Shown: positions 1-64,000 of the stretch, piece after piece
Position numbering within the stretch: the stretch's first letter is position 1
How the letters are laid out: every line of letters begins with the position of its first letter
DNA from: an uncultured virus (IMG/VR IMGVR_UViG_2061766007_000680)
Taxonomy: Duplodnaviria > Heunggongvirae > Uroviricota > Caudoviricetes
Length of the DNA stretch: 64,000 bases
Virus record (IMG/VR): IMGVR_UViG_2061766007_000680
Reading direction: 5' to 3' (one strand)
The notes under the pieces: model-generated
What the model was told of the DNA's origin: nothing
Database searches by the model: none
The model's input: only the letters and a program-made list of their open reading frames with translations
Position numbers and translations under genes: made by a program

Positions 1-180
1 AGAGAAAAAGAAATAACAGAATTAATTACCGAAGAATTAAAAAAATCGGACGTTATTAATATTATTAAAAATGATAAAGAGTTTGAAAATCGAGTTAAAG
101 ATATAGTTCGCTCAATAGTCAAAGATATGTATAGAATATTATATCAGCATAACGATATATTCAAAGCATTAGGTAAATAA
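1..180 (+). CDS. 3' end of hypothetical protein (truncated by window start)
   Basis: Open frame from base 1 to TAA at 178-180, overlapping the ATG of the next gene. Confidence 0.7.
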   Translation, partial: REKEITELITEELKKSDVINIIKNDKEFENRVKDIVRSIVKDMYRILYQHNDIFKALGK

Positions 181-1067
181 TGGACAATACGCAAGAGGTT
201 ACATATTATAGATTTTTATCCGAAATCAAAGCATTTTTAGGCAAATTATTAGCAAATCCAATTAAGGCTGAACCAAGCAAGTATTTGAAAGACCTTGGTT
301 TCACAAGGGGCAGAATAATTAACTTATTAATGAAAAGAGACATACTAGAACGCAATGAGAAAATTCTTACACCAGATAAGACTGGGGCTAAAAAAGTAAA
401 ATATAGTGTTACTTTTAAGGTTAAAAAGAAAAATTTCGAGCGTATCATGCGTCGTATTTATACAAGATATTTTGAAAAGAACCTTCCACAGCAAGAAGAA
501 TTGAATGAAAATAAATCATTCTTCACAAATGAGAAACAAATGAAAGAGGATATATTAAAGAACGAACAAGATCGCGAAGCATATATAAAAAGAGGCGGTA
601 TAAAAGACATCGATGAGTGTGAAGTCGTTGCTGGCGATATAGCGGGTGCAACATCTTGTACGTCAAGTGGACAATATGTTAAACCGTTCAGTGGCTATCT
701 ATTAACAAGACAACAATTAGCACAAACAAGAAAAAAAGATAATGACTATGTAGAACCTACTAAAATATTAGGTAAAAATATATCAGAAAATAAAAAAAAT
801 ACAATTATGGCAAGAAAAATCTATTTAACTGAAGAACAATTTAATTATATTTTAAAAGAAGAAGCAATTGCGGCTGGCGCAACTTCAACATCTAGTGTTG
901 GTGCAGAAACAACGCGTGGAGATATGGGTTATGATGTTCCAGCATTTGGAAAAAGCAAAAACTCATTAAAAAATAAGAAGGAAAATGGTACAGATTCTGA
1001 TTTTTTCAAATCAGCAATGGAAAGAAAACCAGGTTTTAGTTGCAAGACAATAGGTGATGGAAAGTAA
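180..1067 (+). CDS. hypothetical phage protein, possibly virion-associated
   Basis: 295 aa ORF containing a KIYLTEEQFNYILKE motif of a type common in jumbo-phage proteins. Confidence 0.6.
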   Translation: MDNTQEVTYYRFLSEIKAFLGKLLANPIKAEPSKYLKDLGFTRGRIINLLMKRDILERNEKILTPDKTGAKKVKYSVTFKVKKKNFERIMRRIYTRYFEKNLPQQEELNENKSFFTNEKQMKEDILKNEQDREAYIKRGGIKDIDECEVVAGDIAGATSCTSSGQYVKPFSGYLLTRQQLAQTRKKDNDYVEPTKILGKNISENKKNTIMARKIYLTEEQFNYILKEEAIAAGATSTSSVGAETTRGDMGYDVPAFGKSKNSLKNKKENGTDSDFFKSAMERKPGFSCKTIGDGK

Positions 1068-1282
1068 CGAATGTTTAATTAGCGACATATACGGAGACGT
1101 TGATATATGTACAAAAGAGAAAGCAGACCGTATGAAAATACTAAAAAAAATTGAAAGCGACATATTTTCACAGTATACCATGAATTTTAGTAAAAAATTT
1201 AATACATGGTGGTAACTTTTGGCACTAAAAAACTATTTATTATAAAGAATGAAAATAAATTAAAATAAAAACAAAAAATAAA

Positions 1283-2107
1283 ATGTATAGTGTATCTGTT
1301 AAGGAGTTAAAAAGAATTATCGCGGAGAGTTCAACAGAATTTAAAGCCAAGATAGGCCCTAATGTTGAAGCAGATAATAAAAAAAACAACGAAAAGTCCT
1401 ACAAAGATTCAGAAAAGCGTGCTAAGGATTATGATGGTGGTTTAGCAAAAAAAGAAAAGAAGGAACTCCAACCAAAGGAGGACTACAATCGTACTACATT
1501 AGATTATAATCCAATCGTAGAACCAGATAAGGATACAAAAGAACGTATCCAAGCGCAGGCCGAGGGTTATACCTCTAAATTAGAGAAGGATAATGGCATT
1601 GAAAAAGTTGGTGATTTTGATGGAAATAAGGCAATTGCAAAGCAATTCAAAGATCAGGCTGAAAAAATCGCTGACGAAAAGGCCGAAATGGCTCATACTG
1701 GCCTACAAGCAAGAATGAGAGATAAAGATGATTTTAAGAAGCCTAATTTATGTGAAAGTAAACCAGGTGCTAAACGTCTTAGATTTAAACACACAAGATT
1801 TTTAAATGAAAACCAAGTTTTAACAAGAATTCCAGAACAATATAAAGTTAATGGACAAGTTATATATATGTGTGATAAGGCCGATAATGAATATATTGTC
1901 GAGTGTGTTATGAGTGAAAAATCTGGCATCATTGAAACAAATATCATTTCTCATACAAACAAAACTGAAATGAACGAGCAAATGAATCGTATTCAAGAAT
2001 TAATGGGATTTAAAACAAATACAAACGACAGATATAATCAAATAAATGAAAATAAAGAATTTGGTGATATCTTAAATACTGCAAGAAAGAAAATAATTAA
2101 AGATTAA
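1283..2107 (+). CDS. hypothetical phage protein
   Basis: 274 aa ORF preceded by a TATTTAT motif near 1235. Confidence 0.7.
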   Translation: MYSVSVKELKRIIAESSTEFKAKIGPNVEADNKKNNEKSYKDSEKRAKDYDGGLAKKEKKELQPKEDYNRTTLDYNPIVEPDKDTKERIQAQAEGYTSKLEKDNGIEKVGDFDGNKAIAKQFKDQAEKIADEKAEMAHTGLQARMRDKDDFKKPNLCESKPGAKRLRFKHTRFLNENQVLTRIPEQYKVNGQVIYMCDKADNEYIVECVMSEKSGIIETNIISHTNKTEMNEQMNRIQELMGFKTNTNDRYNQINENKEFGDILNTARKKIIKD

Positions 2108-2122
2108 TTATCTACATATAAA

Positions 2123-2836
2123 ATGGCAAAGAGCAGTATTGATAACATTGGCGGCACTTCAGTAATTGCTTCCATAGTAAATAAGTTTGGTGATAAAATA
2201 TGGTTCCAGATCATAATTGGATTTTGGCTTATTATTGGGCCAATTTTATTTGTTGCAAATCCATTTATTAACAACTATTTAAACAAGCAAACTAGTGAAA
2301 AAGAAACTGCATCTAAAATTGAATTACATAAAACTGCATTTGAAAATAGTAAACAAGCATATGCAGTTGTTAAGAAAACAATGAACAATCATTTACCAAA
2401 AATTGGTTGTGATTATATGTTTCTTATAGAATATCATAACGGAAATGAAAATGTTATGACTGGAATTCAGTTCTGTAGATTTGATATGACAATACAAGTA
2501 AGTTCTTTAGATTTATCATATATCCCAATTGATAAATTTAAAGACGATATTGTTGCAAGATATGATATATTATTATCAAATGAGTTAAATGATAATAAAC
2601 TATTATACTATACTGCTAATGACTTTGAAAAAGCAGATAGGTATTTGGCAAAACAATTAGCAACTATTGGGGCAAAATCATATGCGATAGTAAATTTATG
2701 CGATAGAGACAATAAAGTATTTGGGTCATTATTATGTATTTCACAGTCAGAAGATACTAAAGACATGAATATGTCAGAAATACTTTTATGTGCAATGGAA
2801 ATTGAAACAATTTTTAATTCTGCACTAAATAAATAA
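2123..2836 (+). CDS. membrane-anchored protein with soluble C-terminal domain (possibly T4 gpT-like holin)
   Basis: Single N-terminal TM helix (IWFQIIIGFWLIIGPILFV) then a GAF-like domain with EYHNG; holin call is inference. Confidence 0.4.
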   Translation: MAKSSIDNIGGTSVIASIVNKFGDKIWFQIIIGFWLIIGPILFVANPFINNYLNKQTSEKETASKIELHKTAFENSKQAYAVVKKTMNNHLPKIGCDYMFLIEYHNGNENVMTGIQFCRFDMTIQVSSLDLSYIPIDKFKDDIVARYDILLSNELNDNKLLYYTANDFEKADRYLAKQLATIGAKSYAIVNLCDRDNKVFGSLLCISQSEDTKDMNMSEILLCAMEIETIFNSALNK

Positions 2837-2852
2837 AATATAAGATTATAAT

Positions 2853-2882
2853 AAAAAAGTGGCTAGATTGCCACTTTTTTTT
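2853..2882. terminator. bidirectional intrinsic terminator
   Basis: AAAAAAGTGGC-TAGATT-GCCACTTTTTT between convergent genes. Confidence 0.8.
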
Positions 2883-3357
2883 ATTTTATTTTTGAAAGAG
2901 TATCTATTGTAACAACCCATTCATCTCGCCAGTTTAAATAATATCCTCTTAACTTTTGTAGTGTATTAACTACATCCTCTGTTAGGGCAAGTCCATCAAC
3001 AAATATATAAGGTGAACTAGTTATGTCGTTTAAACTAAATTGAAATTTTAAATCTGATAGAGATGGTATTGAACCTGTAAATACAAGGTTGCCTGTTTTT
3101 GGAAAGAAAACCAATGGATTACTTTGTGCATCTTCGGTATTAACGTTAGCAAATTTTGCTCCCCCATTAACTGTTTGTTTAAAGTTATCAATTTGATTAG
3201 ACAATACGTGGTCACCAAATTTAGGGTCATCAGTTATTGCAATAGCATCTCTTTTTTCTTCCTCTTCAGCCTCTCTTAGGAGAACCCTTTTATTCATTTC
3301 TTTAATTTTATTGATAAAATTTTTATCAAAATCATATCCTTTATTTCTGTTGTTCAT
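2881..3357 (-). CDS. hypothetical protein
   Basis: 158 aa ORF in the minus-strand gene run. Confidence 0.7.
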   Translation of the reverse strand: MNNRNKGYDFDKNFINKIKEMNKRVLLREAEEEEKRDAIAITDDPKFGDHVLSNQIDNFKQTVNGGAKFANVNTEDAQSNPLVFFPKTGNLVFTGSIPSLSDLKFQFSLNDITSSPYIFVDGLALTEDVVNTLQKLRGYYLNWRDEWVVTIDTLSKIK

Positions 3358-3389
3358 CTTAATACATTTATTTGTAACACAGTTATTAA

Positions 3390-3929
3390 TTAATAGTCAT
3401 ACCAACCATCTGAAACACCATTCCATGTATTTCTTACTGGCTTATATACGTTTTCCTCTTGTTTTTTGATTTGTTCTTGTAATTTTTCAGTTATCTCTTC
3501 AACCTTTTTCAATTCTTCCTTTAGTGTATCTTCTGGATTTTCGGAGGCCATAATATTGTCTAGATTTTTAGTTGCTTCAGTAAACTCTGTAATAACCTGT
3601 TGTGGGTCTAAATTCTCGCCATCTTGTGGGCCTAAATCCTCGTCATCTTTATCACCTGTCCATTCTGGCTCTTCTGACCCATAAAATTCAGGATCATCAT
3701 ATGGAGTGTCATCTATAATAGTAGGTTCAGGATCAGTTTCAGTAGGTTCTATAACTTGTTCTTCTTGAATTAAGGTATCATCTTGTATTTTATTTCCTTC
3801 ATTGTTAATGTTTTCAATGATACTCTCTGTAACTGATACAACTCCTTCTACTTCTTTATCAGTAGTCTTTACCTTGCTAACTCTTTTAGTTGCTGGTTTT
3901 CTTGGGTTTTTTACTTCTTTCTTTGCCAT
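3390..3929 (-). CDS. acidic low-complexity hypothetical protein
   Basis: Likely start MAKKEV at 3929, downstream of a TATTTAT motif; D/E-rich. Confidence 0.65.
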   Translation of the reverse strand: MAKKEVKNPRKPATKRVSKVKTTDKEVEGVVSVTESIIENINNEGNKIQDDTLIQEEQVIEPTETDPEPTIIDDTPYDDPEFYGSEEPEWTGDKDDEDLGPQDGENLDPQQVITEFTEATKNLDNIMASENPEDTLKEELKKVEEITEKLQEQIKKQEENVYKPVRNTWNGVSDGWYDY

Positions 3930-3970
3930 AATTTTATAATATAAATACTTTTTATTTTTTATTTTAACCA

Positions 3971-4699
3971 TTATTTAGTTAAAAAATTATAATTTATTAA
4001 CATTGCTTGACTTCTTAATTTAGTTTTTATTTTTTCTAATATTTGTCGTACTCGTTCTTTTGTTAACTTAAAGTTTTTGGCTATTTCATCCAAAGTGTGT
4101 TCATTTTCATATGGATATCTTCCATATCTCATATTAATAATATCAATTTCCCTGTTGTCTAGGGTTGAATATAATTGACTTATCATATAATGCATATCAT
4201 TTATTTCATCCTGTTTAGACTCTTCCACAAAAGCAGAGTTATCATAATCACTAATTAAATTATACTCCTGCACATATTCTATATTATCATCTAACATTTG
4301 TGGTTCATGCTCAGTTGGTAATTCATCCTCTAATAAAGCCTCATTATTTTCTGTTAATTTAATTAAATACTGATTTATCCACCATTTAGCATATGATATT
4401 AATTTAACATCCTTAGTTATATCAAATTTTTCTATTGCATATAACAATGCATCGTTTGCCTCTGATATAAGATTGGAAAACGGGACGCCTCTATTTCTAT
4501 AGTTATTAGCAATTTTACAAGCGTACTTTAAATTACTAGTCATTAATTTGTTTCTAGCAGTAATATCATTTTTCTCTCTATATGCTTTTATTAAATTATG
4601 TTCTTCTTCTTTTTTTAGTGACGTATATTTTTTAATATCTTTCATATACGATTTTACACATTCATCAATATCATAGTTATTTACTTTAAAATTACTCAT
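3971..4699 (-). CDS. sigma70-family RNA polymerase sigma factor
   Basis: Region 2 (ARNKLMTSNLKYACKIANNY, AIEKFD, ISYAKWWI) and region 4 HTH (TLDEIAKNFKLTKERVRQI). Confidence 0.9.
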   Translation of the reverse strand: MSNFKVNNYDIDECVKSYMKDIKKYTSLKKEEEHNLIKAYREKNDITARNKLMTSNLKYACKIANNYRNRGVPFSNLISEANDALLYAIEKFDITKDVKLISYAKWWINQYLIKLTENNEALLEDELPTEHEPQMLDDNIEYVQEYNLISDYDNSAFVEESKQDEINDMHYMISQLYSTLDNREIDIINMRYGRYPYENEHTLDEIAKNFKLTKERVRQILEKIKTKLRSQAMLINYNFLTK

Positions 4700-4702
4700 T
4701 AA

Positions 4703-7093
4703 TTAACATGCCTTTATACTAGATATATTATTTTTCTTAGTAACCGTAATAGTTTTATTGTGCCAGTCAGCAATTGATTTTAGATGACAAATTTGTAGAA
4801 CGACTCCCTGCTGTAAAACTATTTTGTCGTAAAGTTTCTTCACTGCATCATAATTCTCCTCGGCTACACCACCAAGAATTTCATCAAACACAACAAACGA
4901 AGGTTTGCTAAATGTAGATATCTTACTTAATACACTTCTAAGTGCTAAAGATGCCACTGTCTGTTCAAATCCAGAGCCAGATGACAAGTTTGACTTAACA
5001 CCATCGTGAATAAGATAGAATGCAACATCATTATGGTTGTCAATTGCTACCTCAACGTCAAAGTCACAAACGTCTGATAATAAATGTTTTAACTCACCAT
5101 TAATAAGCGGGAGAACAGTTCTTAAAACGAGTTTTGAGATGCCATTTTTTCCGATCAAATCAAGATACAACTTCCAAGACTTAACCGTCTTCTCTTCTTC
5201 CTCAATCTTATCAATAATTTTTTTATTGTCGTCGATTGTCTTATTATTTAATTTAATGGCAGCATTATTTGCCTCTATTTGACTCTTTAAATCATCATTG
5301 TACTTTTGCTCAGTATCTATATTAGCTTTTAGTGTATTAAGGGAAGTATCAATTTTATTGTTATTCTCAATAGCAGCCTTATTAGTACTAATATCATCTA
5401 AGATACGCTTGTTTTCTTTGTGTCTAGCAAGCAAATTTTCAATATCTACTTCTATTTTAGATATAAGTATCTCTAACTGTAACTTTTTATTGTATTTTTC
5501 CCTGTCTGTATCCATTTTCGCTATTTCAGCGATAGTTTCATCTAGTTTTTTCTTTAAAGAGAGACCTTCAGTAGTCAAATTTTCTAAAACCTTTGTCTTC
5601 TCAGCGATTAATTTGGAGTTATCTACATTAGCCAATTTTGCGCCACATGTAGGACAATATTCACCCTTCTTTAATCCTTCAATGTCGCTAGATATCTGTT
5701 TATAGTTTCCTCTACATTCGGTAACTTTAATAGTTAACTCCTCTCTTTTTGCAACAAGTGTATCATAGGCCTCTTTGTTAAAAGACACTTCTCCAATTTC
5801 AGATAATTCTTTCTCTCTAAGCCCCTTTTCTGACCTTTTTGCTTTACCTTCTTGAGTAATCGTTTCAATCGTTGCTTCAATCGTCTTAACATCAACTTTA
5901 GTTAACGATTCATCTATCTCTCGCTTTGAAGATAGAAGAGTTTCTTTTGTTTGTTGATATTCTTTTAACTTTCTTTCAGATTCCGTTCTTTTCTCAGTTA
6001 AAGTAGTTGTCTCTTTTGTTGTTTGATCGTTTATCTCATTCAGACGCTCATTTTCTACTTTCAAATCCTCTTTATTATATTTGTTTAAAAGAAGACTTGG
6101 CATAATCGTCTTATTGAATGTTTCCCTAGCAATTTTATCCTTCTCCTCTAATGGTAGAAGGCCAATCCAACGAGCAATTAGTCGACCCCTATCAGTATCC
6201 TTAAGAGAAATCAATCCCTTAAGGTTGTCAGAGTCAACACAAATCATTAAATCAAAGTCAGCCTCATTTCCAATAGCATCTTTAATTGCCTTATTGGTTT
6301 CGCGACCAGTAGCCTCTTCCTCGCAGTCCTCATTCTCTAAATCAATATACTCGTCATTAACAAGTTTATAATAATTTATTTTCTGAGACACCTTACTCTT
6401 ATCAGTCCTTTTTGCTAACGCAGGGCGAGATACGGTACGTCTGATAACGTAATCATTACCATCAATTGATATACAACCCTCAACTACACATTCAGTTGCT
6501 TCTGGAAGGTGTTTATTGAAAATTTTAGAAAGAGTCCAATCACTTTCGCGTGAAGTAACTTTACCGAATAACAAGAAACGAATAAGGTCAAGACAGAATG
6601 TAGTTTTACCACCCTGGTTAGATGGGTCTGAGGTTAATAATACGAGGCCTTTTAAATCGGTAAAATCAAAGAAGTTGTTTGGGCCGTAAGACATGAAGTT
6701 GTCCCACTTAATCCATTTTATTGCATAATGTTTATGTTGTTCATACAACTCATAGTTAATATTAGAGTTGATCAATTCGTCAATTTCTATGATTTGATCA
6801 AAATTATAGTCAGTAACTGCTTTCTCGTCTAAGTAAGTCTTAAACAATTGTTGCTGGAATTTACTGTCCTGTATGTTTTCAGTAATATCATTAGAGTATG
6901 GTATAATCTCACCGCTAATAGTTTTTGTTACAAACTGCGGTGTCACCTTAACATTATCTTTAGAGATACCATATTTTTTAGCAAACATAGAAACAATGTT
7001 TGCCTCGCTATCGTGCGAATAATCAATTGGATTAACATTCCATTTGATATTAACTTTCGCGTTCTCCCCTAATTTTACTTTTCCTTTACTCAT
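4703..7093 (-). CDS. SbcC/Rad50/T4 gp46-like recombination ATPase
   Basis: NFMSYG, Walker A SNQGGKTT, coiled coil with CPTC zinc hook, signature GSGFE, Walker B VVFDE, ICH. Confidence 0.92.
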   Translation of the reverse strand: MSKGKVKLGENAKVNIKWNVNPIDYSHDSEANIVSMFAKKYGISKDNVKVTPQFVTKTISGEIIPYSNDITENIQDSKFQQQLFKTYLDEKAVTDYNFDQIIEIDELINSNINYELYEQHKHYAIKWIKWDNFMSYGPNNFFDFTDLKGLVLLTSDPSNQGGKTTFCLDLIRFLLFGKVTSRESDWTLSKIFNKHLPEATECVVEGCISIDGNDYVIRRTVSRPALAKRTDKSKVSQKINYYKLVNDEYIDLENEDCEEEATGRETNKAIKDAIGNEADFDLMICVDSDNLKGLISLKDTDRGRLIARWIGLLPLEEKDKIARETFNKTIMPSLLLNKYNKEDLKVENERLNEINDQTTKETTTLTEKRTESERKLKEYQQTKETLLSSKREIDESLTKVDVKTIEATIETITQEGKAKRSEKGLREKELSEIGEVSFNKEAYDTLVAKREELTIKVTECRGNYKQISSDIEGLKKGEYCPTCGAKLANVDNSKLIAEKTKVLENLTTEGLSLKKKLDETIAEIAKMDTDREKYNKKLQLEILISKIEVDIENLLARHKENKRILDDISTNKAAIENNNKIDTSLNTLKANIDTEQKYNDDLKSQIEANNAAIKLNNKTIDDNKKIIDKIEEEEKTVKSWKLYLDLIGKNGISKLVLRTVLPLINGELKHLLSDVCDFDVEVAIDNHNDVAFYLIHDGVKSNLSSGSGFEQTVASLALRSVLSKISTFSKPSFVVFDEILGGVAEENYDAVKKLYDKIVLQQGVVLQICHLKSIADWHNKTITVTKKNNISSIKAC

Positions 7094-7410
7094 TTTATAT
7101 AATCTTTTACTCTTCTCAATAAATCTTTCAATACCTCTTCTAATGTTGCCCCCATACTAATAGAATATTCTTTCCATTTAGTCTCTCGCCTACCATATAT
7201 ATCTACAGGCCCATCTCCCGTTACAACAACTTCTGTCGGAAAATCTAATGGATATTTTTCAGATGTGTTTGTACATCTTCCATATTGAGCCGTATATTTT
7301 AAAAAATCATATTCAGGATCTTTATTTTTTATGATGCTTAATCTATATTGTTCTCCATCAACCGTAATTTCAGATGGTAGTTGCTCTAATAATTCTTCTC
7401 CTACACTCAT
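7090..7410 (-). CDS. hypothetical protein
   Basis: 106 aa ORF overlapping the SbcC-like start. Confidence 0.65.
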   Translation of the reverse strand: MSVGEELLEQLPSEITVDGEQYRLSIIKNKDPEYDFLKYTAQYGRCTNTSEKYPLDFPTEVVVTGDGPVDIYGRRETKWKEYSISMGATLEEVLKDLLRRVKDYIK

Positions 7411-7411
7411 T

Positions 7412-7801
7412 TTATTTTAGTTTGTGTTTTTTAGGTTTTTTCTCTATTACTGGCGTTTTGTCTGATAGTTCATCGTTGAACACGCCGTCTTTAAGTACTT
7501 TATTTAATTCGACTTTTTTATAATCGAAATCTTCTTCAATTTCAACCTTTTCTAGCTCTTCAGGTTTTTTATTTTCTACCACTTCTACTACAATGCCTCC
7601 ATCAACAACTTCAGTCTCTTCTTTTTTTACTTCAACTGATTCTTTTTGCTGTATACTAGGTTTTTCGCCATATTTTTCAACCATAAACGACTTTTTGAGT
7701 AAATCATTGATATATTTAACGGTCTCCCCTAAGTCATTTAATTTACAGTAAGAATCAATATCTTTATATAATTTATCATTTATTGTTATTGTCATGTTCA
7801 A
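7412..7801 (-). CDS. hypothetical protein (possible N-terminal ribbon-helix-helix)
   Basis: MTITINDKLYKDIDSYCK N-terminus. Confidence 0.55.
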   Translation of the reverse strand: MNMTITINDKLYKDIDSYCKLNDLGETVKYINDLLKKSFMVEKYGEKPSIQQKESVEVKKEETEVVDGGIVVEVVENKKPEELEKVEIEEDFDYKKVELNKVLKDGVFNDELSDKTPVIEKKPKKHKLK

Positions 7802-8144
7802 GCCTCTTTTTTTTTTCCAAATATACTTTTACGTAATCTGGCATAATATTAAGTTCTGCAAATAGATAATCTTGATAATTATCAGCCCAACAAGTAGTAT
7901 ATCTACATGTATCTTTATATTCTGGTTTCCATATATAAACATTCCAGTAATGTCTTGTTATTTTATATGTAGTTCCATCAATGGTAACGGTGGAATCTTT
8001 ATAGTTCGGGTCACACGTTACTAATCGGCCTTGTTCGTCATATTCATCAAACCACCCCATGAGCGTGCTCATCCCTCCACGACCAATAAATGTTCCATTA
8101 GTTGCTACTCTAATAGCATTGATTATTTTTTCTTTATTTTCCAT
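7776..8144 (-). CDS. hypothetical protein
   Basis: Likely start MENKEK at 8144. Confidence 0.6.
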   Translation of the reverse strand: MENKEKIINAIRVATNGTFIGRGGMSTLMGWFDEYDEQGRLVTCDPNYKDSTVTIDGTTYKITRHYWNVYIWKPEYKDTCRYTTCWADNYQDYLFAELNIMPDYVKVYLEKKKRLEHDNNNK

Positions 8145-8236
8145 AATAAAATTAGTTATCCTAATTAAATATACAAAAAAAATATTTACTTTTTCTTTAC
8201 ACACATTATTTTTTTACTATAAAAACATTTAATATT

Positions 8237-9064
8237 ATGTCTAGAAAAAAAGAAGAGAAAGTTGAAGAAAAGATTTACCCAAGTCTTGTATTAGGATTAG
8301 ATATTAGTACGGCTTGTATCGGTGTATCTATTGTTTATGATGACGGTGTGAAAGAACCTGAGATTGTAAAGATTACTCATGTTGTGCCGAAATTACCTTC
8401 TAAAATTAAAGGTATTGAGGCATTAATATTGAGGAAAAAGATTTTTGAGGAAGATTTCCTTACAACAATAAAGGATATGGGTATTACAGAATGTGTTATT
8501 GAGGCCCCACTTAATTATGCTATGGGTAACTCAAATGCGCAGACAGTAACTCAATTAGTACAATTCAATGGATTACTATCTGAGGCTGTTTATCGCGTAT
8601 TAGGCATTGTGCCAACGTATATGTCAAGTTATGAGGCAAGAATGTTGTCGTTCCCAGAATTACTATCTATCCGTAAATTTAACAAGAAAGGAGTAGTCTA
8701 TCCACTATCTCATGTTAAAAAAGCAATTGCTGAAAATCATCTAGTATTATTTGGCGATTTCCCATTTGATTGTGACAAAAAGGAAATTATGATGAATTGC
8801 GTCCGCGAGAAATATCCCGAAATTAGTTGGGTTTATGATAACAATGGAAAATTAAAGAAAGAGAATTTTGATGCATGTGACTCATTGGTCTGCGCATTAG
8901 CATATATCAACACAAAAAAGTATGGTGAAATGAAACCAGAAATAGTTGATTGTGATATCGAGAAAGTTGATAGCGCGGACAGTGGAAGTGGAACACTTAT
9001 TAAATATTCTATGAATGTGTGGGATAAAAAATATCAAAAACAGATTTTTCTTGACACTCAATAA
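8237..9064 (+). CDS. RuvC-like Holliday junction resolvase
   Basis: VLGLDISTACIG, CVIEAP and FDACDSL acidic motifs of the RNase H/RuvC fold. Confidence 0.75.
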   Translation: MSRKKEEKVEEKIYPSLVLGLDISTACIGVSIVYDDGVKEPEIVKITHVVPKLPSKIKGIEALILRKKIFEEDFLTTIKDMGITECVIEAPLNYAMGNSNAQTVTQLVQFNGLLSEAVYRVLGIVPTYMSSYEARMLSFPELLSIRKFNKKGVVYPLSHVKKAIAENHLVLFGDFPFDCDKKEIMMNCVREKYPEISWVYDNNGKLKKENFDACDSLVCALAYINTKKYGEMKPEIVDCDIEKVDSADSGSGTLIKYSMNVWDKKYQKQIFLDTQ

Positions 9065-9115
9065 TGATATTTTACTTGTATAAATCTATTTATTGTATAA
9101 AATAGATATACGAAT

Positions 9116-9373
9116 ATGGCAAAATGTAATAACACATTAGAGTTTGATAAACAAATAAAATTCACAGGTAAGGCATATCTCGATCCAAAGTTAATGCCTG
9201 TTCAAACAAAGGCAGACTTATTAGAGATAACAATGGCAACAGACGCTTTTGAGGGTATGGAATTAGTAGTGCTGTCAGATGAAGATTATGATGGCGCAAT
9301 GACAAAATATAGATTCAATGGTGAGAAATGGGTTATTGTGTCACCAATTATTACTGGAGATGATGTTGAATAA
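9116..9373 (+). CDS. hypothetical protein
   Basis: 85 aa ORF after a TATTTAT motif. Confidence 0.6.
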   Translation: MAKCNNTLEFDKQIKFTGKAYLDPKLMPVQTKADLLEITMATDAFEGMELVVLSDEDYDGAMTKYRFNGEKWVIVSPIITGDDVE

Positions 9374-9394
9374 ATTGTTTATCATTAAAATTAG

Positions 9395-9422
9395 AATAGG
9401 CGGGAATACCCGCCTATTTTTT
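9395..9422. terminator. intrinsic terminator hairpin
   Basis: AATAGGCGGG-AATA-CCCGCCTATT followed by a T run. Confidence 0.85.
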
Positions 9423-9424
9423 AT

Positions 9425-9491
9425 TTCAGAAGTCGTAAGAACTCATTATTAAAAGTAATGTCCTAAAAGTTGTTTGCTGTTAGACTTCCAT
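9425..9491 (-). ncRNA. ACAGCAAA-motif small RNA unit D
   Basis: Minus strand ATGGAAGTC-TAACAGCAAAC...GACTTCTGAA; 7-bp terminal stem GGAAGTC/GACTTCT. Confidence 0.7.
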
Positions 9492-9497
9492 TATGTA

Positions 9498-9563
9498 TTC
9501 AAGAGACCTTTAACGTGTTGAAACCCTAATTCAATGTTATTTTGTTTGCTGTACGTCTCTCAT
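9498..9563 (-). ncRNA. ACAGCAAA-motif small RNA unit C
   Basis: Minus strand ATGAGAGAC-GTACAGCAAAC...GTCTCTTGAA; stem GAGAGAC/GTCTCTT. Confidence 0.7.
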
Positions 9564-9576
9564 TATAATTTTCTGT

Positions 9577-9653
9577 TTCAGAAGACATTGTTGAGTTTTC
9601 TTTTCTCCATTAATTATTTAATTATTAAAAGAGTTTTGCTGTACGCCTTCCAT
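9577..9653 (-). ncRNA. ACAGCAAA-motif small RNA unit B
   Basis: Minus strand ATGGAAGGC-GTACAGCAAAA...GTCTTCTGAA; stem GGAAGGC/GTCTTCT. Confidence 0.7.
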
Positions 9654-9728
9654 ATTTTGACGGCACCTAAAAGAACTCATAAACAAATTTTAGTTGAGAG
9701 AAAACTCCACCGTCCATTCTATAAATAC

Positions 9729-11060
9729 TTACGAAATTGCTTTTTTGTACTCATCAAGGAGTTTATCTAAGAACACTTCTCCGTTAAAACCCGCTTCAAG
9801 GAATTTTAAAAGGGTTGGATTATAACCACTAAGGTATATATTTCCATTTTTATCTGATGTCATCATTTCTGGCGATGTATAAGAACGTTCATTTAATGAC
9901 CACCAAACAATTTTAGTTTTGTAACCGTTTCTTTTCCACAATGCCTCCAACTCATCCTTAGATTGTCTGCTACCATAGTCGAACTCCATATCACTAAGTA
10001 CTACAAGGTACTCAGGTACATCATCCAACCCCTTGAGAAGTTCCATTACAGCGCCGAAGTCAGTGTTAGTGCAGTCGCCAGTATACATACTTGCAAGTTC
10101 TGTCTCATACTTAGAATCCTTGTTATAAGGGAAAGTTCCATAGTAGCCTCTTTGGCGTTGTGGCATTATACCCAACTTAATCAATTGTGGGTGGCTTGAG
10201 AAAGATACAACTGTATCAGGTGCATATGTACTGCATTTTGCAAGGTAGTGACCGATAGCCATAGCCTTACCGATGCAGTCGTTAACGTTACACATACTAC
10301 CGCTAGTATCAACGATTGGCAACCAGTTACCACTAATCTTCTCAAATTTGTCAAAGATAATATCAGCGTCAATTTTTTTACGATTACGGTAGATGTCGTA
10401 AACAGTGGCAGTTGACACCTTTATATCTTTAACACCCTTCTTAACGTCGTCAAGGTACATAGAGAAACGTTCTGAGGTGTCCTTACCTGTTTTGAAGCGC
10501 TTGAAATACTTCAACATAGCCAAAGAAGGAACATGTTCGAAATCGATCTCGTCAGTATTCTTTCTTGACAATTTGTTTTCAGTAGTGTTGCACTTAATAA
10601 AGTGGCCATACTCTTGCTTTGTCATACCCCAATATTTTGCAATAGACCAGGCGAGTAAGAAATTTTGAGAAGAGTAACGAGGCATCCATTTCTTCACCAA
10701 TTCGTTACCATTCTCAATTTCTTTCTTGGCATAATCAAGAACTTCTCTCGATAAACCAAAGACGGCAAACACGTCGTCGAAACGGCCAGCCTTAATTACG
10801 TTATCCAACGAAACATTAGCAAGTTTCATCAAACGACGACCAAGGTCACGTTTACCTAAACCGAAACGTGGGTCACGAATGAACATAGAGAAAAGTTTAT
10901 CCTTTTCAGTTGTACCAATAGTAACCTCATCCAAATGGTTTTGATAATACTCCGTTCCAAAGAGGGTGTTAAGATTTTGGTTAGTAAAACTAACCTTATC
11001 AAATGCAACATCACCGTTCTCAGTCAACTTCATCGAAAAAAGTTCTTCAAGTTTTGCCAT
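9729..11060 (-). CDS. DUF2828-type TROVE/Ro60-like protein with C-terminal vWA domain
   Basis: TENGD N-terminus, RDPRFGLGKR, KWMPR, VPSLAM, MIDAS-like VDTSGSM, TDF, LSDMEFD, IVWW, LSGY motifs. Confidence 0.8.
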   Translation of the reverse strand: MAKLEELFSMKLTENGDVAFDKVSFTNQNLNTLFGTEYYQNHLDEVTIGTTEKDKLFSMFIRDPRFGLGKRDLGRRLMKLANVSLDNVIKAGRFDDVFAVFGLSREVLDYAKKEIENGNELVKKWMPRYSSQNFLLAWSIAKYWGMTKQEYGHFIKCNTTENKLSRKNTDEIDFEHVPSLAMLKYFKRFKTGKDTSERFSMYLDDVKKGVKDIKVSTATVYDIYRNRKKIDADIIFDKFEKISGNWLPIVDTSGSMCNVNDCIGKAMAIGHYLAKCSTYAPDTVVSFSSHPQLIKLGIMPQRQRGYYGTFPYNKDSKYETELASMYTGDCTNTDFGAVMELLKGLDDVPEYLVVLSDMEFDYGSRQSKDELEALWKRNGYKTKIVWWSLNERSYTSPEMMTSDKNGNIYLSGYNPTLLKFLEAGFNGEVFLDKLLDEYKKAIS

Positions 11061-11098
11061 ATTTCAAATGTATTTTTTGTTAGTTGTTATTTTAAAAT

Positions 11099-11162
11099 TT
11101 CAAGAGTCAAATTCTTTATTTTGGATCATAATTTGTTTTTTCGTTTGCAGTAAGACTCTCAT
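11099..11162 (-). ncRNA. ACUGCAAA-motif small RNA unit A (5' leader of the DUF2828-type gene)
   Basis: Minus strand ATGAGAGTC-TTACTGCAAAC...GACTCTTGAA; stem GAGAGTC/GACTCTT. Confidence 0.7.
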
Positions 11163-11323
11163 CTCCACCCTAAAGAAAGAACCTGTTTACCGTCACGACT
11201 TAAATCAGTCCGTGTTTTTATAGTAAACTAGGATAAAGAATTCGGGTTGTTTTTATTTCGTTAATCAAATATACAATTTTATTTTGATAAATCATTATAA
11301 ATAAAATAAAAAAACAAAAAATT

Positions 11324-11530
11324 CTAAATTTGATCATTTTTTTTATCTAATTCGTAATCAACCCACATTTTTGTCTCTTTTAAGGTATATGAATGGGCAA
11401 ATCCGCAGCCAAATTCATCTACAGCCTCCCAACAGACTCTATGTTCGGGATTGTAATAACCTACACAGTTTATTTCTATCCCTCGATATAAATAATGCCC
11501 CGCACTTATTTTTTTACATCTGTGTTTCAT
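11324..11530 (-). CDS. hypothetical protein
   Basis: Small ORF, likely start MKHRCK, overlapping the upstream gene end. Confidence 0.55.
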   Translation of the reverse strand: MKHRCKKISAGHYLYRGIEINCVGYYNPEHRVCWEAVDEFGCGFAHSYTLKETKMWVDYELDKKNDQI

Positions 11531-12206
11531 TTTCTGAAAGTTTTTTGTTATACTCAATTACTTGTTGATCAATTTTTTCTTTAACCTCATTAAAACTAAT
11601 TGGGGTAAAGTTGTTTTTATCAACACCCACATCATATTGATACGGAAACAAATATTGTAAACGAGCAAAATCCTTTTTCAAAATTTCCTTAACTTCTTGG
11701 TTCTCTATATTCTCTATATTATAGTGTATATCTTGAGAATGTAGATGACCAAATAACTGCCATACAGGTTTTTGTTTGCGGTATGAACCTGCGTAACATA
11801 GGAATGGGAAGTGGTTCAAATAAATGAATTGGTCCTCGACGTAGATACTTTGCTGAAACGATACGGAATCAAATTTCTTCATGAATCCCTGTCTCAGATT
11901 CTTCATATCATGGTTCCCAATAAGCAAGTGCTTGTGTCCGTTAAGGTTGTCAAGGATAAAACTCCATGCGCCTGAACCGCCTAAGCAAAAGTCCCCAAGA
12001 ATGAAAACAGTATCGTCTTTCCCTACCTTACTATTCCAATTCATAATAATAGTCTCATTCATTTCTTCTATGTTTTTGAATGGTCTATTACAGAACCTAA
12101 TGATAGCCTCATGGAAGAAATGTAAATCCGACGTGAAAAATACATGATCCCCGTCGGTAAATTTTAAAACCTGTTTAGAAAAATATCTATTTACTATTTC
12201 GTCCAT
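11514..12206 (-). CDS. calcineurin-like metallophosphoesterase
   Basis: SDLHFFH, LGDF, GNHD, NHFP, GHLH motifs. Confidence 0.9.
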   Translation of the reverse strand: MDEIVNRYFSKQVLKFTDGDHVFFTSDLHFFHEAIIRFCNRPFKNIEEMNETIIMNWNSKVGKDDTVFILGDFCLGGSGAWSFILDNLNGHKHLLIGNHDMKNLRQGFMKKFDSVSFQQSIYVEDQFIYLNHFPFLCYAGSYRKQKPVWQLFGHLHSQDIHYNIENIENQEVKEILKKDFARLQYLFPYQYDVGVDKNNFTPISFNEVKEKIDQQVIEYNKKLSENETQM

Positions 12207-12268
12207 ATTTCAAATTTTTGCAAAATTACTGCTTTTATTTGACATATAAAAATTTTCAGGAAGAAAAA

Positions 12269-13138
12269 TTACACTTTATATATATATTCTGGTATCATAG
12301 CCCAATTAAAGAATGAAGCATGATTCTCAAGAGAATCTTTACCTCCATGCATTAGGAAAGTAGCAAGAGCACGCTCTGCAATATATCCAACAATACGAGA
12401 TTGCATTTTTACGTCATAGTATCCATGAAAACCGTCGTTTTTGATATACTTATCTTCATGTTCTTTAACATATCTTATACAATCATCTTCTGAATTAAAA
12501 CCTCTACGCTTTCTAAACTCATCCAATACGCCAAATATAAATTCACAATACTCCTCGAATAACTCAGTTGGCATTAAGAATAGAGAACATGGATAGAGAT
12601 ATTTAGCATTACACATTTTCTCATAGCCATCTACATAGTCTGGGTATTTATCCTTTATAATTTCACCTAACAAGTCTAAGTCATCAATGTTATGCCAAAA
12701 TTCGTACCACTCTCTATTGGTTGCAAGTTGGCCAGCGTTAGGCATTCCTGGATGCCAGCGTAGTTCAAATTTACGGTTAAGTATTATTTTATATTTAACA
12801 AACACGTCGTCGATGGTTGGCATTTTCTCAAACTCCATAAGTTCATTTTTGCTCGTTGTATACATACGGCGGTAATGGTTGAAACCAACATAGTCTTTCG
12901 TTGGATAGTTTTTCCATACCCAGTATATACCACTGTACTCATTGTACATTATATTCTTGTCAGCAATGTTTTTCTCAGTATAATCTCTGAATATCTCAAG
13001 GTCGGTATTAAAAACTTTTGCATCTTCATGGGAGGTAGTTAATACTTTATATACGTGATCTTTTGTTGCTGGTTTAAACGGAATATGACTATAGATGAAA
13101 ATATCTACATTACAATTTCTTAGTAAATTCGATGTCAT
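12269..13138 (-). CDS. DUF4422-like polysaccharide biosynthesis/glycosyltransferase protein
   Basis: YNEYSGIYWVWKN, YVGFNHYRR, YCEFIFGVL, RIVGYIAER motifs. Confidence 0.8.
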   Translation of the reverse strand: MTSNLLRNCNVDIFIYSHIPFKPATKDHVYKVLTTSHEDAKVFNTDLEIFRDYTEKNIADKNIMYNEYSGIYWVWKNYPTKDYVGFNHYRRMYTTSKNELMEFEKMPTIDDVFVKYKIILNRKFELRWHPGMPNAGQLATNREWYEFWHNIDDLDLLGEIIKDKYPDYVDGYEKMCNAKYLYPCSLFLMPTELFEEYCEFIFGVLDEFRKRRGFNSEDDCIRYVKEHEDKYIKNDGFHGYYDVKMQSRIVGYIAERALATFLMHGGKDSLENHASFFNWAMIPEYIYKV

Positions 13139-13952
13139 TTTTCTTTAAGTATTTTATTTTAGCGTCTGTTATTCTGTTATAAATGAAAAAATCTTCAATT
13201 GGATAGTATGCTACATTAGCGGAAGGAACGCAATCGGCGTGTTTATTCTTCATTTTCTTGTTTACCCATTCTTCGAGTGATTTAGTATAGAAATGACGTA
13301 TATATAATACATTATAATCCATATTCTCGTTAAATGGGGACGATTTATGTAAGGCCGTACCATCTGGAGAATAATATTCTAAATATTCATGTACATTATG
13401 CGGGCATGTTCTAAAGTTTGCTTGAACATCCTTGTGAAGTATGGATTTTATATGATAATCCTCAGGCATGTTATAGTGGAATTTAAAATCTAATGGCTTC
13501 GGTATTTTAAATCGATCAACAACATCTCCCGTACCAGCATATACCCTCTCATTATCCCCATATACCATCCAATTCACAGCATATGCTTTAATATCATGAT
13601 TAAAATTAAGAAAATCTTTGATGTTATCAAATTTAGAATCTTCAGCAAATGTTAAGAATTCGTCACAATCGATAAACGCACACCATTCATAATCGTAGTT
13701 ATGGATAACGTCGTTATAAAATGGCATTTGTTTTGCCACTTGGCCTCTTAGGTTGATTATTTCAACTTCACCCCATTCAATATTATCTGCTAATACCTCA
13801 TCATACGTTTCCCCATCCAAATCGTTATTGTCACCGATTATTATTTTATCAAATCCAAGGTCTAGATGGTATTCAACAAACTCTTTGATGTATTTGAGTT
13901 CGTTTTTACATATACAACATACTATATACGGCCTCTTATTCATATTGTTCAA
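13110..13952 (-). CDS. GT-A fold glycosyltransferase (GT2/GT92-like)
   Basis: KNELKYIKEFVEYHLDLGFD, DNN, WCAFIDCDEF (DxD), HFYTKS. Confidence 0.85.
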   Translation of the reverse strand: MNNMNKRPYIVCCICKNELKYIKEFVEYHLDLGFDKIIIGDNNDLDGETYDEVLADNIEWGEVEIINLRGQVAKQMPFYNDVIHNYDYEWCAFIDCDEFLTFAEDSKFDNIKDFLNFNHDIKAYAVNWMVYGDNERVYAGTGDVVDRFKIPKPLDFKFHYNMPEDYHIKSILHKDVQANFRTCPHNVHEYLEYYSPDGTALHKSSPFNENMDYNVLYIRHFYTKSLEEWVNKKMKNKHADCVPSANVAYYPIEDFFIYNRITDAKIKYLKKNDIEFTKKL

Positions 13953-14131
13953 ATAACCTCAAAATCACTATCAGATACAGTTGTAATAAACTTATCTGTT
14001 ATATTTTTACCTCTAAAAATTGCAACGGTATATGTGTCAACGTTTTTGTATTGAAACTTGTTTTCCACAATACCCTCACTTCCTACAAAAAGGCCTCGTT
14101 TAATTAGAACTTTACTACCAATCTTATCCAT
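13949..14131 (-). CDS. small KOW-motif protein
   Basis: IGSKVLIKRGLFVGSEGIV matches the KOW pattern. Confidence 0.55.
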   Translation of the reverse strand: MDKIGSKVLIKRGLFVGSEGIVENKFQYKNVDTYTVAIFRGKNITDKFITTVSDSDFEVI

Positions 14132-14136
14132 AGTTA

Positions 14137-14715
14137 TTATTTAATTTTTCTTTTATTTATTACCGAAACAACCTCATTAGCCTGACGAATAACAAAGGCT
14201 AATATGTTAGAGAAGAATTTTGAATAGGCGTCATCTTCTTTGGATTTATCTACAATCCTAATTGCTTCAAACTCGTCCTCTGTTAATACGACACCAGCCT
14301 GCATTAATAAGAATAAAGCACGTTCACCACAACGTAATGCGGTATCTTGATCAATAAATTTATAGATAAAACCTCTATTCTTTACTTCCCATTCATTGTC
14401 GTTTTCTACATACATAGTAACTTTGGCAATATGCTGAAGTAAAGCAACTCTATAAATGCTTTTATTATCTACTCGTAAATGCTCTGGCAAAGTTTCGTTG
14501 ATCTTTTTAGCATATTCAGCAATAGCAATTGCGTTTTCAACAAATGCACCTGGATATGCACTACCAGAATCCTCAGACATACCAAAAGTGGCATTCATGA
14601 CTTTATCATCACCTCCGAGTAATTCAATAACTTTATTTGCACCATCTGGTGTTATGAGATTGCTTAAAAACCTCTTGTAATTAACGTAGTTATTAACTTT
14701 TATATCTTCTGTCAT
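14137..14715 (-). CDS. degenerate HD-domain-like protein
   Basis: AYPGAFVENA...VALLQHIAKV resembles HD hydrolases with metal ligands altered. Confidence 0.5.
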   Translation of the reverse strand: MTEDIKVNNYVNYKRFLSNLITPDGANKVIELLGGDDKVMNATFGMSEDSGSAYPGAFVENAIAIAEYAKKINETLPEHLRVDNKSIYRVALLQHIAKVTMYVENDNEWEVKNRGFIYKFIDQDTALRCGERALFLLMQAGVVLTEDEFEAIRIVDKSKEDDAYSKFFSNILAFVIRQANEVVSVINKRKIK

Positions 14716-14879
14716 AATAATTAAATTTTAATACAATGCAAATATACAATATTTTTTCTAAGTATTATAATATCTGATCTTATATACATACTATTATGCT
14801 ATTGTGTTTTGATCTTTAAAATTTTTTATGTATATTTGTTTAAGAAAGTCTTACACACGCGTATATTATAAGGAGTGTG

Positions 14880-14933
14880 AAGTAAAGCGGTTTTGCTTGA
14901 CAAATGAAAAGTAAAGCGGATCCGCTTGACAAA
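14880..14933 (+). repeat. tandem direct repeat AAGTAAAGCGGnnnnGCTTGACAAA (2 copies, 29-bp period)
   Basis: Copies at 14880-14904 and 14909-14933 in a divergent intergenic region. Confidence 0.85.
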
Positions 14934-14970
14934 ATTAGGTAAAATAATAACAATATAAATTTAAAATAAT

Positions 14971-15447
14971 ATGGCAAAGTATTCAAGAGATTTAGATGAA
15001 AACCTTGTTAATAAGGTTAAAAATTTGGCCGCAACATACGGCTTATCAAACCCAGAGATTGAAATTTGGGCACTTGGACTTAACAAAGTAGGAAATAATG
15101 TATGCGAGATTGTTAAAGGTAATGACCTTGTAAACATGAAAGCAGGTAAAAACGTAGTAGCGCTTGCATTACTTGAGGAAGCATTTATGAGTGTGGATGA
15201 GAAAACTCAAAATATGTGGATTGAAAGTGCATTATCGCAAATCTACTATGATTCAAAAAAAGAAAAGATCAAAATTGAGAAGCCAGAAATTACTGTTACC
15301 GCAGGCATGTATAATAAATATAAAGGTATAGCAGTTGACATGGCAGTACTTGCTCAATTGACACTCGAACAGATTAAAGAGCGTGAAAAAGAGCATAAGG
15401 AACAAGAAAAATTACTGAGAAAAGAAAAAAAATCGAAAAAAAATTAA
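14971..15447 (+). CDS. hypothetical protein (phage metallopeptidase-like, apparently lacking HExxH)
   Basis: 158 aa ORF; fold guess is weak. Confidence 0.5.
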   Translation: MAKYSRDLDENLVNKVKNLAATYGLSNPEIEIWALGLNKVGNNVCEIVKGNDLVNMKAGKNVVALALLEEAFMSVDEKTQNMWIESALSQIYYDSKKEKIKIEKPEITVTAGMYNKYKGIAVDMAVLAQLTLEQIKEREKEHKEQEKLLRKEKKSKKN

Positions 15448-15657
15448 ATTTTTCTGTACTTTTTAAAAATTAATTATATTTATTAATTGAATTATTAGAA
15501 AAAGGTTTTTAAAACGTGAAACAAATAAGTTTAAATATTGCAGTGATGTCAAGACATAATGATCAAGAAACATTATGCCCAGCATCACGCACCCTTGAAC
15601 TCTAATTGTCAACGTTTGATAGTATACCTTTAGTGAACATAAAAAAATACTATAATG

Positions 15658-15694
15658 AATATCCTATCAGACACAAAATGATAGGATATTTTTT
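15658..15694 (+). terminator. intrinsic terminator
   Basis: AATATCCTATCA-GACACAAAA-TGATAGGATATT followed by a T run. Confidence 0.75.
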
Positions 15695-15745
15695 ATCAAA
15701 CTATATCTGATCAAAAGAAAAATTATAAAAAATGTAAAATTTTTA

Positions 15746-15796
15746 CCCCAAAATTTTTATATTCCAAAAAATTGTTGTACTTTTGCATCAGATTTG
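15746..15796 (+). promoter_or_regulatory. Bacteroidota-type promoter driving the tRNA region
   Basis: CCCCAAAATTTTTATATT...GTACTTTTGCATCAGATTT; -7 TAnnTTTG at 15778-15785; near-identical copy at 16507-16554. Confidence 0.8.
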
Positions 15797-15848
15797 AAAA
15801 ACGAACGGTGGTTCGTAACTTTAAAAGAAAGTGTTCTTTGAAAAAACT

Positions 15849-16397
15849 GCCCTGATAATTCAATGGATAGAATAAAATCCTTCAAGTAGTTGAATGTTAG
15901 TCAATTATAGGAGTGCTATGGCGAGAAATCCCATAGTAGAACCTCCCTAATTCGGTGGAAGTCTGTTGAAATAAACAAAGGCTAACCAATAATGCCTACA
16001 GATAATACCGAGCCAATGTTATTAGTTTTTAACAGGATTAACAGTTAGAACCTGTAGACTAAGAGACAGTGTGTAGAGACTATACAGGAGGGACCTAAGT
16101 TGGAATTAAGCAGTAAGTAAGCCAAAGTAGTAAAGACATTGAGGAGTACAGTATAATATGGTACACTTACTTTGGAAAAATAATAGGTGAATTACTGCAG
16201 AGCAGGATATCCAATTCCAATATGGTTAAGATAGAGTCCAGACTACAACAAATATATTCTTATAAGTAGAACCCTGGTAATGGCGGGGAGTCCTAAGCAC
16301 TTGAATTAACAAGGAAACACTGCGGAATATATTTGACCATGGAAACATGGAGTAGTATGCTAAGATTGAAATCTAGGTTCGATTCCTAGTCGGGGTA
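15849..16397 (+). tRNA. tRNA-Arg(UCU), intron-split (exons 15849-15882 and 16360-16397)
   Basis: Joined exons give acceptor GCCCTGA/TCGGGGT, anticodon arm AATC-CT-TCT-AA-GATT, T arm CTAGG-TTCGATT-CCTAG. Confidence 0.85.
15883..16359 (+). mobile_element. group I self-splicing intron, 477 nt, no ORF
   Basis: Exon ends in U, intron ends in G; P AATTCGGTGGAA (15949), Q AATACCGAGCC (16004), R GTAGAGACTATA (16073), S AAGATAGAGTCC (16228); P3 CCTCC/GGAGG. Confidence 0.88.
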
Positions 16398-16404
16398 CAA
16401 ATAT

Positions 16405-16485
16405 AGCGGATGAATGAAACGGATATACAAATCATGCATGTCTCATAAGCATCGCAATACCGAGTTCGACTCTCGCGATCCGCTA
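16405..16485 (+). tRNA. tRNA-Met(CAU), atypical (long D loop)
   Basis: Acceptor AGCGGAT/ATCCGCT, loop CT-CAT-AA, T arm CGAG-TTCGACT-CTCG. Confidence 0.7.
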
Positions 16486-16785
16486 CTAAAAATGAAAATT
16501 TTTGCTCCAAAATTTTTATATTCGAAAAATTTGTTGTACTTTTGCAGCAGATTTCGAGACAAGCAAGTTTTACGAGCAGTTTTCGAAGATGATCTTTGAC
16601 GTATTGGCTAAAGAAAATTAAATTGATTATTTTTTCCTGATCATTCTAAGCCCAAAGGAGTGCCTACATAGGTGCGTACATGGGTAGGTGATCGGAAACT
16701 ATATATGGAACGATTGAGATTTTTAATTTTGATCAACAGATATGTTAGTTCCACGTCGTGAAACGCATTTTAACTATCTACTTCT

Positions 16786-16935
16786 ATAAAGATGAAACAG
16801 TTCAGGTCCAATCGGCTATCAAAGTATGTGAGGAAAGTGAGGTTGGGACAAACATACAAGTGTATGAAATATAGCACATGTCCTTTGCATTTAAAGTGAT
16901 TATGAAACATGAATCCGCTTTGGTTATATCTTTAT
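16786..16935 (+). ncRNA. possible miniature RNase P-like RNA
   Basis: Terminal helix ATAAAGAT/ATCTTTAT; GAGGAAAGT (CR-I-like); ACATGAATCCGCTT (CR-V-like); bulged P4-like pairing. Confidence 0.35.
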
Positions 16936-16938
16936 CAT

Positions 16939-17024
16939 GCTGCTGTGGCGAAATTGGTAGACGCACTAGACTTAAGATCTGGCGGGCAGTGATGTTCATA
17001 TCGGTTCGATTCCGATCAGCAGTA
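16939..17024 (+). tRNA. tRNA-Leu(UAA)
   Basis: GCTGCTG/CAGCAGT acceptor, CTAGA-CT-TAA-GA-TCTGG, long variable arm. Confidence 0.92.
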
Positions 17025-17106
17025 CTTTTATTTAAAAAAACTTCATTTTAACCTTGATTTTTTAATTTTAACAAGTATTTTTATATAAAGAATAAATAAT
17101 ATTGTT

Positions 17107-18141
17107 ATGATTAAGTTTAATGGAGTTGTATATACGAAAGAAGATATACAGAAAATAGTAAAAGAATCTACTTCTATAAGTGAAGTTTTAAGAAAAGTAC
17201 ATGTTAGTGATAGAGGTGGCAATCATCAGAGATTAAAAAAATACCTATCTGAAAATAATATAGATAATACAACACTTGTTGGAAGAAAAATATGTAGAGT
17301 TAAAAGACTTGGAATTCCAAAGAAAAGGCTAAGCCAAGTGTTAGTTAAACATAGTACTGGTAATTCTAATTCATTAAGAAATCGCCTATTAGCAAATGGA
17401 ATAAAAACTTGGGTTTGTGAAAAATGTGGAAACTCAGTTTATGATGGAGAACCAATACCATTAGAATTACATCATGTTAATGGGGATCATTTTGATAATC
17501 GTTTAGAGAACTTATTATTATTATGTCCTATATGTCACTCAAAGACTAGTAATTTTAGAGGTAAAAATAACCAGTATGATAAAGTTTTAAGTGATATTGC
17601 TAAGAAGAATTCAGAGGGTAAATTAGAAAAACTCTTAGAAAAAGAAAGTTTAGAAAAACAAATTTATACCCTTAAAAAGATTGAAAGAGGCGAAATAACT
17701 TTAACTAAACAAAACAAAACAAATATTAAACAATATTGTGAATGTTGTGGAAAAGAAATAACAAAAAGGGGAAGAAAAAAATATTGTTCTACAGAGTGTG
17801 CTAAAAAAATGCTTAAACGAAATGAGTATAATAAAGAAAAATTAATTAATGACTCAAAAACAGTACACTCAATGATTGAGTTTGGTAAACTTTATAAAAT
17901 TTCGTATAATGCAATAAAAAAACATTTAAAACAATTAGACATACTTGATATTTGCAAAAGTAATTTTATACCCTATAGGAATGAGATATTACAATATACG
18001 ATATCAGGTGATTTTGTTAAAGAATGGAAAAATTCAAGTGAGATTGAAAAAGAGTTAGGTATTAAAAAACAAAATATTAATAGTTGCGCTAACGGGGAAA
18101 GAAAATCATCAAACGGTTACATTTGGAGATATAAAATCTAG
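17107..18141 (+). CDS. HNH homing endonuclease with C-terminal NUMOD1-like HTH
   Basis: CEKCG...LELHHVNGDHFDNRLENLLLLCPICH; C-terminal ILQYTISGDFVKEW...GYIWRY. Confidence 0.88.
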   Translation: MIKFNGVVYTKEDIQKIVKESTSISEVLRKVHVSDRGGNHQRLKKYLSENNIDNTTLVGRKICRVKRLGIPKKRLSQVLVKHSTGNSNSLRNRLLANGIKTWVCEKCGNSVYDGEPIPLELHHVNGDHFDNRLENLLLLCPICHSKTSNFRGKNNQYDKVLSDIAKKNSEGKLEKLLEKESLEKQIYTLKKIERGEITLTKQNKTNIKQYCECCGKEITKRGRKKYCSTECAKKMLKRNEYNKEKLINDSKTVHSMIEFGKLYKISYNAIKKHLKQLDILDICKSNFIPYRNEILQYTISGDFVKEWKNSSEIEKELGIKKQNINSCANGERKSSNGYIWRYKI

Positions 18142-18187
18142 ATATATAAAGCAAGGGATCTTGAGTTCAAATCTCTCTATCTAGACA
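18137..18187 (+). pseudogene. internally deleted copy of tRNA-Pro
   Basis: TCTAGATAT plus AAGCAAGGGATC..GAGTTC.A.TCTCTCTATCTAGACA matches the ends of tRNA-Pro at 18915-18990 but lacks the D arm and most of the anticodon arm. Confidence 0.75.
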
Positions 18188-18188
18188 A

Positions 18189-18304
18189 AAAATCATGAGA
18201 TAGTGGTTCGAATCCACATCGCGCGGAAGCATATAGTCAGATTTCCAAGTGATAGTTGGCCTGAAATCGGTCTTAGAAGATAATTGGTTAAAATACATGA
18301 TTTT
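18189..18304 (+). ncRNA. permuted tRNA-like structured RNA
   Basis: Closing stem AAAATCATG/CATGATTTT; T arm GTGG-TTCGAAT-CCAC precedes a D-loop-like TAATTGGTTAA. Confidence 0.4.
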
Positions 18305-18915
18305 AAATAATACTGGCAGAAAACGCACTGAGCACTGCATTAGATTAAATTAAATTGCTCGTGTTGCGGAGGGAGAAAGCCTCATTTATAGTTGAAGGAA
18401 AACAACTTGCTATAGTGTATGGTTATTATCGAATGATATAATGCATGCCTCACAGCAGGAGGGCTGGTCAGAACAGCAGGCAAATAAACCATGGTTGAAG
18501 GAATAAACAGCCACGACAACGAAACCCGATAGATAGAGGGCTGATATAGCAAATCAGATGGCTTTGGAGAATGTCTAACCAAAGTGTAACACGGTAAAAC
18601 TCCGTATTCTTAGTTATCTAACAGGCATTTGTTTACTAAGGATTACCTCAGAAAGGTCGACCAGTAGTTGAAGAAAACAACTTTAAAAATAGGTTGCCAT
18701 GAACCATAGATTGGCCAGTAGACCATGCGGCATAAGTCTCAGATTTAAACTGTAGCCGTTGCTAACGGGTAAGCCGTTCGTTAGAAAACTCGCAAAGCAT
18801 TCTAATTCAGCATTCGATAGAATAGGCTTGAAGACTGTAAATGCTGATAACAGTCATCGCAGTTTACGGGTTCTGCAAATTAAGTTGAAGGAAACAACTT
18901 TAAAAACCAAAAAAT

Positions 18916-18988
18916 CTAGATATGGTGGAGTTGGTAACATTCTTGCATTGGAAGCAAGGGATCGGGAGTTCGAGTCTCTCTATCTAGA
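18916..18988 (+). tRNA. tRNA-Pro(UGG)
   Basis: CTAGATA/TATCTAG, CTTGC-AT-TGG-AA-GCAAG, T arm GGGAG-TTCGAGT-CTCTC. Confidence 0.88.
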
Positions 18989-18993
18989 CAAAA

Positions 18994-19068
18994 CGGGTAG
19001 TGGTCCAGTTGGTCTAAGATGCCTGATTTGGGTTCAGGAGGCCGTGAGTTCGAATCTCGCCTACCCGA
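18994..19068 (+). tRNA. tRNA-Pro(UGG)
   Basis: CGGGTAG/CTACCCG, CCTGA-TT-TGG-GT-TCAGG. Confidence 0.92.
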
Positions 19069-19101
19069 CTGATAATCAATTAGTTATAAAAAATGATTTA
19101 G

Positions 19102-19444
19102 GTAACAGTTTTCGATACAGCTGTATCGTGATGTGGTTTGAGTAGTAGCGCTAAAATACTCAAATTTATAATACCATTCAAGAATGGGCTAATCACGTAA
19201 GGTTTCGGTGATTTTATGGGGTGTCCCCATCGTGGTTCTCGCAAAACAATTCCGCAAGGAGCCGTAAGGAGCAACGCAACACAGTATGTATAAGGAAGAG
19301 TTCCATGCCAGACGGAAACAATCGTGTAAGGCGAAACATTAGATGGCTCAAGACCATTAGGACGCTCAACGGCGTGCTACCGAGAAGGCGTGTTCCGCTT
19401 CAATAAGCGCTTAACTGAGTCCGTAGTTCGTCTAAAACTGTTAC
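19102..19444 (+). ncRNA. large structured non-coding RNA candidate, about 340 nt
   Basis: Ends pair over 11 bp (GTAACAGTTTT/AAAACTGTTAC); GC-richer than the genes; multiple internal hairpins with GNRA-like loops; no credible ORF. Confidence 0.55.
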
Positions 19445-20863
19445 ATTTTATAGTTCGGTTCACCCTAGCAAGTTGCAAGGCAAGTGGGTATATGTAGGCT
19501 CCAAGTCGACCTCTGGACACTCTTAAGTGAGGAAATTGCTCCGAACTAAAACAATAAGAGATTGTGGCGCTTACATAGTCAATGAACACAACAGCGCGCA
19601 GCACCTCCCTTCAGTGGGTTTACACAGTGGTTTAAGTTTGTGCAGAAATTTGCTTAACGGAACGACAACCATATGGTGTGTGAGTGCCTTTCTCTTTTAA
19701 TTATTTATCCACTGCCCCCGTGATGGGATTAAAAGCCATTATTAATCGCGAGAAACCTCAGTAAAATATCACGCAATGACTGAGAGCGGATAAATTTTTA
19801 ATGCAACGTGGTGTATTATTTAAGCACACTAGATTTACTAGAGGGTCTGTGAGAAACAGCAATTGCATTTTAGATTTTATTTTTCCTCATAAGGAGGCCG
19901 AATAAATAGGAGATATAACAACTATGCTCCTATGAATGTAAGGTGTGTTGTCTAGCCTTACCGAACGGGGAAACGGTAGCCCTGTGTTTTTTGGTGGTTT
20001 CTGCCAGTCAGTTTTTGAATTATGGAAACTGCCATATTTTTAAAGAAGGTTACTTGTAAAAACCCATAAGGAAGGCAAACATTTTGTTTGAGTAAAGAGT
20101 TCCCAAGAGAGTGATAATGCTAGGCTCTATTTTTTTTATCTTAAAGTAATAAGAAGTATTTACCCGAGAGAGTATTGTAAAACTTTAGGTTGTGGAGATA
20201 ATAGAAATAGTAATTCACATAACTACTTTAAGATTTTATTACAAGAAGGAAAACTTAACAACCAAATTATTTAATCAAACTAATAGCGCACAGTCAGGAA
20301 ATTGCAAGCCTGTGACCGAGGTTACCTCCCATAAGGAAAATATGAGACCTATATGCATAAAGGGGTATTCAGTCTTGGGGATTCTTATAAGTTTAATGAA
20401 AGCGGCGCACGAGACAACATTAAATGAAATAGAATCTAAAACATCCTAGAAGATAAAGATGTAGAAGGTAGTGGACAGCGAACGTTTGGTTTTTATAAGA
20501 AGGAAAACTTATAAAACCCGTTGAAGATTGGGACGTTATAATTTTACAAAGTGGATAACGCAACCAGTCCACCAAGAGAGATGATTAGCTAGGCTCTCAA
20601 ACTTAAAGTTGAAGGAAAACAACTTATAAAAAACCTCTATGAAGAAGTACAATTCATGGGAAAGTATAGAAGGGGTTGAGGTGTCGCGCACTGTACTATA
20701 AAAAGATTTGCTGCGGGAAAATGCGTAGCCTCACTTATAGTTGAAGGAAAACAAACTATAAAAAACCTGGTCGGGGAGAACGTCTCGAAAAAGAACAACG
20801 ACCTAATGTAAACTCGTTGTCAATGTCCATATCTTTCCAATGGGGTTCTGTATGGACTAAAAT

Positions 20864-20950
20864 GGCGCTATCGACTAGTGGTTTATGTCGGCAGCCTTTC
20901 ACGCTGCTTGGAGAGTAATCTCCTCACGAGTTCGAATCTCGTTGGCGCTA
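20864..20950 (+). tRNA. tRNA-Glu(UUC) with long variable arm
   Basis: GGCGCTA/TGGCGCT, GCAGC-CT-TTC-AC-GCTGC, variable hairpin GGAGA-GTAA-TCTCC. Confidence 0.85.
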
Positions 20951-21035
20951 CTAAACACATCAGTTTATTTTCTATTTTTTTTAAAAAAAGTGTTCGTTTT
21001 TTGGTATTAAAATGTATTTATATATAGAAATATAA

Positions 21036-21938
21036 ATGAATATGGCACATAAAAACAATACAAAGTATGACTATTTATTCTCTGAAAAAGAGAAAGAAAA
21101 AATGCGAAAAGAGTACCTAGAAGGCTTATCGATACGAGAGATTGCGGATAAGTATAATATTAAAGCGAATCAATGGATTCGGTTAAAATTATTACATGGT
21201 ATAACTCGTAATTTTTCAGAGGCTAATAAGTTAGCACATAAAAAATATCCAGAAAGATTTAGGCTCTCCGAAGAGGCAAAATCAAAAGTTAGGGAGGCAC
21301 GTTTAAAATTTATGAAAGAACATCCAGAACAAACAGCGTGGAGATTATCAAAAAATAACACATCGTACCCAGAAAAATGTTTTATTAAATATCTAAAAGA
21401 TAGAGGTATTGATAAAAAATACGAAATAGAAAGAGAAAAATCTTTTTTTCCATATTATGCTGATTTTGCTTTTAATGAGATAAAATTAGTTGTAGAGATA
21501 GACGGTTCTCAACACGAATCAGACGAAGAGAGAGTTGAAAGGGACAGAAAGAAAGATGAACTAATTCAGAGTCTTGGATGGAAGGTTATTCGTTATACAG
21601 AGGATACTGTTAAGAATGATTGGAATTTAATAGACAATACTTTAAATTTAGATAATTTTAGAAAAATAGAAAGTGGTAAAAGATTTGGAATATTCAAGAA
21701 GCCGAAAGGTTATATTAAAAAAGAACGATTAGACAATGGAAGAACAAGCGCTCAGAATGAAGCGAGTTTAAAGCAGCGTAAAGTTGAACGACCAACAAAA
21801 GAAAAGTTATTAGAGTTGGTTAAAAAATATTCATTTAGGGCTTTAGGTAAAGAATTCGGTGTTTCTGAACGAACGATTAGTAAGTGGTGTAAATATTACG
21901 GTTTACCATATAAAAAGAAAGAGTTAAAATCAATTTAA
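21036..21938 (+). CDS. DUF559/Vsr-like PD-(D/E)xK homing endonuclease with HTH domains
   Basis: SYPEKCF, YYADFAF, VVEIDGSQH, RDRKKDELIQSLGWKVIRY; terminal HTHs. Confidence 0.8.
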   Translation: MNMAHKNNTKYDYLFSEKEKEKMRKEYLEGLSIREIADKYNIKANQWIRLKLLHGITRNFSEANKLAHKKYPERFRLSEEAKSKVREARLKFMKEHPEQTAWRLSKNNTSYPEKCFIKYLKDRGIDKKYEIEREKSFFPYYADFAFNEIKLVVEIDGSQHESDEERVERDRKKDELIQSLGWKVIRYTEDTVKNDWNLIDNTLNLDNFRKIESGKRFGIFKKPKGYIKKERLDNGRTSAQNEASLKQRKVERPTKEKLLELVKKYSFRALGKEFGVSERTISKWCKYYGLPYKKKELKSI

Positions 21939-21942
21939 TATT

Positions 21943-22512
21943 ATGAAAACAGAAGTAACATTTTTCAAACAAGACAATAAGTGGTATGCTGATATACCAA
22001 ATCATACATTAGAAGAAAATGAAATGGTTACGGGGGCTGATATTGCTTTGGAATATCTATCTGGAGGTTACAATAGCGTCGTTTTAAGTCTTACTGATGA
22101 ACAAACTAATGATTATCAGTTGGCATTCAAAATGAGCGTTCATGATGATGATGGTGCATACTATACGGTTAGTGGACCGTTATATAATATATACATAGAT
22201 GGTTTAATTTCAGAAAATGATGAGATATTAAATAGTATATGGATATGTAATGTAACACATGATGTATTTGGTGAACACCCAAACGAAATCTATGTAACAA
22301 ACATCTACCAAATCAATAGAATGTCAGAAGAGGAAATGGAAAAAGAAATTCATAAGGAATATGACAGAAAACAATGTGTTTACGGAGAAAATTCAAAAAT
22401 GCCGTGTTTTTTATGCTCTGCTACATGTAGAGAACGCTATGAAGACTTTACCAAAAAAGGTGTAAAAATTGTAACAACTCCTGTGGATGATAAAGATAAC
22501 GGTGATTCATGA
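21943..22512 (+). CDS. hypothetical protein (DUF6717-like)
   Basis: WYADIP...EMVTGAD...IWIC...VFGEHPNEIY pattern. Confidence 0.55.
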   Translation: MKTEVTFFKQDNKWYADIPNHTLEENEMVTGADIALEYLSGGYNSVVLSLTDEQTNDYQLAFKMSVHDDDGAYYTVSGPLYNIYIDGLISENDEILNSIWICNVTHDVFGEHPNEIYVTNIYQINRMSEEEMEKEIHKEYDRKQCVYGENSKMPCFLCSATCRERYEDFTKKGVKIVTTPVDDKDNGDS

Positions 22513-22718
22513 TAGCCATTAAGCACGTACACAAACAGGCTTCGACTTAGGACAGTTGATTATATATAGGTTTATTAACCCATTGTCGGAATGATTCATG
22601 ATAAGTTCCGAATCGTAACTTCCATTCCCACCCATTCGTGGGTGCAGTGAAATGCTGAATCGTATAATGTCAGGTGAGTTATTGAGTTCTCATGAGAATT
22701 GTAAAAACTCTTTTTTAC

Positions 22719-22797
22719 TGGGTAGTAACGCCCTTGTCTTATACACAAGCATTAACAGCGTAATTGGTGTATGTGGGTTCGAGTCCCACCTACCCTA
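22719..22797 (+). tRNA. non-canonical tRNA-Ile(UAU)-like RNA with displaced D loop
   Basis: GGGTAG/CTACCC, CTTGT-CT-TAT-AC-ACAAG, T arm GTGGG-TTCGAGT-CCCAC; TAATTGG lies 3' of the anticodon arm. Confidence 0.65.
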
Positions 22798-22896
22798 CAA
22801 GGATTTTTCAAAAAACGTGTTCGAACTGCATTTTTTTAAAAAAGATAGTTCGTTTTTTAAAAGTAAAAAGTATTTATTATTAAACAGATAATAAAT

Positions 22897-23553
22897 ATGG
22901 GAAAATACACAAAAGACGAATTAGAAAAGTTAATAATAGAGGAAAATAAAAGTTATAACTCTATTGGAAAAATGTTCGGAGTTACAGGAGCCGCAATTAA
23001 AAAGGCGGCTAAAAAATTTGGAATAACGACTACAAAACGACGTGAAATAAATCCAAAAGAGATATTTAGTCATCCAAGATTTTGTAAAAATTCATTGGTA
23101 AATCGAATTTCGGACAATGATTTTAAAGAAATAGTCATAGCGTCATATTCTTGGAAAGAAATAGGTGATAAACTTGGATATAAATCAAACTTGTCTATAA
23201 ACGTTAAAAATGCTATTAATAATAGATGTGAGACATTAGGAATATCACTTAATTTCTGTAAAAAAGAAGAGTTATTAAATAAAACAAAAGGTAGTTTATT
23301 TTCTGAACGAAAAAATTGGCAATCAGCAAGAACTGCAATAAGAAAAAATGCAACAGAAACATATTTTCGTAGCAACAAAGAACACAAATGCGCTATCTGT
23401 GGTTATAATAAACATATTGAAGTGGCACATATCAAAGCAGTATCAGATTTTAGTAATAATACAACAATAAGAGAAATAAATTCAATTACAAACTTAATAG
23501 GGTTATGCCCAAATCATCATTGGGAATATGATCATGGCTTGATAAGTTTATAA
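22897..23553 (+). CDS. HNH homing endonuclease
   Basis: CAICG...EVAHIK...NLIGLCPNHHWEYD; N-terminal HTH. Confidence 0.88.
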   Translation: MGKYTKDELEKLIIEENKSYNSIGKMFGVTGAAIKKAAKKFGITTTKRREINPKEIFSHPRFCKNSLVNRISDNDFKEIVIASYSWKEIGDKLGYKSNLSINVKNAINNRCETLGISLNFCKKEELLNKTKGSLFSERKNWQSARTAIRKNATETYFRSNKEHKCAICGYNKHIEVAHIKAVSDFSNNTTIREINSITNLIGLCPNHHWEYDHGLISL

Positions 23554-23559
23554 TTTCAC

Positions 23560-23640
23560 GGGCATATTGTCAAGTGGCCAAAGACAGCGGCCTGTTAAGC
23601 CGCCCCGAAAGGTTCATAGGTTCGAATCCTATTGTGCCCG
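23560..23640 (+). tRNA. tRNA-Asn(GUU) with extra variable hairpin
   Basis: GGGCATA/TGTGCCC, GCGGC-CT-GTT-AA-GCCGC, variable region CCCGAAAGGTTC. Confidence 0.88.
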
Positions 23641-24091
23641 CAACAAATCCCGACTACGATTTAACGTCGGTTGACTCTCCTTCAATAAGATGGACGCTAG
23701 TGGTGATTAGCGATACGATTCCCACCTGACTAAGCATTTCAAAATGAAATGTAGCAAGGTTTGTAGTTTTTACCGCATGGGTCTAATCAACCAAAAGATT
23801 ACACTCTACCACCCCATCATTTCCTTGATGGGAAAAGACACAAAACCGTAAAAGGTACTAAATTTGTGACTGCTGATTTATAAGGTTGCTATCAGCGTAG
23901 GACTATGATTTAGTTCGGTGAAATATACGTTCTAATTCGGTATGGTGTTGAGTCCTTCACGAGGCCGTGTTTTAGAGCCATATCTTTTTTTTTCAAAAAG
24001 GGAGTAAGTCCATGTTCACTGATAGCACGAGGCCCCTTTCTTAATTACCGATTTCGAATAGGTATTAAGTTTTACGAAGGCTATCAAAATT

Positions 24092-24163
24092 GCACCATTA
24101 GTATAATGGTTATTACTTTGGCTTTGTAACCCAAAAATCTTGGTTCGATTCCGAGATGGTGCT
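24092..24163 (+). tRNA. tRNA-Thr(UGU)
   Basis: GCACCAT/ATGGTGC, loop TT-TGT-AA, T arm CTTGG-TTCGATT-CCGAG. Confidence 0.88.
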
Positions 24164-24166
24164 CAA

Positions 24167-24306
24167 AATATTTACTAAAAAGAGGTGGTTCCTCTTATAT
24201 ACATACCTAACCAGTTTGTATATTGTGTCGTCTAAGGATAGGATAATGGCCCGCCTAAAGGCTGTAGATGTTGGGTTCGACTTCCCAACCGCTAAACGTA
24301 AATATT
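24167..24306 (+). ncRNA. tRNA-like RNA with remodelled acceptor region
   Basis: D-, anticodon- and T-like arms at about 24228-24289 enclosed by AATATTTAC/GTAAATATT with inserted hairpins. Confidence 0.4.
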
Positions 24307-24313
24307 AACTCAT

Positions 24314-24403
24314 AATTAGGCTAAGACTTCGAAGGGTGCTGCACGGTATGTTAGGATCTGGGTTGATCACTCAACGTAGGTTCGAGTCCTACTTAGTCTA
24401 ATT
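24314..24403 (+). ncRNA. tRNA-like RNA family X, copy 1
   Basis: Acceptor-like AATTAGGCTAA/TTAGTCTAATT, T arm GTAGG-TTCGAGT-CCTAC; homologous to 24790-24872. Confidence 0.65.
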
Positions 24404-24408
24404 CATCT

Positions 24409-24481
24409 TGCCCTGTCGTCCAATTGGTTAAGACATCAGATTTTGATTCTGGGAACCTGGGTTCGAGTCCTAGTGGGGCAA
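24409..24481 (+). tRNA. tRNA-Gln(UUG)
   Basis: TGCCCTG/TGGGGCA, TCAGA-TT-TTG-AT-TCTGG. Confidence 0.9.
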
Positions 24482-24548
24482 CAATTTGGTTAGATAACTT
24501 ATGCACGAACACTGTCAGTTGTTGTGTACCTTTTAGGTAAGATTATAT

Positions 24549-24625
24549 AGGCAAATATCTCCTCTCGCTGATACCGAGTAGAAAGAGTAGTTGGTTACAC
24601 GTAGGTTCGACTCCTATTTTGCCTA
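24549..24625 (+). tRNA. non-canonical tRNA-Ile(GAU)-like RNA with displaced D loop
   Basis: AGGCAAA/TTTGCCT, CTCG-CT-GAT-AC-CGAG, T arm GTAGG-TTCGACT-CCTAT; TAGTTGGTTA lies 3' of the anticodon arm. Confidence 0.65.
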
Positions 24626-24630
24626 CAAAT

Positions 24631-24702
24631 GCCGAGATAGTTCAGTGGCAGAACATTCGTCTCATACGCGAATAGTCGGTGGTTCAAATCCATCTCTCGG
24701 TA
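24631..24702 (+). tRNA. tRNA with CAU anticodon (Met or lysidine-Ile2)
   Basis: GCCGAGA/TCTCGGT, TTCGT-CT-CAT-AC-GCGAA. Confidence 0.88.
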
Positions 24703-24710
24703 CTAATAAT

Positions 24711-24785
24711 GGGTCAGTCGTCTAGTGGTTTAGGATATCTGCCTTACAAGCAGAAGATTCGATGGTTCAAATCCATCTTGGCCCA
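24711..24785 (+). tRNA. tRNA-Val(UAC)
   Basis: GGGTCAG/TTGGCCC, TCTGC-CT-TAC-AA-GCAGA. Confidence 0.9.
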
Positions 24786-24789
24786 CAAA

Positions 24790-24872
24790 GACTATCAGAC
24801 TTCGAGGATGCATGCAGGTATGTTAGGTTCGGGGCTGATCACCCCACGTAGGTTCGAGTCCTACTGATAGTC
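24790..24872 (+). ncRNA. tRNA-like RNA family X, copy 2
   Basis: Acceptor-like GACTATCA/TGATAGTC; same T arm and internal motifs as copy 1. Confidence 0.65.
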
Positions 24873-24877
24873 CAGGC

Positions 24878-24958
24878 GCCCCTGGTTGAAAGCACCGTGG
24901 AGGTTCGAGTCCTCTTCTAGGACATAGTTCTAGATGGCGAAATGGAAGACGCGGGGGT
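24878..24958 (+). ncRNA. circularly permuted tRNA mimic (YrlA-type Y RNA-like)
   Basis: Order: GCCCCT, variable arm, T arm GGAGG-TTCGAGT-CCTCT, loop-capped acceptor TCTAGGA-CATAG-TTCTAGA, D arm GCG-AAATGGAAGA-CGC, GGGGGT. Confidence 0.7.
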
Positions 24959-25006
24959 AAGAAAGTTGTTAGTTGTAGCAACTATAAATAACTACAACTA
25001 TAATTT

Positions 25007-25094
25007 GGTGGCGTAGTGTAATTGGCTAGCATGTCAGCCTGTCACGCTGAAGGGTGCCGAAAGGCCGTTGCGGGTTCAAGTCCCGTCGTCACCG
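25007..25094 (+). tRNA. tRNA-Asp(GUC) with long variable region
   Basis: GGTGGCG/CGTCACC, TCAGC-CT-GTC-AC-GCTGA, insert containing GCC-GAAA-GGC. Confidence 0.85.
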
Positions 25095-25316
25095 CTCTAA
25101 AACAACACGATATTACTAATTAAGCAGGTTGTTCCATGTTAAGTGAAAGTAGTGAGTGACTATCATGATGATAACTTAAAGAAGAGTTGAAGTGGTACAT
25201 AACGAATAGGTTAAAGAAATTAGTTGACGAGGAAAAATAGGAATTAGTCATTTCTATTCTTGAAAAGGTTAATTTTGGATGCTACAGTATAACCTTAAAT
25301 TCAAAACATCCACCAT

Positions 25317-25392
25317 GGGGGTGTAGCAAAATTGGTAACCGCACCGCCCTTGCACGGCGGGTTTTTTGAGGGTTCGAGTCCCTTCGCTTCCA
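25317..25392 (+). tRNA. tRNA-Ala(UGC)
   Basis: GGGGGTG/CGCTTCC with G3-U70, CCGCC-CT-TGC-AC-GGCGG. Confidence 0.9.
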
Positions 25393-25394
25393 CA

Positions 25395-25569
25395 AGGCTG
25401 TGTAGGAAGGATATTATATACGCCAAATATAATAACACCCCGACATTGGATAAGAATGAACACTTATGATGATTGGCACCATCTGGAACAGGTGGAAAAC
25501 GGCTGCATCACCTTTGGCGAGGTAAAGTAAGTTAGTAAAGAATACAGGTTCAAGTCCTGTCACAGTCTC
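25395..25569 (+). ncRNA. tRNA-ended RNA with large insert (tmRNA-like architecture)
   Basis: AGGCTGTG/CACAGTCT, T arm ACAGG-TTCAAGT-CCTGT, internal CGCCAAA/TTTGGCG helix. Confidence 0.5.
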
Positions 25570-25945
25570 TAAAGTTAGAGGAAGAAGTCTATTATTCTTG
25601 CCTGTATAGGGAGGCATTCTTTGCAGGTTACTAATTCGGGATTGTAAAAAACTGCCTAAAAGGACAATCTCATATCTAATAAGAGGAGTGACAAACGAAT
25701 TAGTTGTAACGGAATATTCTTATCTTAGTCCGTAAAGAGGTGTTGCGAATAATAGAGCGCATCACGAATCTAACTTAACCCATAATGATAGGTCGCGGGT
25801 ATGCTTTCACGATGGCAAGAACCTGGAACTAGCTCTAAGTCAGCAACCGACATAATTTTATATTATGAACATAATAGTGTATAATGAAACCTATCATTTT
25901 TTACTATACACCTGGAGATTACGTATCAGAAAGTGGTGTTTTTAT

Positions 25946-26019
25946 ACCTCCTTAACCCAATTGGAAGAGGTAATAGACTAAGAATCTATGTAGTGCAGGT
26001 TCGAATCCAACAGGAGGTA
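25946..26019 (+). tRNA. tRNA with AAG anticodon on an Arg-like short-arm body (possibly degenerate)
   Basis: ACCTCCT/AGGAGGT, ATAGA-CT-AAG-AA-TCTAT; two T-stem mismatches. Confidence 0.6.
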
Positions 26020-26367
26020 CTATAGTTGAAGGAGAACAACTTAAATAAACCAAGTTGAAATTAGTTATTAAGTGGCAAATGGTAAGACTTTTATCCTAGA
26101 GTATGCATAAATCTTATGACTATCTTGCAAGATTTCAACCTTTTAAGGGTGTCGCGCCAATTGGAAGTATCAGTCCAATGATACTTAACAGAGACCCCTG
26201 CCAATAGTTGAAGGAAAACAACTTTAACAACCAAAAAATATTAAAAGTATTACTTAGGTTGGGGCGAGAAGCATTGAACGACTGATGCTCACACTGAACA
26301 ATGGTTTGACTCCAATACGCCTACATCTAAACGGTAATACACAATAAGTGTTATTTATTTTTTTTTT

Positions 26368-26458
26368 GGATACTTAAGCCTAATTGGTAAGGCAGTGGTC
26401 TTGAAAACCACCAGTACACGTTGATAGCGTGGTCTCCGTTCGAGTCGGGGAGTATCCG
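26368..26458 (+). tRNA. tRNA-Ser(UGA)
   Basis: GGATACT/AGTATCC, GTGGT-CT-TGA-AA-ACCAC, long variable arm. Confidence 0.92.
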
Positions 26459-26572
26459 CATAATTTATTAACAATCAGTTAGTTATATTTTCAACAAGAA
26501 CAGAAACAGGCTGAGGTATACGAGTTGATGAGTTATGACAAAGGCTAACAGAGACACATTGTTGAAATACAA

Positions 26573-26660
26573 GGTAACTTACCCAAGTTGGTGAAGGGGG
26601 CACATTGCTAACGTGCTAGGGCTGTAAAAGGTCGCGGGAGTTCGAGCCTCTCAGTTACCG
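26573..26660 (+). tRNA. tRNA-Ser(GCU)
   Basis: GGTAACT/AGTTACC, GCAC-ATTGCTAAC-GTGC with central GCT, long variable arm. Confidence 0.9.
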
Positions 26661-26866
26661 CAGACTAAAAAGAATGAGAGATTTTCAATTTCTATCCTCA
26701 TTTTCTTATCTGGATATATCATTCATGTTACAGGTAAGTTTTTGTAAATTGACGCGATGGTGTAGTTGCGATAGTCGGATTGATTTACACACAAAAGTTC
26801 ATCTTGAATGATGGGGTGAGATAGGTTTACTTCCCTGATGCGGATGCTCAGGTTCCGAATCTATAT

Positions 26867-26942
26867 GCCTCGGTACGCAAATGTTGGTAAAGCGGATAGA
26901 CTTAGGATCTGTTGTTTGTGGGTTCGACTCCCACCCTGGGTA
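26867..26942 (+). tRNA. tRNA-Leu(UAG) lacking a long variable arm
   Basis: ATAGA-CT-TAG-GA-TCTGT, T arm GTGGG-TTCGACT-CCCAC. Confidence 0.8.
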
Positions 26943-27259
26943 CTTAATATTCTCAAACCGTGTAGGTGCTAGAAAACACCACATGCAGAAATTAGCCAAC
27001 CGAGTCGACAGTTGGATAAATCTGGTTCGTCACTGAGAGTATTATCCTTTAGGGGTAGCGCCGCGCGGGTTCTCGATGCCCAACATCGGGAATGTCCTGT
27101 TGCCCCTGACAATAATTTAACTTTCATCAAGGGTTATGGGTGTTCGTTGAGTAGACTCATGTAAGTAATGTTTGAGGTAATACCTATTGATAGGCCTTGA
27201 AATAGGTGTTAAGTAACTGGACAGGTTGTCAGTGTGTAGATGATTGTTAAATTTAACTT

Positions 27260-27341
27260 ACCCTAATGCTGGAATTGGCAGACAGGTGTGCCCAAGAAGC
27301 ACATGTCGTAAGACGTGAGAGTTCAAATCTCTCTTAGGGTA
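27260..27341 (+). tRNA. tRNA-Leu(AAG) with C33
   Basis: ACCCTAA/TTAGGGT, TGTGC-CC-AAG-AA-GCACA, variable arm GTC-GTAA-GAC. Confidence 0.8.
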
Positions 27342-27722
27342 CGACACGGCGAAGTGGAGGATAACTGGTACGCAACTACCACCAAAGCGAAGGTACCGTC
27401 CAATATGACACAAACTTGTTGCAAGGTTTATGGTGAGGGTCGATAGAAGGGAATCTACCTCATATTTATATAGGTACTCAGGGCCTATTAAAAATAAACT
27501 TGGGTGACTCATCATACGAGATGGTGATGGGAACAGAGTATCTACAAATGGTAGAATACGCGTCGAGGCTTCGGACGCTGAGCCAGTTAATCAGTGTTCT
27601 ATTATTGTATTTGTTGTTATGAGCAATTGCTCTTCCCTTCCTGGTTTAAGTTGAAAGGAAGCCCAGGCATTCTACAAAAAACTTATCTTCCCGTGAGAGG
27701 ATTCGGGTTGACTCTCTTTTAT

Positions 27723-27795
27723 GGTGTGATTGGTATAGAGGTTATTATGTGGCACTGTGGATGCTGAGAGGGTGGTTCGATTCCACTATCGCACC
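27723..27795 (+). tRNA. tRNA-His(GUG)
   Basis: G-1, GTGTGAT/ATCGCAC, C73, TGGCA-CT-GTG-GA-TGCTG. Confidence 0.9.
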
Positions 27796-27826
27796 CAAAA
27801 TTTTCTTTAGTCATTACATCAAACTT

Positions 27827-27899
27827 GCCTCCATAGATCAACTGAATAGATCGTAGCACTACGGATGCTGAGATGAGGGTTTGAGTCCTTCTGGGGGTA
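27827..27899 (+). tRNA. tRNA-Arg(ACG)
   Basis: GCCTCCA/TGGGGGT, TAGCA-CT-ACG-GA-TGCTG. Confidence 0.85.
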
Positions 27900-27916
27900 C
27901 TAAAATTAACAGAACT

Positions 27917-28153
27917 ATGGAATTAAAAGATATTATTAAAGGTACAGCAGAATTAAATTGTGTTATTGCTGGTGGAATTACTGAATATATTATAACAGAC
28001 ATAAACGGGCATAGATAACGATTACAAATTGATGTATCGAATAAACATGATGTTGGCGAAAGTGCTGTATTCCTTAAGGTAGAAAAAGCCATAACATTAA
28101 TGAGATGGATTCGTAAGGCAATTGAAAATAACGAATTATTACAAATAGGATAG
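27917..28153 (+). pseudogene. hypothetical gene with one in-frame TAA at codon 34
   Basis: MELKDIIKG...NGHR*RLQIDVS...KAITLMRWIRKAIENNELLQIG; TAA at 28016-28018. Confidence 0.6.
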
Positions 28154-28154
28154 T

Positions 28155-28379
28155 ATGACAATAAATGAAGCAAGATTAAATTGTAAAGATGGGTGGGTTC
28201 TTAATCCAAATGAGAAGGTAGTTAACGCTATCATAAACAGAATTAATAAGTGTAATGGTAATTGCCCATGCATGAATGATAGTGAAGACAAACATTGTCC
28301 TTGTTCAAATTACAGGTTGAAAGATCACTGTTGTTGTGGGTTATTTCAAAAGACAATTGAGTATTTAGATGTTGATTAA
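28155..28379 (+). CDS. ferredoxin-thioredoxin reductase catalytic subunit-like protein
   Basis: LNPNEKVV...CPC...CPC...CCCGLF cysteine pattern. Confidence 0.8.
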   Translation: MTINEARLNCKDGWVLNPNEKVVNAIINRINKCNGNCPCMNDSEDKHCPCSNYRLKDHCCCGLFQKTIEYLDVD

Positions 28380-28384
28380 TATTT

Positions 28385-28456
28385 GCTGCTGTCGTATAAC
28401 GGTTAGTACGCAAGATTCTCAATCTTGTAATCCGAGTTCGATTCTCGGTGGCAGTA
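28385..28456 (+). tRNA. tRNA-Glu(CUC)
   Basis: GCTGCTG/TGGCAGT, CAAGA-TT-CTC-AA-TCTTG. Confidence 0.88.
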
Positions 28457-28532
28457 CAAAAAATGATACTGTACAGTTATTGTGCAGTATTTTTTTTTGA
28501 TCATTTTGATAAAAAATTTGTATATTTGTAAT

Positions 28533-29042
28533 ATGACAGTACCTTGGTATTACATATTCTTTTTAATACTGGTAATCATATTATCTGGAGTTATTATGTC
28601 TAAGCAGTATGATTATAAGCCGAAGAACAAAAACGTTGAATTATTAGTAGACCTATTTTTGTATTTCGTATTCGGCATATCAACAAGTTTTTTATTATTC
28701 AATGGGGAGGTTAAGTGGTGGTCGTTATTACTATCGCTTGTTATTGGCGTTATAATTTCATTTATATTAGCGGTAGTGCTTAATAGAGAGACTAGATTAT
28801 ATGATGATACTACAGAATATAAACAAGAGGATTTGATTGGTAAAGTTGGAATAATAAAGGAAGTATATAGTGGGAGTTTTAGCCACGGTTTTGATTGTTT
28901 AGGGGAATTACAAGATCAATTTAGTAGTAATATACGATTGCTTGTTATGACAGATATGATTAATGAAGGTGATATATTTGAGATTACAGATATTAAAGAT
29001 GATAAAATATTAGCAAAAATAATAAAAGGAAAATATGAATAA
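28533..29042 (+). CDS. NfeD-like membrane protein
   Basis: Three TM helices then DLIGKVG OB-fold-like C-terminus; likely start MTVPW after a TATATTTG promoter. Confidence 0.6.
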   Translation: MTVPWYYIFFLILVIILSGVIMSKQYDYKPKNKNVELLVDLFLYFVFGISTSFLLFNGEVKWWSLLLSLVIGVIISFILAVVLNRETRLYDDTTEYKQEDLIGKVGIIKEVYSGSFSHGFDCLGELQDQFSSNIRLLVMTDMINEGDIFEITDIKDDKILAKIIKGKYE

Positions 29043-29424
29043 CGACGAAAGAAAAGGCCTTCAGACGCTAGATGAGGTATTAGATTCAATGACACCCCTT
29101 ACTCCAGAACTAGAAGAAAATTTAGAACAGGAGTTAATGATGTCTGGCAGAGAAACGATTATAAACGGTTGTAGGTTCGTTTGTACATGTAGTATGTGCC
29201 CTGAGCAATATGATGTGTTTTTCAATGACCAATATGTTGCTTATATCAGAAAACGTCATGGTTATTTAGCGGCGCACCCTGTTATTGATCACGAAATCCA
29301 ATGGGATGAAGAATTTTATAGCGAGGATAGTGGAGACCCATATGACGGAGTAATCGAGAATCGAGAAGATACACTTAAAAAGATAGCAAGAGAAATAAAG
29401 AAACATATTTTATTACCTAAGTGA
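29035..29424 (+). CDS. hypothetical protein
   Basis: 129 aa, TCSMCPEQYDV motif. Confidence 0.65.
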   Translation: MNNDERKGLQTLDEVLDSMTPLTPELEENLEQELMMSGRETIINGCRFVCTCSMCPEQYDVFFNDQYVAYIRKRHGYLAAHPVIDHEIQWDEEFYSEDSGDPYDGVIENREDTLKKIAREIKKHILLPK

Positions 29425-29425
29425 T

Positions 29426-30028
29426 ATGTATATAGCAATTGCAGGAAATATTGGTGCAGGTAAGACAACATTAACAAATATGTTGGCAAAACACTATGGA
29501 TGGGTTCCAAAATTCGAGTCAGTAGAGAATAATCCATATCTTGATGATTTCTATAATGATATGGAAAGATGGGCATATAACCTACAGATTTATTTTTTTA
29601 ACCAAAGGGTTAAAGACATTTATAGTATAGTGAAATCTGGTGAGGATGTAATACAGGACAGGTGTGTATATGAAGATAGGTATATATTTGCCCCGACTTT
29701 ATATGAACAAGGAAAATTGTCTGACAGGGACTGGGATACCTATACCGATATATTTGATTTCATGATTCAATTTGTCAAGAAACCAGATTTATTGATTTAT
29801 ATACAATCATCCATTGGTAATCTCGTGAACCAAATTGAAAAAAGAAACAGAGGGTGTGAATCAGCAATGTCTATTGATTATCTATCTAGTTTGAATAAAA
29901 AGTATGACGACTGGATTAGTAAATATGACGGTAATTTGTTAATCATCAACGGAGACGAGTGTAAATTTGGTGATAGAGAAGAGGATTTTGAACAAGTTAT
30001 AAAAGAGATTAATAATAAGTTAAAATAA
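29426..30028 (+). CDS. deoxynucleoside kinase
   Basis: IAIAGNIGAGKTT, ERWAYNLQIYF, QDRCVYED, KPDLLIY, RNR. Confidence 0.92.
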   Translation: MYIAIAGNIGAGKTTLTNMLAKHYGWVPKFESVENNPYLDDFYNDMERWAYNLQIYFFNQRVKDIYSIVKSGEDVIQDRCVYEDRYIFAPTLYEQGKLSDRDWDTYTDIFDFMIQFVKKPDLLIYIQSSIGNLVNQIEKRNRGCESAMSIDYLSSLNKKYDDWISKYDGNLLIINGDECKFGDREEDFEQVIKEINNKLK

Positions 30029-30045
30029 AAAAGTATATTTGTTTT

Positions 30046-30447
30046 ATGGAAGATTCAGTTTACGGTGGAGCAACACCAGAGAACACAGATGTAGTGAGAG
30101 ACGGAGAAAAACACACACCTTATTTTGATATGTTAGATGAAGAAAAGTTAGAGGCAAATCCTACATGTAAAGGTAATAGTGCCTATGAAATGGTTAATCA
30201 TCCTACACATTACAATAACTATCCTATTGAGGTTATTGATATGATGGTTGGAATTTGGGGAAAAGAGAATGTTGCATTGTGGTGTGATATTACGGCATTT
30301 AAATATAGAATGAGAATGGGTACAAAACCAGAAAATTCTATAGAACAAGATTTAGAGAAAGAGGCTTGGTATTTGAATAAAGCAAAAGAATTAAGACAAG
30401 GTTTTACCACTGATGGAGTCGGTGGGAAACTATTCAAAAAAGCATAA
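30046..30447 (+). CDS. DUF3310 domain protein
   Basis: VNHPTHY...IEVID...KYRMR.G.K...QDLEKEAWYL. Confidence 0.85.
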   Translation: MEDSVYGGATPENTDVVRDGEKHTPYFDMLDEEKLEANPTCKGNSAYEMVNHPTHYNNYPIEVIDMMVGIWGKENVALWCDITAFKYRMRMGTKPENSIEQDLEKEAWYLNKAKELRQGFTTDGVGGKLFKKA

Positions 30448-30450
30448 ATA

Positions 30451-30912
30451 ATGAGAGACGAACCAAATATAATGAGCGTACAGACGAGTACGGTAGATCC
30501 TGAAGAAATTGATTATAAAGACCTATATTTGAGGACTCTTGCTGATTTTCAGAACTACAAAAGGAGAACTGGAGAAGAATTTGATAGGCTCAAAAAAGAG
30601 GCTACCTTCGATTTTATTAAGGACTTTTTAAGTATTGTTGATGATTTTGAAATGTCTGTTTTAATGTCTGAATTATATGAAAAGGATAATGGCATTAAAA
30701 TAATTTATAAAGAAATTTGTCAACTGCTTGGTAAGTATGGTATAAAAGAATATGGGAAAATTGGAGATAAATTTGATCCAGAACTACATGAGGCCCTTTA
30801 TAGAACGATAAATAAAAAAGTAGAAAGCGGTTGTATTTCAGAGATAGTAAAAACAGGATATAGGACTGATGATAAAATCATTAGGTATGCAAAAGTAAAC
30901 GTGGAGGAGTAA
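30451..30912 (+). CDS. grpE: nucleotide exchange factor GrpE
   Basis: YLRTLADFQNYKRR, GDKFDPELHEA, GYRTDDKIIRYAKV. Confidence 0.92.
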   Translation: MRDEPNIMSVQTSTVDPEEIDYKDLYLRTLADFQNYKRRTGEEFDRLKKEATFDFIKDFLSIVDDFEMSVLMSELYEKDNGIKIIYKEICQLLGKYGIKEYGKIGDKFDPELHEALYRTINKKVESGCISEIVKTGYRTDDKIIRYAKVNVEE

Positions 30913-30913
30913 T

Positions 30914-31210
30914 ATGTTAAAGGTAATATTAATAATTTTAATTTTAATTGGGTTCATAACCATTCTATTATTATATAGAACACATAAAAAAAACGAATTC
31001 AATTCAATTAAATCTGGTGATGAAATTTTTATAAAAAAGGATACATTCTTCGCTGGTGACTGTTTTACTACACTTGATCATGATGAAGTGAAATCAGTAG
31101 AGTATTATTTTGATACGGACGAGGTAAAATACATATACACTAAAAATGGTTGTAAATTTAAATTTCTTGACTACATAAGAGATAATTTTATAGTATCTAA
31201 ATTTCACTAA
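30914..31210 (+). CDS. hypothetical membrane-anchored protein
   Basis: N-terminal hydrophobic helix. Confidence 0.6.
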   Translation: MLKVILIILILIGFITILLLYRTHKKNEFNSIKSGDEIFIKKDTFFAGDCFTTLDHDEVKSVEYYFDTDEVKYIYTKNGCKFKFLDYIRDNFIVSKFH

Positions 31211-31444
31211 ATATATTAAAAAAAAAATAAAAGAGTGGTATATCAAACACAAATTGCTTGTTAATATAATTATTGGTGCTTGTATTACTGGTATATGATT
31301 GTATATAAAACTTGCATTGATGCATGAGGTTAATAATTACGAACAAAATTGCGTGGAAATCAACTATTTTAGTGGTTTTTAACTGACAAATACCGTTTAT
31401 TGCTTGGTATGAATTAAATAAAATTTATATATTTGTAACGAATT

Positions 31445-31660
31445 ATGGAATTAATAGAGAACAATTGGGGTAGAGTTCGCTGTCCACACTGCGACTCAGT
31501 TATGAAACCAGATAAAGAGGACATTAAAGAGTCACTTGATGATGGACATTATATGGTTTGCCCAATATGTGATAGTAAAATTTGGTTCAACGATGAACAC
31601 AATCCACACCCAGTAATTAGTAAAATATTAATTGGTCCTTGGGCGTGTTGTCATAAATGA
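31445..31660 (+). CDS. small zinc-ribbon protein
   Basis: CPHC and CPIC pairs. Confidence 0.65.
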   Translation: MELIENNWGRVRCPHCDSVMKPDKEDIKESLDDGHYMVCPICDSKIWFNDEHNPHPVISKILIGPWACCHK

Positions 31661-31695
31661 TCAAAAATAATAACACATAAATAAAATTTGAAATT

Positions 31696-32022
31696 ATGGT
31701 AAGTATTACATCAAAAAAAGAACTGCATGAGATTATCGAGAATAACGATAAGGAAACTCTCGCTGTGGTGAAGTTTTCGGCACAGTGGTGTGGACCATGT
31801 AGACAAATGGAAAAGATAATTGAGAACATTGAAAATGAAGGAACAAATGTAAAATTTTACAATGTAGACGTTGATGAACTTCCTGAATTAGCAGAAGAGC
31901 ATGAAATAATGAGCATTCCAGTTCTTTTGTTTTATAAAGGTTCCTTACAAGTCGACAGAACATTGGGCGGACTTCCAGAATCTATGCTACGAGCAAAAAT
32001 TGAAGAAAATAACAACAAATAA
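31696..32022 (+). CDS. trxA: thioredoxin
   Basis: WCGPC active site, VDVDE, IMSIP. Confidence 0.95.
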   Translation: MVSITSKKELHEIIENNDKETLAVVKFSAQWCGPCRQMEKIIENIENEGTNVKFYNVDVDELPELAEEHEIMSIPVLLFYKGSLQVDRTLGGLPESMLRAKIEENNNK

Positions 32023-32027
32023 TACAT

Positions 32028-33344
32028 TTGAAAATGGTAGTAAAAAATAAACAATATTACGATTTTTTGGAAGAAGCATTAAAACGTAATGCAAACGGTG
32101 AGTCTTGGACTCAAATAGCAATATCATATGTTAAGACATTTGGTGAGTATATCACCAGAAGTGCAATGAGACATCGAGCACAAGACTATGGTCGTTCTAA
32201 AACTAAAATTCAAACTAAGTTATCTAATCCTACTATCACAACAACTTACGGCCAAAATACATTTGTGCAATATAATGCTGATGGTACAGTTGAGGAAAGT
32301 AGATATGTAGATTGCCCAGAAGAGGTAACACGTGACCCGCATAGATTGCTAGAAGTGTTGGGTTATGATCCTTCTAAATGGGAGTTGATTACTTATCGTG
32401 TTTCAAACTGGGATAGTGGTGACAAAAAGTTAAAGGCTATACAATATAAGGTTAGACCTCGTACAGACATTTCTACCAGCGACATGTTAAAAGCCGTTAA
32501 AGAAGCATTTAAAGAGGAAATAACACCATTTTTATTTACTCAGCCAAAATATATTGAAGGACTTAATGATAATAAGTTAATGGAGATTGCCCCAATAGAG
32601 TTGCACATTGGTAAAATGTCTAATAAGGTTGAGACTGGAGAGAACTATGACTTGAAGATTGCACAAAAACGTTTCTATGATATTTTCGAGGACATTTATC
32701 GTAAACAAGAAATTGAGAAGTGTGGCCATTGTGTTGTTATAATTGGTAGTGATTTCTTTAACTCTGAGAGCGATAACTGTACAAGTAAGGATAAAATTCC
32801 ACAAGAAAACGATAGTAGGTATATTAAATTATTCCGAGAAGGAATAAAGATGTACATAAGGGCATTGTTAACACTTCGTGGGTTGTTTAACAAAGTTGAT
32901 GTTATGTTGTGTGCAGGAAATCACGCACGTGCAATGGAGACGTTCTTATACATGGCACTTGAACAACGTTTTGTTGACGATAATGTTATAAACTTTATTG
33001 AGAACTACCGTTTAACTCAGGTATACACTTTTGGTAAGTGTGCTATTTTCTATAATCATGGAGACGCAAATTTGAAACAAACAATCAAATCCATCCCAGC
33101 AGAGTTTGCAGAGGTTTGGGGAACACACCCGTACAGAGAGTTACACCTTGGCCACCTACACAAAGAAATTACGGTGGATGACGATGGCGGTATGATTACC
33201 CGTAGAATTGGAAGTCCTTGCGCAACAGATGCTTGGCACTATGGAAACAGATTCGTCGGAGCCATTAAGAAACACCAAATTTTTATTTGGGATAAAAATA
33301 GTGGCCTTAGAGACTTGCATTACATAACAGTAAAAGAAGATTAA
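32028..33344 (+). CDS. metallophosphoesterase-fold protein
   Basis: ELHIGK, GSDFFN, GNH, NHGD, GHLH. Confidence 0.8.
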   Translation: MKMVVKNKQYYDFLEEALKRNANGESWTQIAISYVKTFGEYITRSAMRHRAQDYGRSKTKIQTKLSNPTITTTYGQNTFVQYNADGTVEESRYVDCPEEVTRDPHRLLEVLGYDPSKWELITYRVSNWDSGDKKLKAIQYKVRPRTDISTSDMLKAVKEAFKEEITPFLFTQPKYIEGLNDNKLMEIAPIELHIGKMSNKVETGENYDLKIAQKRFYDIFEDIYRKQEIEKCGHCVVIIGSDFFNSESDNCTSKDKIPQENDSRYIKLFREGIKMYIRALLTLRGLFNKVDVMLCAGNHARAMETFLYMALEQRFVDDNVINFIENYRLTQVYTFGKCAIFYNHGDANLKQTIKSIPAEFAEVWGTHPYRELHLGHLHKEITVDDDGGMITRRIGSPCATDAWHYGNRFVGAIKKHQIFIWDKNSGLRDLHYITVKED

Positions 33345-33348
33345 TATC

Positions 33349-33780
33349 ATGAGAAAAAGCGGAATGGAGAGAGTAGGGATTAGCGAGTTTATCTCGCTAT
33401 TTCCCGATATACAGTTACTATTTGATTACTTTAAGGACAAAATTCTTGTAGAGAAGGAAGTTTATAATGGCAAAGACTACTATTGGCTAACTATTGAGAC
33501 AAGATGGGAGCGCGAGTATGTAATCAGAGTTAATGTCTGCGACGACGGCAGTGTTTATTTTGGTTCTTGGTCAGAAAGTCGTTTGGTACTACCATTTGAA
33601 ACTTGGCATAGGGGAAATGATTTTCCTGATGGTAAATTAAATGAGCATACAATTCAACGTTTCTTGCGTGCGGTTGTTGATGACATATTTGTAAACGTCC
33701 CTACTGAAAAAGAGAAGAAAAGTAATACAACTCAAGAGACAATTTATTTGGACGACGTTAAAATTCAACTAGACAAATAA
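33349..33780 (+). CDS. hypothetical protein
   Basis: 143 aa ORF within the operon. Confidence 0.65.
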   Translation: MRKSGMERVGISEFISLFPDIQLLFDYFKDKILVEKEVYNGKDYYWLTIETRWEREYVIRVNVCDDGSVYFGSWSESRLVLPFETWHRGNDFPDGKLNEHTIQRFLRAVVDDIFVNVPTEKEKKSNTTQETIYLDDVKIQLDK

Positions 33781-34157
33781 TGAATAACCACGTAAAAATA
33801 GTAAAAATAGGTGAATATGATGGTTATGAATATTTCATAACAGAGGTTTGTGACGCATGGTATTGTGCGTATATTATACTACCAGAAGGCCATAAGTATT
33901 ATGGTGTGGAAGATTATGACTCCATACCTCTTGAAGTGCATGGAGGCCTAACTTTTGCAGGCAAGCACCGACTCGTAGAAGGAAAATGGTGTATAGGTTG
34001 GGACTATGGCCATTATGGTGACTGGTCCCCACTTACGCCAGATCACTTGCAAGTTGATTTTTTGGGTGTTCCGTTTCAAAAATGGACACCAGGTGATATA
34101 GAAATGGAGTGCCAGTATGTTATTGATCAATTAAATGATTTTAAATGTGAGAGTTAA
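33780..34157 (+). CDS. hypothetical phage protein
   Basis: WYCAYI...VHGGLTF...WCIGWDYGH motif. Confidence 0.7.
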   Translation: MNNHVKIVKIGEYDGYEYFITEVCDAWYCAYIILPEGHKYYGVEDYDSIPLEVHGGLTFAGKHRLVEGKWCIGWDYGHYGDWSPLTPDHLQVDFLGVPFQKWTPGDIEMECQYVIDQLNDFKCES

Positions 34158-34311
34158 TGACAATTATATAGTTCCGCCAGAGCCTTCAGAGGTGGTAATT
34201 CGTAGTATTGAAAAACACAAATCATTCATTGAGAAAATAGAAAAAGAGATGTGCAATATACTTGGCATGAAAAAATCGGATTTTGAGAAACATTTTAAAC
34301 GAAGATAAAAT

Positions 34312-34698
34312 ATGACATATTTCATATCTGGACATAGAGATATAACACAAGAAGAGTTTGATAGGTTATATAAGCCTATTATTTTAAATATAATAGATAA
34401 CGATAACACTTGCAATTTTGTTGTCGGGGACTATCATGGTGCTGACACTATGGCACAACAATTATTATCAGATCTATGTTATAAAATTAGCCCGAAACAA
34501 GTTACTGTTTATCACATGTTTGAAAAACCAAGGAATTTTGTTAATGATAAATTTAACATTAAGAGTGGATATACTAGTGATGAGGAAAGAGATGCGGCTA
34601 TGACGAATGAAAGTGATGAAGATATTGCTTTTGTTAGATATGGTAAATATAAATCTGGTACGGCCCAGAATATTGTTAGACGTCATTCATTTAAATAA
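34312..34698 (+). CDS. SLOG/YspA-like protein
   Basis: FISGHR, VGDYHGAD, RDAAMT, SGTAQN. Confidence 0.6.
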   Translation: MTYFISGHRDITQEEFDRLYKPIILNIIDNDNTCNFVVGDYHGADTMAQQLLSDLCYKISPKQVTVYHMFEKPRNFVNDKFNIKSGYTSDEERDAAMTNESDEDIAFVRYGKYKSGTAQNIVRRHSFK

Positions 34699-34699
34699 T

Positions 34700-34957
34700 A
34701 TGGGGCAAATCAAAAAGATATTAGATGGTGAAACAGAAAATCAAATCGAAGATAACAAAATCGCCTACGAGTTGCAAAAGCGTCTCGTACAATGTTGTTT
34801 GGATTTCATAAACGAGACAGGCAACAAAGAAATTTGGCGTGTAAGTTTTACCGCAGACTGTTTGCAAGAATCAGCTAAACATGGAGAATGGTGCCCATGC
34901 ACAGACTCAACTTGTGAATTAGAAGGTACAGAGGGAACAATATCATTTAGTGCATAA
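34700..34957 (+). CDS. hypothetical protein
   Basis: Likely start MGQIKK at 34700. Confidence 0.55.
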   Translation: MGQIKKILDGETENQIEDNKIAYELQKRLVQCCLDFINETGNKEIWRVSFTADCLQESAKHGEWCPCTDSTCELEGTEGTISFSA

Positions 34958-35092
34958 AATAATAGGGAATTATATAGGAGTTAGCACCTGAGGGTGTTTT
35001 CTTCATTTACTATGTTACCGTTTCACAGGATTCGTAACCTCATTCCTCCACGGTCTCTTATCACCCGCTTCCCTACGGGCTAAATTATATCT

Positions 35093-36220
35093 CTAAACAC
35101 CAATTAAATTCTGCTTATGCAAGGCAAAATCCCTGATGTTAATCGCTGCATTTACATCCCTATCATGGTGTTCACCACATTGTGGACATGTCCATTCACG
35201 TACCGATAAGGTTAATTCAGAGTTAATATACCCGCATTTACTACAGGTTTTGCTACTCGGTTCAAACCTGCCAACATAAACCACGTTTTTACCATACAAC
35301 TCCGCCTTGTATTCGAGTTGTCTAACGAATTCACTCCATGCCGCACTCTGTATTGAGTTAGCCAAGTGACGGTTTTTAAGCATACCTTCCACGTTTAGGT
35401 TCTCCAAACATATGGTATCGAATCTACGTACTAAATCCGTAGATAACTTATGCGTGAAATCACTACGCATGTAAGAAATTCTACGATGTAGTCTTGCGAG
35501 TTTAAGACGTAGTTTTTCATGGTTTTTAGAACCTTTTTTACTACGAGCGAACACCTTATTGAGATGTGCTAATTTCCTACTGTACTTCTCCAAGTATTTC
35601 GGATTACCGTATTTAGTACCGTCAGATAATATTGCGTAGTCCTTGATGCCGAGGTCAACGCCTACGGCCGTTTCCAAAACTATCTTGGTTTTCGATGGTT
35701 TTTGTTGCAGGTCATCGACTACTATTGTGCACCAATATTCTCCGCATTTATCACGGCTTACGGTTAATGTACCTATTTTACAAGATGCAAGGTCAAACGT
35801 TTTATTCATGCAGAGTTTAGTCCATCCGATTTTAGGTATTTTCACTTTCCAATTATCAAAATTGAAATGAACACATGTAATGAACTTCACGGAATCCTTG
35901 GATTTCTTTTTGCTTTTGAATTTAGGAAAACCTTTTTTCTCACGAAAGAACCGAACGAATGCCATATCGAGACAACGTAATGATTGCTGTAATGTTTCTG
36001 TTGGGCAGTTGCATAACCATGTGTACTCATTTTGTTTTTTCAAGTTGGTTAGTTCACGTGCGATTTCGATGTAGCTTACTGTTTTTTTATCTTGTTTATA
36101 GGTTTGTATTTTACGATCAAGTCCCCAATTATATATAAACCTAGCACACCCGAAAAATATATTCAGTTGTTTCTGTTGTTTTACAGTTGGTTTGAGTTTA
36201 TATTTATAGGATTTAATCAT
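35093..36220 (-). CDS. tnpB: IS200/IS605-family TnpB RNA-guided nuclease (no TnpA nearby)
   Basis: N-terminal HTH (GCARFIYN), RuvC-I GVDLG, RuvC-II ICLENL, zinc ribbon CSKCG/CPQCG, RuvC-III DRDVNAA. Confidence 0.93.
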   Translation of the reverse strand: MIKSYKYKLKPTVKQQKQLNIFFGCARFIYNWGLDRKIQTYKQDKKTVSYIEIARELTNLKKQNEYTWLCNCPTETLQQSLRCLDMAFVRFFREKKGFPKFKSKKKSKDSVKFITCVHFNFDNWKVKIPKIGWTKLCMNKTFDLASCKIGTLTVSRDKCGEYWCTIVVDDLQQKPSKTKIVLETAVGVDLGIKDYAILSDGTKYGNPKYLEKYSRKLAHLNKVFARSKKGSKNHEKLRLKLARLHRRISYMRSDFTHKLSTDLVRRFDTICLENLNVEGMLKNRHLANSIQSAAWSEFVRQLEYKAELYGKNVVYVGRFEPSSKTCSKCGYINSELTLSVREWTCPQCGEHHDRDVNAAINIRDFALHKQNLIGV

Positions 36221-36374
36221 GTCTTTTTCTTTTGTATTTTTATTTATAAATAGTTTTTAATACTGAAAAAAGATAATTTTAGTAAGAAAAAATAAGAAAA
36301 ATTTGTTTAATTGAAAAAATAGTTGTATATTTGCAGTGAACTTGAGTATTTATAGATAAAAATTCATAAGTAAT

Positions 36375-37142
36375 ATGGGAAATACAAATTACATGACGGT
36401 AGTACCACAAACTTTTGAAGAAAGAGTGGTTATGTACATGAAATGCAAGAAGGAAGACCTAGCAAGAATGTTAGCGGAAAGTGCTAAGTATATTAATCCA
36501 GATGGTTGTGCAGAATTACAGGATAAACAATCTGGAGACGAAGGTAGTACTTATGCATCGGCATCGTCGTTAGATTTAAAAGATGGAAAAATGGAGACTC
36601 TTCATGTCGACATGAAAAAGGGACACGTAGAAATTAGTGATACTGGGGCAATCAGTTTTATAGAAGATCATGAAAAAGAGGATTTATGGGAAGAAAGTTA
36701 TGATACTTCCATTGATTACACGCAGAAAAGACATGCTAGGATTAAATTATGGAAAGACGTATGTGATGAATATCTAGAAGCGTTTTGCAATAAACATGGT
36801 TATGAGTTATCTCAATTAGAAAAGATATATGTGTGGGTTGGTGATGACCCAGGAACAGTTGCAAATATTGGCGATTTATTTGTTGGCATGGATGATATCC
36901 GTTATGATATAGATCATAATGTGCCAGAAACATATTTTGAAAAATGGTATTGGAAGTCACTTGAGGTATATGAACTAACAAAGTGTCACTACATGAACTA
37001 TCAAAGTTATTGTATGGGCGCACCAGATAATTGGACAGAGGAAAGGTTACAAAAAGCACGAGACGCTCAGAAACGTCTTGATGAGGCCCAAAAAGCCTTT
37101 GACGAAGAGATGGAAAGACTTAAAAATGAGTCTAAATTCTAA
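36375..37142 (+). CDS. hypothetical protein
   Basis: 255 aa ORF after a TATATTTG promoter at 36326. Confidence 0.7.
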   Translation: MGNTNYMTVVPQTFEERVVMYMKCKKEDLARMLAESAKYINPDGCAELQDKQSGDEGSTYASASSLDLKDGKMETLHVDMKKGHVEISDTGAISFIEDHEKEDLWEESYDTSIDYTQKRHARIKLWKDVCDEYLEAFCNKHGYELSQLEKIYVWVGDDPGTVANIGDLFVGMDDIRYDIDHNVPETYFEKWYWKSLEVYELTKCHYMNYQSYCMGAPDNWTEERLQKARDAQKRLDEAQKAFDEEMERLKNESKF

Positions 37143-37170
37143 AAAAATGCTGCTTCGGTGGCATTTTTTT
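37143..37170 (+). terminator. intrinsic terminator
   Basis: AAAATGCTGC-TTCG-GTGGCATTTT. Confidence 0.75.
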
Positions 37171-37206
37171 CTCTAAAATTTGTATATTTGCTAAAAAGTT
37201 TTTAGT

Positions 37207-37404
37207 ATGAGCAAATATTATCAAATTAAAAAGGCACATTACACTCATGATTGTTGGGGTTCGCCAGAATTTTCTCACTATGAGAATTGGGGTGGTCCAT
37301 TTGACACACTAGAAGAAGCAATTCAAATGGTTCCAAATAGAGATTTTGAGATTTTCGAAATCGAAGAAACAATCAAGAAAACAAAGGTGTGGCCAAAATA
37401 TTAA
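37207..37404 (+). CDS. hypothetical protein
   Basis: 65 aa ORF after a promoter motif. Confidence 0.55.
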   Translation: MSKYYQIKKAHYTHDCWGSPEFSHYENWGGPFDTLEEAIQMVPNRDFEIFEIEETIKKTKVWPKY

Positions 37405-37415
37405 ATAATTAAGGT

Positions 37416-37868
37416 ATGAGTTCAAAAAGTATATGGTGGCCAGGTAATGTAGACATTACCTGTAGCGTAAATGATGTGATTGATCAAATTCCGACTTCGG
37501 AACTTGAAAATGCATTAGAGGAAAGAAAAGACCTTCAGAAAGAAGATTTAAAAGAATATGCAAGACAAGAAAGATACCGCACATCGGAAATAAATGTCAC
37601 TATTGATCCGAGTGACTACGATTTAGTGGATGAAGAAGATATTAATATTTCTGATTTTGAAGAACAACAAATAATTGACTACATAGAGGGGGCTGGTTAT
37701 TGTGTCTTTAAAAAAGGTGTTGTCAATACATCAAATATGGATGGCGTAAAACAATATCTCGATGAACTATCTAACTGGAAATTTAGAGATAGCATTTGCG
37801 ATTTACTTGGCTTATCACATTGTGCATCAAAAGATGACATAATTAACAATTTAAAAGAACGAATTTAA
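37416..37868 (+). CDS. hypothetical protein
   Basis: 150 aa ORF. Confidence 0.65.
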   Translation: MSSKSIWWPGNVDITCSVNDVIDQIPTSELENALEERKDLQKEDLKEYARQERYRTSEINVTIDPSDYDLVDEEDINISDFEEQQIIDYIEGAGYCVFKKGVVNTSNMDGVKQYLDELSNWKFRDSICDLLGLSHCASKDDIINNLKERI

Positions 37869-38048
37869 TGGATAACGAACTCTACGAATGGCTTATGGAA
37901 CAGTGGAGGCGGTGCAATATACCGAAATACAAACACATATTTGAACCGTGGGTTAGCAACCTAACGGATAGCCAGATCTATTATTTTAAGAAACAAAAAG
38001 AAAACATTGAGAATGGTTCTTTAACAAATTGGATAACCAGGAGATAAT

Positions 38049-38537
38049 ATGAATACACGTGAAACATATGTATCGCTCGAAGTGGCGAAGTTATTAAAGA
38101 AAGCAGGATTTGATTGGTATTGCCTATTACGATATTGGGCTGATACTGGTAAGACTGAATGGTTTGGAAATAGTATGATTGTTAATCCATACGGCGATGA
38201 TACTATTCCTTGTCCTACACTTTCCGTTGCACAGAAATGGCTGAGAGAAGTGAAGAATATTCATATTGTGACCAATTTTAAATATGATAAAGATATTGCA
38301 TATGATTCAACAGTTTACGAGTTAATTATTGACGATAATCCTGTGTTTTTCATGCCAGGATTAATGGAAAAGCCACTACATTTCTGCCCGAACAATGTGT
38401 ATTTCAGGGGGCACTCACTTGAATACAAAAATCCAGATGATGCTCTGTCTGATGCAATCCTATTGGCACTAAAGTATCTTACACTGGAGAAATCAGAATA
38501 TAGTGAATATTATACTAACTATTTAAAAGGTAAATAA
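38049..38537 (+). CDS. hypothetical phage protein
   Basis: YVSLEVAKLLKKAGF...PTLSVAQKWLRE. Confidence 0.7.
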   Translation: MNTRETYVSLEVAKLLKKAGFDWYCLLRYWADTGKTEWFGNSMIVNPYGDDTIPCPTLSVAQKWLREVKNIHIVTNFKYDKDIAYDSTVYELIIDDNPVFFMPGLMEKPLHFCPNNVYFRGHSLEYKNPDDALSDAILLALKYLTLEKSEYSEYYTNYLKGK

Positions 38538-38959
38538 TATGAAAAGTGATTTAGAATATCATTACAATTTTTTCAGAACACCACAAGAACTAATAGACTA
38601 TTTCAACGAGGCAGATAATGATAACGCTGAAATAGTGTCTATTTAATATATGGAAAAATATAAGGATTCTATTGCATTTTACATAATTGAACAATAATAT
38701 GTGGTTTGTATCATTAAAAAAATATAACAAACTAAAGCGTGAGAATAACGTACTAAAAGATGAATTAAAACACATAAGGCTACAAATGGGTGCGCTTGCT
38801 GTACTTTACCGAGACGAAATTGATACAAAACAAGAAAAATATGCAAGGAGGAAATGAGAGTTAGAAAAAAATGCCCTAATTCCCATTTTTTTTCTCGAAA
38901 ATTTTTATATTCAAAATAAAAGTATTACTTTTGCAGCAGAATTCAAAAAAAGTAATAAT

Positions 38960-39361
38960 ATGAGTAACATGATTATTGATTATCACAAACACGATTTTGT
39001 TGAGTACAATGGAAAAATTTGCGAGGTAATAGGTTCGTTAGACACATTTGGCCTTAACCTCATTGATGGTGATGGTAAAACATATGACGATGTATACTGT
39101 GGTGACGTTAATCCTATCCCTGTTACTGATGAGATCCTGAATAAACTTGGGTACAAATACGATAAGGATTTCTCGCAATCATGGACATGTCATAGTGATT
39201 TTAGTTTCACATCAGATTACTATCCCGTAGATAAAAAATTCACGTTACACTCATGTAGATTTGACTGTATATTACCGAACGCACTGTATATTCATCAGTT
39301 GCAGCATTGTTTGGAAATCGGACAGTTTTATTTCTTTATCTTGAGAGAACATTTAGAGTAA
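38960..39361 (+). CDS. hypothetical phage protein (paralog of 57707-58105)
   Basis: Shared PIP.T.EIL...G and Y.H.LQH motifs. Confidence 0.65.
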   Translation: MSNMIIDYHKHDFVEYNGKICEVIGSLDTFGLNLIDGDGKTYDDVYCGDVNPIPVTDEILNKLGYKYDKDFSQSWTCHSDFSFTSDYYPVDKKFTLHSCRFDCILPNALYIHQLQHCLEIGQFYFFILREHLE

Positions 39362-39379
39362 AATTAAAACATTAAAATT

Positions 39380-39859
39380 ATGACAATAGACGAAGTTAAA
39401 CAAAAGGCACACGAATATATCGACTCGAACTTAGCAAAAGACGAAAATTGGCTTGACGACCTAACTGATAGTTGGATTTATGACGCTGAAAGTTGGTTTT
39501 TGGATCAACTCGCAAAGGAAATGACTATCTATGAAGATGAGGTTGAGTTAGAATACACTAAAGAGGCTGAAGAATTGGTCCATGAGTTTTGGGGTGAGGT
39601 TCGAAAATATCACGATGAAGAATACGTCGAATTGTATGGCGTGCGCGATGCAACCTTTATCTTACACGGTCTTCTCTATGACCTACGAGAGAAATACGGT
39701 AACACAATCGAAAAAGTAGATGGATACCTACAAGGAAGTGGTGTTTCAAACTTTTATATCGATCGTGTAAAAAAGGCACTTTCAAATCTAACGCTTGAAA
39801 CTAACATGTTATTAAAAGAAGTTAAAGAAAAAAACAATTATGAAGAAGAAAATTTCTAA
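39380..39859 (+). CDS. hypothetical protein
   Basis: 159 aa acidic ORF. Confidence 0.65.
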   Translation: MTIDEVKQKAHEYIDSNLAKDENWLDDLTDSWIYDAESWFLDQLAKEMTIYEDEVELEYTKEAEELVHEFWGEVRKYHDEEYVELYGVRDATFILHGLLYDLREKYGNTIEKVDGYLQGSGVSNFYIDRVKKALSNLTLETNMLLKEVKEKNNYEEENF

Positions 39860-40064
39860 ACAAGAAGAAATCCGTGAGGATATGGAGTTTTACCTAAAAA
39901 AGGTTAAATCTCAAGAGAGTATGGACACATTCTGGGGTCCAAAAATGGATGAGTTGCTTATGCAATATCTTATCTATTTACAAAACCATCAGAATGAGAT
40001 AGGTGATGTGCTCAAAGCATACGCTTGGCACGCATTTAATAACGCTTTAAAACAGAGAGGATAA
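39840..40064 (+). CDS. hypothetical protein
   Basis: 74 aa ORF. Confidence 0.55.
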   Translation: MKKKISKQEEIREDMEFYLKKVKSQESMDTFWGPKMDELLMQYLIYLQNHQNEIGDVLKAYAWHAFNNALKQRG

Positions 40065-40335
40065 TATGGAAACAAAAGAAAAGAATAAACTTCTCTCTTT
40101 AATAGATAAAGTTGAGAATACAATGAGTGATTATGACAACGTAGTAGAAGAAGGTAGACGTAAGATGGGAGAAATTCGTAAACGTCAACTTAAAGAATTT
40201 GGTTGGGAGGAATAAGAATATGGATATACATACAGCAGGAAATAACATAATCTATCGCGATGATAGTAAAGATATTGGTACTCAATTTTATGAGGAGTAC
40301 AAAAAAAGAGTTAGAAATAAATAACAATTAATATT

Positions 40336-40560
40336 ATGGAGACATTTTTAGAAATTTTACAATTTATTTTTAGGTTTTTATTTGTAGCATGCATAACCAT
40401 TATTTCGTTAGGGTATCTTGGTTATATGGCATTAACCGTTACAGAGACCAACGCAAAGGTGACGGCAATTTATAACAATCTAGGATTGGACACCATACCG
40501 TCCGATAGTGTTAATCTCAATAGAGGGGATACAATCAATTTTAACGTAATTTTTAAATAA
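40336..40560 (+). CDS. small membrane protein
   Basis: N-terminal TM helix. Confidence 0.55.
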   Translation: METFLEILQFIFRFLFVACITIISLGYLGYMALTVTETNAKVTAIYNNLGLDTIPSDSVNLNRGDTINFNVIFK

Positions 40561-40662
40561 TAAAAGAATGGCATTGTATACCATTTTGTTAATTTTTCTT
40601 CCCCAAAATTTTTATATACCAAAAAAAAGCAGTACCTTTGCACCAGAATTAAAAATAATAAT

Positions 40663-41215
40663 TATGACAGTCATTTATGCAAATAGTGGAGACCAAGATA
40701 CATTAATTCTTCAACATATATGGGAAGGGTTAAATTGTCGGGTTATTGAGATTGGTATAGATACAATTGATTTTGAAGATGAAGTTGACAATGCTCTTAT
40801 GCAAGAAGAGCATACACTAATTATTTGTGGACATGGCACTTCACATGGATTACTTCATCCAAATTGGAATTCTGGGCAATATATTATACATGAAAATAAT
40901 GTGCACCTTATACATGCACAAAATATAATTTGTGCATGGTGTTGGGCATCTGATTTTGGAGAAACACATAATCTTCATGGATTCTTCACAGGAATGTTTA
41001 TTTCAAATGTTCAAGAGGCAGAAGATAATTTTATTCATGTTCATGATTATGATGAATTAGATGAGGAAATTCAATCATATGGTTTGTACTTTTCAAACTA
41101 TATAAATCAATGCCTACATAATAATGTACCATTAAATGAGTGGATTGGAGGTTTACAAGAACCTAGATCATATGTAGCAAATTTTAATCAAAGTAGATTA
41201 TCATATTTTGAATAA
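40663..41215 (+). CDS. hypothetical protein (possible caspase/hemoglobinase-like fold)
   Basis: Likely start MTVIY after the promoter at 40633; IICGHGT and CAWC could supply a His/Cys dyad (inference). Confidence 0.5.
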
Positions 41216-41277
41216 CTTCTATTTTTTAATTTAAATAAAAAGTATTATTTTTGCACAAGAATTAAAATTTAAACAAT

Positions 41278-42036
41278 ATGTCAGATAAACTTATTATGAA
41301 TCACACTGTGTTGTGTGCAAAAGGGTGGTATCGCCACTCCAAAAACCTGTGGCAAGACTACAAACGTACAATCTATTGTGATGGGAATTACATGCCAGAG
41401 ACGCGCAATGAGGTTGCCCAACTCTTGTACATGTTTATAATGAAACATAAGGAACTTCTTAAGGGGTTTGTACATGACGAGTCTGATATCCCACAAAGAA
41501 TCCGCGAATACATGGACCGCATCATATGGTGGGACAAAGACTACAAAAAGGAGACTTCCCCTCTTGCGTTATATGATGATGCTGTTATTCTTTTCTGCCA
41601 CGGTGTACTCCAGTGTGCTGAGGTAAAACTGTTTAAAAAGATTCTTGCACCGAGTGATAAGGTATTACCATTAAGCAAATGGGAAAACGAAACAAATGAG
41701 GATCGTGATAAACGATTTGCGGAATACTTCGATGGTAAGTTACCCTATGATGAGGATGACAAATACTCTAAAGACTATATAAAAGACTATTATAAGACAT
41801 TGGATGATTGTATTAAAAACGGTGAACTCATTTACCAAACAATAAACGAGTATACTCTTGCTGACCGAATGCCAAAAGAGGGTGAACGTATTCGGTTGGG
41901 ATATGATGGTCAGTTAATTTGTGTGACGAAAAGTTGGCTTGATCTATACAAAGATTTCACTGACGATGTAAAACGTAAATATGTTTATTTTATTAAAGAA
42001 GACGAAAAAATGAATGAAAAACAACTACACAATTGA
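41278..42036 (+). CDS. hypothetical protein
   Basis: 252 aa ORF after the promoter at 41246. Confidence 0.7.
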   Translation: MSDKLIMNHTVLCAKGWYRHSKNLWQDYKRTIYCDGNYMPETRNEVAQLLYMFIMKHKELLKGFVHDESDIPQRIREYMDRIIWWDKDYKKETSPLALYDDAVILFCHGVLQCAEVKLFKKILAPSDKVLPLSKWENETNEDRDKRFAEYFDGKLPYDEDDKYSKDYIKDYYKTLDDCIKNGELIYQTINEYTLADRMPKEGERIRLGYDGQLICVTKSWLDLYKDFTDDVKRKYVYFIKEDEKMNEKQLHN

Positions 42037-42082
42037 TTGTATGTGTAAAAAAATATTTGTATATTTATAAAAAACTAATGAT

Positions 42083-42328
42083 ATGAAATACCTTTGGAGC
42101 GCATTAAACACATGTTTCATCTTGTTACTTGTTATGTATCTTTTTATCACAAAGGATATTAACACTAAAGCATATGATGAATGCAAGAGGTTTGAAGAAA
42201 AAGTTGCTTTGCAAGATAAGATGATAGAGAATCTTACTGAAATTGCTACGCAAAAAGATACTATAGTGGTTAACATAAGAAATTACTCAATTAAAAACTA
42301 CACAAATAATAATAAAGATGAAGATTAA
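42083..42328 (+). CDS. small membrane-anchored protein
   Basis: N-terminal TM helix plus coiled coil. Confidence 0.55.
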   Translation: MKYLWSALNTCFILLLVMYLFITKDINTKAYDECKRFEEKVALQDKMIENLTEIATQKDTIVVNIRNYSIKNYTNNNKDED

Positions 42329-42608
42329 TAAGAATTTTTTTATTGCATTACTAGTTTTTGTGACAGTAATGTTATTAGTTGGCTTATTTAGCGGATGTAC
42401 ACCAACAAAGCAACAACCAGATGATGTTAAAGTTGAAAGAAAAGGTGAATATATTAATTATATGCCTGGTCAAGAGGCTATATGCATTATACATGTAGAA
42501 TATAATAAACATAAGTATATTTTATTTCATTCTCACAATCGTTTAGGTGTAGTTCATGACCCAGATTGTCCTTGTTGCAAGAAACAAGATAGTATGTTTA
42601 ATTGGTAA
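42318..42608 (+). CDS. putative lipoprotein
   Basis: Signal peptide with LFSGC lipobox; VVHDPDCPC. Confidence 0.65.
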   Translation: MKINKNFFIALLVFVTVMLLVGLFSGCTPTKQQPDDVKVERKGEYINYMPGQEAICIIHVEYNKHKYILFHSHNRLGVVHDPDCPCCKKQDSMFNW

Positions 42609-42845
42609 ATAACATTTTAATTTAAAAAGAAACAGATATGAGATTTGTATTAATGGTTGTATGGGCATTGCTCATAATTATGGCAATCTATTACGCGACA
42701 GTGATTGCACATTTATTCACGGGTATGTTCGGAAAGAACGTAGAATTTAAGAAAACATTGATTCCATTTTATGGATGGACAGTGTGGTTTAAGAAACTTT
42801 AATAAAAACAACAATTAACATTTTAACAACAATTTTTTAAAAATT

Positions 42846-44081
42846 ATGGCTTATTATCGTCAAGAAGAGGAGAATCGCACACTCCCAACTAAAAAAATTG
42901 TGCTTGCTTCCGTTATCGGTATTTTAGTAATTGTTTTCCTTTGCTGCATTGGCTCACTTGTTGAGGACGTAGACAATGAGGACATCGTTGTAAACCAAGT
43001 GCCTATTACTGGTACAATGGAGGTATGGAGTCAACCTGGTATGTATGCACAGAAGTTTGGACGCACAACTGAATATCATAAGACTGAACAACTTTGGTTT
43101 GGAGCACAAAAAAACGGCAATCCAATTCCAGTAACTTTCAACGACATGTCTAATGGTGAAATTTTTGGCTCATTGCGAGTTAAATTACCGAAGGATCGAG
43201 AACATATGCTTCGTATCCAAACAGATTATAACGGAAAGGATCGTCTTATGAATGATTTGGTACGCCCTACCGTAGAAAAAGTAGTCTACGCATCTGGCCC
43301 ACTTATGTCTGCATATGAGAGTGTATCCGAGAAAAAGAATAATTTGATTGAGTATATTACTGACCAGTTGAATAATGGTGTATATACTACAGCGGTTAAG
43401 ATTCAAGAAGTTACAGACCCTATTACTGGCGAAAAGAAACAACAAAAATTTGCAGTACTTATTGAGGACAGCACAGCTGCGGGTGGTTATCGCCGTTCTG
43501 AAAAATCTCCTTTTGAATACTATGGCATTGAGATTGGACAAGTATCAGTCCCAAAGATTGACTATGAAGATCGTGTAAAGAAACAGATTGAACAACAACA
43601 AGAGGCAAATATGTTAGTACAAACATCTAAGGCTAAGTCACTCGCAGCACAACAGGAAGCAATTCGCGCAGAGGAAGAAGGTAAAGCACAAGCAGCTAAG
43701 GCAAAGTGGGAACAAGAGAAAGTTAAGGCTGTAGAAGTCACAAAGGCTGAACAGGAGTATGAGGTTGCTCGTCTTGCCGCACTTAAGGCTAATGAGGAAA
43801 AGAAGAAAATCATCGCAGAGGGACAAGCACAAGCAGAGGCTAACCGCTTGAAAGTTGCTGCAGGTTTGACTCCTCAGGAAAGGATGGAGTATACTTACAA
43901 AATTGCCGTTGGTGTTGCAGAGAAAATGGCTAGCACACAAGTATCGTGGGTTCCTAGTGTAATGGTTGTTGATAGTAAAACATCAAATGCGAATGGCGGA
44001 AATCAAGCAATGGATGCAGTGGGTTTAAATATGTTTCTAGACATTGCTGATAGAATTGCTAAGGACGCAACAAGAAAATAA
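42846..44081 (+). CDS. SPFH/band-7 family membrane protein
   Basis: N-terminal TM, band-7 core (PVTFND, YYGIEI), Ala/Glu-rich coiled coil. Confidence 0.8.
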   Translation: MAYYRQEEENRTLPTKKIVLASVIGILVIVFLCCIGSLVEDVDNEDIVVNQVPITGTMEVWSQPGMYAQKFGRTTEYHKTEQLWFGAQKNGNPIPVTFNDMSNGEIFGSLRVKLPKDREHMLRIQTDYNGKDRLMNDLVRPTVEKVVYASGPLMSAYESVSEKKNNLIEYITDQLNNGVYTTAVKIQEVTDPITGEKKQQKFAVLIEDSTAAGGYRRSEKSPFEYYGIEIGQVSVPKIDYEDRVKKQIEQQQEANMLVQTSKAKSLAAQQEAIRAEEEGKAQAAKAKWEQEKVKAVEVTKAEQEYEVARLAALKANEEKKKIIAEGQAQAEANRLKVAAGLTPQERMEYTYKIAVGVAEKMASTQVSWVPSVMVVDSKTSNANGGNQAMDAVGLNMFLDIADRIAKDATRK

Positions 44082-44098
44082 AAAAAATAATGTTTTGT

Positions 44099-44257
44099 TT
44101 ATAAGCGAGCATTTATTTGCTCGCTTATTTTTTTACTTACGCTTTGGAAATCATTGTTTATATCATATTCCCATATTTGCAATAATATAATGCCCTTTTC
44201 ATTTGCTAATTTTAATTTGTACTTATCCTTATCCCAAATTTTAGAAATATAGTTCAT
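44099..44257 (-). pseudogene. remnant C-terminus of a Vsr/DUF559-like endonuclease
   Basis: MNYISKIWDKDKYKLKLANEKGIILLQIWEYD... resembles the C-terminal motif of such homing endonucleases. Confidence 0.5.
44100..44135 (+). terminator. intrinsic terminator
   Basis: ATAAGCGAGCA-TTTATT-TGCTCGCTTAT followed by a T run. Confidence 0.8.
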
Positions 44258-44601
44258 GATTCTTTTTAATTAAATTAAAATACACCCTACCATCTTTATC
44301 ACAACACGTAGTGTTTATAATATTAATTGCTTCATTATCTATCATAACAAAAATAAGGGATAAACTATGGTAACACGATGTGACGGTGTGTTACTAACAT
44401 AGTAAACCCATATTGGTTAATTATTATTTTGTATAACCTACTACGTCCGTCACTCCATCATAAGTTATTTTTATTTTCTATATATAAATGCTTTACAAAA
44501 GTCAAAAAATACTCTTTTTTGATCATTTTTTCTCCCCAAAATTTGTATATTTAACAAAATTTTTGTATCTTTGTAACAGATTTAAAAAAAATAAAAACAA
44601 C

Positions 44602-44880
44602 ATGGCAGTAAAAATAAAAGAATTAACAACTGAACAAAAGAAAAAGGCTGATAAAATTGTTGCCTTACTCGATGAACTACGTCAGGATAACGTTCATCCA
44701 TGCGTAATAGATGGTGGTGGTGGCAATGGTTTGTCTTTCATATGGTATAAAAAATCGGATGCTTATGAAATTGGTAACATACTTTTAGATGTGAACCATG
44801 AACAGTTCGATGAGTTGAATGACGCCATTTATAAACCAATAAAGTCTTCTCGTAACACAATTGATTATATAGTTCCTTAA
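44602..44880 (+). CDS. hypothetical protein
   Basis: Likely start MAVKIK after the promoter at 44566. Confidence 0.6.
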   Translation: MAVKIKELTTEQKKKADKIVALLDELRQDNVHPCVIDGGGGNGLSFIWYKKSDAYEIGNILLDVNHEQFDELNDAIYKPIKSSRNTIDYIVP

Positions 44881-45089
44881 TCTAAAAAAATCAGTAATTA
44901 TATGAAACGAATTTACGTAGTAATTGAGTTTAATAGTTTTGATGCAATTCCGCAAGGCGCATTTGAAACAGAAGATGCTGCTTATCAAGCAATGGAGCAA
45001 TGGAAATATGGCAAAACATCCAATTGGGTTGTTATGCCTTGTACGCTTCACAGTATGTAAAAAATAGAATATATCGATGTTGAAAGAAG

Positions 45090-45734
45090 ATGAATAAAGA
45101 TTTTCACAAAAATTTGGTTTTAGGAACACCTATTGTTTACGACCCAAAAGCATGTTTAGTTATGAAAGTAGAATCGGAACCGAAAAAGGAAATGAAGATT
45201 ACATTGAAAAATGCGTGGTTACATTTCAAAAAGATTTGTATTCACAAGTTTTGGGTGGCATATTACTGTTTCAAAGCAGGCTTATATTGGCAGGGTATCA
45301 CTCACGATTTATCTAAATTCTCTTGGACTGAGTTTTGGGAGTCTGTTAAATACTATCAGGGCACAAGTTCGCCAATTAACGCTGCCAAAGAAGATATGGG
45401 TTATTCCTTAGCATGGCAGCATCATAAAGGCCGTAATCCACATCATTATGAGTATTGGACCGATAAATATGATGACGGAACCGTGGCGCTGAAGATGCCA
45501 TATAAATATGCAGCAGAACTCATATGTGATTGGCTTGGAGCAGGAAGAGCGTATATGGGTGATAAATTCACTTTCAAAGGCGAATACGAATATGTGACGG
45601 ATAGATTGAAAATAGCAAAAATGCATGAAGATACCGCTAAATTTGTTGATATTATTTTTTACAGATTGATATATCTTGACACAGATTATGTATTAAGAAA
45701 AAAAGCATTAAAAAATACATACAAAATGTTATGA
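45090..45734 (+). CDS. DUF5662 family HD-like protein
   Basis: HKFWV, HDLSKFS, WQHHKGRNPHHYEYW, ELICDW. Confidence 0.85.
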   Translation: MNKDFHKNLVLGTPIVYDPKACLVMKVESEPKKEMKITLKNAWLHFKKICIHKFWVAYYCFKAGLYWQGITHDLSKFSWTEFWESVKYYQGTSSPINAAKEDMGYSLAWQHHKGRNPHHYEYWTDKYDDGTVALKMPYKYAAELICDWLGAGRAYMGDKFTFKGEYEYVTDRLKIAKMHEDTAKFVDIIFYRLIYLDTDYVLRKKALKNTYKML

Positions 45735-46287
45735 TTTCAGAGTATTGTAAAATATGCAAGTTGTTCGATACTTGCGAGAAAAATAAAACGTGTAGTTGCG
45801 AAGAATTCGTGACAGATGTCCAAATGAGAATAAAAAGGAGATAAACTATGGCAACATTTAAAATTATTGTAACGACAATTTTTATTTTAATAACAATTTT
45901 CTTATTGGTAGATACAGCATTTACAATTCTTGAAATTCATTATGCTATTAAGAAAAATATAAAGTATGAAAAACGAATTGGAAGTGAAATTTTCTTAATT
46001 TTGTTATGGGGTTTTTGTTTGGCAAGTTTGATGTTATTATAATACACAAAAAGATTATGCAACATAAGAACAAACGGAACGTTTGATCAAATTAGGTTTA
46101 CCTGTTTGCACTGCTAACAGTATTAGGAATAAAAAAAATAAAATAATGAAAACAATTAAAGAAATTTTAGGGTTTTTAACCCAATGTATTGGTTTAACAC
46201 TTTGCCTTCCAGGATATCTTTTACTCACATTCGGAGGATGGTTTGTAGATTTAGGTGAAACGTTAAGACTAAACGGAGAGGATTAAG

Positions 46288-46698
46288 ATGAAAAAATTGT
46301 TATGGCTTGATGATATGCGATGCCCATTTAACGGCACATGGATAGATGTTTATTCACCTATCAACACCGATAACATTGTTGTTGAGTGGGTTAAATCGTA
46401 TTATGAATTCACCAAGTGGATAGAGAAGAATGGCCTCCCAGATGCAATTTGTTTTGACCACGATCTTGGAAAATTAACCGAAAACGAATTATTAGTTCAA
46501 GGCTACTCGAAGAAAGAGGCAAGAAAAACAAAGAGTGATGAGAAAAATGGATACGATTGTGCAAAATGGCTTGTAGATTATTGTATGGATAAAAATATTG
46601 ATGTACCCCCTTTTAATGTACATAGTTCAAATCCAGCGGGAAAAGAGAATATCATGTCTTATTTAAATAATTATCATAATTTTTTCTGCAAATCTTAA
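46288..46698 (+). CDS. cyclic-phosphate processing receiver-like domain protein
   Basis: LWLDDMR, ICFDHDLG, GYDCAKWL, VHSSNPAG. Confidence 0.75.
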   Translation: MKKLLWLDDMRCPFNGTWIDVYSPINTDNIVVEWVKSYYEFTKWIEKNGLPDAICFDHDLGKLTENELLVQGYSKKEARKTKSDEKNGYDCAKWLVDYCMDKNIDVPPFNVHSSNPAGKENIMSYLNNYHNFFCKS

Positions 46699-46771
46699 AA
46701 AATTTTTGTATATTTGTATTTAGGAAAGACAAATGATTAAATAATTAACAAATTAAATAAATTAAAATAAT

Positions 46772-48730
46772 ATGAGTAGTAATAAAGTAATTGGTATTGA
46801 CTTAGGAACAGGATTCTCGTGTGTAGCGGTAATGGAAGGTGGTAAACCAACCGTTATAGTCAACGAAGAGGGACAACGCACCACGCCTTCAGTTATCTAC
46901 ATTGACAAAGATGGCATTGAAGTAGGTGCATCTGCAAAACGTAAGATGACTATGAAACCAAAGAATACGGTTTCTTTTATTAAACGCTTTATGGGCGCAA
47001 ATTGGGATGATGCTGATGTGCAAGAAATGCTTAAACGTGTTTCTTATGAGGTAGTAAATGAAAATGGGAAACCACGCGTTAACATTGACGGTAAAGCATA
47101 TTCCCCAGAAGAAATTTCGTCCTATACTTTAGCAAAACTTAAAAAAGTTGCTGAAAATTATTATGGCGAAGAGGTAACAAAAGCTGTTATTACTGTACCA
47201 GCCTGGTTTAATGACGCACAACGCCAAGCAACTAAATTGGCTGGCGAAATCGCAGGCCTTGAAGTACTACGTGTGATCAATGAGCCTACTGCAGCAATTC
47301 TTGCATCTCCAATTAAAGTGGAAGAAGATAAGGATAAAACAGTTGCAGTGTTTGACTTTGGCTGTGGTACATTGGATGTGTCTGTATGCTCACTATCTAT
47401 GGTTGATGGACAATTGATGGTTGAGGTACTTGCATCTTATGGTGATGTATTCCTTGGCGGTGAAAACTATGACCACGCTATTGTAAACTGGTTACGTGAC
47501 GAATATGCAAAGGACCATGCAGGTGTTGATCTTACAAAAGATAAAATGGCATACTCTCGTCTTATTGAAGCAGCAGAAAAGGCTAAATGTGAATTGTCGT
47601 CTAGCCCATCTAGCGAAATTAATCTTCCTTATATTTCTGTACAAGATGGAGTTCCACAACATTTGGTAGTAACTTTAACACGTGCTAAATTTGATCAATT
47701 AACAGAGGATATTACCGCAAAGGCCATTGAGTGTACAAGAAAGTCACTCGAAAAGGCTAAAAAAACAGCAAGTGACTTAGATTCTATCTTATTGGTGGGT
47801 GGATCAACTCGTTTGCTATCAGTACAAGAGGCTCTTAAGAAAGAGTTCAACGTAACCCTTGATAAATCTTCCAATCCAGATGAAAGTGTGGCATTGGGCG
47901 CGGTCACTCAGGCCAACATCCTCGTCGGTGGCGAAGCAGCAAAGGATGTATTATTACTTGATGTAACCCCACTTTCTGTTGGTATTGAAACTGAGGGTGA
48001 GGTTATGACAGTTATGATTGAGGCTAATACTACGATTCCGACACAAAAGAAACAGACATTCACGACCTCCGTTGATAATCAGCCAGCCGTATCGATCCGA
48101 ATTTTTCAGGGGGAGCGTCAGTTTACCAGAGACAATAAGTTAATTGGTAACTTTGAACTTGGTGGTATTCTTCCTGCAAAACGCGGTGTTCCGCAAATTG
48201 AAGTAACATTTGATATTGATGCTAGTGGCATTCTTAAAGTGTCAGCAAAAGACCTTGGAACGGGTAAAGAGAACAATGTAACTATTACATCTTCTAACTC
48301 CATGTCAAAAGAAGAGGTTGAGCGTATTAAGGCCGAGGCCGAAGCACACAAGGCTGAGGATGCAAAACGCAAAGCCGAAGTTGATAAACTTAATAGTTGT
48401 GAGCACTATGCTTATGCAATTCAACAAACTCTTGATGACGAATCTTTGAAAGATAAGATTACCGAAGAACAGCGTAAACAGTTATCAGAGGGTGTAGAGA
48501 AGATTCTTGCTGCCGTTAAGGACAAGGATTTAACCAAAGCAGAAACTGCGCAGAAAGATTTGGAGAAAATCTTTAATCCTATTGCAAGTGAACTATATAA
48601 GCAACCTGATGCAAATGCACAAGCGGGTGGTACAGACTTCGGCCAACAATTCCAAGATTTTACGAAAAATCAAGGCCAGGGTCCAAAAACTGAAGGCCCA
48701 ACAGATGCAAATTTCGAGGAAGTTAAATAA
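46772..48730 (+). CDS. dnaK: molecular chaperone DnaK (Hsp70)
   Basis: [64 protein letters not shown]. Confidence 0.97.
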
Positions 48731-48852
48731 AAGTTTCAATTTCCAAATCTCACGGAGGGAGAAAATTTTCTCCCTCTATATTTTTTTTAAAAAAGTTTTC
48801 AAAAGTTAATATTTTTCTTGGTTGTATTTTTATTTATTATAAAAGGATATAT

Positions 48853-50700
48853 ATGGATAAAAAAGAATTTTTCATAGAAGAATCTAATAGAATACACAAC
48901 CACAAGTATGATTATTCAAAAGTAAACTATGTTAATGTTGACACAAAGGTTTGTATTATTTGTCCAGAACATGGTGAGTTCTGGCAAACACCATATAAAC
49001 ATAAGAATGGGCAAGGGTGTCCTATTTGTGCAAAGGAACACAGGTGTACAACAGAAAAGTTTATAGAAAAAGCAAAGAAAGTGCATGGTGATAAATATGA
49101 TTACAGTAAGGTAGAATACATTAATAATCGAATAAAGGTTTGCATAATTTGCCCAGAGCATGGAGAGTTTTGGCAAACACCTTTTGATCATGTTGTACAA
49201 AAACACGGTTGTCCAAAATGCTCGAATAATATAAAATATACTACTGAAGAATTCATAAACATGGCAAAAAAAAAACACGGTGAGCGATATTCCTATGAAA
49301 AAACGTTATATAACGGGATGGATAAAAAGGTGTGTATTATATGCCCAGAGCATGGAGAGTTTTGGCAGATGGCTAGAACACATTTAATGGGATGTGGTTG
49401 TCCTATTTGTGGAGGAAAGATTAGATATACAACTAACGATTTTGTTGAAAAATCAAAAGAAATTTTTGGAAATAAATATGATTATTCTTTAACTAATTTT
49501 GTTGATACGAAAACAAAAGTTCTAATTAGATGTTTGTGTAAAAATAGTTTAGGTGAAGAACACGGAATATTTAGTGTCACCCCAGAAAAACATTTATTAA
49601 GACATCAGGGGTGTCCAAAATGTATTGGGAAATACAAGACAACCGAAGAATTTATATCAGAAGCAAACATAATACACAATAATAGATATAACTATTCAAA
49701 AACAGAATATACTGGAGGAAAATCAAAAGTATGTATTATATGTCCAGAACACGGAGAATTCTGGCAAGAAGCAACAGCACATTTAGGTGGAGAAGGATGT
49801 CCAAAGTGTGGCATACATAAATCAAATTGCGAAGAAGAAATTTATAATTTACTAAAAACAAAACTTGATTGTGAAGTTATCAGTCGGGACAAATCAGTAA
49901 TTAAACCATATGAAATTGATATATTAGTTCCAAAATTAAAAATTGGTATTGAATATAATGGACTATTGTGGCACTCAACAAAGTACTGTAATGATAAAAA
50001 TACACATTTAAACAAACTAAATTTATGTAACAAAAAAGGTATAAAATTAATACAAATATTTGAAGATGAATATTATAATAATAAACAAATTGTTTTAGAA
50101 AAAATAAAACATATTTTCAAAATTAATTCTGGTATAAAACCCAAAATAATGGGCAGAAAAACCGAAATTAAAGTAATTAAAAATTATGATGCAAAAAACT
50201 TCTTAAAGAAATTCCATATACAAGGATTTTCCAATTCGACTTTATATTTAGGTGCTTTTTATAACCAAGAGTTAATTGCTGTAATGTCTTTTAAACATGA
50301 ATATAAAAATTCAAATCAATGGGAATTAACCAGGTTTGCTAGTGATTATAACTATATATGTCAGGGAGTTGGTGGTAAATTATTTAGTTATTTTATAAAG
50401 AACTATAATCCAGAAGAGATTAAATCTTTTGCTGATAGAAGATGGACGGTAGACGAAAAAAATAATATTTATGTAAGATTAGGATTTAAATTTAACTCTT
50501 ATACTAAACCAGACTATAAATATTATAATCCCAAAACAGAACGTTATAAAAGAATACATAAATTTAATTTTAGAAAAGAACGTTTATTAAAGAAATACAA
50601 TAATATTGATGTGAAAGACACCGAATCAAATATTACAAAAAAATTAGAATTTTATCGCATTTATGATTGTGGTCTCATAAAATATATATGGCAAAAATAA
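48853..50700 (+). CDS. DUF723-type zinc-repeat homing endonuclease-like protein
   Basis: About five YDYSK..Y...KV.IICPEHGEFWQ...GCPxC repeats, EIDI/IEYNGLLWHS nuclease motif, C-terminal ELTRFAS...SFADRRW...IYDCG domain. Confidence 0.8.
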   Translation: MDKKEFFIEESNRIHNHKYDYSKVNYVNVDTKVCIICPEHGEFWQTPYKHKNGQGCPICAKEHRCTTEKFIEKAKKVHGDKYDYSKVEYINNRIKVCIICPEHGEFWQTPFDHVVQKHGCPKCSNNIKYTTEEFINMAKKKHGERYSYEKTLYNGMDKKVCIICPEHGEFWQMARTHLMGCGCPICGGKIRYTTNDFVEKSKEIFGNKYDYSLTNFVDTKTKVLIRCLCKNSLGEEHGIFSVTPEKHLLRHQGCPKCIGKYKTTEEFISEANIIHNNRYNYSKTEYTGGKSKVCIICPEHGEFWQEATAHLGGEGCPKCGIHKSNCEEEIYNLLKTKLDCEVISRDKSVIKPYEIDILVPKLKIGIEYNGLLWHSTKYCNDKNTHLNKLNLCNKKGIKLIQIFEDEYYNNKQIVLEKIKHIFKINSGIKPKIMGRKTEIKVIKNYDAKNFLKKFHIQGFSNSTLYLGAFYNQELIAVMSFKHEYKNSNQWELTRFASDYNYICQGVGGKLFSYFIKNYNPEEIKSFADRRWTVDEKNNIYVRLGFKFNSYTKPDYKYYNPKTERYKRIHKFNFRKERLLKKYNNIDVKDTESNITKKLEFYRIYDCGLIKYIWQK

Positions 50701-50733
50701 AAAATTGTATATTTATAGAAAATAACAAATAAT

Positions 50734-51108
50734 ATGGGTGATTTGAAATTGGTATATGTAAATCCTGTTGGCCAAAACAGTGATGGGCTGAATGAGTACG
50801 AGTTCTTATTCTCAGAAACTCCAGATACTGTATGGGGTGAGAAGTGGGAACTCCCATGCCCGTCTGCTGTACTTAATTTAAAGCCGAATAAGGATACATA
50901 TAGCGAAACTAAAAGGGTAGTAACGGAAACAGATTTATTCTGTGCACAGCAAAATAGTTGTTTTTCAATGCAGGACTGTATTGATGGCTGTATCGCTTTG
51001 ATGTGGTTTTACAACAAAAAAGAAGAAGCAGTTGTCTTTAAGTTCGGAGAAAGCATGACTTCAACTATTGTTAAACTAGTAGAGAATGGTATGAAATTCA
51101 TTGATTAA
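50734..51108 (+). CDS. hypothetical protein (tandem paralog 1)
   Basis: LKL.YVNP.G.NS..L.EY.F.FS and CAQQN.CFSM..C..GCIAL shared with the next gene. Confidence 0.75.
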   Translation: MGDLKLVYVNPVGQNSDGLNEYEFLFSETPDTVWGEKWELPCPSAVLNLKPNKDTYSETKRVVTETDLFCAQQNSCFSMQDCIDGCIALMWFYNKKEEAVVFKFGESMTSTIVKLVENGMKFID

Positions 51109-51493
51109 TATGTCTAAACTGAAATTAATATATGTAAATCCTATTGGAAAGAATAGTGAAGACCTATACGAATACGATTTTTATTTTAGTGATAGGATTG
51201 AATTAGTATGGGGAGGCAACTGGGATGAGCCATATGCCGCATATGGAGGAGATATGTCACCGAGGAAAGGTACATACAATGAAGTTAGAAGAATAGTGAC
51301 TAATATACCATTCTCTTGCGCACAACAGAATACTTGTTTTTCAATGAGACACTGTGTTCAAGGATGTATAGCCTTATGTTTTGAAAATATAAATGGTTAT
51401 AAAGATTACCCAGAACCATATCGAATAGTATTCCAGTATGGTGAAGATATTGATTCTGTAATGGAAAAACTTTACAGCAGAAATACCGAGTAA
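51101..51493 (+). CDS. hypothetical protein (tandem paralog 2)
   Basis: Clear similarity to 50734-51108. Confidence 0.75.
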   Translation: MINMSKLKLIYVNPIGKNSEDLYEYDFYFSDRIELVWGGNWDEPYAAYGGDMSPRKGTYNEVRRIVTNIPFSCAQQNTCFSMRHCVQGCIALCFENINGYKDYPEPYRIVFQYGEDIDSVMEKLYSRNTE

Positions 51494-51599
51494 AAGACGA
51501 TAAATAAAAAAAATAGTTACCTTTTATTGATTTTTGGTAACTAATTCTGTATTTATATTTAGATAACAAAAATAACTAAGTATAAAAACAGAATGAATT

Positions 51600-52166
51600 A
51601 TGAAAGTAGAGTTAGATGAAATGAAAGAAAGTAATGAGAAAATTCTTAAAAGATGGAGAGACCTTGGTTTTTTAGTGGGGCTCAAAGAAGGAAGTCAGAG
51701 TGAATGGCGTTGTGCTAAATCGTTTGAATTATTAGCAAATTATTTTTTATCTGATGTTTCTAATAGAAAATTAAACTTTGAAATGACTAAAAATGAGGCT
51801 GAGAACATGTCTCTATTACAGGTTTTAACATTTCCAATTGTTCGACGTCTTATATGCGGGATAAGACCAAGGGTTAATAGAATAATTCAGCCAGAAGAAA
51901 TCGTTGAACCATTTAAACATGTATTTCTTAGAGAAATATTTGAATTAATCCCAGAAAAAAATAAAAAAAGAAAAGAATACAAATTGATTAGTGGTATTAT
52001 AGATTATTACAAACTATTTGATAAACATATCTTAGATGCAATAAGCGATTTAAATTTTAAGACTGATTTAAAAATGCTTAAAAAGGTGCTTAATATTGAT
52101 ATTGAAGCAGAAATTGTTGTGTTATATACTACATATATAGGCTTAAAACTAAATGAAAAACAATAA
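51600..52166 (+). CDS. hypothetical protein resembling the N-terminus of gp23-type major capsid proteins
   Basis: RWRDLGFLVGL and TFPIVRRL motifs. Confidence 0.45.
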   Translation: MKVELDEMKESNEKILKRWRDLGFLVGLKEGSQSEWRCAKSFELLANYFLSDVSNRKLNFEMTKNEAENMSLLQVLTFPIVRRLICGIRPRVNRIIQPEEIVEPFKHVFLREIFELIPEKNKKRKEYKLISGIIDYYKLFDKHILDAISDLNFKTDLKMLKKVLNIDIEAEIVVLYTTYIGLKLNEKQ

Positions 52167-52184
52167 AAAAAGAAATGCAGGGGA

Positions 52185-52478
52185 TTAGTCCTCTGCATTT
52201 TCTTGAATATCTTTAGCATGCCCAATTGTTGTTTTGTTCCCGCCAAACATTCTTGTTATTGTTGACAAGCCTAATAAGGTAGCACTAATACCAAGATCGA
52301 AATCTATAAGGCTAGAAACAGTGCCAGACATTTCTCCAGTGTGTATAAAAGATAAAACCGTTGCTGCTAAAATACAAACTTGGCAAATACAAAAACCAAC
52401 GCCACCCCAAAGTCTTTTAGAACTTGGGACGCCACTTTCACAGTGGGCTAAATACCAAAAAGTATCTCTTTTTGCCAT
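52185..52478 (-). CDS. small two-TM membrane protein
   Basis: PSSKRLWG followed by two hydrophobic segments; TATTTAT-like motif upstream. Confidence 0.6.
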   Translation of the reverse strand: MAKRDTFWYLAHCESGVPSSKRLWGGVGFCICQVCILAATVLSFIHTGEMSGTVSSLIDFDLGISATLLGLSTITRMFGGNKTTIGHAKDIQENAED

Positions 52479-52558
52479 AACTAATCAATTCTTTTATGAT
52501 AAATACTTTTTAACATTCGTTTTTGTAATACAAATACTATTTATATTATGTAAATAGC

Positions 52559-53695
52559 ATGATGAAGTTATTGGCAGAAAATAGTGATTGGCATCAATAT
52601 TATGATTATGTTGAAGATTATGATGCACGAGAAGTCCTTATGATGATTAAGAGGGGTGACAATTTATGGACTCCACTCATTAATCCATCTATGTATCAAC
52701 AAGCTTTAAATGAGTTCACTAAATTCGGTTCATTCCAAAAGTTTCCAACAAAATACATATATCAATGGATGGGAATTGTAATGAAAAACACAGCAATAAT
52801 TCGTGCAATAACAGAACTTGCAGGTCATGATGTCGGTTTTCCATCGTATGCTGTTATGGATGTTTTCTTTGGTGGTGATGGAGATAAATGGGAGGAATAT
52901 AGAAAATCATTAGGACACAAAGGAAATTTTTCTCCTGATTTTGGTTGGATGGGCCAAGAGGAAGATGATTATAATGAAGAAGATGAAGTTGATGATACTG
53001 AGGCCGCTACTCAATATTTAGAAGATAATGATTATTATAGAAAGATGGTATTACCAGATGGTTCTGATGCTTGGAGCGATTATGGTTTACAACCGTTAGA
53101 AACTATTATATTAGAATATTCTGAAGATTTAGAACCCGAAAAAGTACTAGTATTAATTAATAGGGCATTAGATGTTACTCACCAACGCGGAGATTTAGCA
53201 TCAGCATTTATTGAAGGTGGGTGGAATACGTTATCAAAAATTTCAAATTACGGATACATAAATGAAAACATTAATAAAAATAAAAATATGAAAGAAGAAC
53301 TAAAACCATATATAGAACATTTAAAACCTATGTTTGAATTGATAAAAGGAAAATTCAACATTGATGTTCCGCATCCTAAAGTGGTATTTGAATTGAAGAA
53401 ACAAAATTGTAATCCAATTTTAATAAAAACTGGATACTTTGATCCAGATACAAATAAAATACATATATTTTTATGCGACGACAAAGCCTTTAGAAGTGTA
53501 AAAGATGTTGCTAGGTCATTTTGTCACGAATGTATCCATTACTTCCAAAAATACAATGGCACAATAGGCAAGTCTGGTTATAAAGGAGATAAAATATCTG
53601 AAGACAAAGCATTAGTGAGACTTGAAGCAGAAGCATATTTAAAAGGAAATTTATATTTTAGAGAATATACTGAAAAGTTACAGAAGAAACTATAA
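52559..53695 (+). CDS. two-domain protein with C-terminal zinc metallopeptidase-like domain
   Basis: RSFCHECIHYFQ (HExxH) and LEAEAY. Confidence 0.65.
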   Translation: MMKLLAENSDWHQYYDYVEDYDAREVLMMIKRGDNLWTPLINPSMYQQALNEFTKFGSFQKFPTKYIYQWMGIVMKNTAIIRAITELAGHDVGFPSYAVMDVFFGGDGDKWEEYRKSLGHKGNFSPDFGWMGQEEDDYNEEDEVDDTEAATQYLEDNDYYRKMVLPDGSDAWSDYGLQPLETIILEYSEDLEPEKVLVLINRALDVTHQRGDLASAFIEGGWNTLSKISNYGYINENINKNKNMKEELKPYIEHLKPMFELIKGKFNIDVPHPKVVFELKKQNCNPILIKTGYFDPDTNKIHIFLCDDKAFRSVKDVARSFCHECIHYFQKYNGTIGKSGYKGDKISEDKALVRLEAEAYLKGNLYFREYTEKLQKKL

Positions 53696-54071
53696 CATAG
53701 GTAATTCACGAAAATAATGGGGACAAAAAAATACTTTTGTCCTCTTTTTTTACCCTAAAATTTTTATATTTAATGGAAAATGTTATATTTGGCGATATAA
53801 GCCAATAAAAAATATTTTTCATTTTTTTCTCTAAAATTTGTATGTTTCAAATATTTTTTGTACTTTTGCAGCAGAATTCAAAATTACGCGAATATGACAG
53901 AAGTATTAAATTTTGCGATAAACAAAAACAATAGTTCATATAGAACAGATAAGTATCGCATTGTTAAAGAGTACAAACATGGTTATGAAAAGTATCGTAT
54001 TCAATACGAAACAACCATCAACGGTTTTATCACTTATGTGAATGAAAGTGATGAGTTTTGGGTAAGTTTAG

Positions 54072-55010
54072 GTGCAGTACTTACAAGTGAAAATTTTCAA
54101 AATTTATTTAAATAATATGATAGGTGGAACAACAGTAAATATTGAAATCCTTGTTGGATTGCCTGGTAGCGGTAAAACTTATTATGCACAACATTTAAAT
54201 GCGTGTACAGGAGAAAACTTTTTTGTCCGTCGTATTGATTTTGATGAGTATTACCCTGTTCATCCAGGTATTATGACACTTCTTAAAAAACACGGTGTGT
54301 ATAATGAGGTATTCATGTTCAATGAGAAGAGTTTGTTAGTTTTTGATGGACTTTTCACTACACGCCATGCGCAGGAGAGAATTGTTTCTGAGTGGATCAA
54401 CGATGTATTCGACCCTGAGGACGAAAACAAAACATGCAAAACGAACATTAAGTTCATTTATTTCAAGTTGAACCGTGATGCTTGCCTTAAAAACGACTCA
54501 TATAGAGATAAGGAACGTAGCGCGAAGATTACCATTAAACACATGCTGTTGGATAAGCCAGACGTTGAATGGTTCAGAAATAAATATAATGATGAACGTT
54601 TTACATTTGAAATTGAAGAAAGAGAGGTATATACAATGAATGATTACGATGGAGTATTAAAGCCATTACGAAACTCGTATTGGAGTAATAAACTTGGCCA
54701 CGACACCATGACTTCTGAGGAATGGTGTACTGGTGGTACATTATGTTCATATGATGGATGGGAATCCGAGGTAGAACCTGAGAAACAACCACAGTCATTT
54801 AAGGAGTTTGATGATCTACTTGAAAAGTTATGTCCAGGCATTTCGTTCTTAACGTATAAGAAATTATATAATGAGTGCGTTACTATTGAGGACAGTTACG
54901 AAAACGACTACTATGGTGGTAGACGATACTACAGCATATATTGTTGCAACCTGGAGTTGTTGTACGATATGCTTAAAGCACGTGGCTATTTAACAGAAGA
55001 GGAGAAATAA
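54072..55010 (+). CDS. P-loop kinase (AAA_33/polynucleotide kinase-like) fused to an unknown domain
   Basis: LVGLPGSGKTYYA, LVFDG, CLKND..R. Confidence 0.65.
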   Translation: MQYLQVKIFKIYLNNMIGGTTVNIEILVGLPGSGKTYYAQHLNACTGENFFVRRIDFDEYYPVHPGIMTLLKKHGVYNEVFMFNEKSLLVFDGLFTTRHAQERIVSEWINDVFDPEDENKTCKTNIKFIYFKLNRDACLKNDSYRDKERSAKITIKHMLLDKPDVEWFRNKYNDERFTFEIEEREVYTMNDYDGVLKPLRNSYWSNKLGHDTMTSEEWCTGGTLCSYDGWESEVEPEKQPQSFKEFDDLLEKLCPGISFLTYKKLYNECVTIEDSYENDYYGGRRYYSIYCCNLELLYDMLKARGYLTEEEK

Positions 55011-55193
55011 TTTGGATAAATTTGGTATGTTAACAGATATAATTGATAATAACGGGAGAATCTTCATCGATTATCCGCCAGTACCACTATTATCAAACGA
55101 AACACATAGTCGTGAAGAAATCGATAAAGTGGTAGAACTTGCAATCAAAATCATGAAGAAATACCAAACAAAAATTATTTTATGAAATAAGAT

Positions 55194-55448
55194 ATGAATA
55201 TTAAGAAAACAAAAAATTACGTTATCGGAATAGGGTTAGTAATTCTGATACTTTTGGGCGTATTGAACTCTTGTTCTACAGAATCAATTGGACATGAAGT
55301 GTCAAACAATGGCAACAGATTCCAAATTGTTTACGTACAATATATGGGTATGGAATCTATACAAATTATTATTGACAAAGAAACTGGTGACAAATATCTC
55401 TTTATCAAAGACGGCTATGGCGCAGGTTTAACTAAATTAGAACAATAA
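55194..55448 (+). CDS. putative lipoprotein (DUF6440-like)
   Basis: LNSC lipobox; RF...IIIDKETGDKYL...GAGLT. Confidence 0.6.
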   Translation: MNIKKTKNYVIGIGLVILILLGVLNSCSTESIGHEVSNNGNRFQIVYVQYMGMESIQIIIDKETGDKYLFIKDGYGAGLTKLEQ

Positions 55449-55501
55449 CATGAGCCTCAAAAAATGCGAAATTGAACTTAAAAAACTGAAGAAAGAAATA
55501 T

Positions 55502-56362
55502 ATGGATAATATAACAAAACCTTGTGATATATGTCTTGATGAAAAATGTGAAGGGCGCCACGATTGTAATTGTTCTACATGTAAATTAGCCTCTGGGTGC
55601 GTTCGACACCTCCATCCGACGATTAGAATTACTAATCGTTGTACACAGCAGTGTGGGCATTGTTGTTTTGAAAGTCATCCTAAATCCAACATTATGATGA
55701 CAGTTGAAATGTCTGAGAAGATTGCTAAGTTTCTTAAAAACAACGGTGTTGATAGTGTTAACCTTATGGGTGGAGAATTCTTCTGCAATTCGAATTGGTT
55801 TGACATATTATCCAACATCATATCCGAAGTAAAAATTGCACGATTAGTCACTAATGGAGACTGGGTGAACAGTCCTACGGTAAAAGAACAACTTAAAGAG
55901 TTTGTTCCTAAGTTCAAAGACAGAATGTATATATGCATATCCAAGGATCGTTGGCATACAAACACAAATGTCGAGGCGGCTAAGGAGTTTCTTGATGAAT
56001 GTGGTGCAATTGTACGAGTAGCAACTGAGGATCAAACAACCAATCAATCGATTGTGCCAGTTGGTCGTGCAATGGGAAAATATATTAGCGGTATTTATGA
56101 TACGATGGGTTGTTATTGTCAGGATCCAAAAAATCAGTATGCATTCCTTATTGATGAGGAAGGACTTATTTATAAATGTCCTTTTGGTATTTTCAAATAT
56201 GCAACAGTAGATGAGTATGTTGATGGAGGATTTAGAGTGCGTTTTAAAGAATACAACAAATTCTTTTATAGTAAATTTATCCCAAGTTGTAATACATGTG
56301 TGCAATTTGTAACAATGCATAATGGAGATGGCGATAAACAAATAATTGTTAAAAATGAATAA
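55502..56362 (+). CDS. radical SAM protein with extra Cys-rich domains
   Basis: CTQQCGHC (CxxxCxxC), MGGE, VTNG; SPASM-like C-terminal cysteines. Confidence 0.85.
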   Translation: MDNITKPCDICLDEKCEGRHDCNCSTCKLASGCVRHLHPTIRITNRCTQQCGHCCFESHPKSNIMMTVEMSEKIAKFLKNNGVDSVNLMGGEFFCNSNWFDILSNIISEVKIARLVTNGDWVNSPTVKEQLKEFVPKFKDRMYICISKDRWHTNTNVEAAKEFLDECGAIVRVATEDQTTNQSIVPVGRAMGKYISGIYDTMGCYCQDPKNQYAFLIDEEGLIYKCPFGIFKYATVDEYVDGGFRVRFKEYNKFFYSKFIPSCNTCVQFVTMHNGDGDKQIIVKNE

Positions 56363-56365
56363 AAT

Positions 56366-56569
56366 ATGGAAGATCCTGATTTGTTTAGTAAAGAAGAGGA
56401 AGCACAGTACGAAGAATGGCTTCAAAAGAATTACAAATTCTTACGTAGATTTATGTACCAATGTCTAAAAGTAGATGTTGATAGAGAAAGTGATTATTAT
56501 GATAATTCAGAGTGGTACGAGAGTAGTATTCGTATTGATATACCGTATCAGTTGGATGATGAAGAATAG
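56366..56569 (+). CDS. hypothetical protein
   Basis: 67 aa acidic ORF. Confidence 0.5.
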   Translation: MEDPDLFSKEEEAQYEEWLQKNYKFLRRFMYQCLKVDVDRESDYYDNSEWYESSIRIDIPYQLDDEE

Positions 56570-56612
56570 AGAGCGAAAGTTCTCTATTTTTTTTGTATAT
56601 TTGTATTGAATT

Positions 56613-57662
56613 ATGAGGATACCAGAAATAAAACGGATGGAAGACCTCTTGATCGAGTTCCTTGGTGAACCAAAATCAAGATATGGTAGTGAGATAGAAG
56701 GGCAGCGCATATTTAATTGTCCATGCTGTTCTGAAGAGAATGGTGGCGTTCCAGATGGGAAATACAATTTAGAGGTTACATTTGAGAAAGACTTAAATAA
56801 CGGTGGTTTATTTAATTGTTGGAAGTGTTCTAGCTGTGATAGGGGTATGAGTGGTAACGTATATAAATTAATTAGAAAATACGGGAACCCAACTATCTAT
56901 AAAGAGTACAAAGAGTGTGTCAAAACGATCATGGCCAGTAGGATGTATGATATTGATGCATTTACTGGCAATACAACAACTGTTATTGAGAAAGAAGCAA
57001 TTCGTTTACCAAAAACATTCAAAAAAATAGATATTGCTACATGTAGGAACAGAACGTTATTAGCATATCTGGAGAAGCGTAAGATAGATCAAAAAATGAT
57101 AGATAGATTTAATCTTGGTTACACAGAATGGGATAACGAAGATTTTGGCTTTAGAAATAGGCTTATAATACCTTCTTATGATCAATTCGGTGAATTGAAC
57201 TATTTTGTTGGTAGAGACTATACTGGTAAGGGTAAAATAAAATACCGCAACTGTGATGCAGATAAAAAGGAATTAATATTCCAAGAATCATTGATTGACT
57301 GGGATGCCCCTATCTACTTATGCGAAGGCGCATTTGACGCTATGAGATTCCCAAATAATGGAATATCAATGTTGGGTAAAGTATTAACAAAAGATACTGC
57401 ACTGTTCCAGGCATTACATTCAAAAGCAAACTCAACTGTTACTATTGTATTAGATGGAGATACACACGAAGAAGAAACAAAAAGAATCTATATGCTTTTG
57501 GACTTTGGCCGTTTAAAAGGTAAGGTTAGGTATATCAACATGGCTGAGGATTGTAACTATAAAGATATGAGTGAGTTATATGAACACGAAGGCAAAAAAG
57601 GTGTAATAGATTTGCTTAGAAAACAAAGAGAGTATAGCGAATATGAATTAATATTTGAATAA
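56613..57662 (+). CDS. DNA primase (zinc finger plus TOPRIM)
   Basis: CPCC...CWKC, RLIIPSYD, FVGR, LCEGAFDA, VLDGD, KDMSE. Confidence 0.88.
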   Translation: MRIPEIKRMEDLLIEFLGEPKSRYGSEIEGQRIFNCPCCSEENGGVPDGKYNLEVTFEKDLNNGGLFNCWKCSSCDRGMSGNVYKLIRKYGNPTIYKEYKECVKTIMASRMYDIDAFTGNTTTVIEKEAIRLPKTFKKIDIATCRNRTLLAYLEKRKIDQKMIDRFNLGYTEWDNEDFGFRNRLIIPSYDQFGELNYFVGRDYTGKGKIKYRNCDADKKELIFQESLIDWDAPIYLCEGAFDAMRFPNNGISMLGKVLTKDTALFQALHSKANSTVTIVLDGDTHEEETKRIYMLLDFGRLKGKVRYINMAEDCNYKDMSELYEHEGKKGVIDLLRKQREYSEYELIFE

Positions 57663-57706
57663 TATTTGTATATTTACATAAACTATTAAAAAAAAATATA
57701 GGTAAC

Positions 57707-58105
57707 ATGAAGGTAGAAGACTTAATGATTGGGGATTTGGTTCATATAACTGAACCAGATGAATATAATGGCTATAATGCCAAAGTAAAAATTGTAAATA
57801 GTGAAACTGGATATATCACAGTCTTTATAGATGGTGGTGTTCTTCATGATGTTCTCTGTGATGATTTAACACCAATCCCTCTTACCGAAGAAATTCTAAA
57901 GAATAACGGTTTTGTTCAAGTAAAATGGGAAAGGGACAGTTGGGAATGTAACGAACTTTCGGGAATTGATGTTCGAATAATGATGAATGGTTTACCAATT
58001 TGGGGAGGAGGAGATCAGGATCATGTTTATATTAATTGTGAATATGTTCATAAACTTCAACATTACTTAAAAGATTTAGAAATAGATAAAGAAATAGAAC
58101 TATGA
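57707..58105 (+). CDS. hypothetical phage protein
   Basis: EDLMIGDLV...PIPLTEEILKNNGF...YVHKLQH. Confidence 0.7.
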   Translation: MKVEDLMIGDLVHITEPDEYNGYNAKVKIVNSETGYITVFIDGGVLHDVLCDDLTPIPLTEEILKNNGFVQVKWERDSWECNELSGIDVRIMMNGLPIWGGGDQDHVYINCEYVHKLQHYLKDLEIDKEIEL

Positions 58106-58467
58106 CATACAAGATTTTTTACAAAGACCACCAAATGTTCGATATTGAACTCTATGTGGCATATTTCGAAAAAAAATATTATACAGAAATTAAACCGTAT
58201 ATAATTGCAGAAGGTTTAGGCTATTATATTATCGAAAACATAAAAACCCCACAAGAACTTGAACAACTATTGGCTGATGTAAATGAGGTTGACGATTTAA
58301 GAGGTTTGTTATTCGAGGGATATTGGATAGGTAAAGAGTGGGAAAATAGTTGTCTCGAAGATTGTAATAAAGCAGACAAACGAATGTGCCAAATACACAG
58401 GCCTAAGTTTGAAGAAATAATGAACGCGTTTTGTAAGAAATATAACCTTTTCTTAATAACAGATTGA
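58102..58467 (+). CDS. hypothetical protein
   Basis: 121 aa ORF. Confidence 0.65.
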   Translation: MTYKIFYKDHQMFDIELYVAYFEKKYYTEIKPYIIAEGLGYYIIENIKTPQELEQLLADVNEVDDLRGLLFEGYWIGKEWENSCLEDCNKADKRMCQIHRPKFEEIMNAFCKKYNLFLITD

Positions 58468-59315
58468 TTATGGTAAAAAAGATTATACATACTGGCGATA
58501 TACACATACATAATTATCGAAGATTAGATGAATATAAGATCCAACTTCAGAAATTCATAGACAAATGTAAGGAAGTTGTAAAACAATACGATAAGGATGA
58601 GGTTCGTATTGTGATTGCGGGTGATTTAGTACATAGTAAGACTGAATTGTCTCCAGAGTGTTATACGTTAGCGTCTTGGTTCTTGAAACAACTGGATACA
58701 ATATGCAAAACCATTGTTATTGCGGGTAATCATGATATTATACCGAACTTGTCTCGTCTTGACCCATTGTCTGTTGTTTTTTCAATGTGTAAATTCAAAC
58801 AAGTACATTATATAGACAAGGATTTGAATTATGGATCTGGGACAATCGAAGACGATAATATAATATGGTGTTTATATTCAATATTTGATAATTTCAAAGA
58901 ACCATGTGTGTTGGATGTAAGAGATTTTCATTTTAGGTCTGGAATAGATGATTCAAAAACAAGATATGTTGCTTTGTTTCATGGTGATATAAAATCAGCA
59001 AAAACCGATACTGGTTATGTAACCGAAAATGGGTTAAACCCAAATATTTTTAATTGTGTAGACTTTGGGTTATTTGGCCACATACATAAAAGACAGTGTA
59101 TTAAAGCAGATGGAATACCCCTTGTTTATTGTGGCAGTTTAATTCAACAAGACTTTGGTGAGAACACGTCTAATCATGGATTCTTGTTGTGGGATGTAGA
59201 GGATTGCACTTACGAAGAGATAAATATACCTAATGATGATTACGGCTATTATACATTTAGTATAAATAATGTGGCTGATTTGGATGAGGATAACGAAGAG
59301 ATAATCAATCTTTAA
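58464..59315 (+). CDS. SbcD/Mre11/T4 gp47-like nuclease
   Basis: HTGDIH, IAGDLVH, AGNHD, LFHG, GHIH, YCGSLIQQDFGE. Confidence 0.9.
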   Translation: MIMVKKIIHTGDIHIHNYRRLDEYKIQLQKFIDKCKEVVKQYDKDEVRIVIAGDLVHSKTELSPECYTLASWFLKQLDTICKTIVIAGNHDIIPNLSRLDPLSVVFSMCKFKQVHYIDKDLNYGSGTIEDDNIIWCLYSIFDNFKEPCVLDVRDFHFRSGIDDSKTRYVALFHGDIKSAKTDTGYVTENGLNPNIFNCVDFGLFGHIHKRQCIKADGIPLVYCGSLIQQDFGENTSNHGFLLWDVEDCTYEEINIPNDDYGYYTFSINNVADLDEDNEEIINL

Positions 59316-59318
59316 TAT

Positions 59319-59522
59319 ATGGAAGACTATATTGATTTAGACCTTACAACAGAAGAGGGGCAACAACGAACGAAACAGTTAATAAAAGAGTCTTTGATCA
59401 AATTTGATGAAAAGGATAAAGCCTTCATTGGAAATCTTCTGTATATCATGTTAAATACTATTAGTGAACAGCAAGTAAGACTTGAAACAATTGAAGAATT
59501 TTTGCGTAAAAGTAATAATTAA
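59319..59522 (+). CDS. hypothetical protein
   Basis: 67 aa ORF. Confidence 0.5.
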   Translation: MEDYIDLDLTTEEGQQRTKQLIKESLIKFDEKDKAFIGNLLYIMLNTISEQQVRLETIEEFLRKSNN

Positions 59523-59652
59523 AAAAAAATATTAATATTATGTATAAGACTATTAGTTATTCAAAATCAAAAAAACGCCCGTTAACGAGGAGTGAGTATG
59601 AATCATACCATGAGTACAATACATATACAAATGAAAATGATAGAGATTAATT

Positions 59653-60204
59653 ATGGAAACTACAAAAACACAATCAAGGGAAGAGGCATATACTTTATAT
59701 AACCAGAATCATTTCCTATTAAAATGCCCATATTGTGGGGCGGAATTGATCGTTTGCCATTCTGAACTAAATGTAAGAATGTTTGAACCACATGAGGAAG
59801 AATATGAGTACTGGGTAATGGGTGATGAAAAACATGAAAAACATATCGGTAAACGAATGACTTCTTCGGATCATTCGAAAGATGTTTTTGAGAATATTAA
59901 ATGTTGTAAATGCGGTCACATATGGGATGAGCCAGTTAGTGGTATGTTCGATAAAAAATGTCAGCCAGATGGTGAACAAGTTGAAGTTTTTGAACTGAAT
60001 GAAACTGAAACAAAAAGGGCTAAAGAATTTATAAAAAAACACAGGCATGCCGAAGAGTTAGACAAAGAACACAAAATAGGTTTTACAGCCTTAGGTCATC
60101 AATTTACCTATAGCATTACGTCTGGTGGATTTGGGTCACTTGTTTCAATAAAATGTAATTACTGTGGAGAAAGCGAAGATATAACAGATATTGAAAATTG
60201 GTAA
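59653..60204 (+). CDS. zinc-ribbon hypothetical protein
   Basis: CPYC, CCKC and CNYC motifs. Confidence 0.65.
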   Translation: METTKTQSREEAYTLYNQNHFLLKCPYCGAELIVCHSELNVRMFEPHEEEYEYWVMGDEKHEKHIGKRMTSSDHSKDVFENIKCCKCGHIWDEPVSGMFDKKCQPDGEQVEVFELNETETKRAKEFIKKHRHAEELDKEHKIGFTALGHQFTYSITSGGFGSLVSIKCNYCGESEDITDIENW

Positions 60205-60208
60205 AAAC

Positions 60209-60478
60209 ATGGAAAACAAATTATTTAACTTACTGTGTCAATTAGAGGCAGTACACAAAATATTAGAACATGACGGCAATGAATTAACTGTTTGCTATTC
60301 CAATAGCGAGAAGTCTAAAAAAATTCAAGAGGAAGTTAATGTATTAGCCGTAAAAGAAGTTGAACTATACAACGCAATTCGAAATGAATTGTTTACTCCA
60401 AAGAAAGTGGAGAATGAACCAAAGAAAATAATTAAGAAAGAAGGTAGGTCAAAATTACCTATATTTAATAAGAAATAA
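60209..60478 (+). CDS. hypothetical protein
   Basis: Likely start MENKLF. Confidence 0.55.
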   Translation: MENKLFNLLCQLEAVHKILEHDGNELTVCYSNSEKSKKIQEEVNVLAVKEVELYNAIRNELFTPKKVENEPKKIIKKEGRSKLPIFNKK

Positions 60479-60481
60479 AGA

Positions 60482-61771
60482 ATGCAAGAAACACCTGACA
60501 TATATTCTTTAATAGATAGTGGTCGTAATTTGTTCATAACAGGTAAGGCTGGAACTGGTAAAACAACACTGCTTAAACAAATTACGGAAGAACACAAAAA
60601 CGAATGTGTAGTTGTGGCACCAACTGGTGTCGCAGCTATTAATGCCGCAGGTGTTACTATTCATAGTTTATTTTCATTAGATATCGGCGTACAAGAGCCA
60701 GACAAAGCATTTGATTGGAGGATACCAGCATCAAAGAAGGCAGTCCTCAGGAAGATCAAAATACTAATCATTGATGAAATTTCAATGGTTCGTTGCGACC
60801 TAATGGATGCCATTGACCGAAGATTACGTAGTGCTAAAAAATCAAGATTACCATTCGGAGGTGTACAAGTTCTAATGTTCGGAGATATGATGCAACTACC
60901 TCCAGTTGTTACTAACGACGAGGGTAATGTATTGGCGGAGTATTATGATGATTTTTATTTCTTTAACGCATTAGTATTCAAAGAGTGTGATTTCCGTGTA
61001 GTTGAATTAAAAGAAATATTCAGACAAACTGATAAAGATTTTATCGAACTACTTAGTGATGTACGAGAAGGCAAACTATCTGACAAATCAAAAGAGATGG
61101 TAAAACAGATGGTAAATAACAAGCAAACAGATAACACTATCCACTTGTGTGCCTTAAGAAACGTTGCTGAATCATACAACACTGAAAGATTAGGCTATCC
61201 TACGCATATTATTAAGGCTGATATATCTGGAGACTTCAACCCAAAGAATGCTACGTGCGACCTTGAACTTAAATTGAAGGTAGGGGCAAGAGTAATGATT
61301 ACTAAAAACGAAACCATATCAGGTGACTATTGCAATGGTACACTTGGTATAGTAAAAGAGATAAAACCAGATCATATCCAGGTCATGACAGATGAGGGTA
61401 GACTGGTAATAATAACCCCACAAACAATAGATAGTTATAAGTACGACGTGGTTGCCGAGATGGAAGACGGGGAAATAAAAAGTGTAATTAAAAAGTTCAT
61501 TACTGGCCGATGCACACAATACCCATTGACGTTGGCGTATGCAGTAACTATTCATAAATCACAGGGGTTGACATTCGATAGTGTTGCACTACATATTAAA
61601 GAGATATTCCAGTCTGGGCAATTATACACAGCACTAAGTAGATGTAGAAAAGCAAGTGGTGTATCAATAGACACTCCTATTACAGATAAAATGCTGATTA
61701 GAAACAATTCAATAGAACGTTTCTTGAAGATCATAGAAGAAAATAATAACAACTATGGATACATACACTAA
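60482..61771 (+). CDS. PIF1-like SF1B DNA helicase
   Basis: TGKAGTGKT, APTGVAA, IIDEISM, GDMMQLPPV, FRQ, AYAVTIHKSQGLT, LYTALSR. Confidence 0.93.
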   Translation: MQETPDIYSLIDSGRNLFITGKAGTGKTTLLKQITEEHKNECVVVAPTGVAAINAAGVTIHSLFSLDIGVQEPDKAFDWRIPASKKAVLRKIKILIIDEISMVRCDLMDAIDRRLRSAKKSRLPFGGVQVLMFGDMMQLPPVVTNDEGNVLAEYYDDFYFFNALVFKECDFRVVELKEIFRQTDKDFIELLSDVREGKLSDKSKEMVKQMVNNKQTDNTIHLCALRNVAESYNTERLGYPTHIIKADISGDFNPKNATCDLELKLKVGARVMITKNETISGDYCNGTLGIVKEIKPDHIQVMTDEGRLVIITPQTIDSYKYDVVAEMEDGEIKSVIKKFITGRCTQYPLTLAYAVTIHKSQGLTFDSVALHIKEIFQSGQLYTALSRCRKASGVSIDTPITDKMLIRNNSIERFLKIIEENNNNYGYIH

Positions 61772-61974
61772 ACAATTCGAGTATAAACTATATACAGACC
61801 GTGATATTTTTAAAGACCGTTTTGTAATTTTGAGTTATTCAGATAAACCGCCAATCGCATATTGGCTCTTCTATCCAGATGGAAATTATGGTCCAAAGTA
61901 AATTTTTTCTCCCCAAAATTTTTATATGTTAAAAAAAAACAGTACCTTTGCAGCAGATTTAAAATTTGAATAAC

Positions 61975-62388
61975 ATGAATGAATTAACTAATGGGCTGTA
62001 TACTACGCCCGAACAAAGTAAACGATTGTTAGAGTTAGGGGTACCTGCTGATAGTGCGGATTGCTATATTCAGATATCCGAATGTATAAAGTACAACTTT
62101 GATGAAAAGCACGAAGAAATATATAAAAAGTATGAATATGGAATAATAGGCGGTTCTGGTATATTTGGAAGTGAACTACCAGCACTCCTCCGTCTGTCTG
62201 ACGGTTCTCCAGAATATCTTCCATGTTGGTCGGTTGGTCGGCTGATTAATATATATGTCTATTTATCGTCTCACGAATATGTTAGTCTTATATTCAAAAA
62301 GACATTCACTCCGATGGATAAGATACTTGATAAGTTTGAAAAAGACGCCAAAAATAGCATTTTGGACTTTTCAAAATTGGATGAATAA
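61975..62388 (+). CDS. hypothetical phage protein
   Basis: TTPEQSKRLLELGV...PCWSVGRL; follows the promoter at 61943. Confidence 0.65.
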   Translation: MNELTNGLYTTPEQSKRLLELGVPADSADCYIQISECIKYNFDEKHEEIYKKYEYGIIGGSGIFGSELPALLRLSDGSPEYLPCWSVGRLINIYVYLSSHEYVSLIFKKTFTPMDKILDKFEKDAKNSILDFSKLDE

Positions 62389-62497
62389 TTTTATAGACTA
62401 TCTTTAATTGATAGAATTATTATTAAACTATTGTATTTTAGTTTCAAAAATAAAAAAAAGAAAACAACATTTTATAATAATATAATTTACATAAATC

Positions 62498-63124
62498 ATG
62501 GAAACAAATAAACAATGGAAACGTGTGCCGTTCGACATCGAACTGGCAAAGAAAATTCAATCAGGAGAGATTGAAGGGAGAATTCTTTGTGAATCGGGAA
62601 GTGTACATCCAGATGTCATTATACCTAGAATCTTGTGTTATGATGCAAACAGCGATTTTCCTATAATTACATTATGTGAATACAATGCGAGAATAGTCAC
62701 TTTTAGTGTAAATGGAAAATCAAACATCATATATGGTGTATATACGCTCTTTATCGAACTACCAGAAGAAACACCAAAGATATATCCTTATGACACAGTA
62801 AGGGACAAAATAAATGAAGCGGACTGGAAAGCAGCAAAAGAAACATTCCCCGATTCAGGAAATATGCAAAGTGCATTTATATCTGGTATAGCTTATCAAA
62901 TATGTAAAGAAATAGATTTAAAAAAATCTATGGAGCATAAGTTCAAACCGTTTGATAAGGTGTTGGTGAGAGATGATGAGGAAGAAATATGGCAACCTCG
63001 TTTATATGAAATATATTCTGGAGGAACAGAGAAACACTATTGTCAAGACGGGCAAGGATACGCACAGTGCATTCCTTATGAAGGTAATGAACACTTAGTA
63101 GGTGCAACTAATAATCCTGAATAA
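62498..63124 (+). CDS. hypothetical phage protein
   Basis: VPFDIELAKKI N-terminus; FKPFDKVLVRD...QCIPYEGNEHL C-terminus. Confidence 0.7.
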   Translation: METNKQWKRVPFDIELAKKIQSGEIEGRILCESGSVHPDVIIPRILCYDANSDFPIITLCEYNARIVTFSVNGKSNIIYGVYTLFIELPEETPKIYPYDTVRDKINEADWKAAKETFPDSGNMQSAFISGIAYQICKEIDLKKSMEHKFKPFDKVLVRDDEEEIWQPRLYEIYSGGTEKHYCQDGQGYAQCIPYEGNEHLVGATNNPE

Positions 63125-63223
63125 ATTAGGGAATGGAATTATTAGTCAGTTACTCACCACTAAAGTAGTGGGTTTACACGCAGTTTTGATCATGAAAAAT
63201 AAAAAATAATAAATTAAAAAAAT

Positions 63224-63766
63224 ATGATATCAATAATTTTTATATGTATCGGGATTTTGCTATTTACTGTTTATAACAGCGTAGCAGTTGGATTATTTGG
63301 GTTTCCATGGAGTATGAGTGAAACGTATTATCTATACGAAAAAAAGAAAAAAGGACTTGGATGGCTGTTTACTATTTTTATGTGGCTTCTTGCTTTTATC
63401 ATGATGCCAAGTTGGCTAACAGTTTCTGATGGCATTGGTGGATGGAGAAGTAATTTAACATTTTTAGCATTTATATCCGCAGCAAGCATGTTATTTATTG
63501 GGGCAGCACCAAGATATAAGGCATCGTTTGAAAGCACTGTACATACAATAGCCGCATTAATTTGCGCCGCAACAGCATTATTATGGGATTTTCTTGTTTG
63601 TTGGGATATATGGTATGCAACATTAACTGGAATGACAATACCTGCAATTGTAGCAACAATAACTAAAAGTTGGAAAACAAGTAGAGATTTTTGGTTGGAA
63701 ATGATGGCATTTGGCGGAACCTTTTCGGTATTACTAGTAGAATCAATAATACTTTATTTGAAATAG
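63224..63766 (+). CDS. multi-pass membrane protein
   Basis: About six hydrophobic helices; PWSMSETYY. Confidence 0.75.
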   Translation: MISIIFICIGILLFTVYNSVAVGLFGFPWSMSETYYLYEKKKKGLGWLFTIFMWLLAFIMMPSWLTVSDGIGGWRSNLTFLAFISAASMLFIGAAPRYKASFESTVHTIAALICAATALLWDFLVCWDIWYATLTGMTIPAIVATITKSWKTSRDFWLEMMAFGGTFSVLLVESIILYLK

Positions 63767-64000
63767 TTATGAGAATGACAAAATTTGATCCTAATTGTGA
63801 AGGATTAATAATAACACTAAAATGTCCGTGCTGTGGAGATAATATAGAGTGCGAAATTAATGATTTGCCTTATTATTATCAAATTGCCAAAGACTATTAT
63901 TTTCAGTGTAATTGTGGCACAAACATAGTTATTGACGTTTTTTCTAATAGGGTAGAAGGAAATGTAATTGCGTGGAATGAATGCGGTGAGAATTATAATC

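What the first reader, a model, noticed from the sequence alone, without database searches (positions are those of the whole stretch)
22719..24625. Two Ile-anticodon tRNA-like RNAs with the D loop moved 3' of the anticodon arm
Elements at 22719-22797 (UAU) and 24549-24625 (GAU) share a rewired fold: acceptor stem, short linker, a 3-bp helix strand (CGC or CTC), the anticodon arm, its partner strand (GCG or GAG, covarying), then a D-loop-like TA(A/G)TTGGT directly before a canonical T arm. The D-loop GG that contacts the T loop thus comes from the variable-region position. Both carry Ile anticodons, and no conventional tRNA-Ile(GAU) is seen in the array, suggesting a functional alternative tRNA architecture. 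UAU anticodons are rare in bacteria.
Basis: partly seen in the sequence, partly recalled or inferred. Interest (0 to 1): 0.72.

Follow-up and report, generated by a model that had tools for sequence, protein, structure and literature searches.

The report
Phage tRNAs with a transposed D-arm
Two isoleucine tRNA genes in a rumen phage belong to a widespread class of phage tRNAs, mostly missed by gene finders, in which half of the D arm sits on the far side of the anticodon arm while the marks of a normal, chargeable tRNA are kept.

Summary
Elements 22719-22797 (anticodon UAU) and 24549-24625 (GAU) have a normal acceptor stem, T arm and anticodon arm. They have no D hairpin. A 3-4 bp helix brackets the anticodon arm, and a D-loop-like UA-R-UUGGU lies just before the T arm.

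They are not oddities of one genome. Pattern scans of IMG/VR found more than 100 distinct relatives. Members also occur in cultured phages: Felixounavirus EC6, Streptomyces phage Yaboi and Microbacterium phage Magritte. Most are unannotated.

Every helix covaries, with 97% of cells paired against 64% when shuffled. The tertiary 15:48 pair also covaries (98 of 101). Anticodons are almost only Ile/Met type (NAU) or Arg. The base after GG follows the bacterial identity rule: A20 in 23 of 23 Arg-type elements and in 0 of 100 Ile-type elements.

ARAGORN of 81 members. Rfam's tRNA model scores the two window elements just above threshold.

The best reading (about 0.8) is that they are working tRNA-Ile decoders for AUA and AUU/AUC, with a strand-permuted D arm and a preserved L shape. 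Charging and expression were not shown. I found no description of this architecture in five literature searches.

The parts
22719..22797 (+). E1: 79-nt permuted-D-arm tRNA, anticodon UAU (reads AUA, Ile), subfamily A with the long AUUAACA-type linker
   Evidence: Rfam RF00005 30.7 bits with the D arm deleted and a variable-region insertion. Family model R1 69.1 bits. ARAGORN makes no call.
22719..22725 (+). E1 acceptor stem 5' strand, pairing with 22790-22796; the 1:72 pair is U.U
   Evidence: Sequence. Acceptor columns are 96.3% paired in the family, with compensatory changes at all 7 pairs.
22728..22731 (+). E1 helix X 5' strand ACGC, the topological equivalent of D-stem positions 22-25
   Evidence: Pairs with GCGU at 22758-22761. 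In the family these columns (11-13 with 43-45) are 99.6% paired and all 3 pairs are compensatory.
22733..22749 (+). E1 anticodon arm: 5-bp stem and 7-nt loop CUUAUAC; anticodon UAU at 22740-22742
   Evidence: Sequence. Rfam aligns it to the anticodon arm. U33 and A37 are invariant in the family.
22750..22757 (+). E1 linker CAUUAACA between the anticodon stem and the helix X 3' strand
   Evidence: The YRUUAACN linker is shared by subfamily A members.
22758..22772 (+). E1 helix X 3' strand GCGU (equivalent to positions 10-13), then D-loop-like AAUUGGU (14-20) and spacer GUAU ending in the Y48 equivalent
   Evidence: UA-R-UUGG is invariant or nearly so in the family, and R15 covaries with Y48.
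22773..22797 (+). E1 T arm (GUGGG / UUCGAGU / CCCAC), acceptor 3' strand and discriminator A (22797); no CCA is encoded
   Evidence: T-loop motif hit at 22776-22786. Sequence.
24549..24625 (+). E2: 77-nt permuted-D-arm tRNA, anticodon GAU (reads AUU/AUC, Ile), subfamily B with the UNGAAA linker
   Evidence: Rfam RF00005 29.3 bits with the D arm deleted. Family model R1 88.6 bits. ARAGORN makes no call.
24549..24555 (+). E2 acceptor stem 5' strand, pairing with 24618-24624 (7 bp)
   Evidence: Sequence; family covariation.
24559..24561 (+). E2 helix X 5' strand CUC, preceded by U8 A9 and U at 24556-24558
   Evidence: Pairs with GAG at 24585-24587; family covariation.
24564..24578 (+). E2 anticodon arm: 4-bp stem CUCG/CGAG and loop CUGAUAC; anticodon GAU at 24570-24572. 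U24563 faces U24579 as a 27:43-like U.U, and C24562 pairs with G24581 as a 26:44-like pair
   Evidence: Sequence. The C-G pair (columns 14:39) is present in 73 of 81 members.
24579..24584 (+). E2 linker UAGAAA
   Evidence: UNGAAA is conserved in subfamily B.
24585..24600 (+). E2 helix X 3' strand GAG-U (10-13 equivalents), D-loop-like AGUUGGUUA (14-21) and CAC ending in the C48 equivalent; G15 (24590) pairs with C48 (24600)
   Evidence: The Levitt-type pair covaries: AU 54, GC 21 of 81; 98 of 101 in a sample that left both positions free.
24601..24625 (+). E2 T arm (GUAGG / UUCGACU / CCUAU), acceptor 3' strand and discriminator A (24625); no CCA is encoded
   Evidence: T-loop motif at 24604-24614. 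Sequence.

Best explanation
E1 and E2 are working elongator tRNA-Ile genes of a rumen phage. E1 (UAU) reads AUA and E2 (GAU) reads AUU/AUC. They are built on a phage-borne tRNA chassis in which the D arm is strand-permuted.

**The permutation.**
- The strand equivalent to positions 22-25 follows U8 A9 directly and runs into the anticodon stem.
- The strand equivalent to 10-13, with the D loop (A14 R15 Y Y G18 G19 U20 ..A21), comes after the anticodon arm and leads into the T arm.
- Helix X therefore stacks on the anticodon stem as the D stem does. The count is 4 bp + U.U, one C-G, then 3 bp + U.U, which is 10 layers, the same as the canonical 5+1+4.
- The D-like loop reaches the T loop, so the L shape and elbow are kept with a different backbone path (inferred).

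**How it would work (inferred).**
- The acceptor/T minihelix is canonical 7/5, so RNase P, the CCA-adding enzyme (CCA is not encoded in either element) and EF-Tu would act as usual.
- Host IleRS would charge them through A73, the NAU anticodon, A37 and U20.
- The likely use is to supply decoders for the phage's many Ile codons.

Shown here: the conserved fold, the tertiary and identity covariation, the distribution, and the placement in tRNA arrays. Not shown: expression, processing, charging and decoding.
For: 1. **Family and secondary structure.**
   - 81 distinct members aligned.
   - 97.1% of cells paired, against 63.7% shuffled; covariation score 0.853 against 0.209; slid controls give 36-44%.
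   - RNAalifold finds helix X independently.
   - The 17 highest mutual-information column pairs are all pairs of the proposed structure.
2. **Tertiary core.**
   - U8, A9, A14, G18 G19 and the T-loop UUC are invariant.
   - 15:48 is A:U in 72 and G:C in 26 of 101 elements, in a scan that left both positions free.
3. **Identity elements.** Two scans left the anticodon and the base after GG free (and 79/80).
   - Arg anticodons carry A20 in 23 of 23 elements. Ile/Met-type anticodons carry A in 0 of 100 (U 97, G 2, C 1).
   - In the sample, the discriminator is A in 93 of 93 Ile/Met-type elements, and G in 6 and A in 2 of the 8 Arg-type elements.
   - This matches the bacterial determinants listed in PMC9976931 (Table 1 and the identity sections, passages seen): Arg uses A20, C35 and A/G73; Ile uses A73, U20, A35, U36 and A37.
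   - Several Arg-type relatives encode CCA.
4. **Anticodon restriction.** Of the 101 elements, UAU 69, GAU 19, CAU 5, ACG 6, UCU 1, CCU 1.
5. **Context.**
   - Both elements lie co-oriented inside the tRNA array, and no other tRNA-Ile is found in the window.
   - Ile is 7.7% of 12,389 codons, and AUA is 350 of 957 Ile codons.
   - In whole phage genomes the permuted member is often the only gene with that anticodon. UCU is sole in EC6, Yaboi, G006 and G007; CCU in Yaboi; GAU in Magritte, which has no canonical Ile.
6. **Virus association.** 82 of 118 pattern hits in viral contigs have the full fold, against 4 of 120 in prokaryote genomes.
Against: - There is no direct evidence of transcription, processing, CCA addition, aminoacylation or decoding for any member.
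- RNA-library contigs touch only parts of E1 (22736-22790, from relatives with 5 of 55 letters different) and of E2. DNA carry-over cannot be excluded.
- E1 has a U.U mismatch at 1:72.
- Single-sequence folding is no better than shuffles (z -0.96 and -0.53).
- The permuted gene is sometimes redundant with a canonical one. Yaboi has Ile(GAU) twice over and Magritte has Arg(UCU) twice over, so it is not always needed as the sole decoder.
Sampling is therefore motif-biased and the counts are not a census.
- The sequences are related by descent, so shuffle and Fisher figures overstate independence.
- The L shape is inferred from covariation and layer counting. No 3D model was built.
Confidence: 0.8

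Rival explanations
1. They are tRNA mimics that do not decode. They could be decoys or sponges for host anticodon nucleases or other tRNA-binding defence or processing proteins, or punctuation signals for RNase P/Z in the array transcript. They would keep the outer tRNA shape and an anticodon-like loop but never be charged or used on the ribosome.
For: - Phage arrays, this one included, hold other tRNA-shaped RNAs without usable anticodons (leads).
- The permuted gene coexists with a canonical isoacceptor in Yaboi and Magritte.
- No expression or charging data exist.
- Gene finders score them poorly.
Against: - A decoy for a nuclease would need the anticodon loop, but not A73 or G73, nor position 20 switching with the anticodon exactly as ArgRS and IleRS identity requires (23 of 23 and 0 of 100).
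- Some members encode CCA.
- In 4 of 5 whole genomes the UCU member fills an anticodon that is otherwise absent.
- Punctuation needs only the acceptor/T half.
Confidence: 0.1
2. They are charged with a different amino acid, or serve a phage-specific recoding or a non-ribosomal aminoacyl transfer. In that case AUA/AUU would not simply be read as Ile by these RNAs.
For: - Unusual architectures such as allo-tRNAs carry anticodons that do not match their charging identity (PMC5389517, abstract and passages).
- The 4-bp anticodon stem, unpinned at the top (U.U at 27:43), is a feature linked elsewhere to relaxed decoding (PMC13092985, passages).
Against: - The identity marks follow the anticodon. 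A20 with R73 goes with NCN Arg anticodons, and U20 with A73 goes with NAU.
- Neither G3:U70 nor a long variable arm, which would recruit AlaRS or SerRS, is a family feature.
- No aaRS gene was found among the 14 window proteins scanned against Pfam. Only 14 were scanned.
Confidence: 0.05
3. They are decaying tRNA pseudogenes, or chance tRNA-like sequence left by rearrangement beside homing endonuclease genes.
For: - E1 lies next to an HNH endonuclease gene (22897-23553).
- E1 has a 1:72 mismatch.
- Rfam scores are marginal.
Against: - More than 100 distinct relatives keep every helix through compensatory changes. They come from phages of Actinobacteria, Proteobacteria, Bacteroidota and Firmicutes.
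- Loops and tertiary positions are invariant.
- Pseudogenes would not keep the 15:48 covariation or the position-20 rule.
Confidence: 0.02

Closest known systems
Canonical bacterial and phage elongator tRNA-Ile (Rfam RF00005 cloverleaf)
   Same: - 7-bp acceptor stem, 5-bp T stem with a GUUCRA loop, and a 7-nt anticodon loop with U33 and A37.
- A73, U8, A14, R15:Y48 and G18G19.
- Placement in a phage tRNA array.
- The same helical layer count from the anticodon to the core.
   Different: - There is no D hairpin between positions 9 and 26.
- The two D-stem strands are separated by the whole anticodon arm.
- The D loop is open-ended and feeds into the T stem.
- The ordinary variable loop is replaced by the UNGAAA or YRUUAACN linker and a 3-nt spacer.
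D-armless mitochondrial tRNAs, e.g. mammalian mt-tRNA-Ser(AGY) (reviewed in PMC7609411, passages seen; PMC9427863, listing only)
   Same: A three-helix secondary structure without a D hairpin, and an extended anticodon helix.
   Different: - The mitochondrial forms have a D-replacement loop on the 5' side. By recall, not from the passages seen, they lack the G18G19/T-loop elbow contacts and need adapted partners.
- Here the 5' connector is only UA(U), a D-stem-like helix is kept, and the GG and T-loop motifs are invariant.
Circularly permuted tRNA genes of the red alga Cyanidioschyzon merolae (recalled; such genes are mentioned in the introduction of PMC13092985)
   Same: Permutation of tRNA segments relative to the canonical order.
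   Different: There the gene is permuted, and processing of a circular intermediate restores a canonical mature tRNA. Here the acceptor strands are at the two ends in normal order, so the mature RNA itself would be permuted inside.
YrlA-type bacterial and phage Y RNAs with a tRNA-like module (Rfam RF02553)
   Same: - A tRNA-like T arm and D-loop motifs in a non-canonical order.
- Phage tRNA arrays often lie near Ro-like protein genes, as annotated in EC6 and Yaboi.
   Different: - In the RF02553 consensus structure printed, the tRNA-like module is closed by a long outer stem and I see no anticodon arm. By recall that stem binds Ro.
- RF02553 scores only 19.5 bits against a gathering score of 69, on a stretch spanning E2 and the next tRNA.
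Allo-tRNAs and (8/4) phage tRNAs (PMC5389517; abstract and passages)
   Same: Non-canonical tRNA architectures found by metagenome mining, some of them in phage tRNA clusters. UAU is a frequent allo-tRNA anticodon.
   Different: Allo-tRNAs have 8/4 or 9/3 acceptor/T branches, and the paper's passages on D-arm and V-arm do not describe a missing or moved D arm. Most have non-serine anticodons. By recall, they also carry a long variable arm and serine identity. This family is 7/5, has no variable arm, and its identity marks follow the anticodon.

Membership tests
tRNA (functional elongator, canonical cloverleaf; Rfam RF00005) | 7-bp acceptor stem with an unpaired discriminator base | tested here: met
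   The columns are 96.3% paired, with compensatory changes at all 7 pairs. E2 has 7 of 7 pairs. E1 has 6 of 7, with U.U at 1:72.
tRNA (functional elongator, canonical cloverleaf; Rfam RF00005) | 5-bp T stem and 7-nt T loop with the UUCRA motif | tested here: met
   (97% paired).
tRNA (functional elongator, canonical cloverleaf; Rfam RF00005) | Anticodon arm with a 7-nt loop, U33 and purine 37 | tested here: met
   The loops are CUUAUAC and CUGAUAC. U33 and A37 are invariant in 81 members. The stem is 5 bp in E1 and 4 bp plus U.U in E2.
tRNA (functional elongator, canonical cloverleaf; Rfam RF00005) | D arm as a hairpin between positions 9 and 26 | tested here: not met
   The Rfam alignment replaces 15 D-arm model positions with 4 nt. 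ARAGORN fails on 79 of 81 members.
tRNA (functional elongator, canonical cloverleaf; Rfam RF00005) | Score at or above the Rfam gathering threshold (29 bits) | tested here: met
   30.7 and 29.3 bits. This is marginal.
tRNA (functional elongator, canonical cloverleaf; Rfam RF00005) | Tertiary core: U8-A14, R15:Y48, and G18G19 contacting the T loop | tested here: met
   The bases are invariant and 15:48 covaries. The contacts themselves are inferred, not seen.
tRNA (functional elongator, canonical cloverleaf; Rfam RF00005) | Mature 3' CCA and aminoacylation | not testable with these tools
   CCA is not encoded in E1 or E2. It is encoded in several Arg-type relatives.
Bacterial tRNA-Ile identity set | A73, NAU anticodon, A37 and U20, as listed for Bacteria in PMC9976931 Table 1 | tested here: met
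   E1 and E2 carry all of these. In the family, A73 is found in 93 of 93 and U after GG in 97 of 100 Ile/Met-type members. Other listed E. coli determinants, such as C29-G41 and C4-G69, are not conserved.
D-armless mitochondrial tRNA | A D-replacement loop 5' of the anticodon stem, with loss of the GG/T-loop elbow motifs | tested here: not met
   The 5' connector is 2-3 nt, helix X is present, and the GG and UUC motifs are invariant.
Circularly permuted tRNA gene | The 3' half is encoded upstream of the 5' half, and the acceptor strands are internal | tested here: not met
   The acceptor strands are at the two ends in normal order.
YrlA / Y RNA-like (RF02553) | Rfam gathering score, and a Ro-binding stem in place of the anticodon arm | tested here: not met
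   19.5 bits against 69. An anticodon arm is present.
Allo-tRNA | 8/4 or 9/3 acceptor/T branch | tested here: not met
   The branch is 7/5, and there is no variable-arm helix.

The most novel reading that the evidence does not exclude
The permuted-D-arm chassis is a third structural class of bacterial-type tRNA, beside classes I and II. It is fully active in translation but confined to substrates of two class Ia synthetases (IleRS and ArgRS, rarely ValRS). Phages of many bacterial phyla keep and exchange it because the re-routed backbone on the variable-loop face makes these tRNAs poor substrates for host tRNA-targeting nucleases, or for the phage's own attack on host tRNA. The face read by the synthetase, EF-Tu and the ribosome is left intact.
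Probability: 0.25. Interest if true: 0.92.

Novelty: new variant of a known kind. Interest (0 to 1): 0.85.

Why it matters
- **Structure.** If these RNAs decode, the backbone path through the tRNA core is not fixed. The D stem and D loop can be supplied by strands in a different order while tertiary pairs and synthetase identity marks are kept. As far as my searches reach, this would be the first such natural bacterial-type tRNA topology. It would give a natural test of which tRNA features the synthetase, EF-Tu, modification enzymes and the ribosome really need.
- **Annotation.** ARAGORN misses 79 of 81 members. The members I inspected in cultured phages (EC6, heid, Yaboi, Magritte) are unannotated, apart from one mislabelled in Yaboi, and most records listed show no feature under the match. 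Phage tRNA repertoires for the rare codons AUA and AGA/AGG are therefore under-counted.
- **Tractability.** A UCU member sits in Felixounavirus phages that grow on laboratory E. coli K-12.
- **Engineering.** The chassis may also be useful as an orthogonal or nuclease-resistant tRNA scaffold.

Tried and rejected
- **Own genome.** None is held for this window.
- **Close relatives of the region.** BLAST of 22000-26000 against phage records gave only short tRNA-sized hits and no close relative.
- **Single-sequence folding.** The z-scores for E1 and E2 (-0.96 and -0.53) are not informative.
- **Sequencing runs.** The DNA is held in bovine gut runs.
  - Four RNA-library runs, kept as contigs only, gave partial cover of E1 (22736-22790, from relatives) and of E2.
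  - This cannot show transcription, RNA ends or CCA. Stretches without cover mean nothing.
- **Ile-only architecture.** Rejected: Arg anticodons occur on the same chassis.
- **Always replaces a missing isoacceptor.** Rejected: Yaboi and Magritte carry redundant pairs.
- **YrlA reading.** Rejected.
- **Linker as anticodon loop.** I considered that the UUAACA linker might be the true anticodon loop, as in the Yaboi record's 'tRNA-Val(aac)'. I rejected it because no flanking stem pairs, and the real loop keeps U33 and A37.
- **Model R1 on the window.** It finds only E1 and E2. The next hit, at 27 bits, is the odd 88-nt tRNA-Glu.
- **Motif of the paralogous tRNA-like pair.** The motif from 24318-24400 and 24790-24872 has 0 matches in viral contigs.
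- **The 23642-24091 stretch.** No match in phage records.
- **Earlier findings of this scan.**
  - Nothing by place or by sequence.
  - The search by words returned only anticodon-less phage tRNA mimics from other genomes.
- **Records not held.** Two IMG/VR records, behind L129 and L125, were not held and so were not searched.
- **Literature.**
  - Five full-text searches and term-matched passages of five papers found no description of this architecture.
  - Subscription journals and supplements were not covered.
Full report
**1. The observation**

The window is a phage-like contig. No whole genome is held for it, and the DNA occurs in bovine gut metagenome runs. It has a + strand tRNA array from about 16.3 to 28.5 kb, interrupted by homing-endonuclease genes. 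These are a NUMOD protein at 17107-18141, a DUF559 protein at 21036-21938 and an HNH protein at 22897-23553.

ARAGORN finds 19 tRNAs. It finds neither element and no tRNA-Ile. It does this only by deleting the D arm (15 model positions reduced to 4 nt) and inserting 18-20 nt in the variable region.

Read directly, both elements have:
- a 7-bp acceptor stem (E1 has U.U at 1:72);
- U8 A9;
- a short strand, ACGC in E1 and (U)CUC in E2;
- an anticodon arm with loop CUUAUAC or CUGAUAC;
- a linker;
- the complementary strand, GCGU or GAG(U);
- A-A/G-UUGGU;
- a 3-5 nt spacer;
- a canonical T arm;
- discriminator A.

The description is correct.

**2. It is a family**

A pattern taken from the D-like motif and T arm found the same architecture in many IMG/VR contigs. 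Two further patterns collected more.

I aligned 81 distinct members, including E1, E2 and one from Microbacterium phage Magritte. On the structure I specified:
- 97.1% of 1,701 cells are standard pairs, against 63.7% in shuffles (0 of 500 shuffles reach it);
- 20 of 21 pairs show changes on both sides;
- sliding the partners by 1-3 columns drops pairing to 36-44%.

Helix X, which brackets the anticodon arm, is 99.6% paired. Its middle pair is C-G 40, U-A 24, G-C 15, A-U 2. RNAalifold predicts the same helix without my input. The 17 column pairs with the highest mutual information are all pairs of the proposed structure: 16 helix pairs plus one tertiary pair.

A covariance model built from the alignment (R1) finds only E2 (88.6 bits) and E1 (69.1 bits) in the window. 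The next hit scores 27 bits.

ARAGORN of the 81 members.

**3. The D-like segment behaves as a real D loop**

Written in tRNA numbering, the strand after the anticodon arm reads N10 N11 N12 U13 A14 R15 Y16 Y17 G18 G19 U20 (N) A21. That is the consensus of a D-stem 5' strand plus D loop. The strand after U8 A9 continues into the anticodon stem, as positions 22-25 and 26 do.

Three results support this reading.
- **Levitt pair.** The base at '15' covaries with the base just before the T stem ('48'). The counts are A:U 54, G:C 21, G:U 1 and other 5, of 81. In a later scan whose pattern left both positions free, they are A:U 72, G:C 26 and other 3, of 101.
- **Layer count.** In E2 the stack is 4 anticodon-stem pairs, U.U, one C-G, 3 pairs of helix X and U.U. 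That is 10 layers, the same as the canonical 5 + 1 (26:44) + 4. E1 gives 5 + 1 + 4.
- **Position 20.** Two scans fixed neither the anticodon nor the base after GG.
  - Subfamily A: 36 loci, 22 distinct. UCU with A, 15 of 15. UAU or CAU with U, 6 of 7, and with G, 1 of 7.
Arg anticodons (ACG 6, UCU 1, CCU 1) with A, 8 of 8. UAU, GAU and CAU with U 91, C 1, G 1, of 93.
  - Together, A20 occurs in 23 of 23 Arg-type and 0 of 100 Ile/Met-type elements.
  - In the sample, the discriminator is A in 93 of 93 Ile/Met-type elements, and G 6 and A 2 in the Arg type.

The tRNA identity review PMC9976931 lists A20, C35 and A/G73 as the bacterial Arg determinants. It lists A73, U20, U21 and A35-A38, among others, for Ile (Table 1 and the identity sections, passages seen). 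A20 is read by ArgRS at the corner of the L, so this rule is hard to explain unless the loop sits where a D loop sits and the RNAs are charged by the cognate enzymes.

The sequences are related by descent, so the nominal statistics overstate independence.

**4. Distribution**

The family is virus-associated. The same pattern gave 82 full-architecture elements among 118 hits in viral contigs, and 4 among 120 hits in one-genome-per-species prokaryote contigs.

Members occur in cultured phages.

| Phage | Member(s) | Annotation in the record |
|---|---|---|
| Escherichia phage EC6 and many other Felixounavirus records | UCU | The EC6 stretch shows no tRNA features. In phage heid, which does annotate tRNAs, the spot carries no tRNA and is overlapped by an HNH CDS |
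| Streptomyces phage Yaboi | GAU, UCU, CCU | The UCU member is labelled 'tRNA-Val(aac)'; the other two are unannotated |
| Microbacterium phage Magritte | GAU, UCU | Both unannotated |

BLAST also gave hits in a Listeria phage and in crAss-like phages. In those records I did not confirm the fold.

I compared ARAGORN calls with R1 hits on five whole genomes.
- The UCU member is the only gene with that anticodon in 4 of 5 genomes: EC6, Yaboi, G006 and G007.
- CCU is the only such gene in Yaboi.
- GAU is the only Ile gene in Magritte.
- Yaboi also has canonical Ile(GAU) and Ile(UAU), and Magritte has a canonical Arg(UCU).

Replacement is therefore common but not a rule.

**5. Function in this window**

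Across 43 ORFs of at least 150 aa (12,389 codons), Ile is 7.7%. AUA is 350, AUU 475 and AUC 132 of 957 Ile codons. The only Ile-reading genes found in the window are E1 (UAU) and E2 (GAU). The CAU tRNA next to E2 (24631-24703) could be Met or Ile2.

The most likely working is therefore ordinary. The array transcript is cut by RNase P and 3' nucleases, CCA is added (it is not encoded), IleRS charges the RNAs, and they decode AUA and AUU/AUC. All of these steps are inferred.

RNA-library contigs from four studies touch only parts of E1 and E2, partly from relatives. They cannot show transcription.

**6. Why the odd topology?**

This is unknown. Two points are worth noting.
- All anticodons seen belong to IleRS and ArgRS (once ValRS, and MetRS if CAU is Met). 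These are class Ia enzymes. By established structural knowledge (recalled), they approach the tRNA with the variable-loop face towards solvent, and that is the face where the extra linkers lie.
- A re-routed core might escape host tRNA-targeting nucleases or the phage's own attack on host tRNA.

Both points are hypotheses. A neutral origin followed by spread through mobile tRNA arrays is equally open.

**7. Novelty**

Five full-text searches found no description of a tRNA with its D-stem strands split around the anticodon arm. Term-matched passages of five papers gave the same result:
- PMC7609411, a review of non-canonical tRNAs;
- PMC5389517, on allo-tRNAs;
- PMC9897764, on tRNA fragments;
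- PMC13092985, on 4-bp anticodon stems;
- PMC9976931, on identity.

Subscription journals and supplements were not covered, so prior description cannot be excluded.

**8. Verdict**

This is a real, conserved, phage-borne tRNA class with a strand-permuted D arm. The two window genes are its Ile members. The structure claim is very likely (about 0.95). The claim that they decode is likely (about 0.8) but untested.

Noticed in passing
window 23654-23907 (+): The gene-free stretch between tRNA-Asn and tRNA-Thr is covered by RNA-library contigs in 4 of 4 rumen metatranscriptome runs from 4 studies. Contigs begin at 23654-23658 right behind adapter letters and break at 23893/23907 into different continuations. 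The stretch folds far better than shuffles (z -3.69, 0 of 200). There is no Rfam family and no match in phage records. It is probably an abundant structured non-coding RNA module shared by rumen phages.
   Followed up: partly
window 20864-20950, 23560-23640, 25007-25094: tRNA-Glu(UUC), tRNA-Asn(GUU) and tRNA-Asp(GUC) carry insertions of 10-16 nt in the variable region. The insertions can form short hairpins capped by GNRA loops (GUAA, GAAA, GAAA). Long variable arms are normally limited to Leu, Ser and Tyr in bacteria.
   Followed up: partly
window 24318-24400 and 24790-24872: Two paralogous tRNA-like elements have a canonical T arm and an 8-9 bp acceptor-like stem that differs between the copies by compensatory changes. 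Each has a hairpin with loop YUGAUCA (a pyrimidine at '37') and a roughly 30-nt unexplained 5' domain. ARAGORN misses them, and tRNA-Sec scores 16.7 and 14.6 bits. Their motif has 0 matches in viral contigs. They resemble the anticodon-less phage tRNA mimics noted elsewhere in this scan.
   Followed up: partly
window T-loop motifs at 16376, 18205, 24274, 24902, 25547, 26303: Six further GGTTCRANTCC-type T-loop motifs in the array region have no ARAGORN call, and no convincing cloverleaf appears on folding. They could be fragments, mimics or intron-bearing tRNAs.
   Followed up: partly
IMG/VR loci such as L004, L011, L020, L043 (about positions 290-378): This is a second class of 88-90 nt tRNA-Ile(UAU) genes, with 18 distinct sequences. 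They have a normal D arm plus a variable-region insertion of about 18 nt containing the same AGA-UAAUUGGU motif, and CCA is encoded. Rfam scores them at 55-61 bits. They may be an intermediate on a duplicate-then-delete route to the permuted form. The insertion does not pair with the present D-stem 3' strand.
   Followed up: partly
L251:4997-5075 (Streptomyces phage Yaboi, NC_048730 86686-86764): The record annotates the permuted UCU element as tRNA-Val(aac). That reading takes the UUAACA linker as the anticodon loop.
   Followed up: yes
family alignment A1, columns 15 and 37; window 24563 and 24579: Subfamily B members have a conserved U.U at the top of the anticodon stem (27:43), leaving a 4-bp stem. 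A 2026 paper links stems unpinned in this way to relaxed decoding (PMC13092985, passages).
   Followed up: no
window 35093-36220 (-), 46772-48730 (+), 9729-11060 (-): The contig also encodes a TnpB/IS605 OrfB-type protein, a full-length Hsp70/DnaK homologue and a DUF2828/DUF7788 protein. EC6 and Yaboi have Ro-like RNA-binding protein genes beside their tRNA arrays.
   Followed up: no
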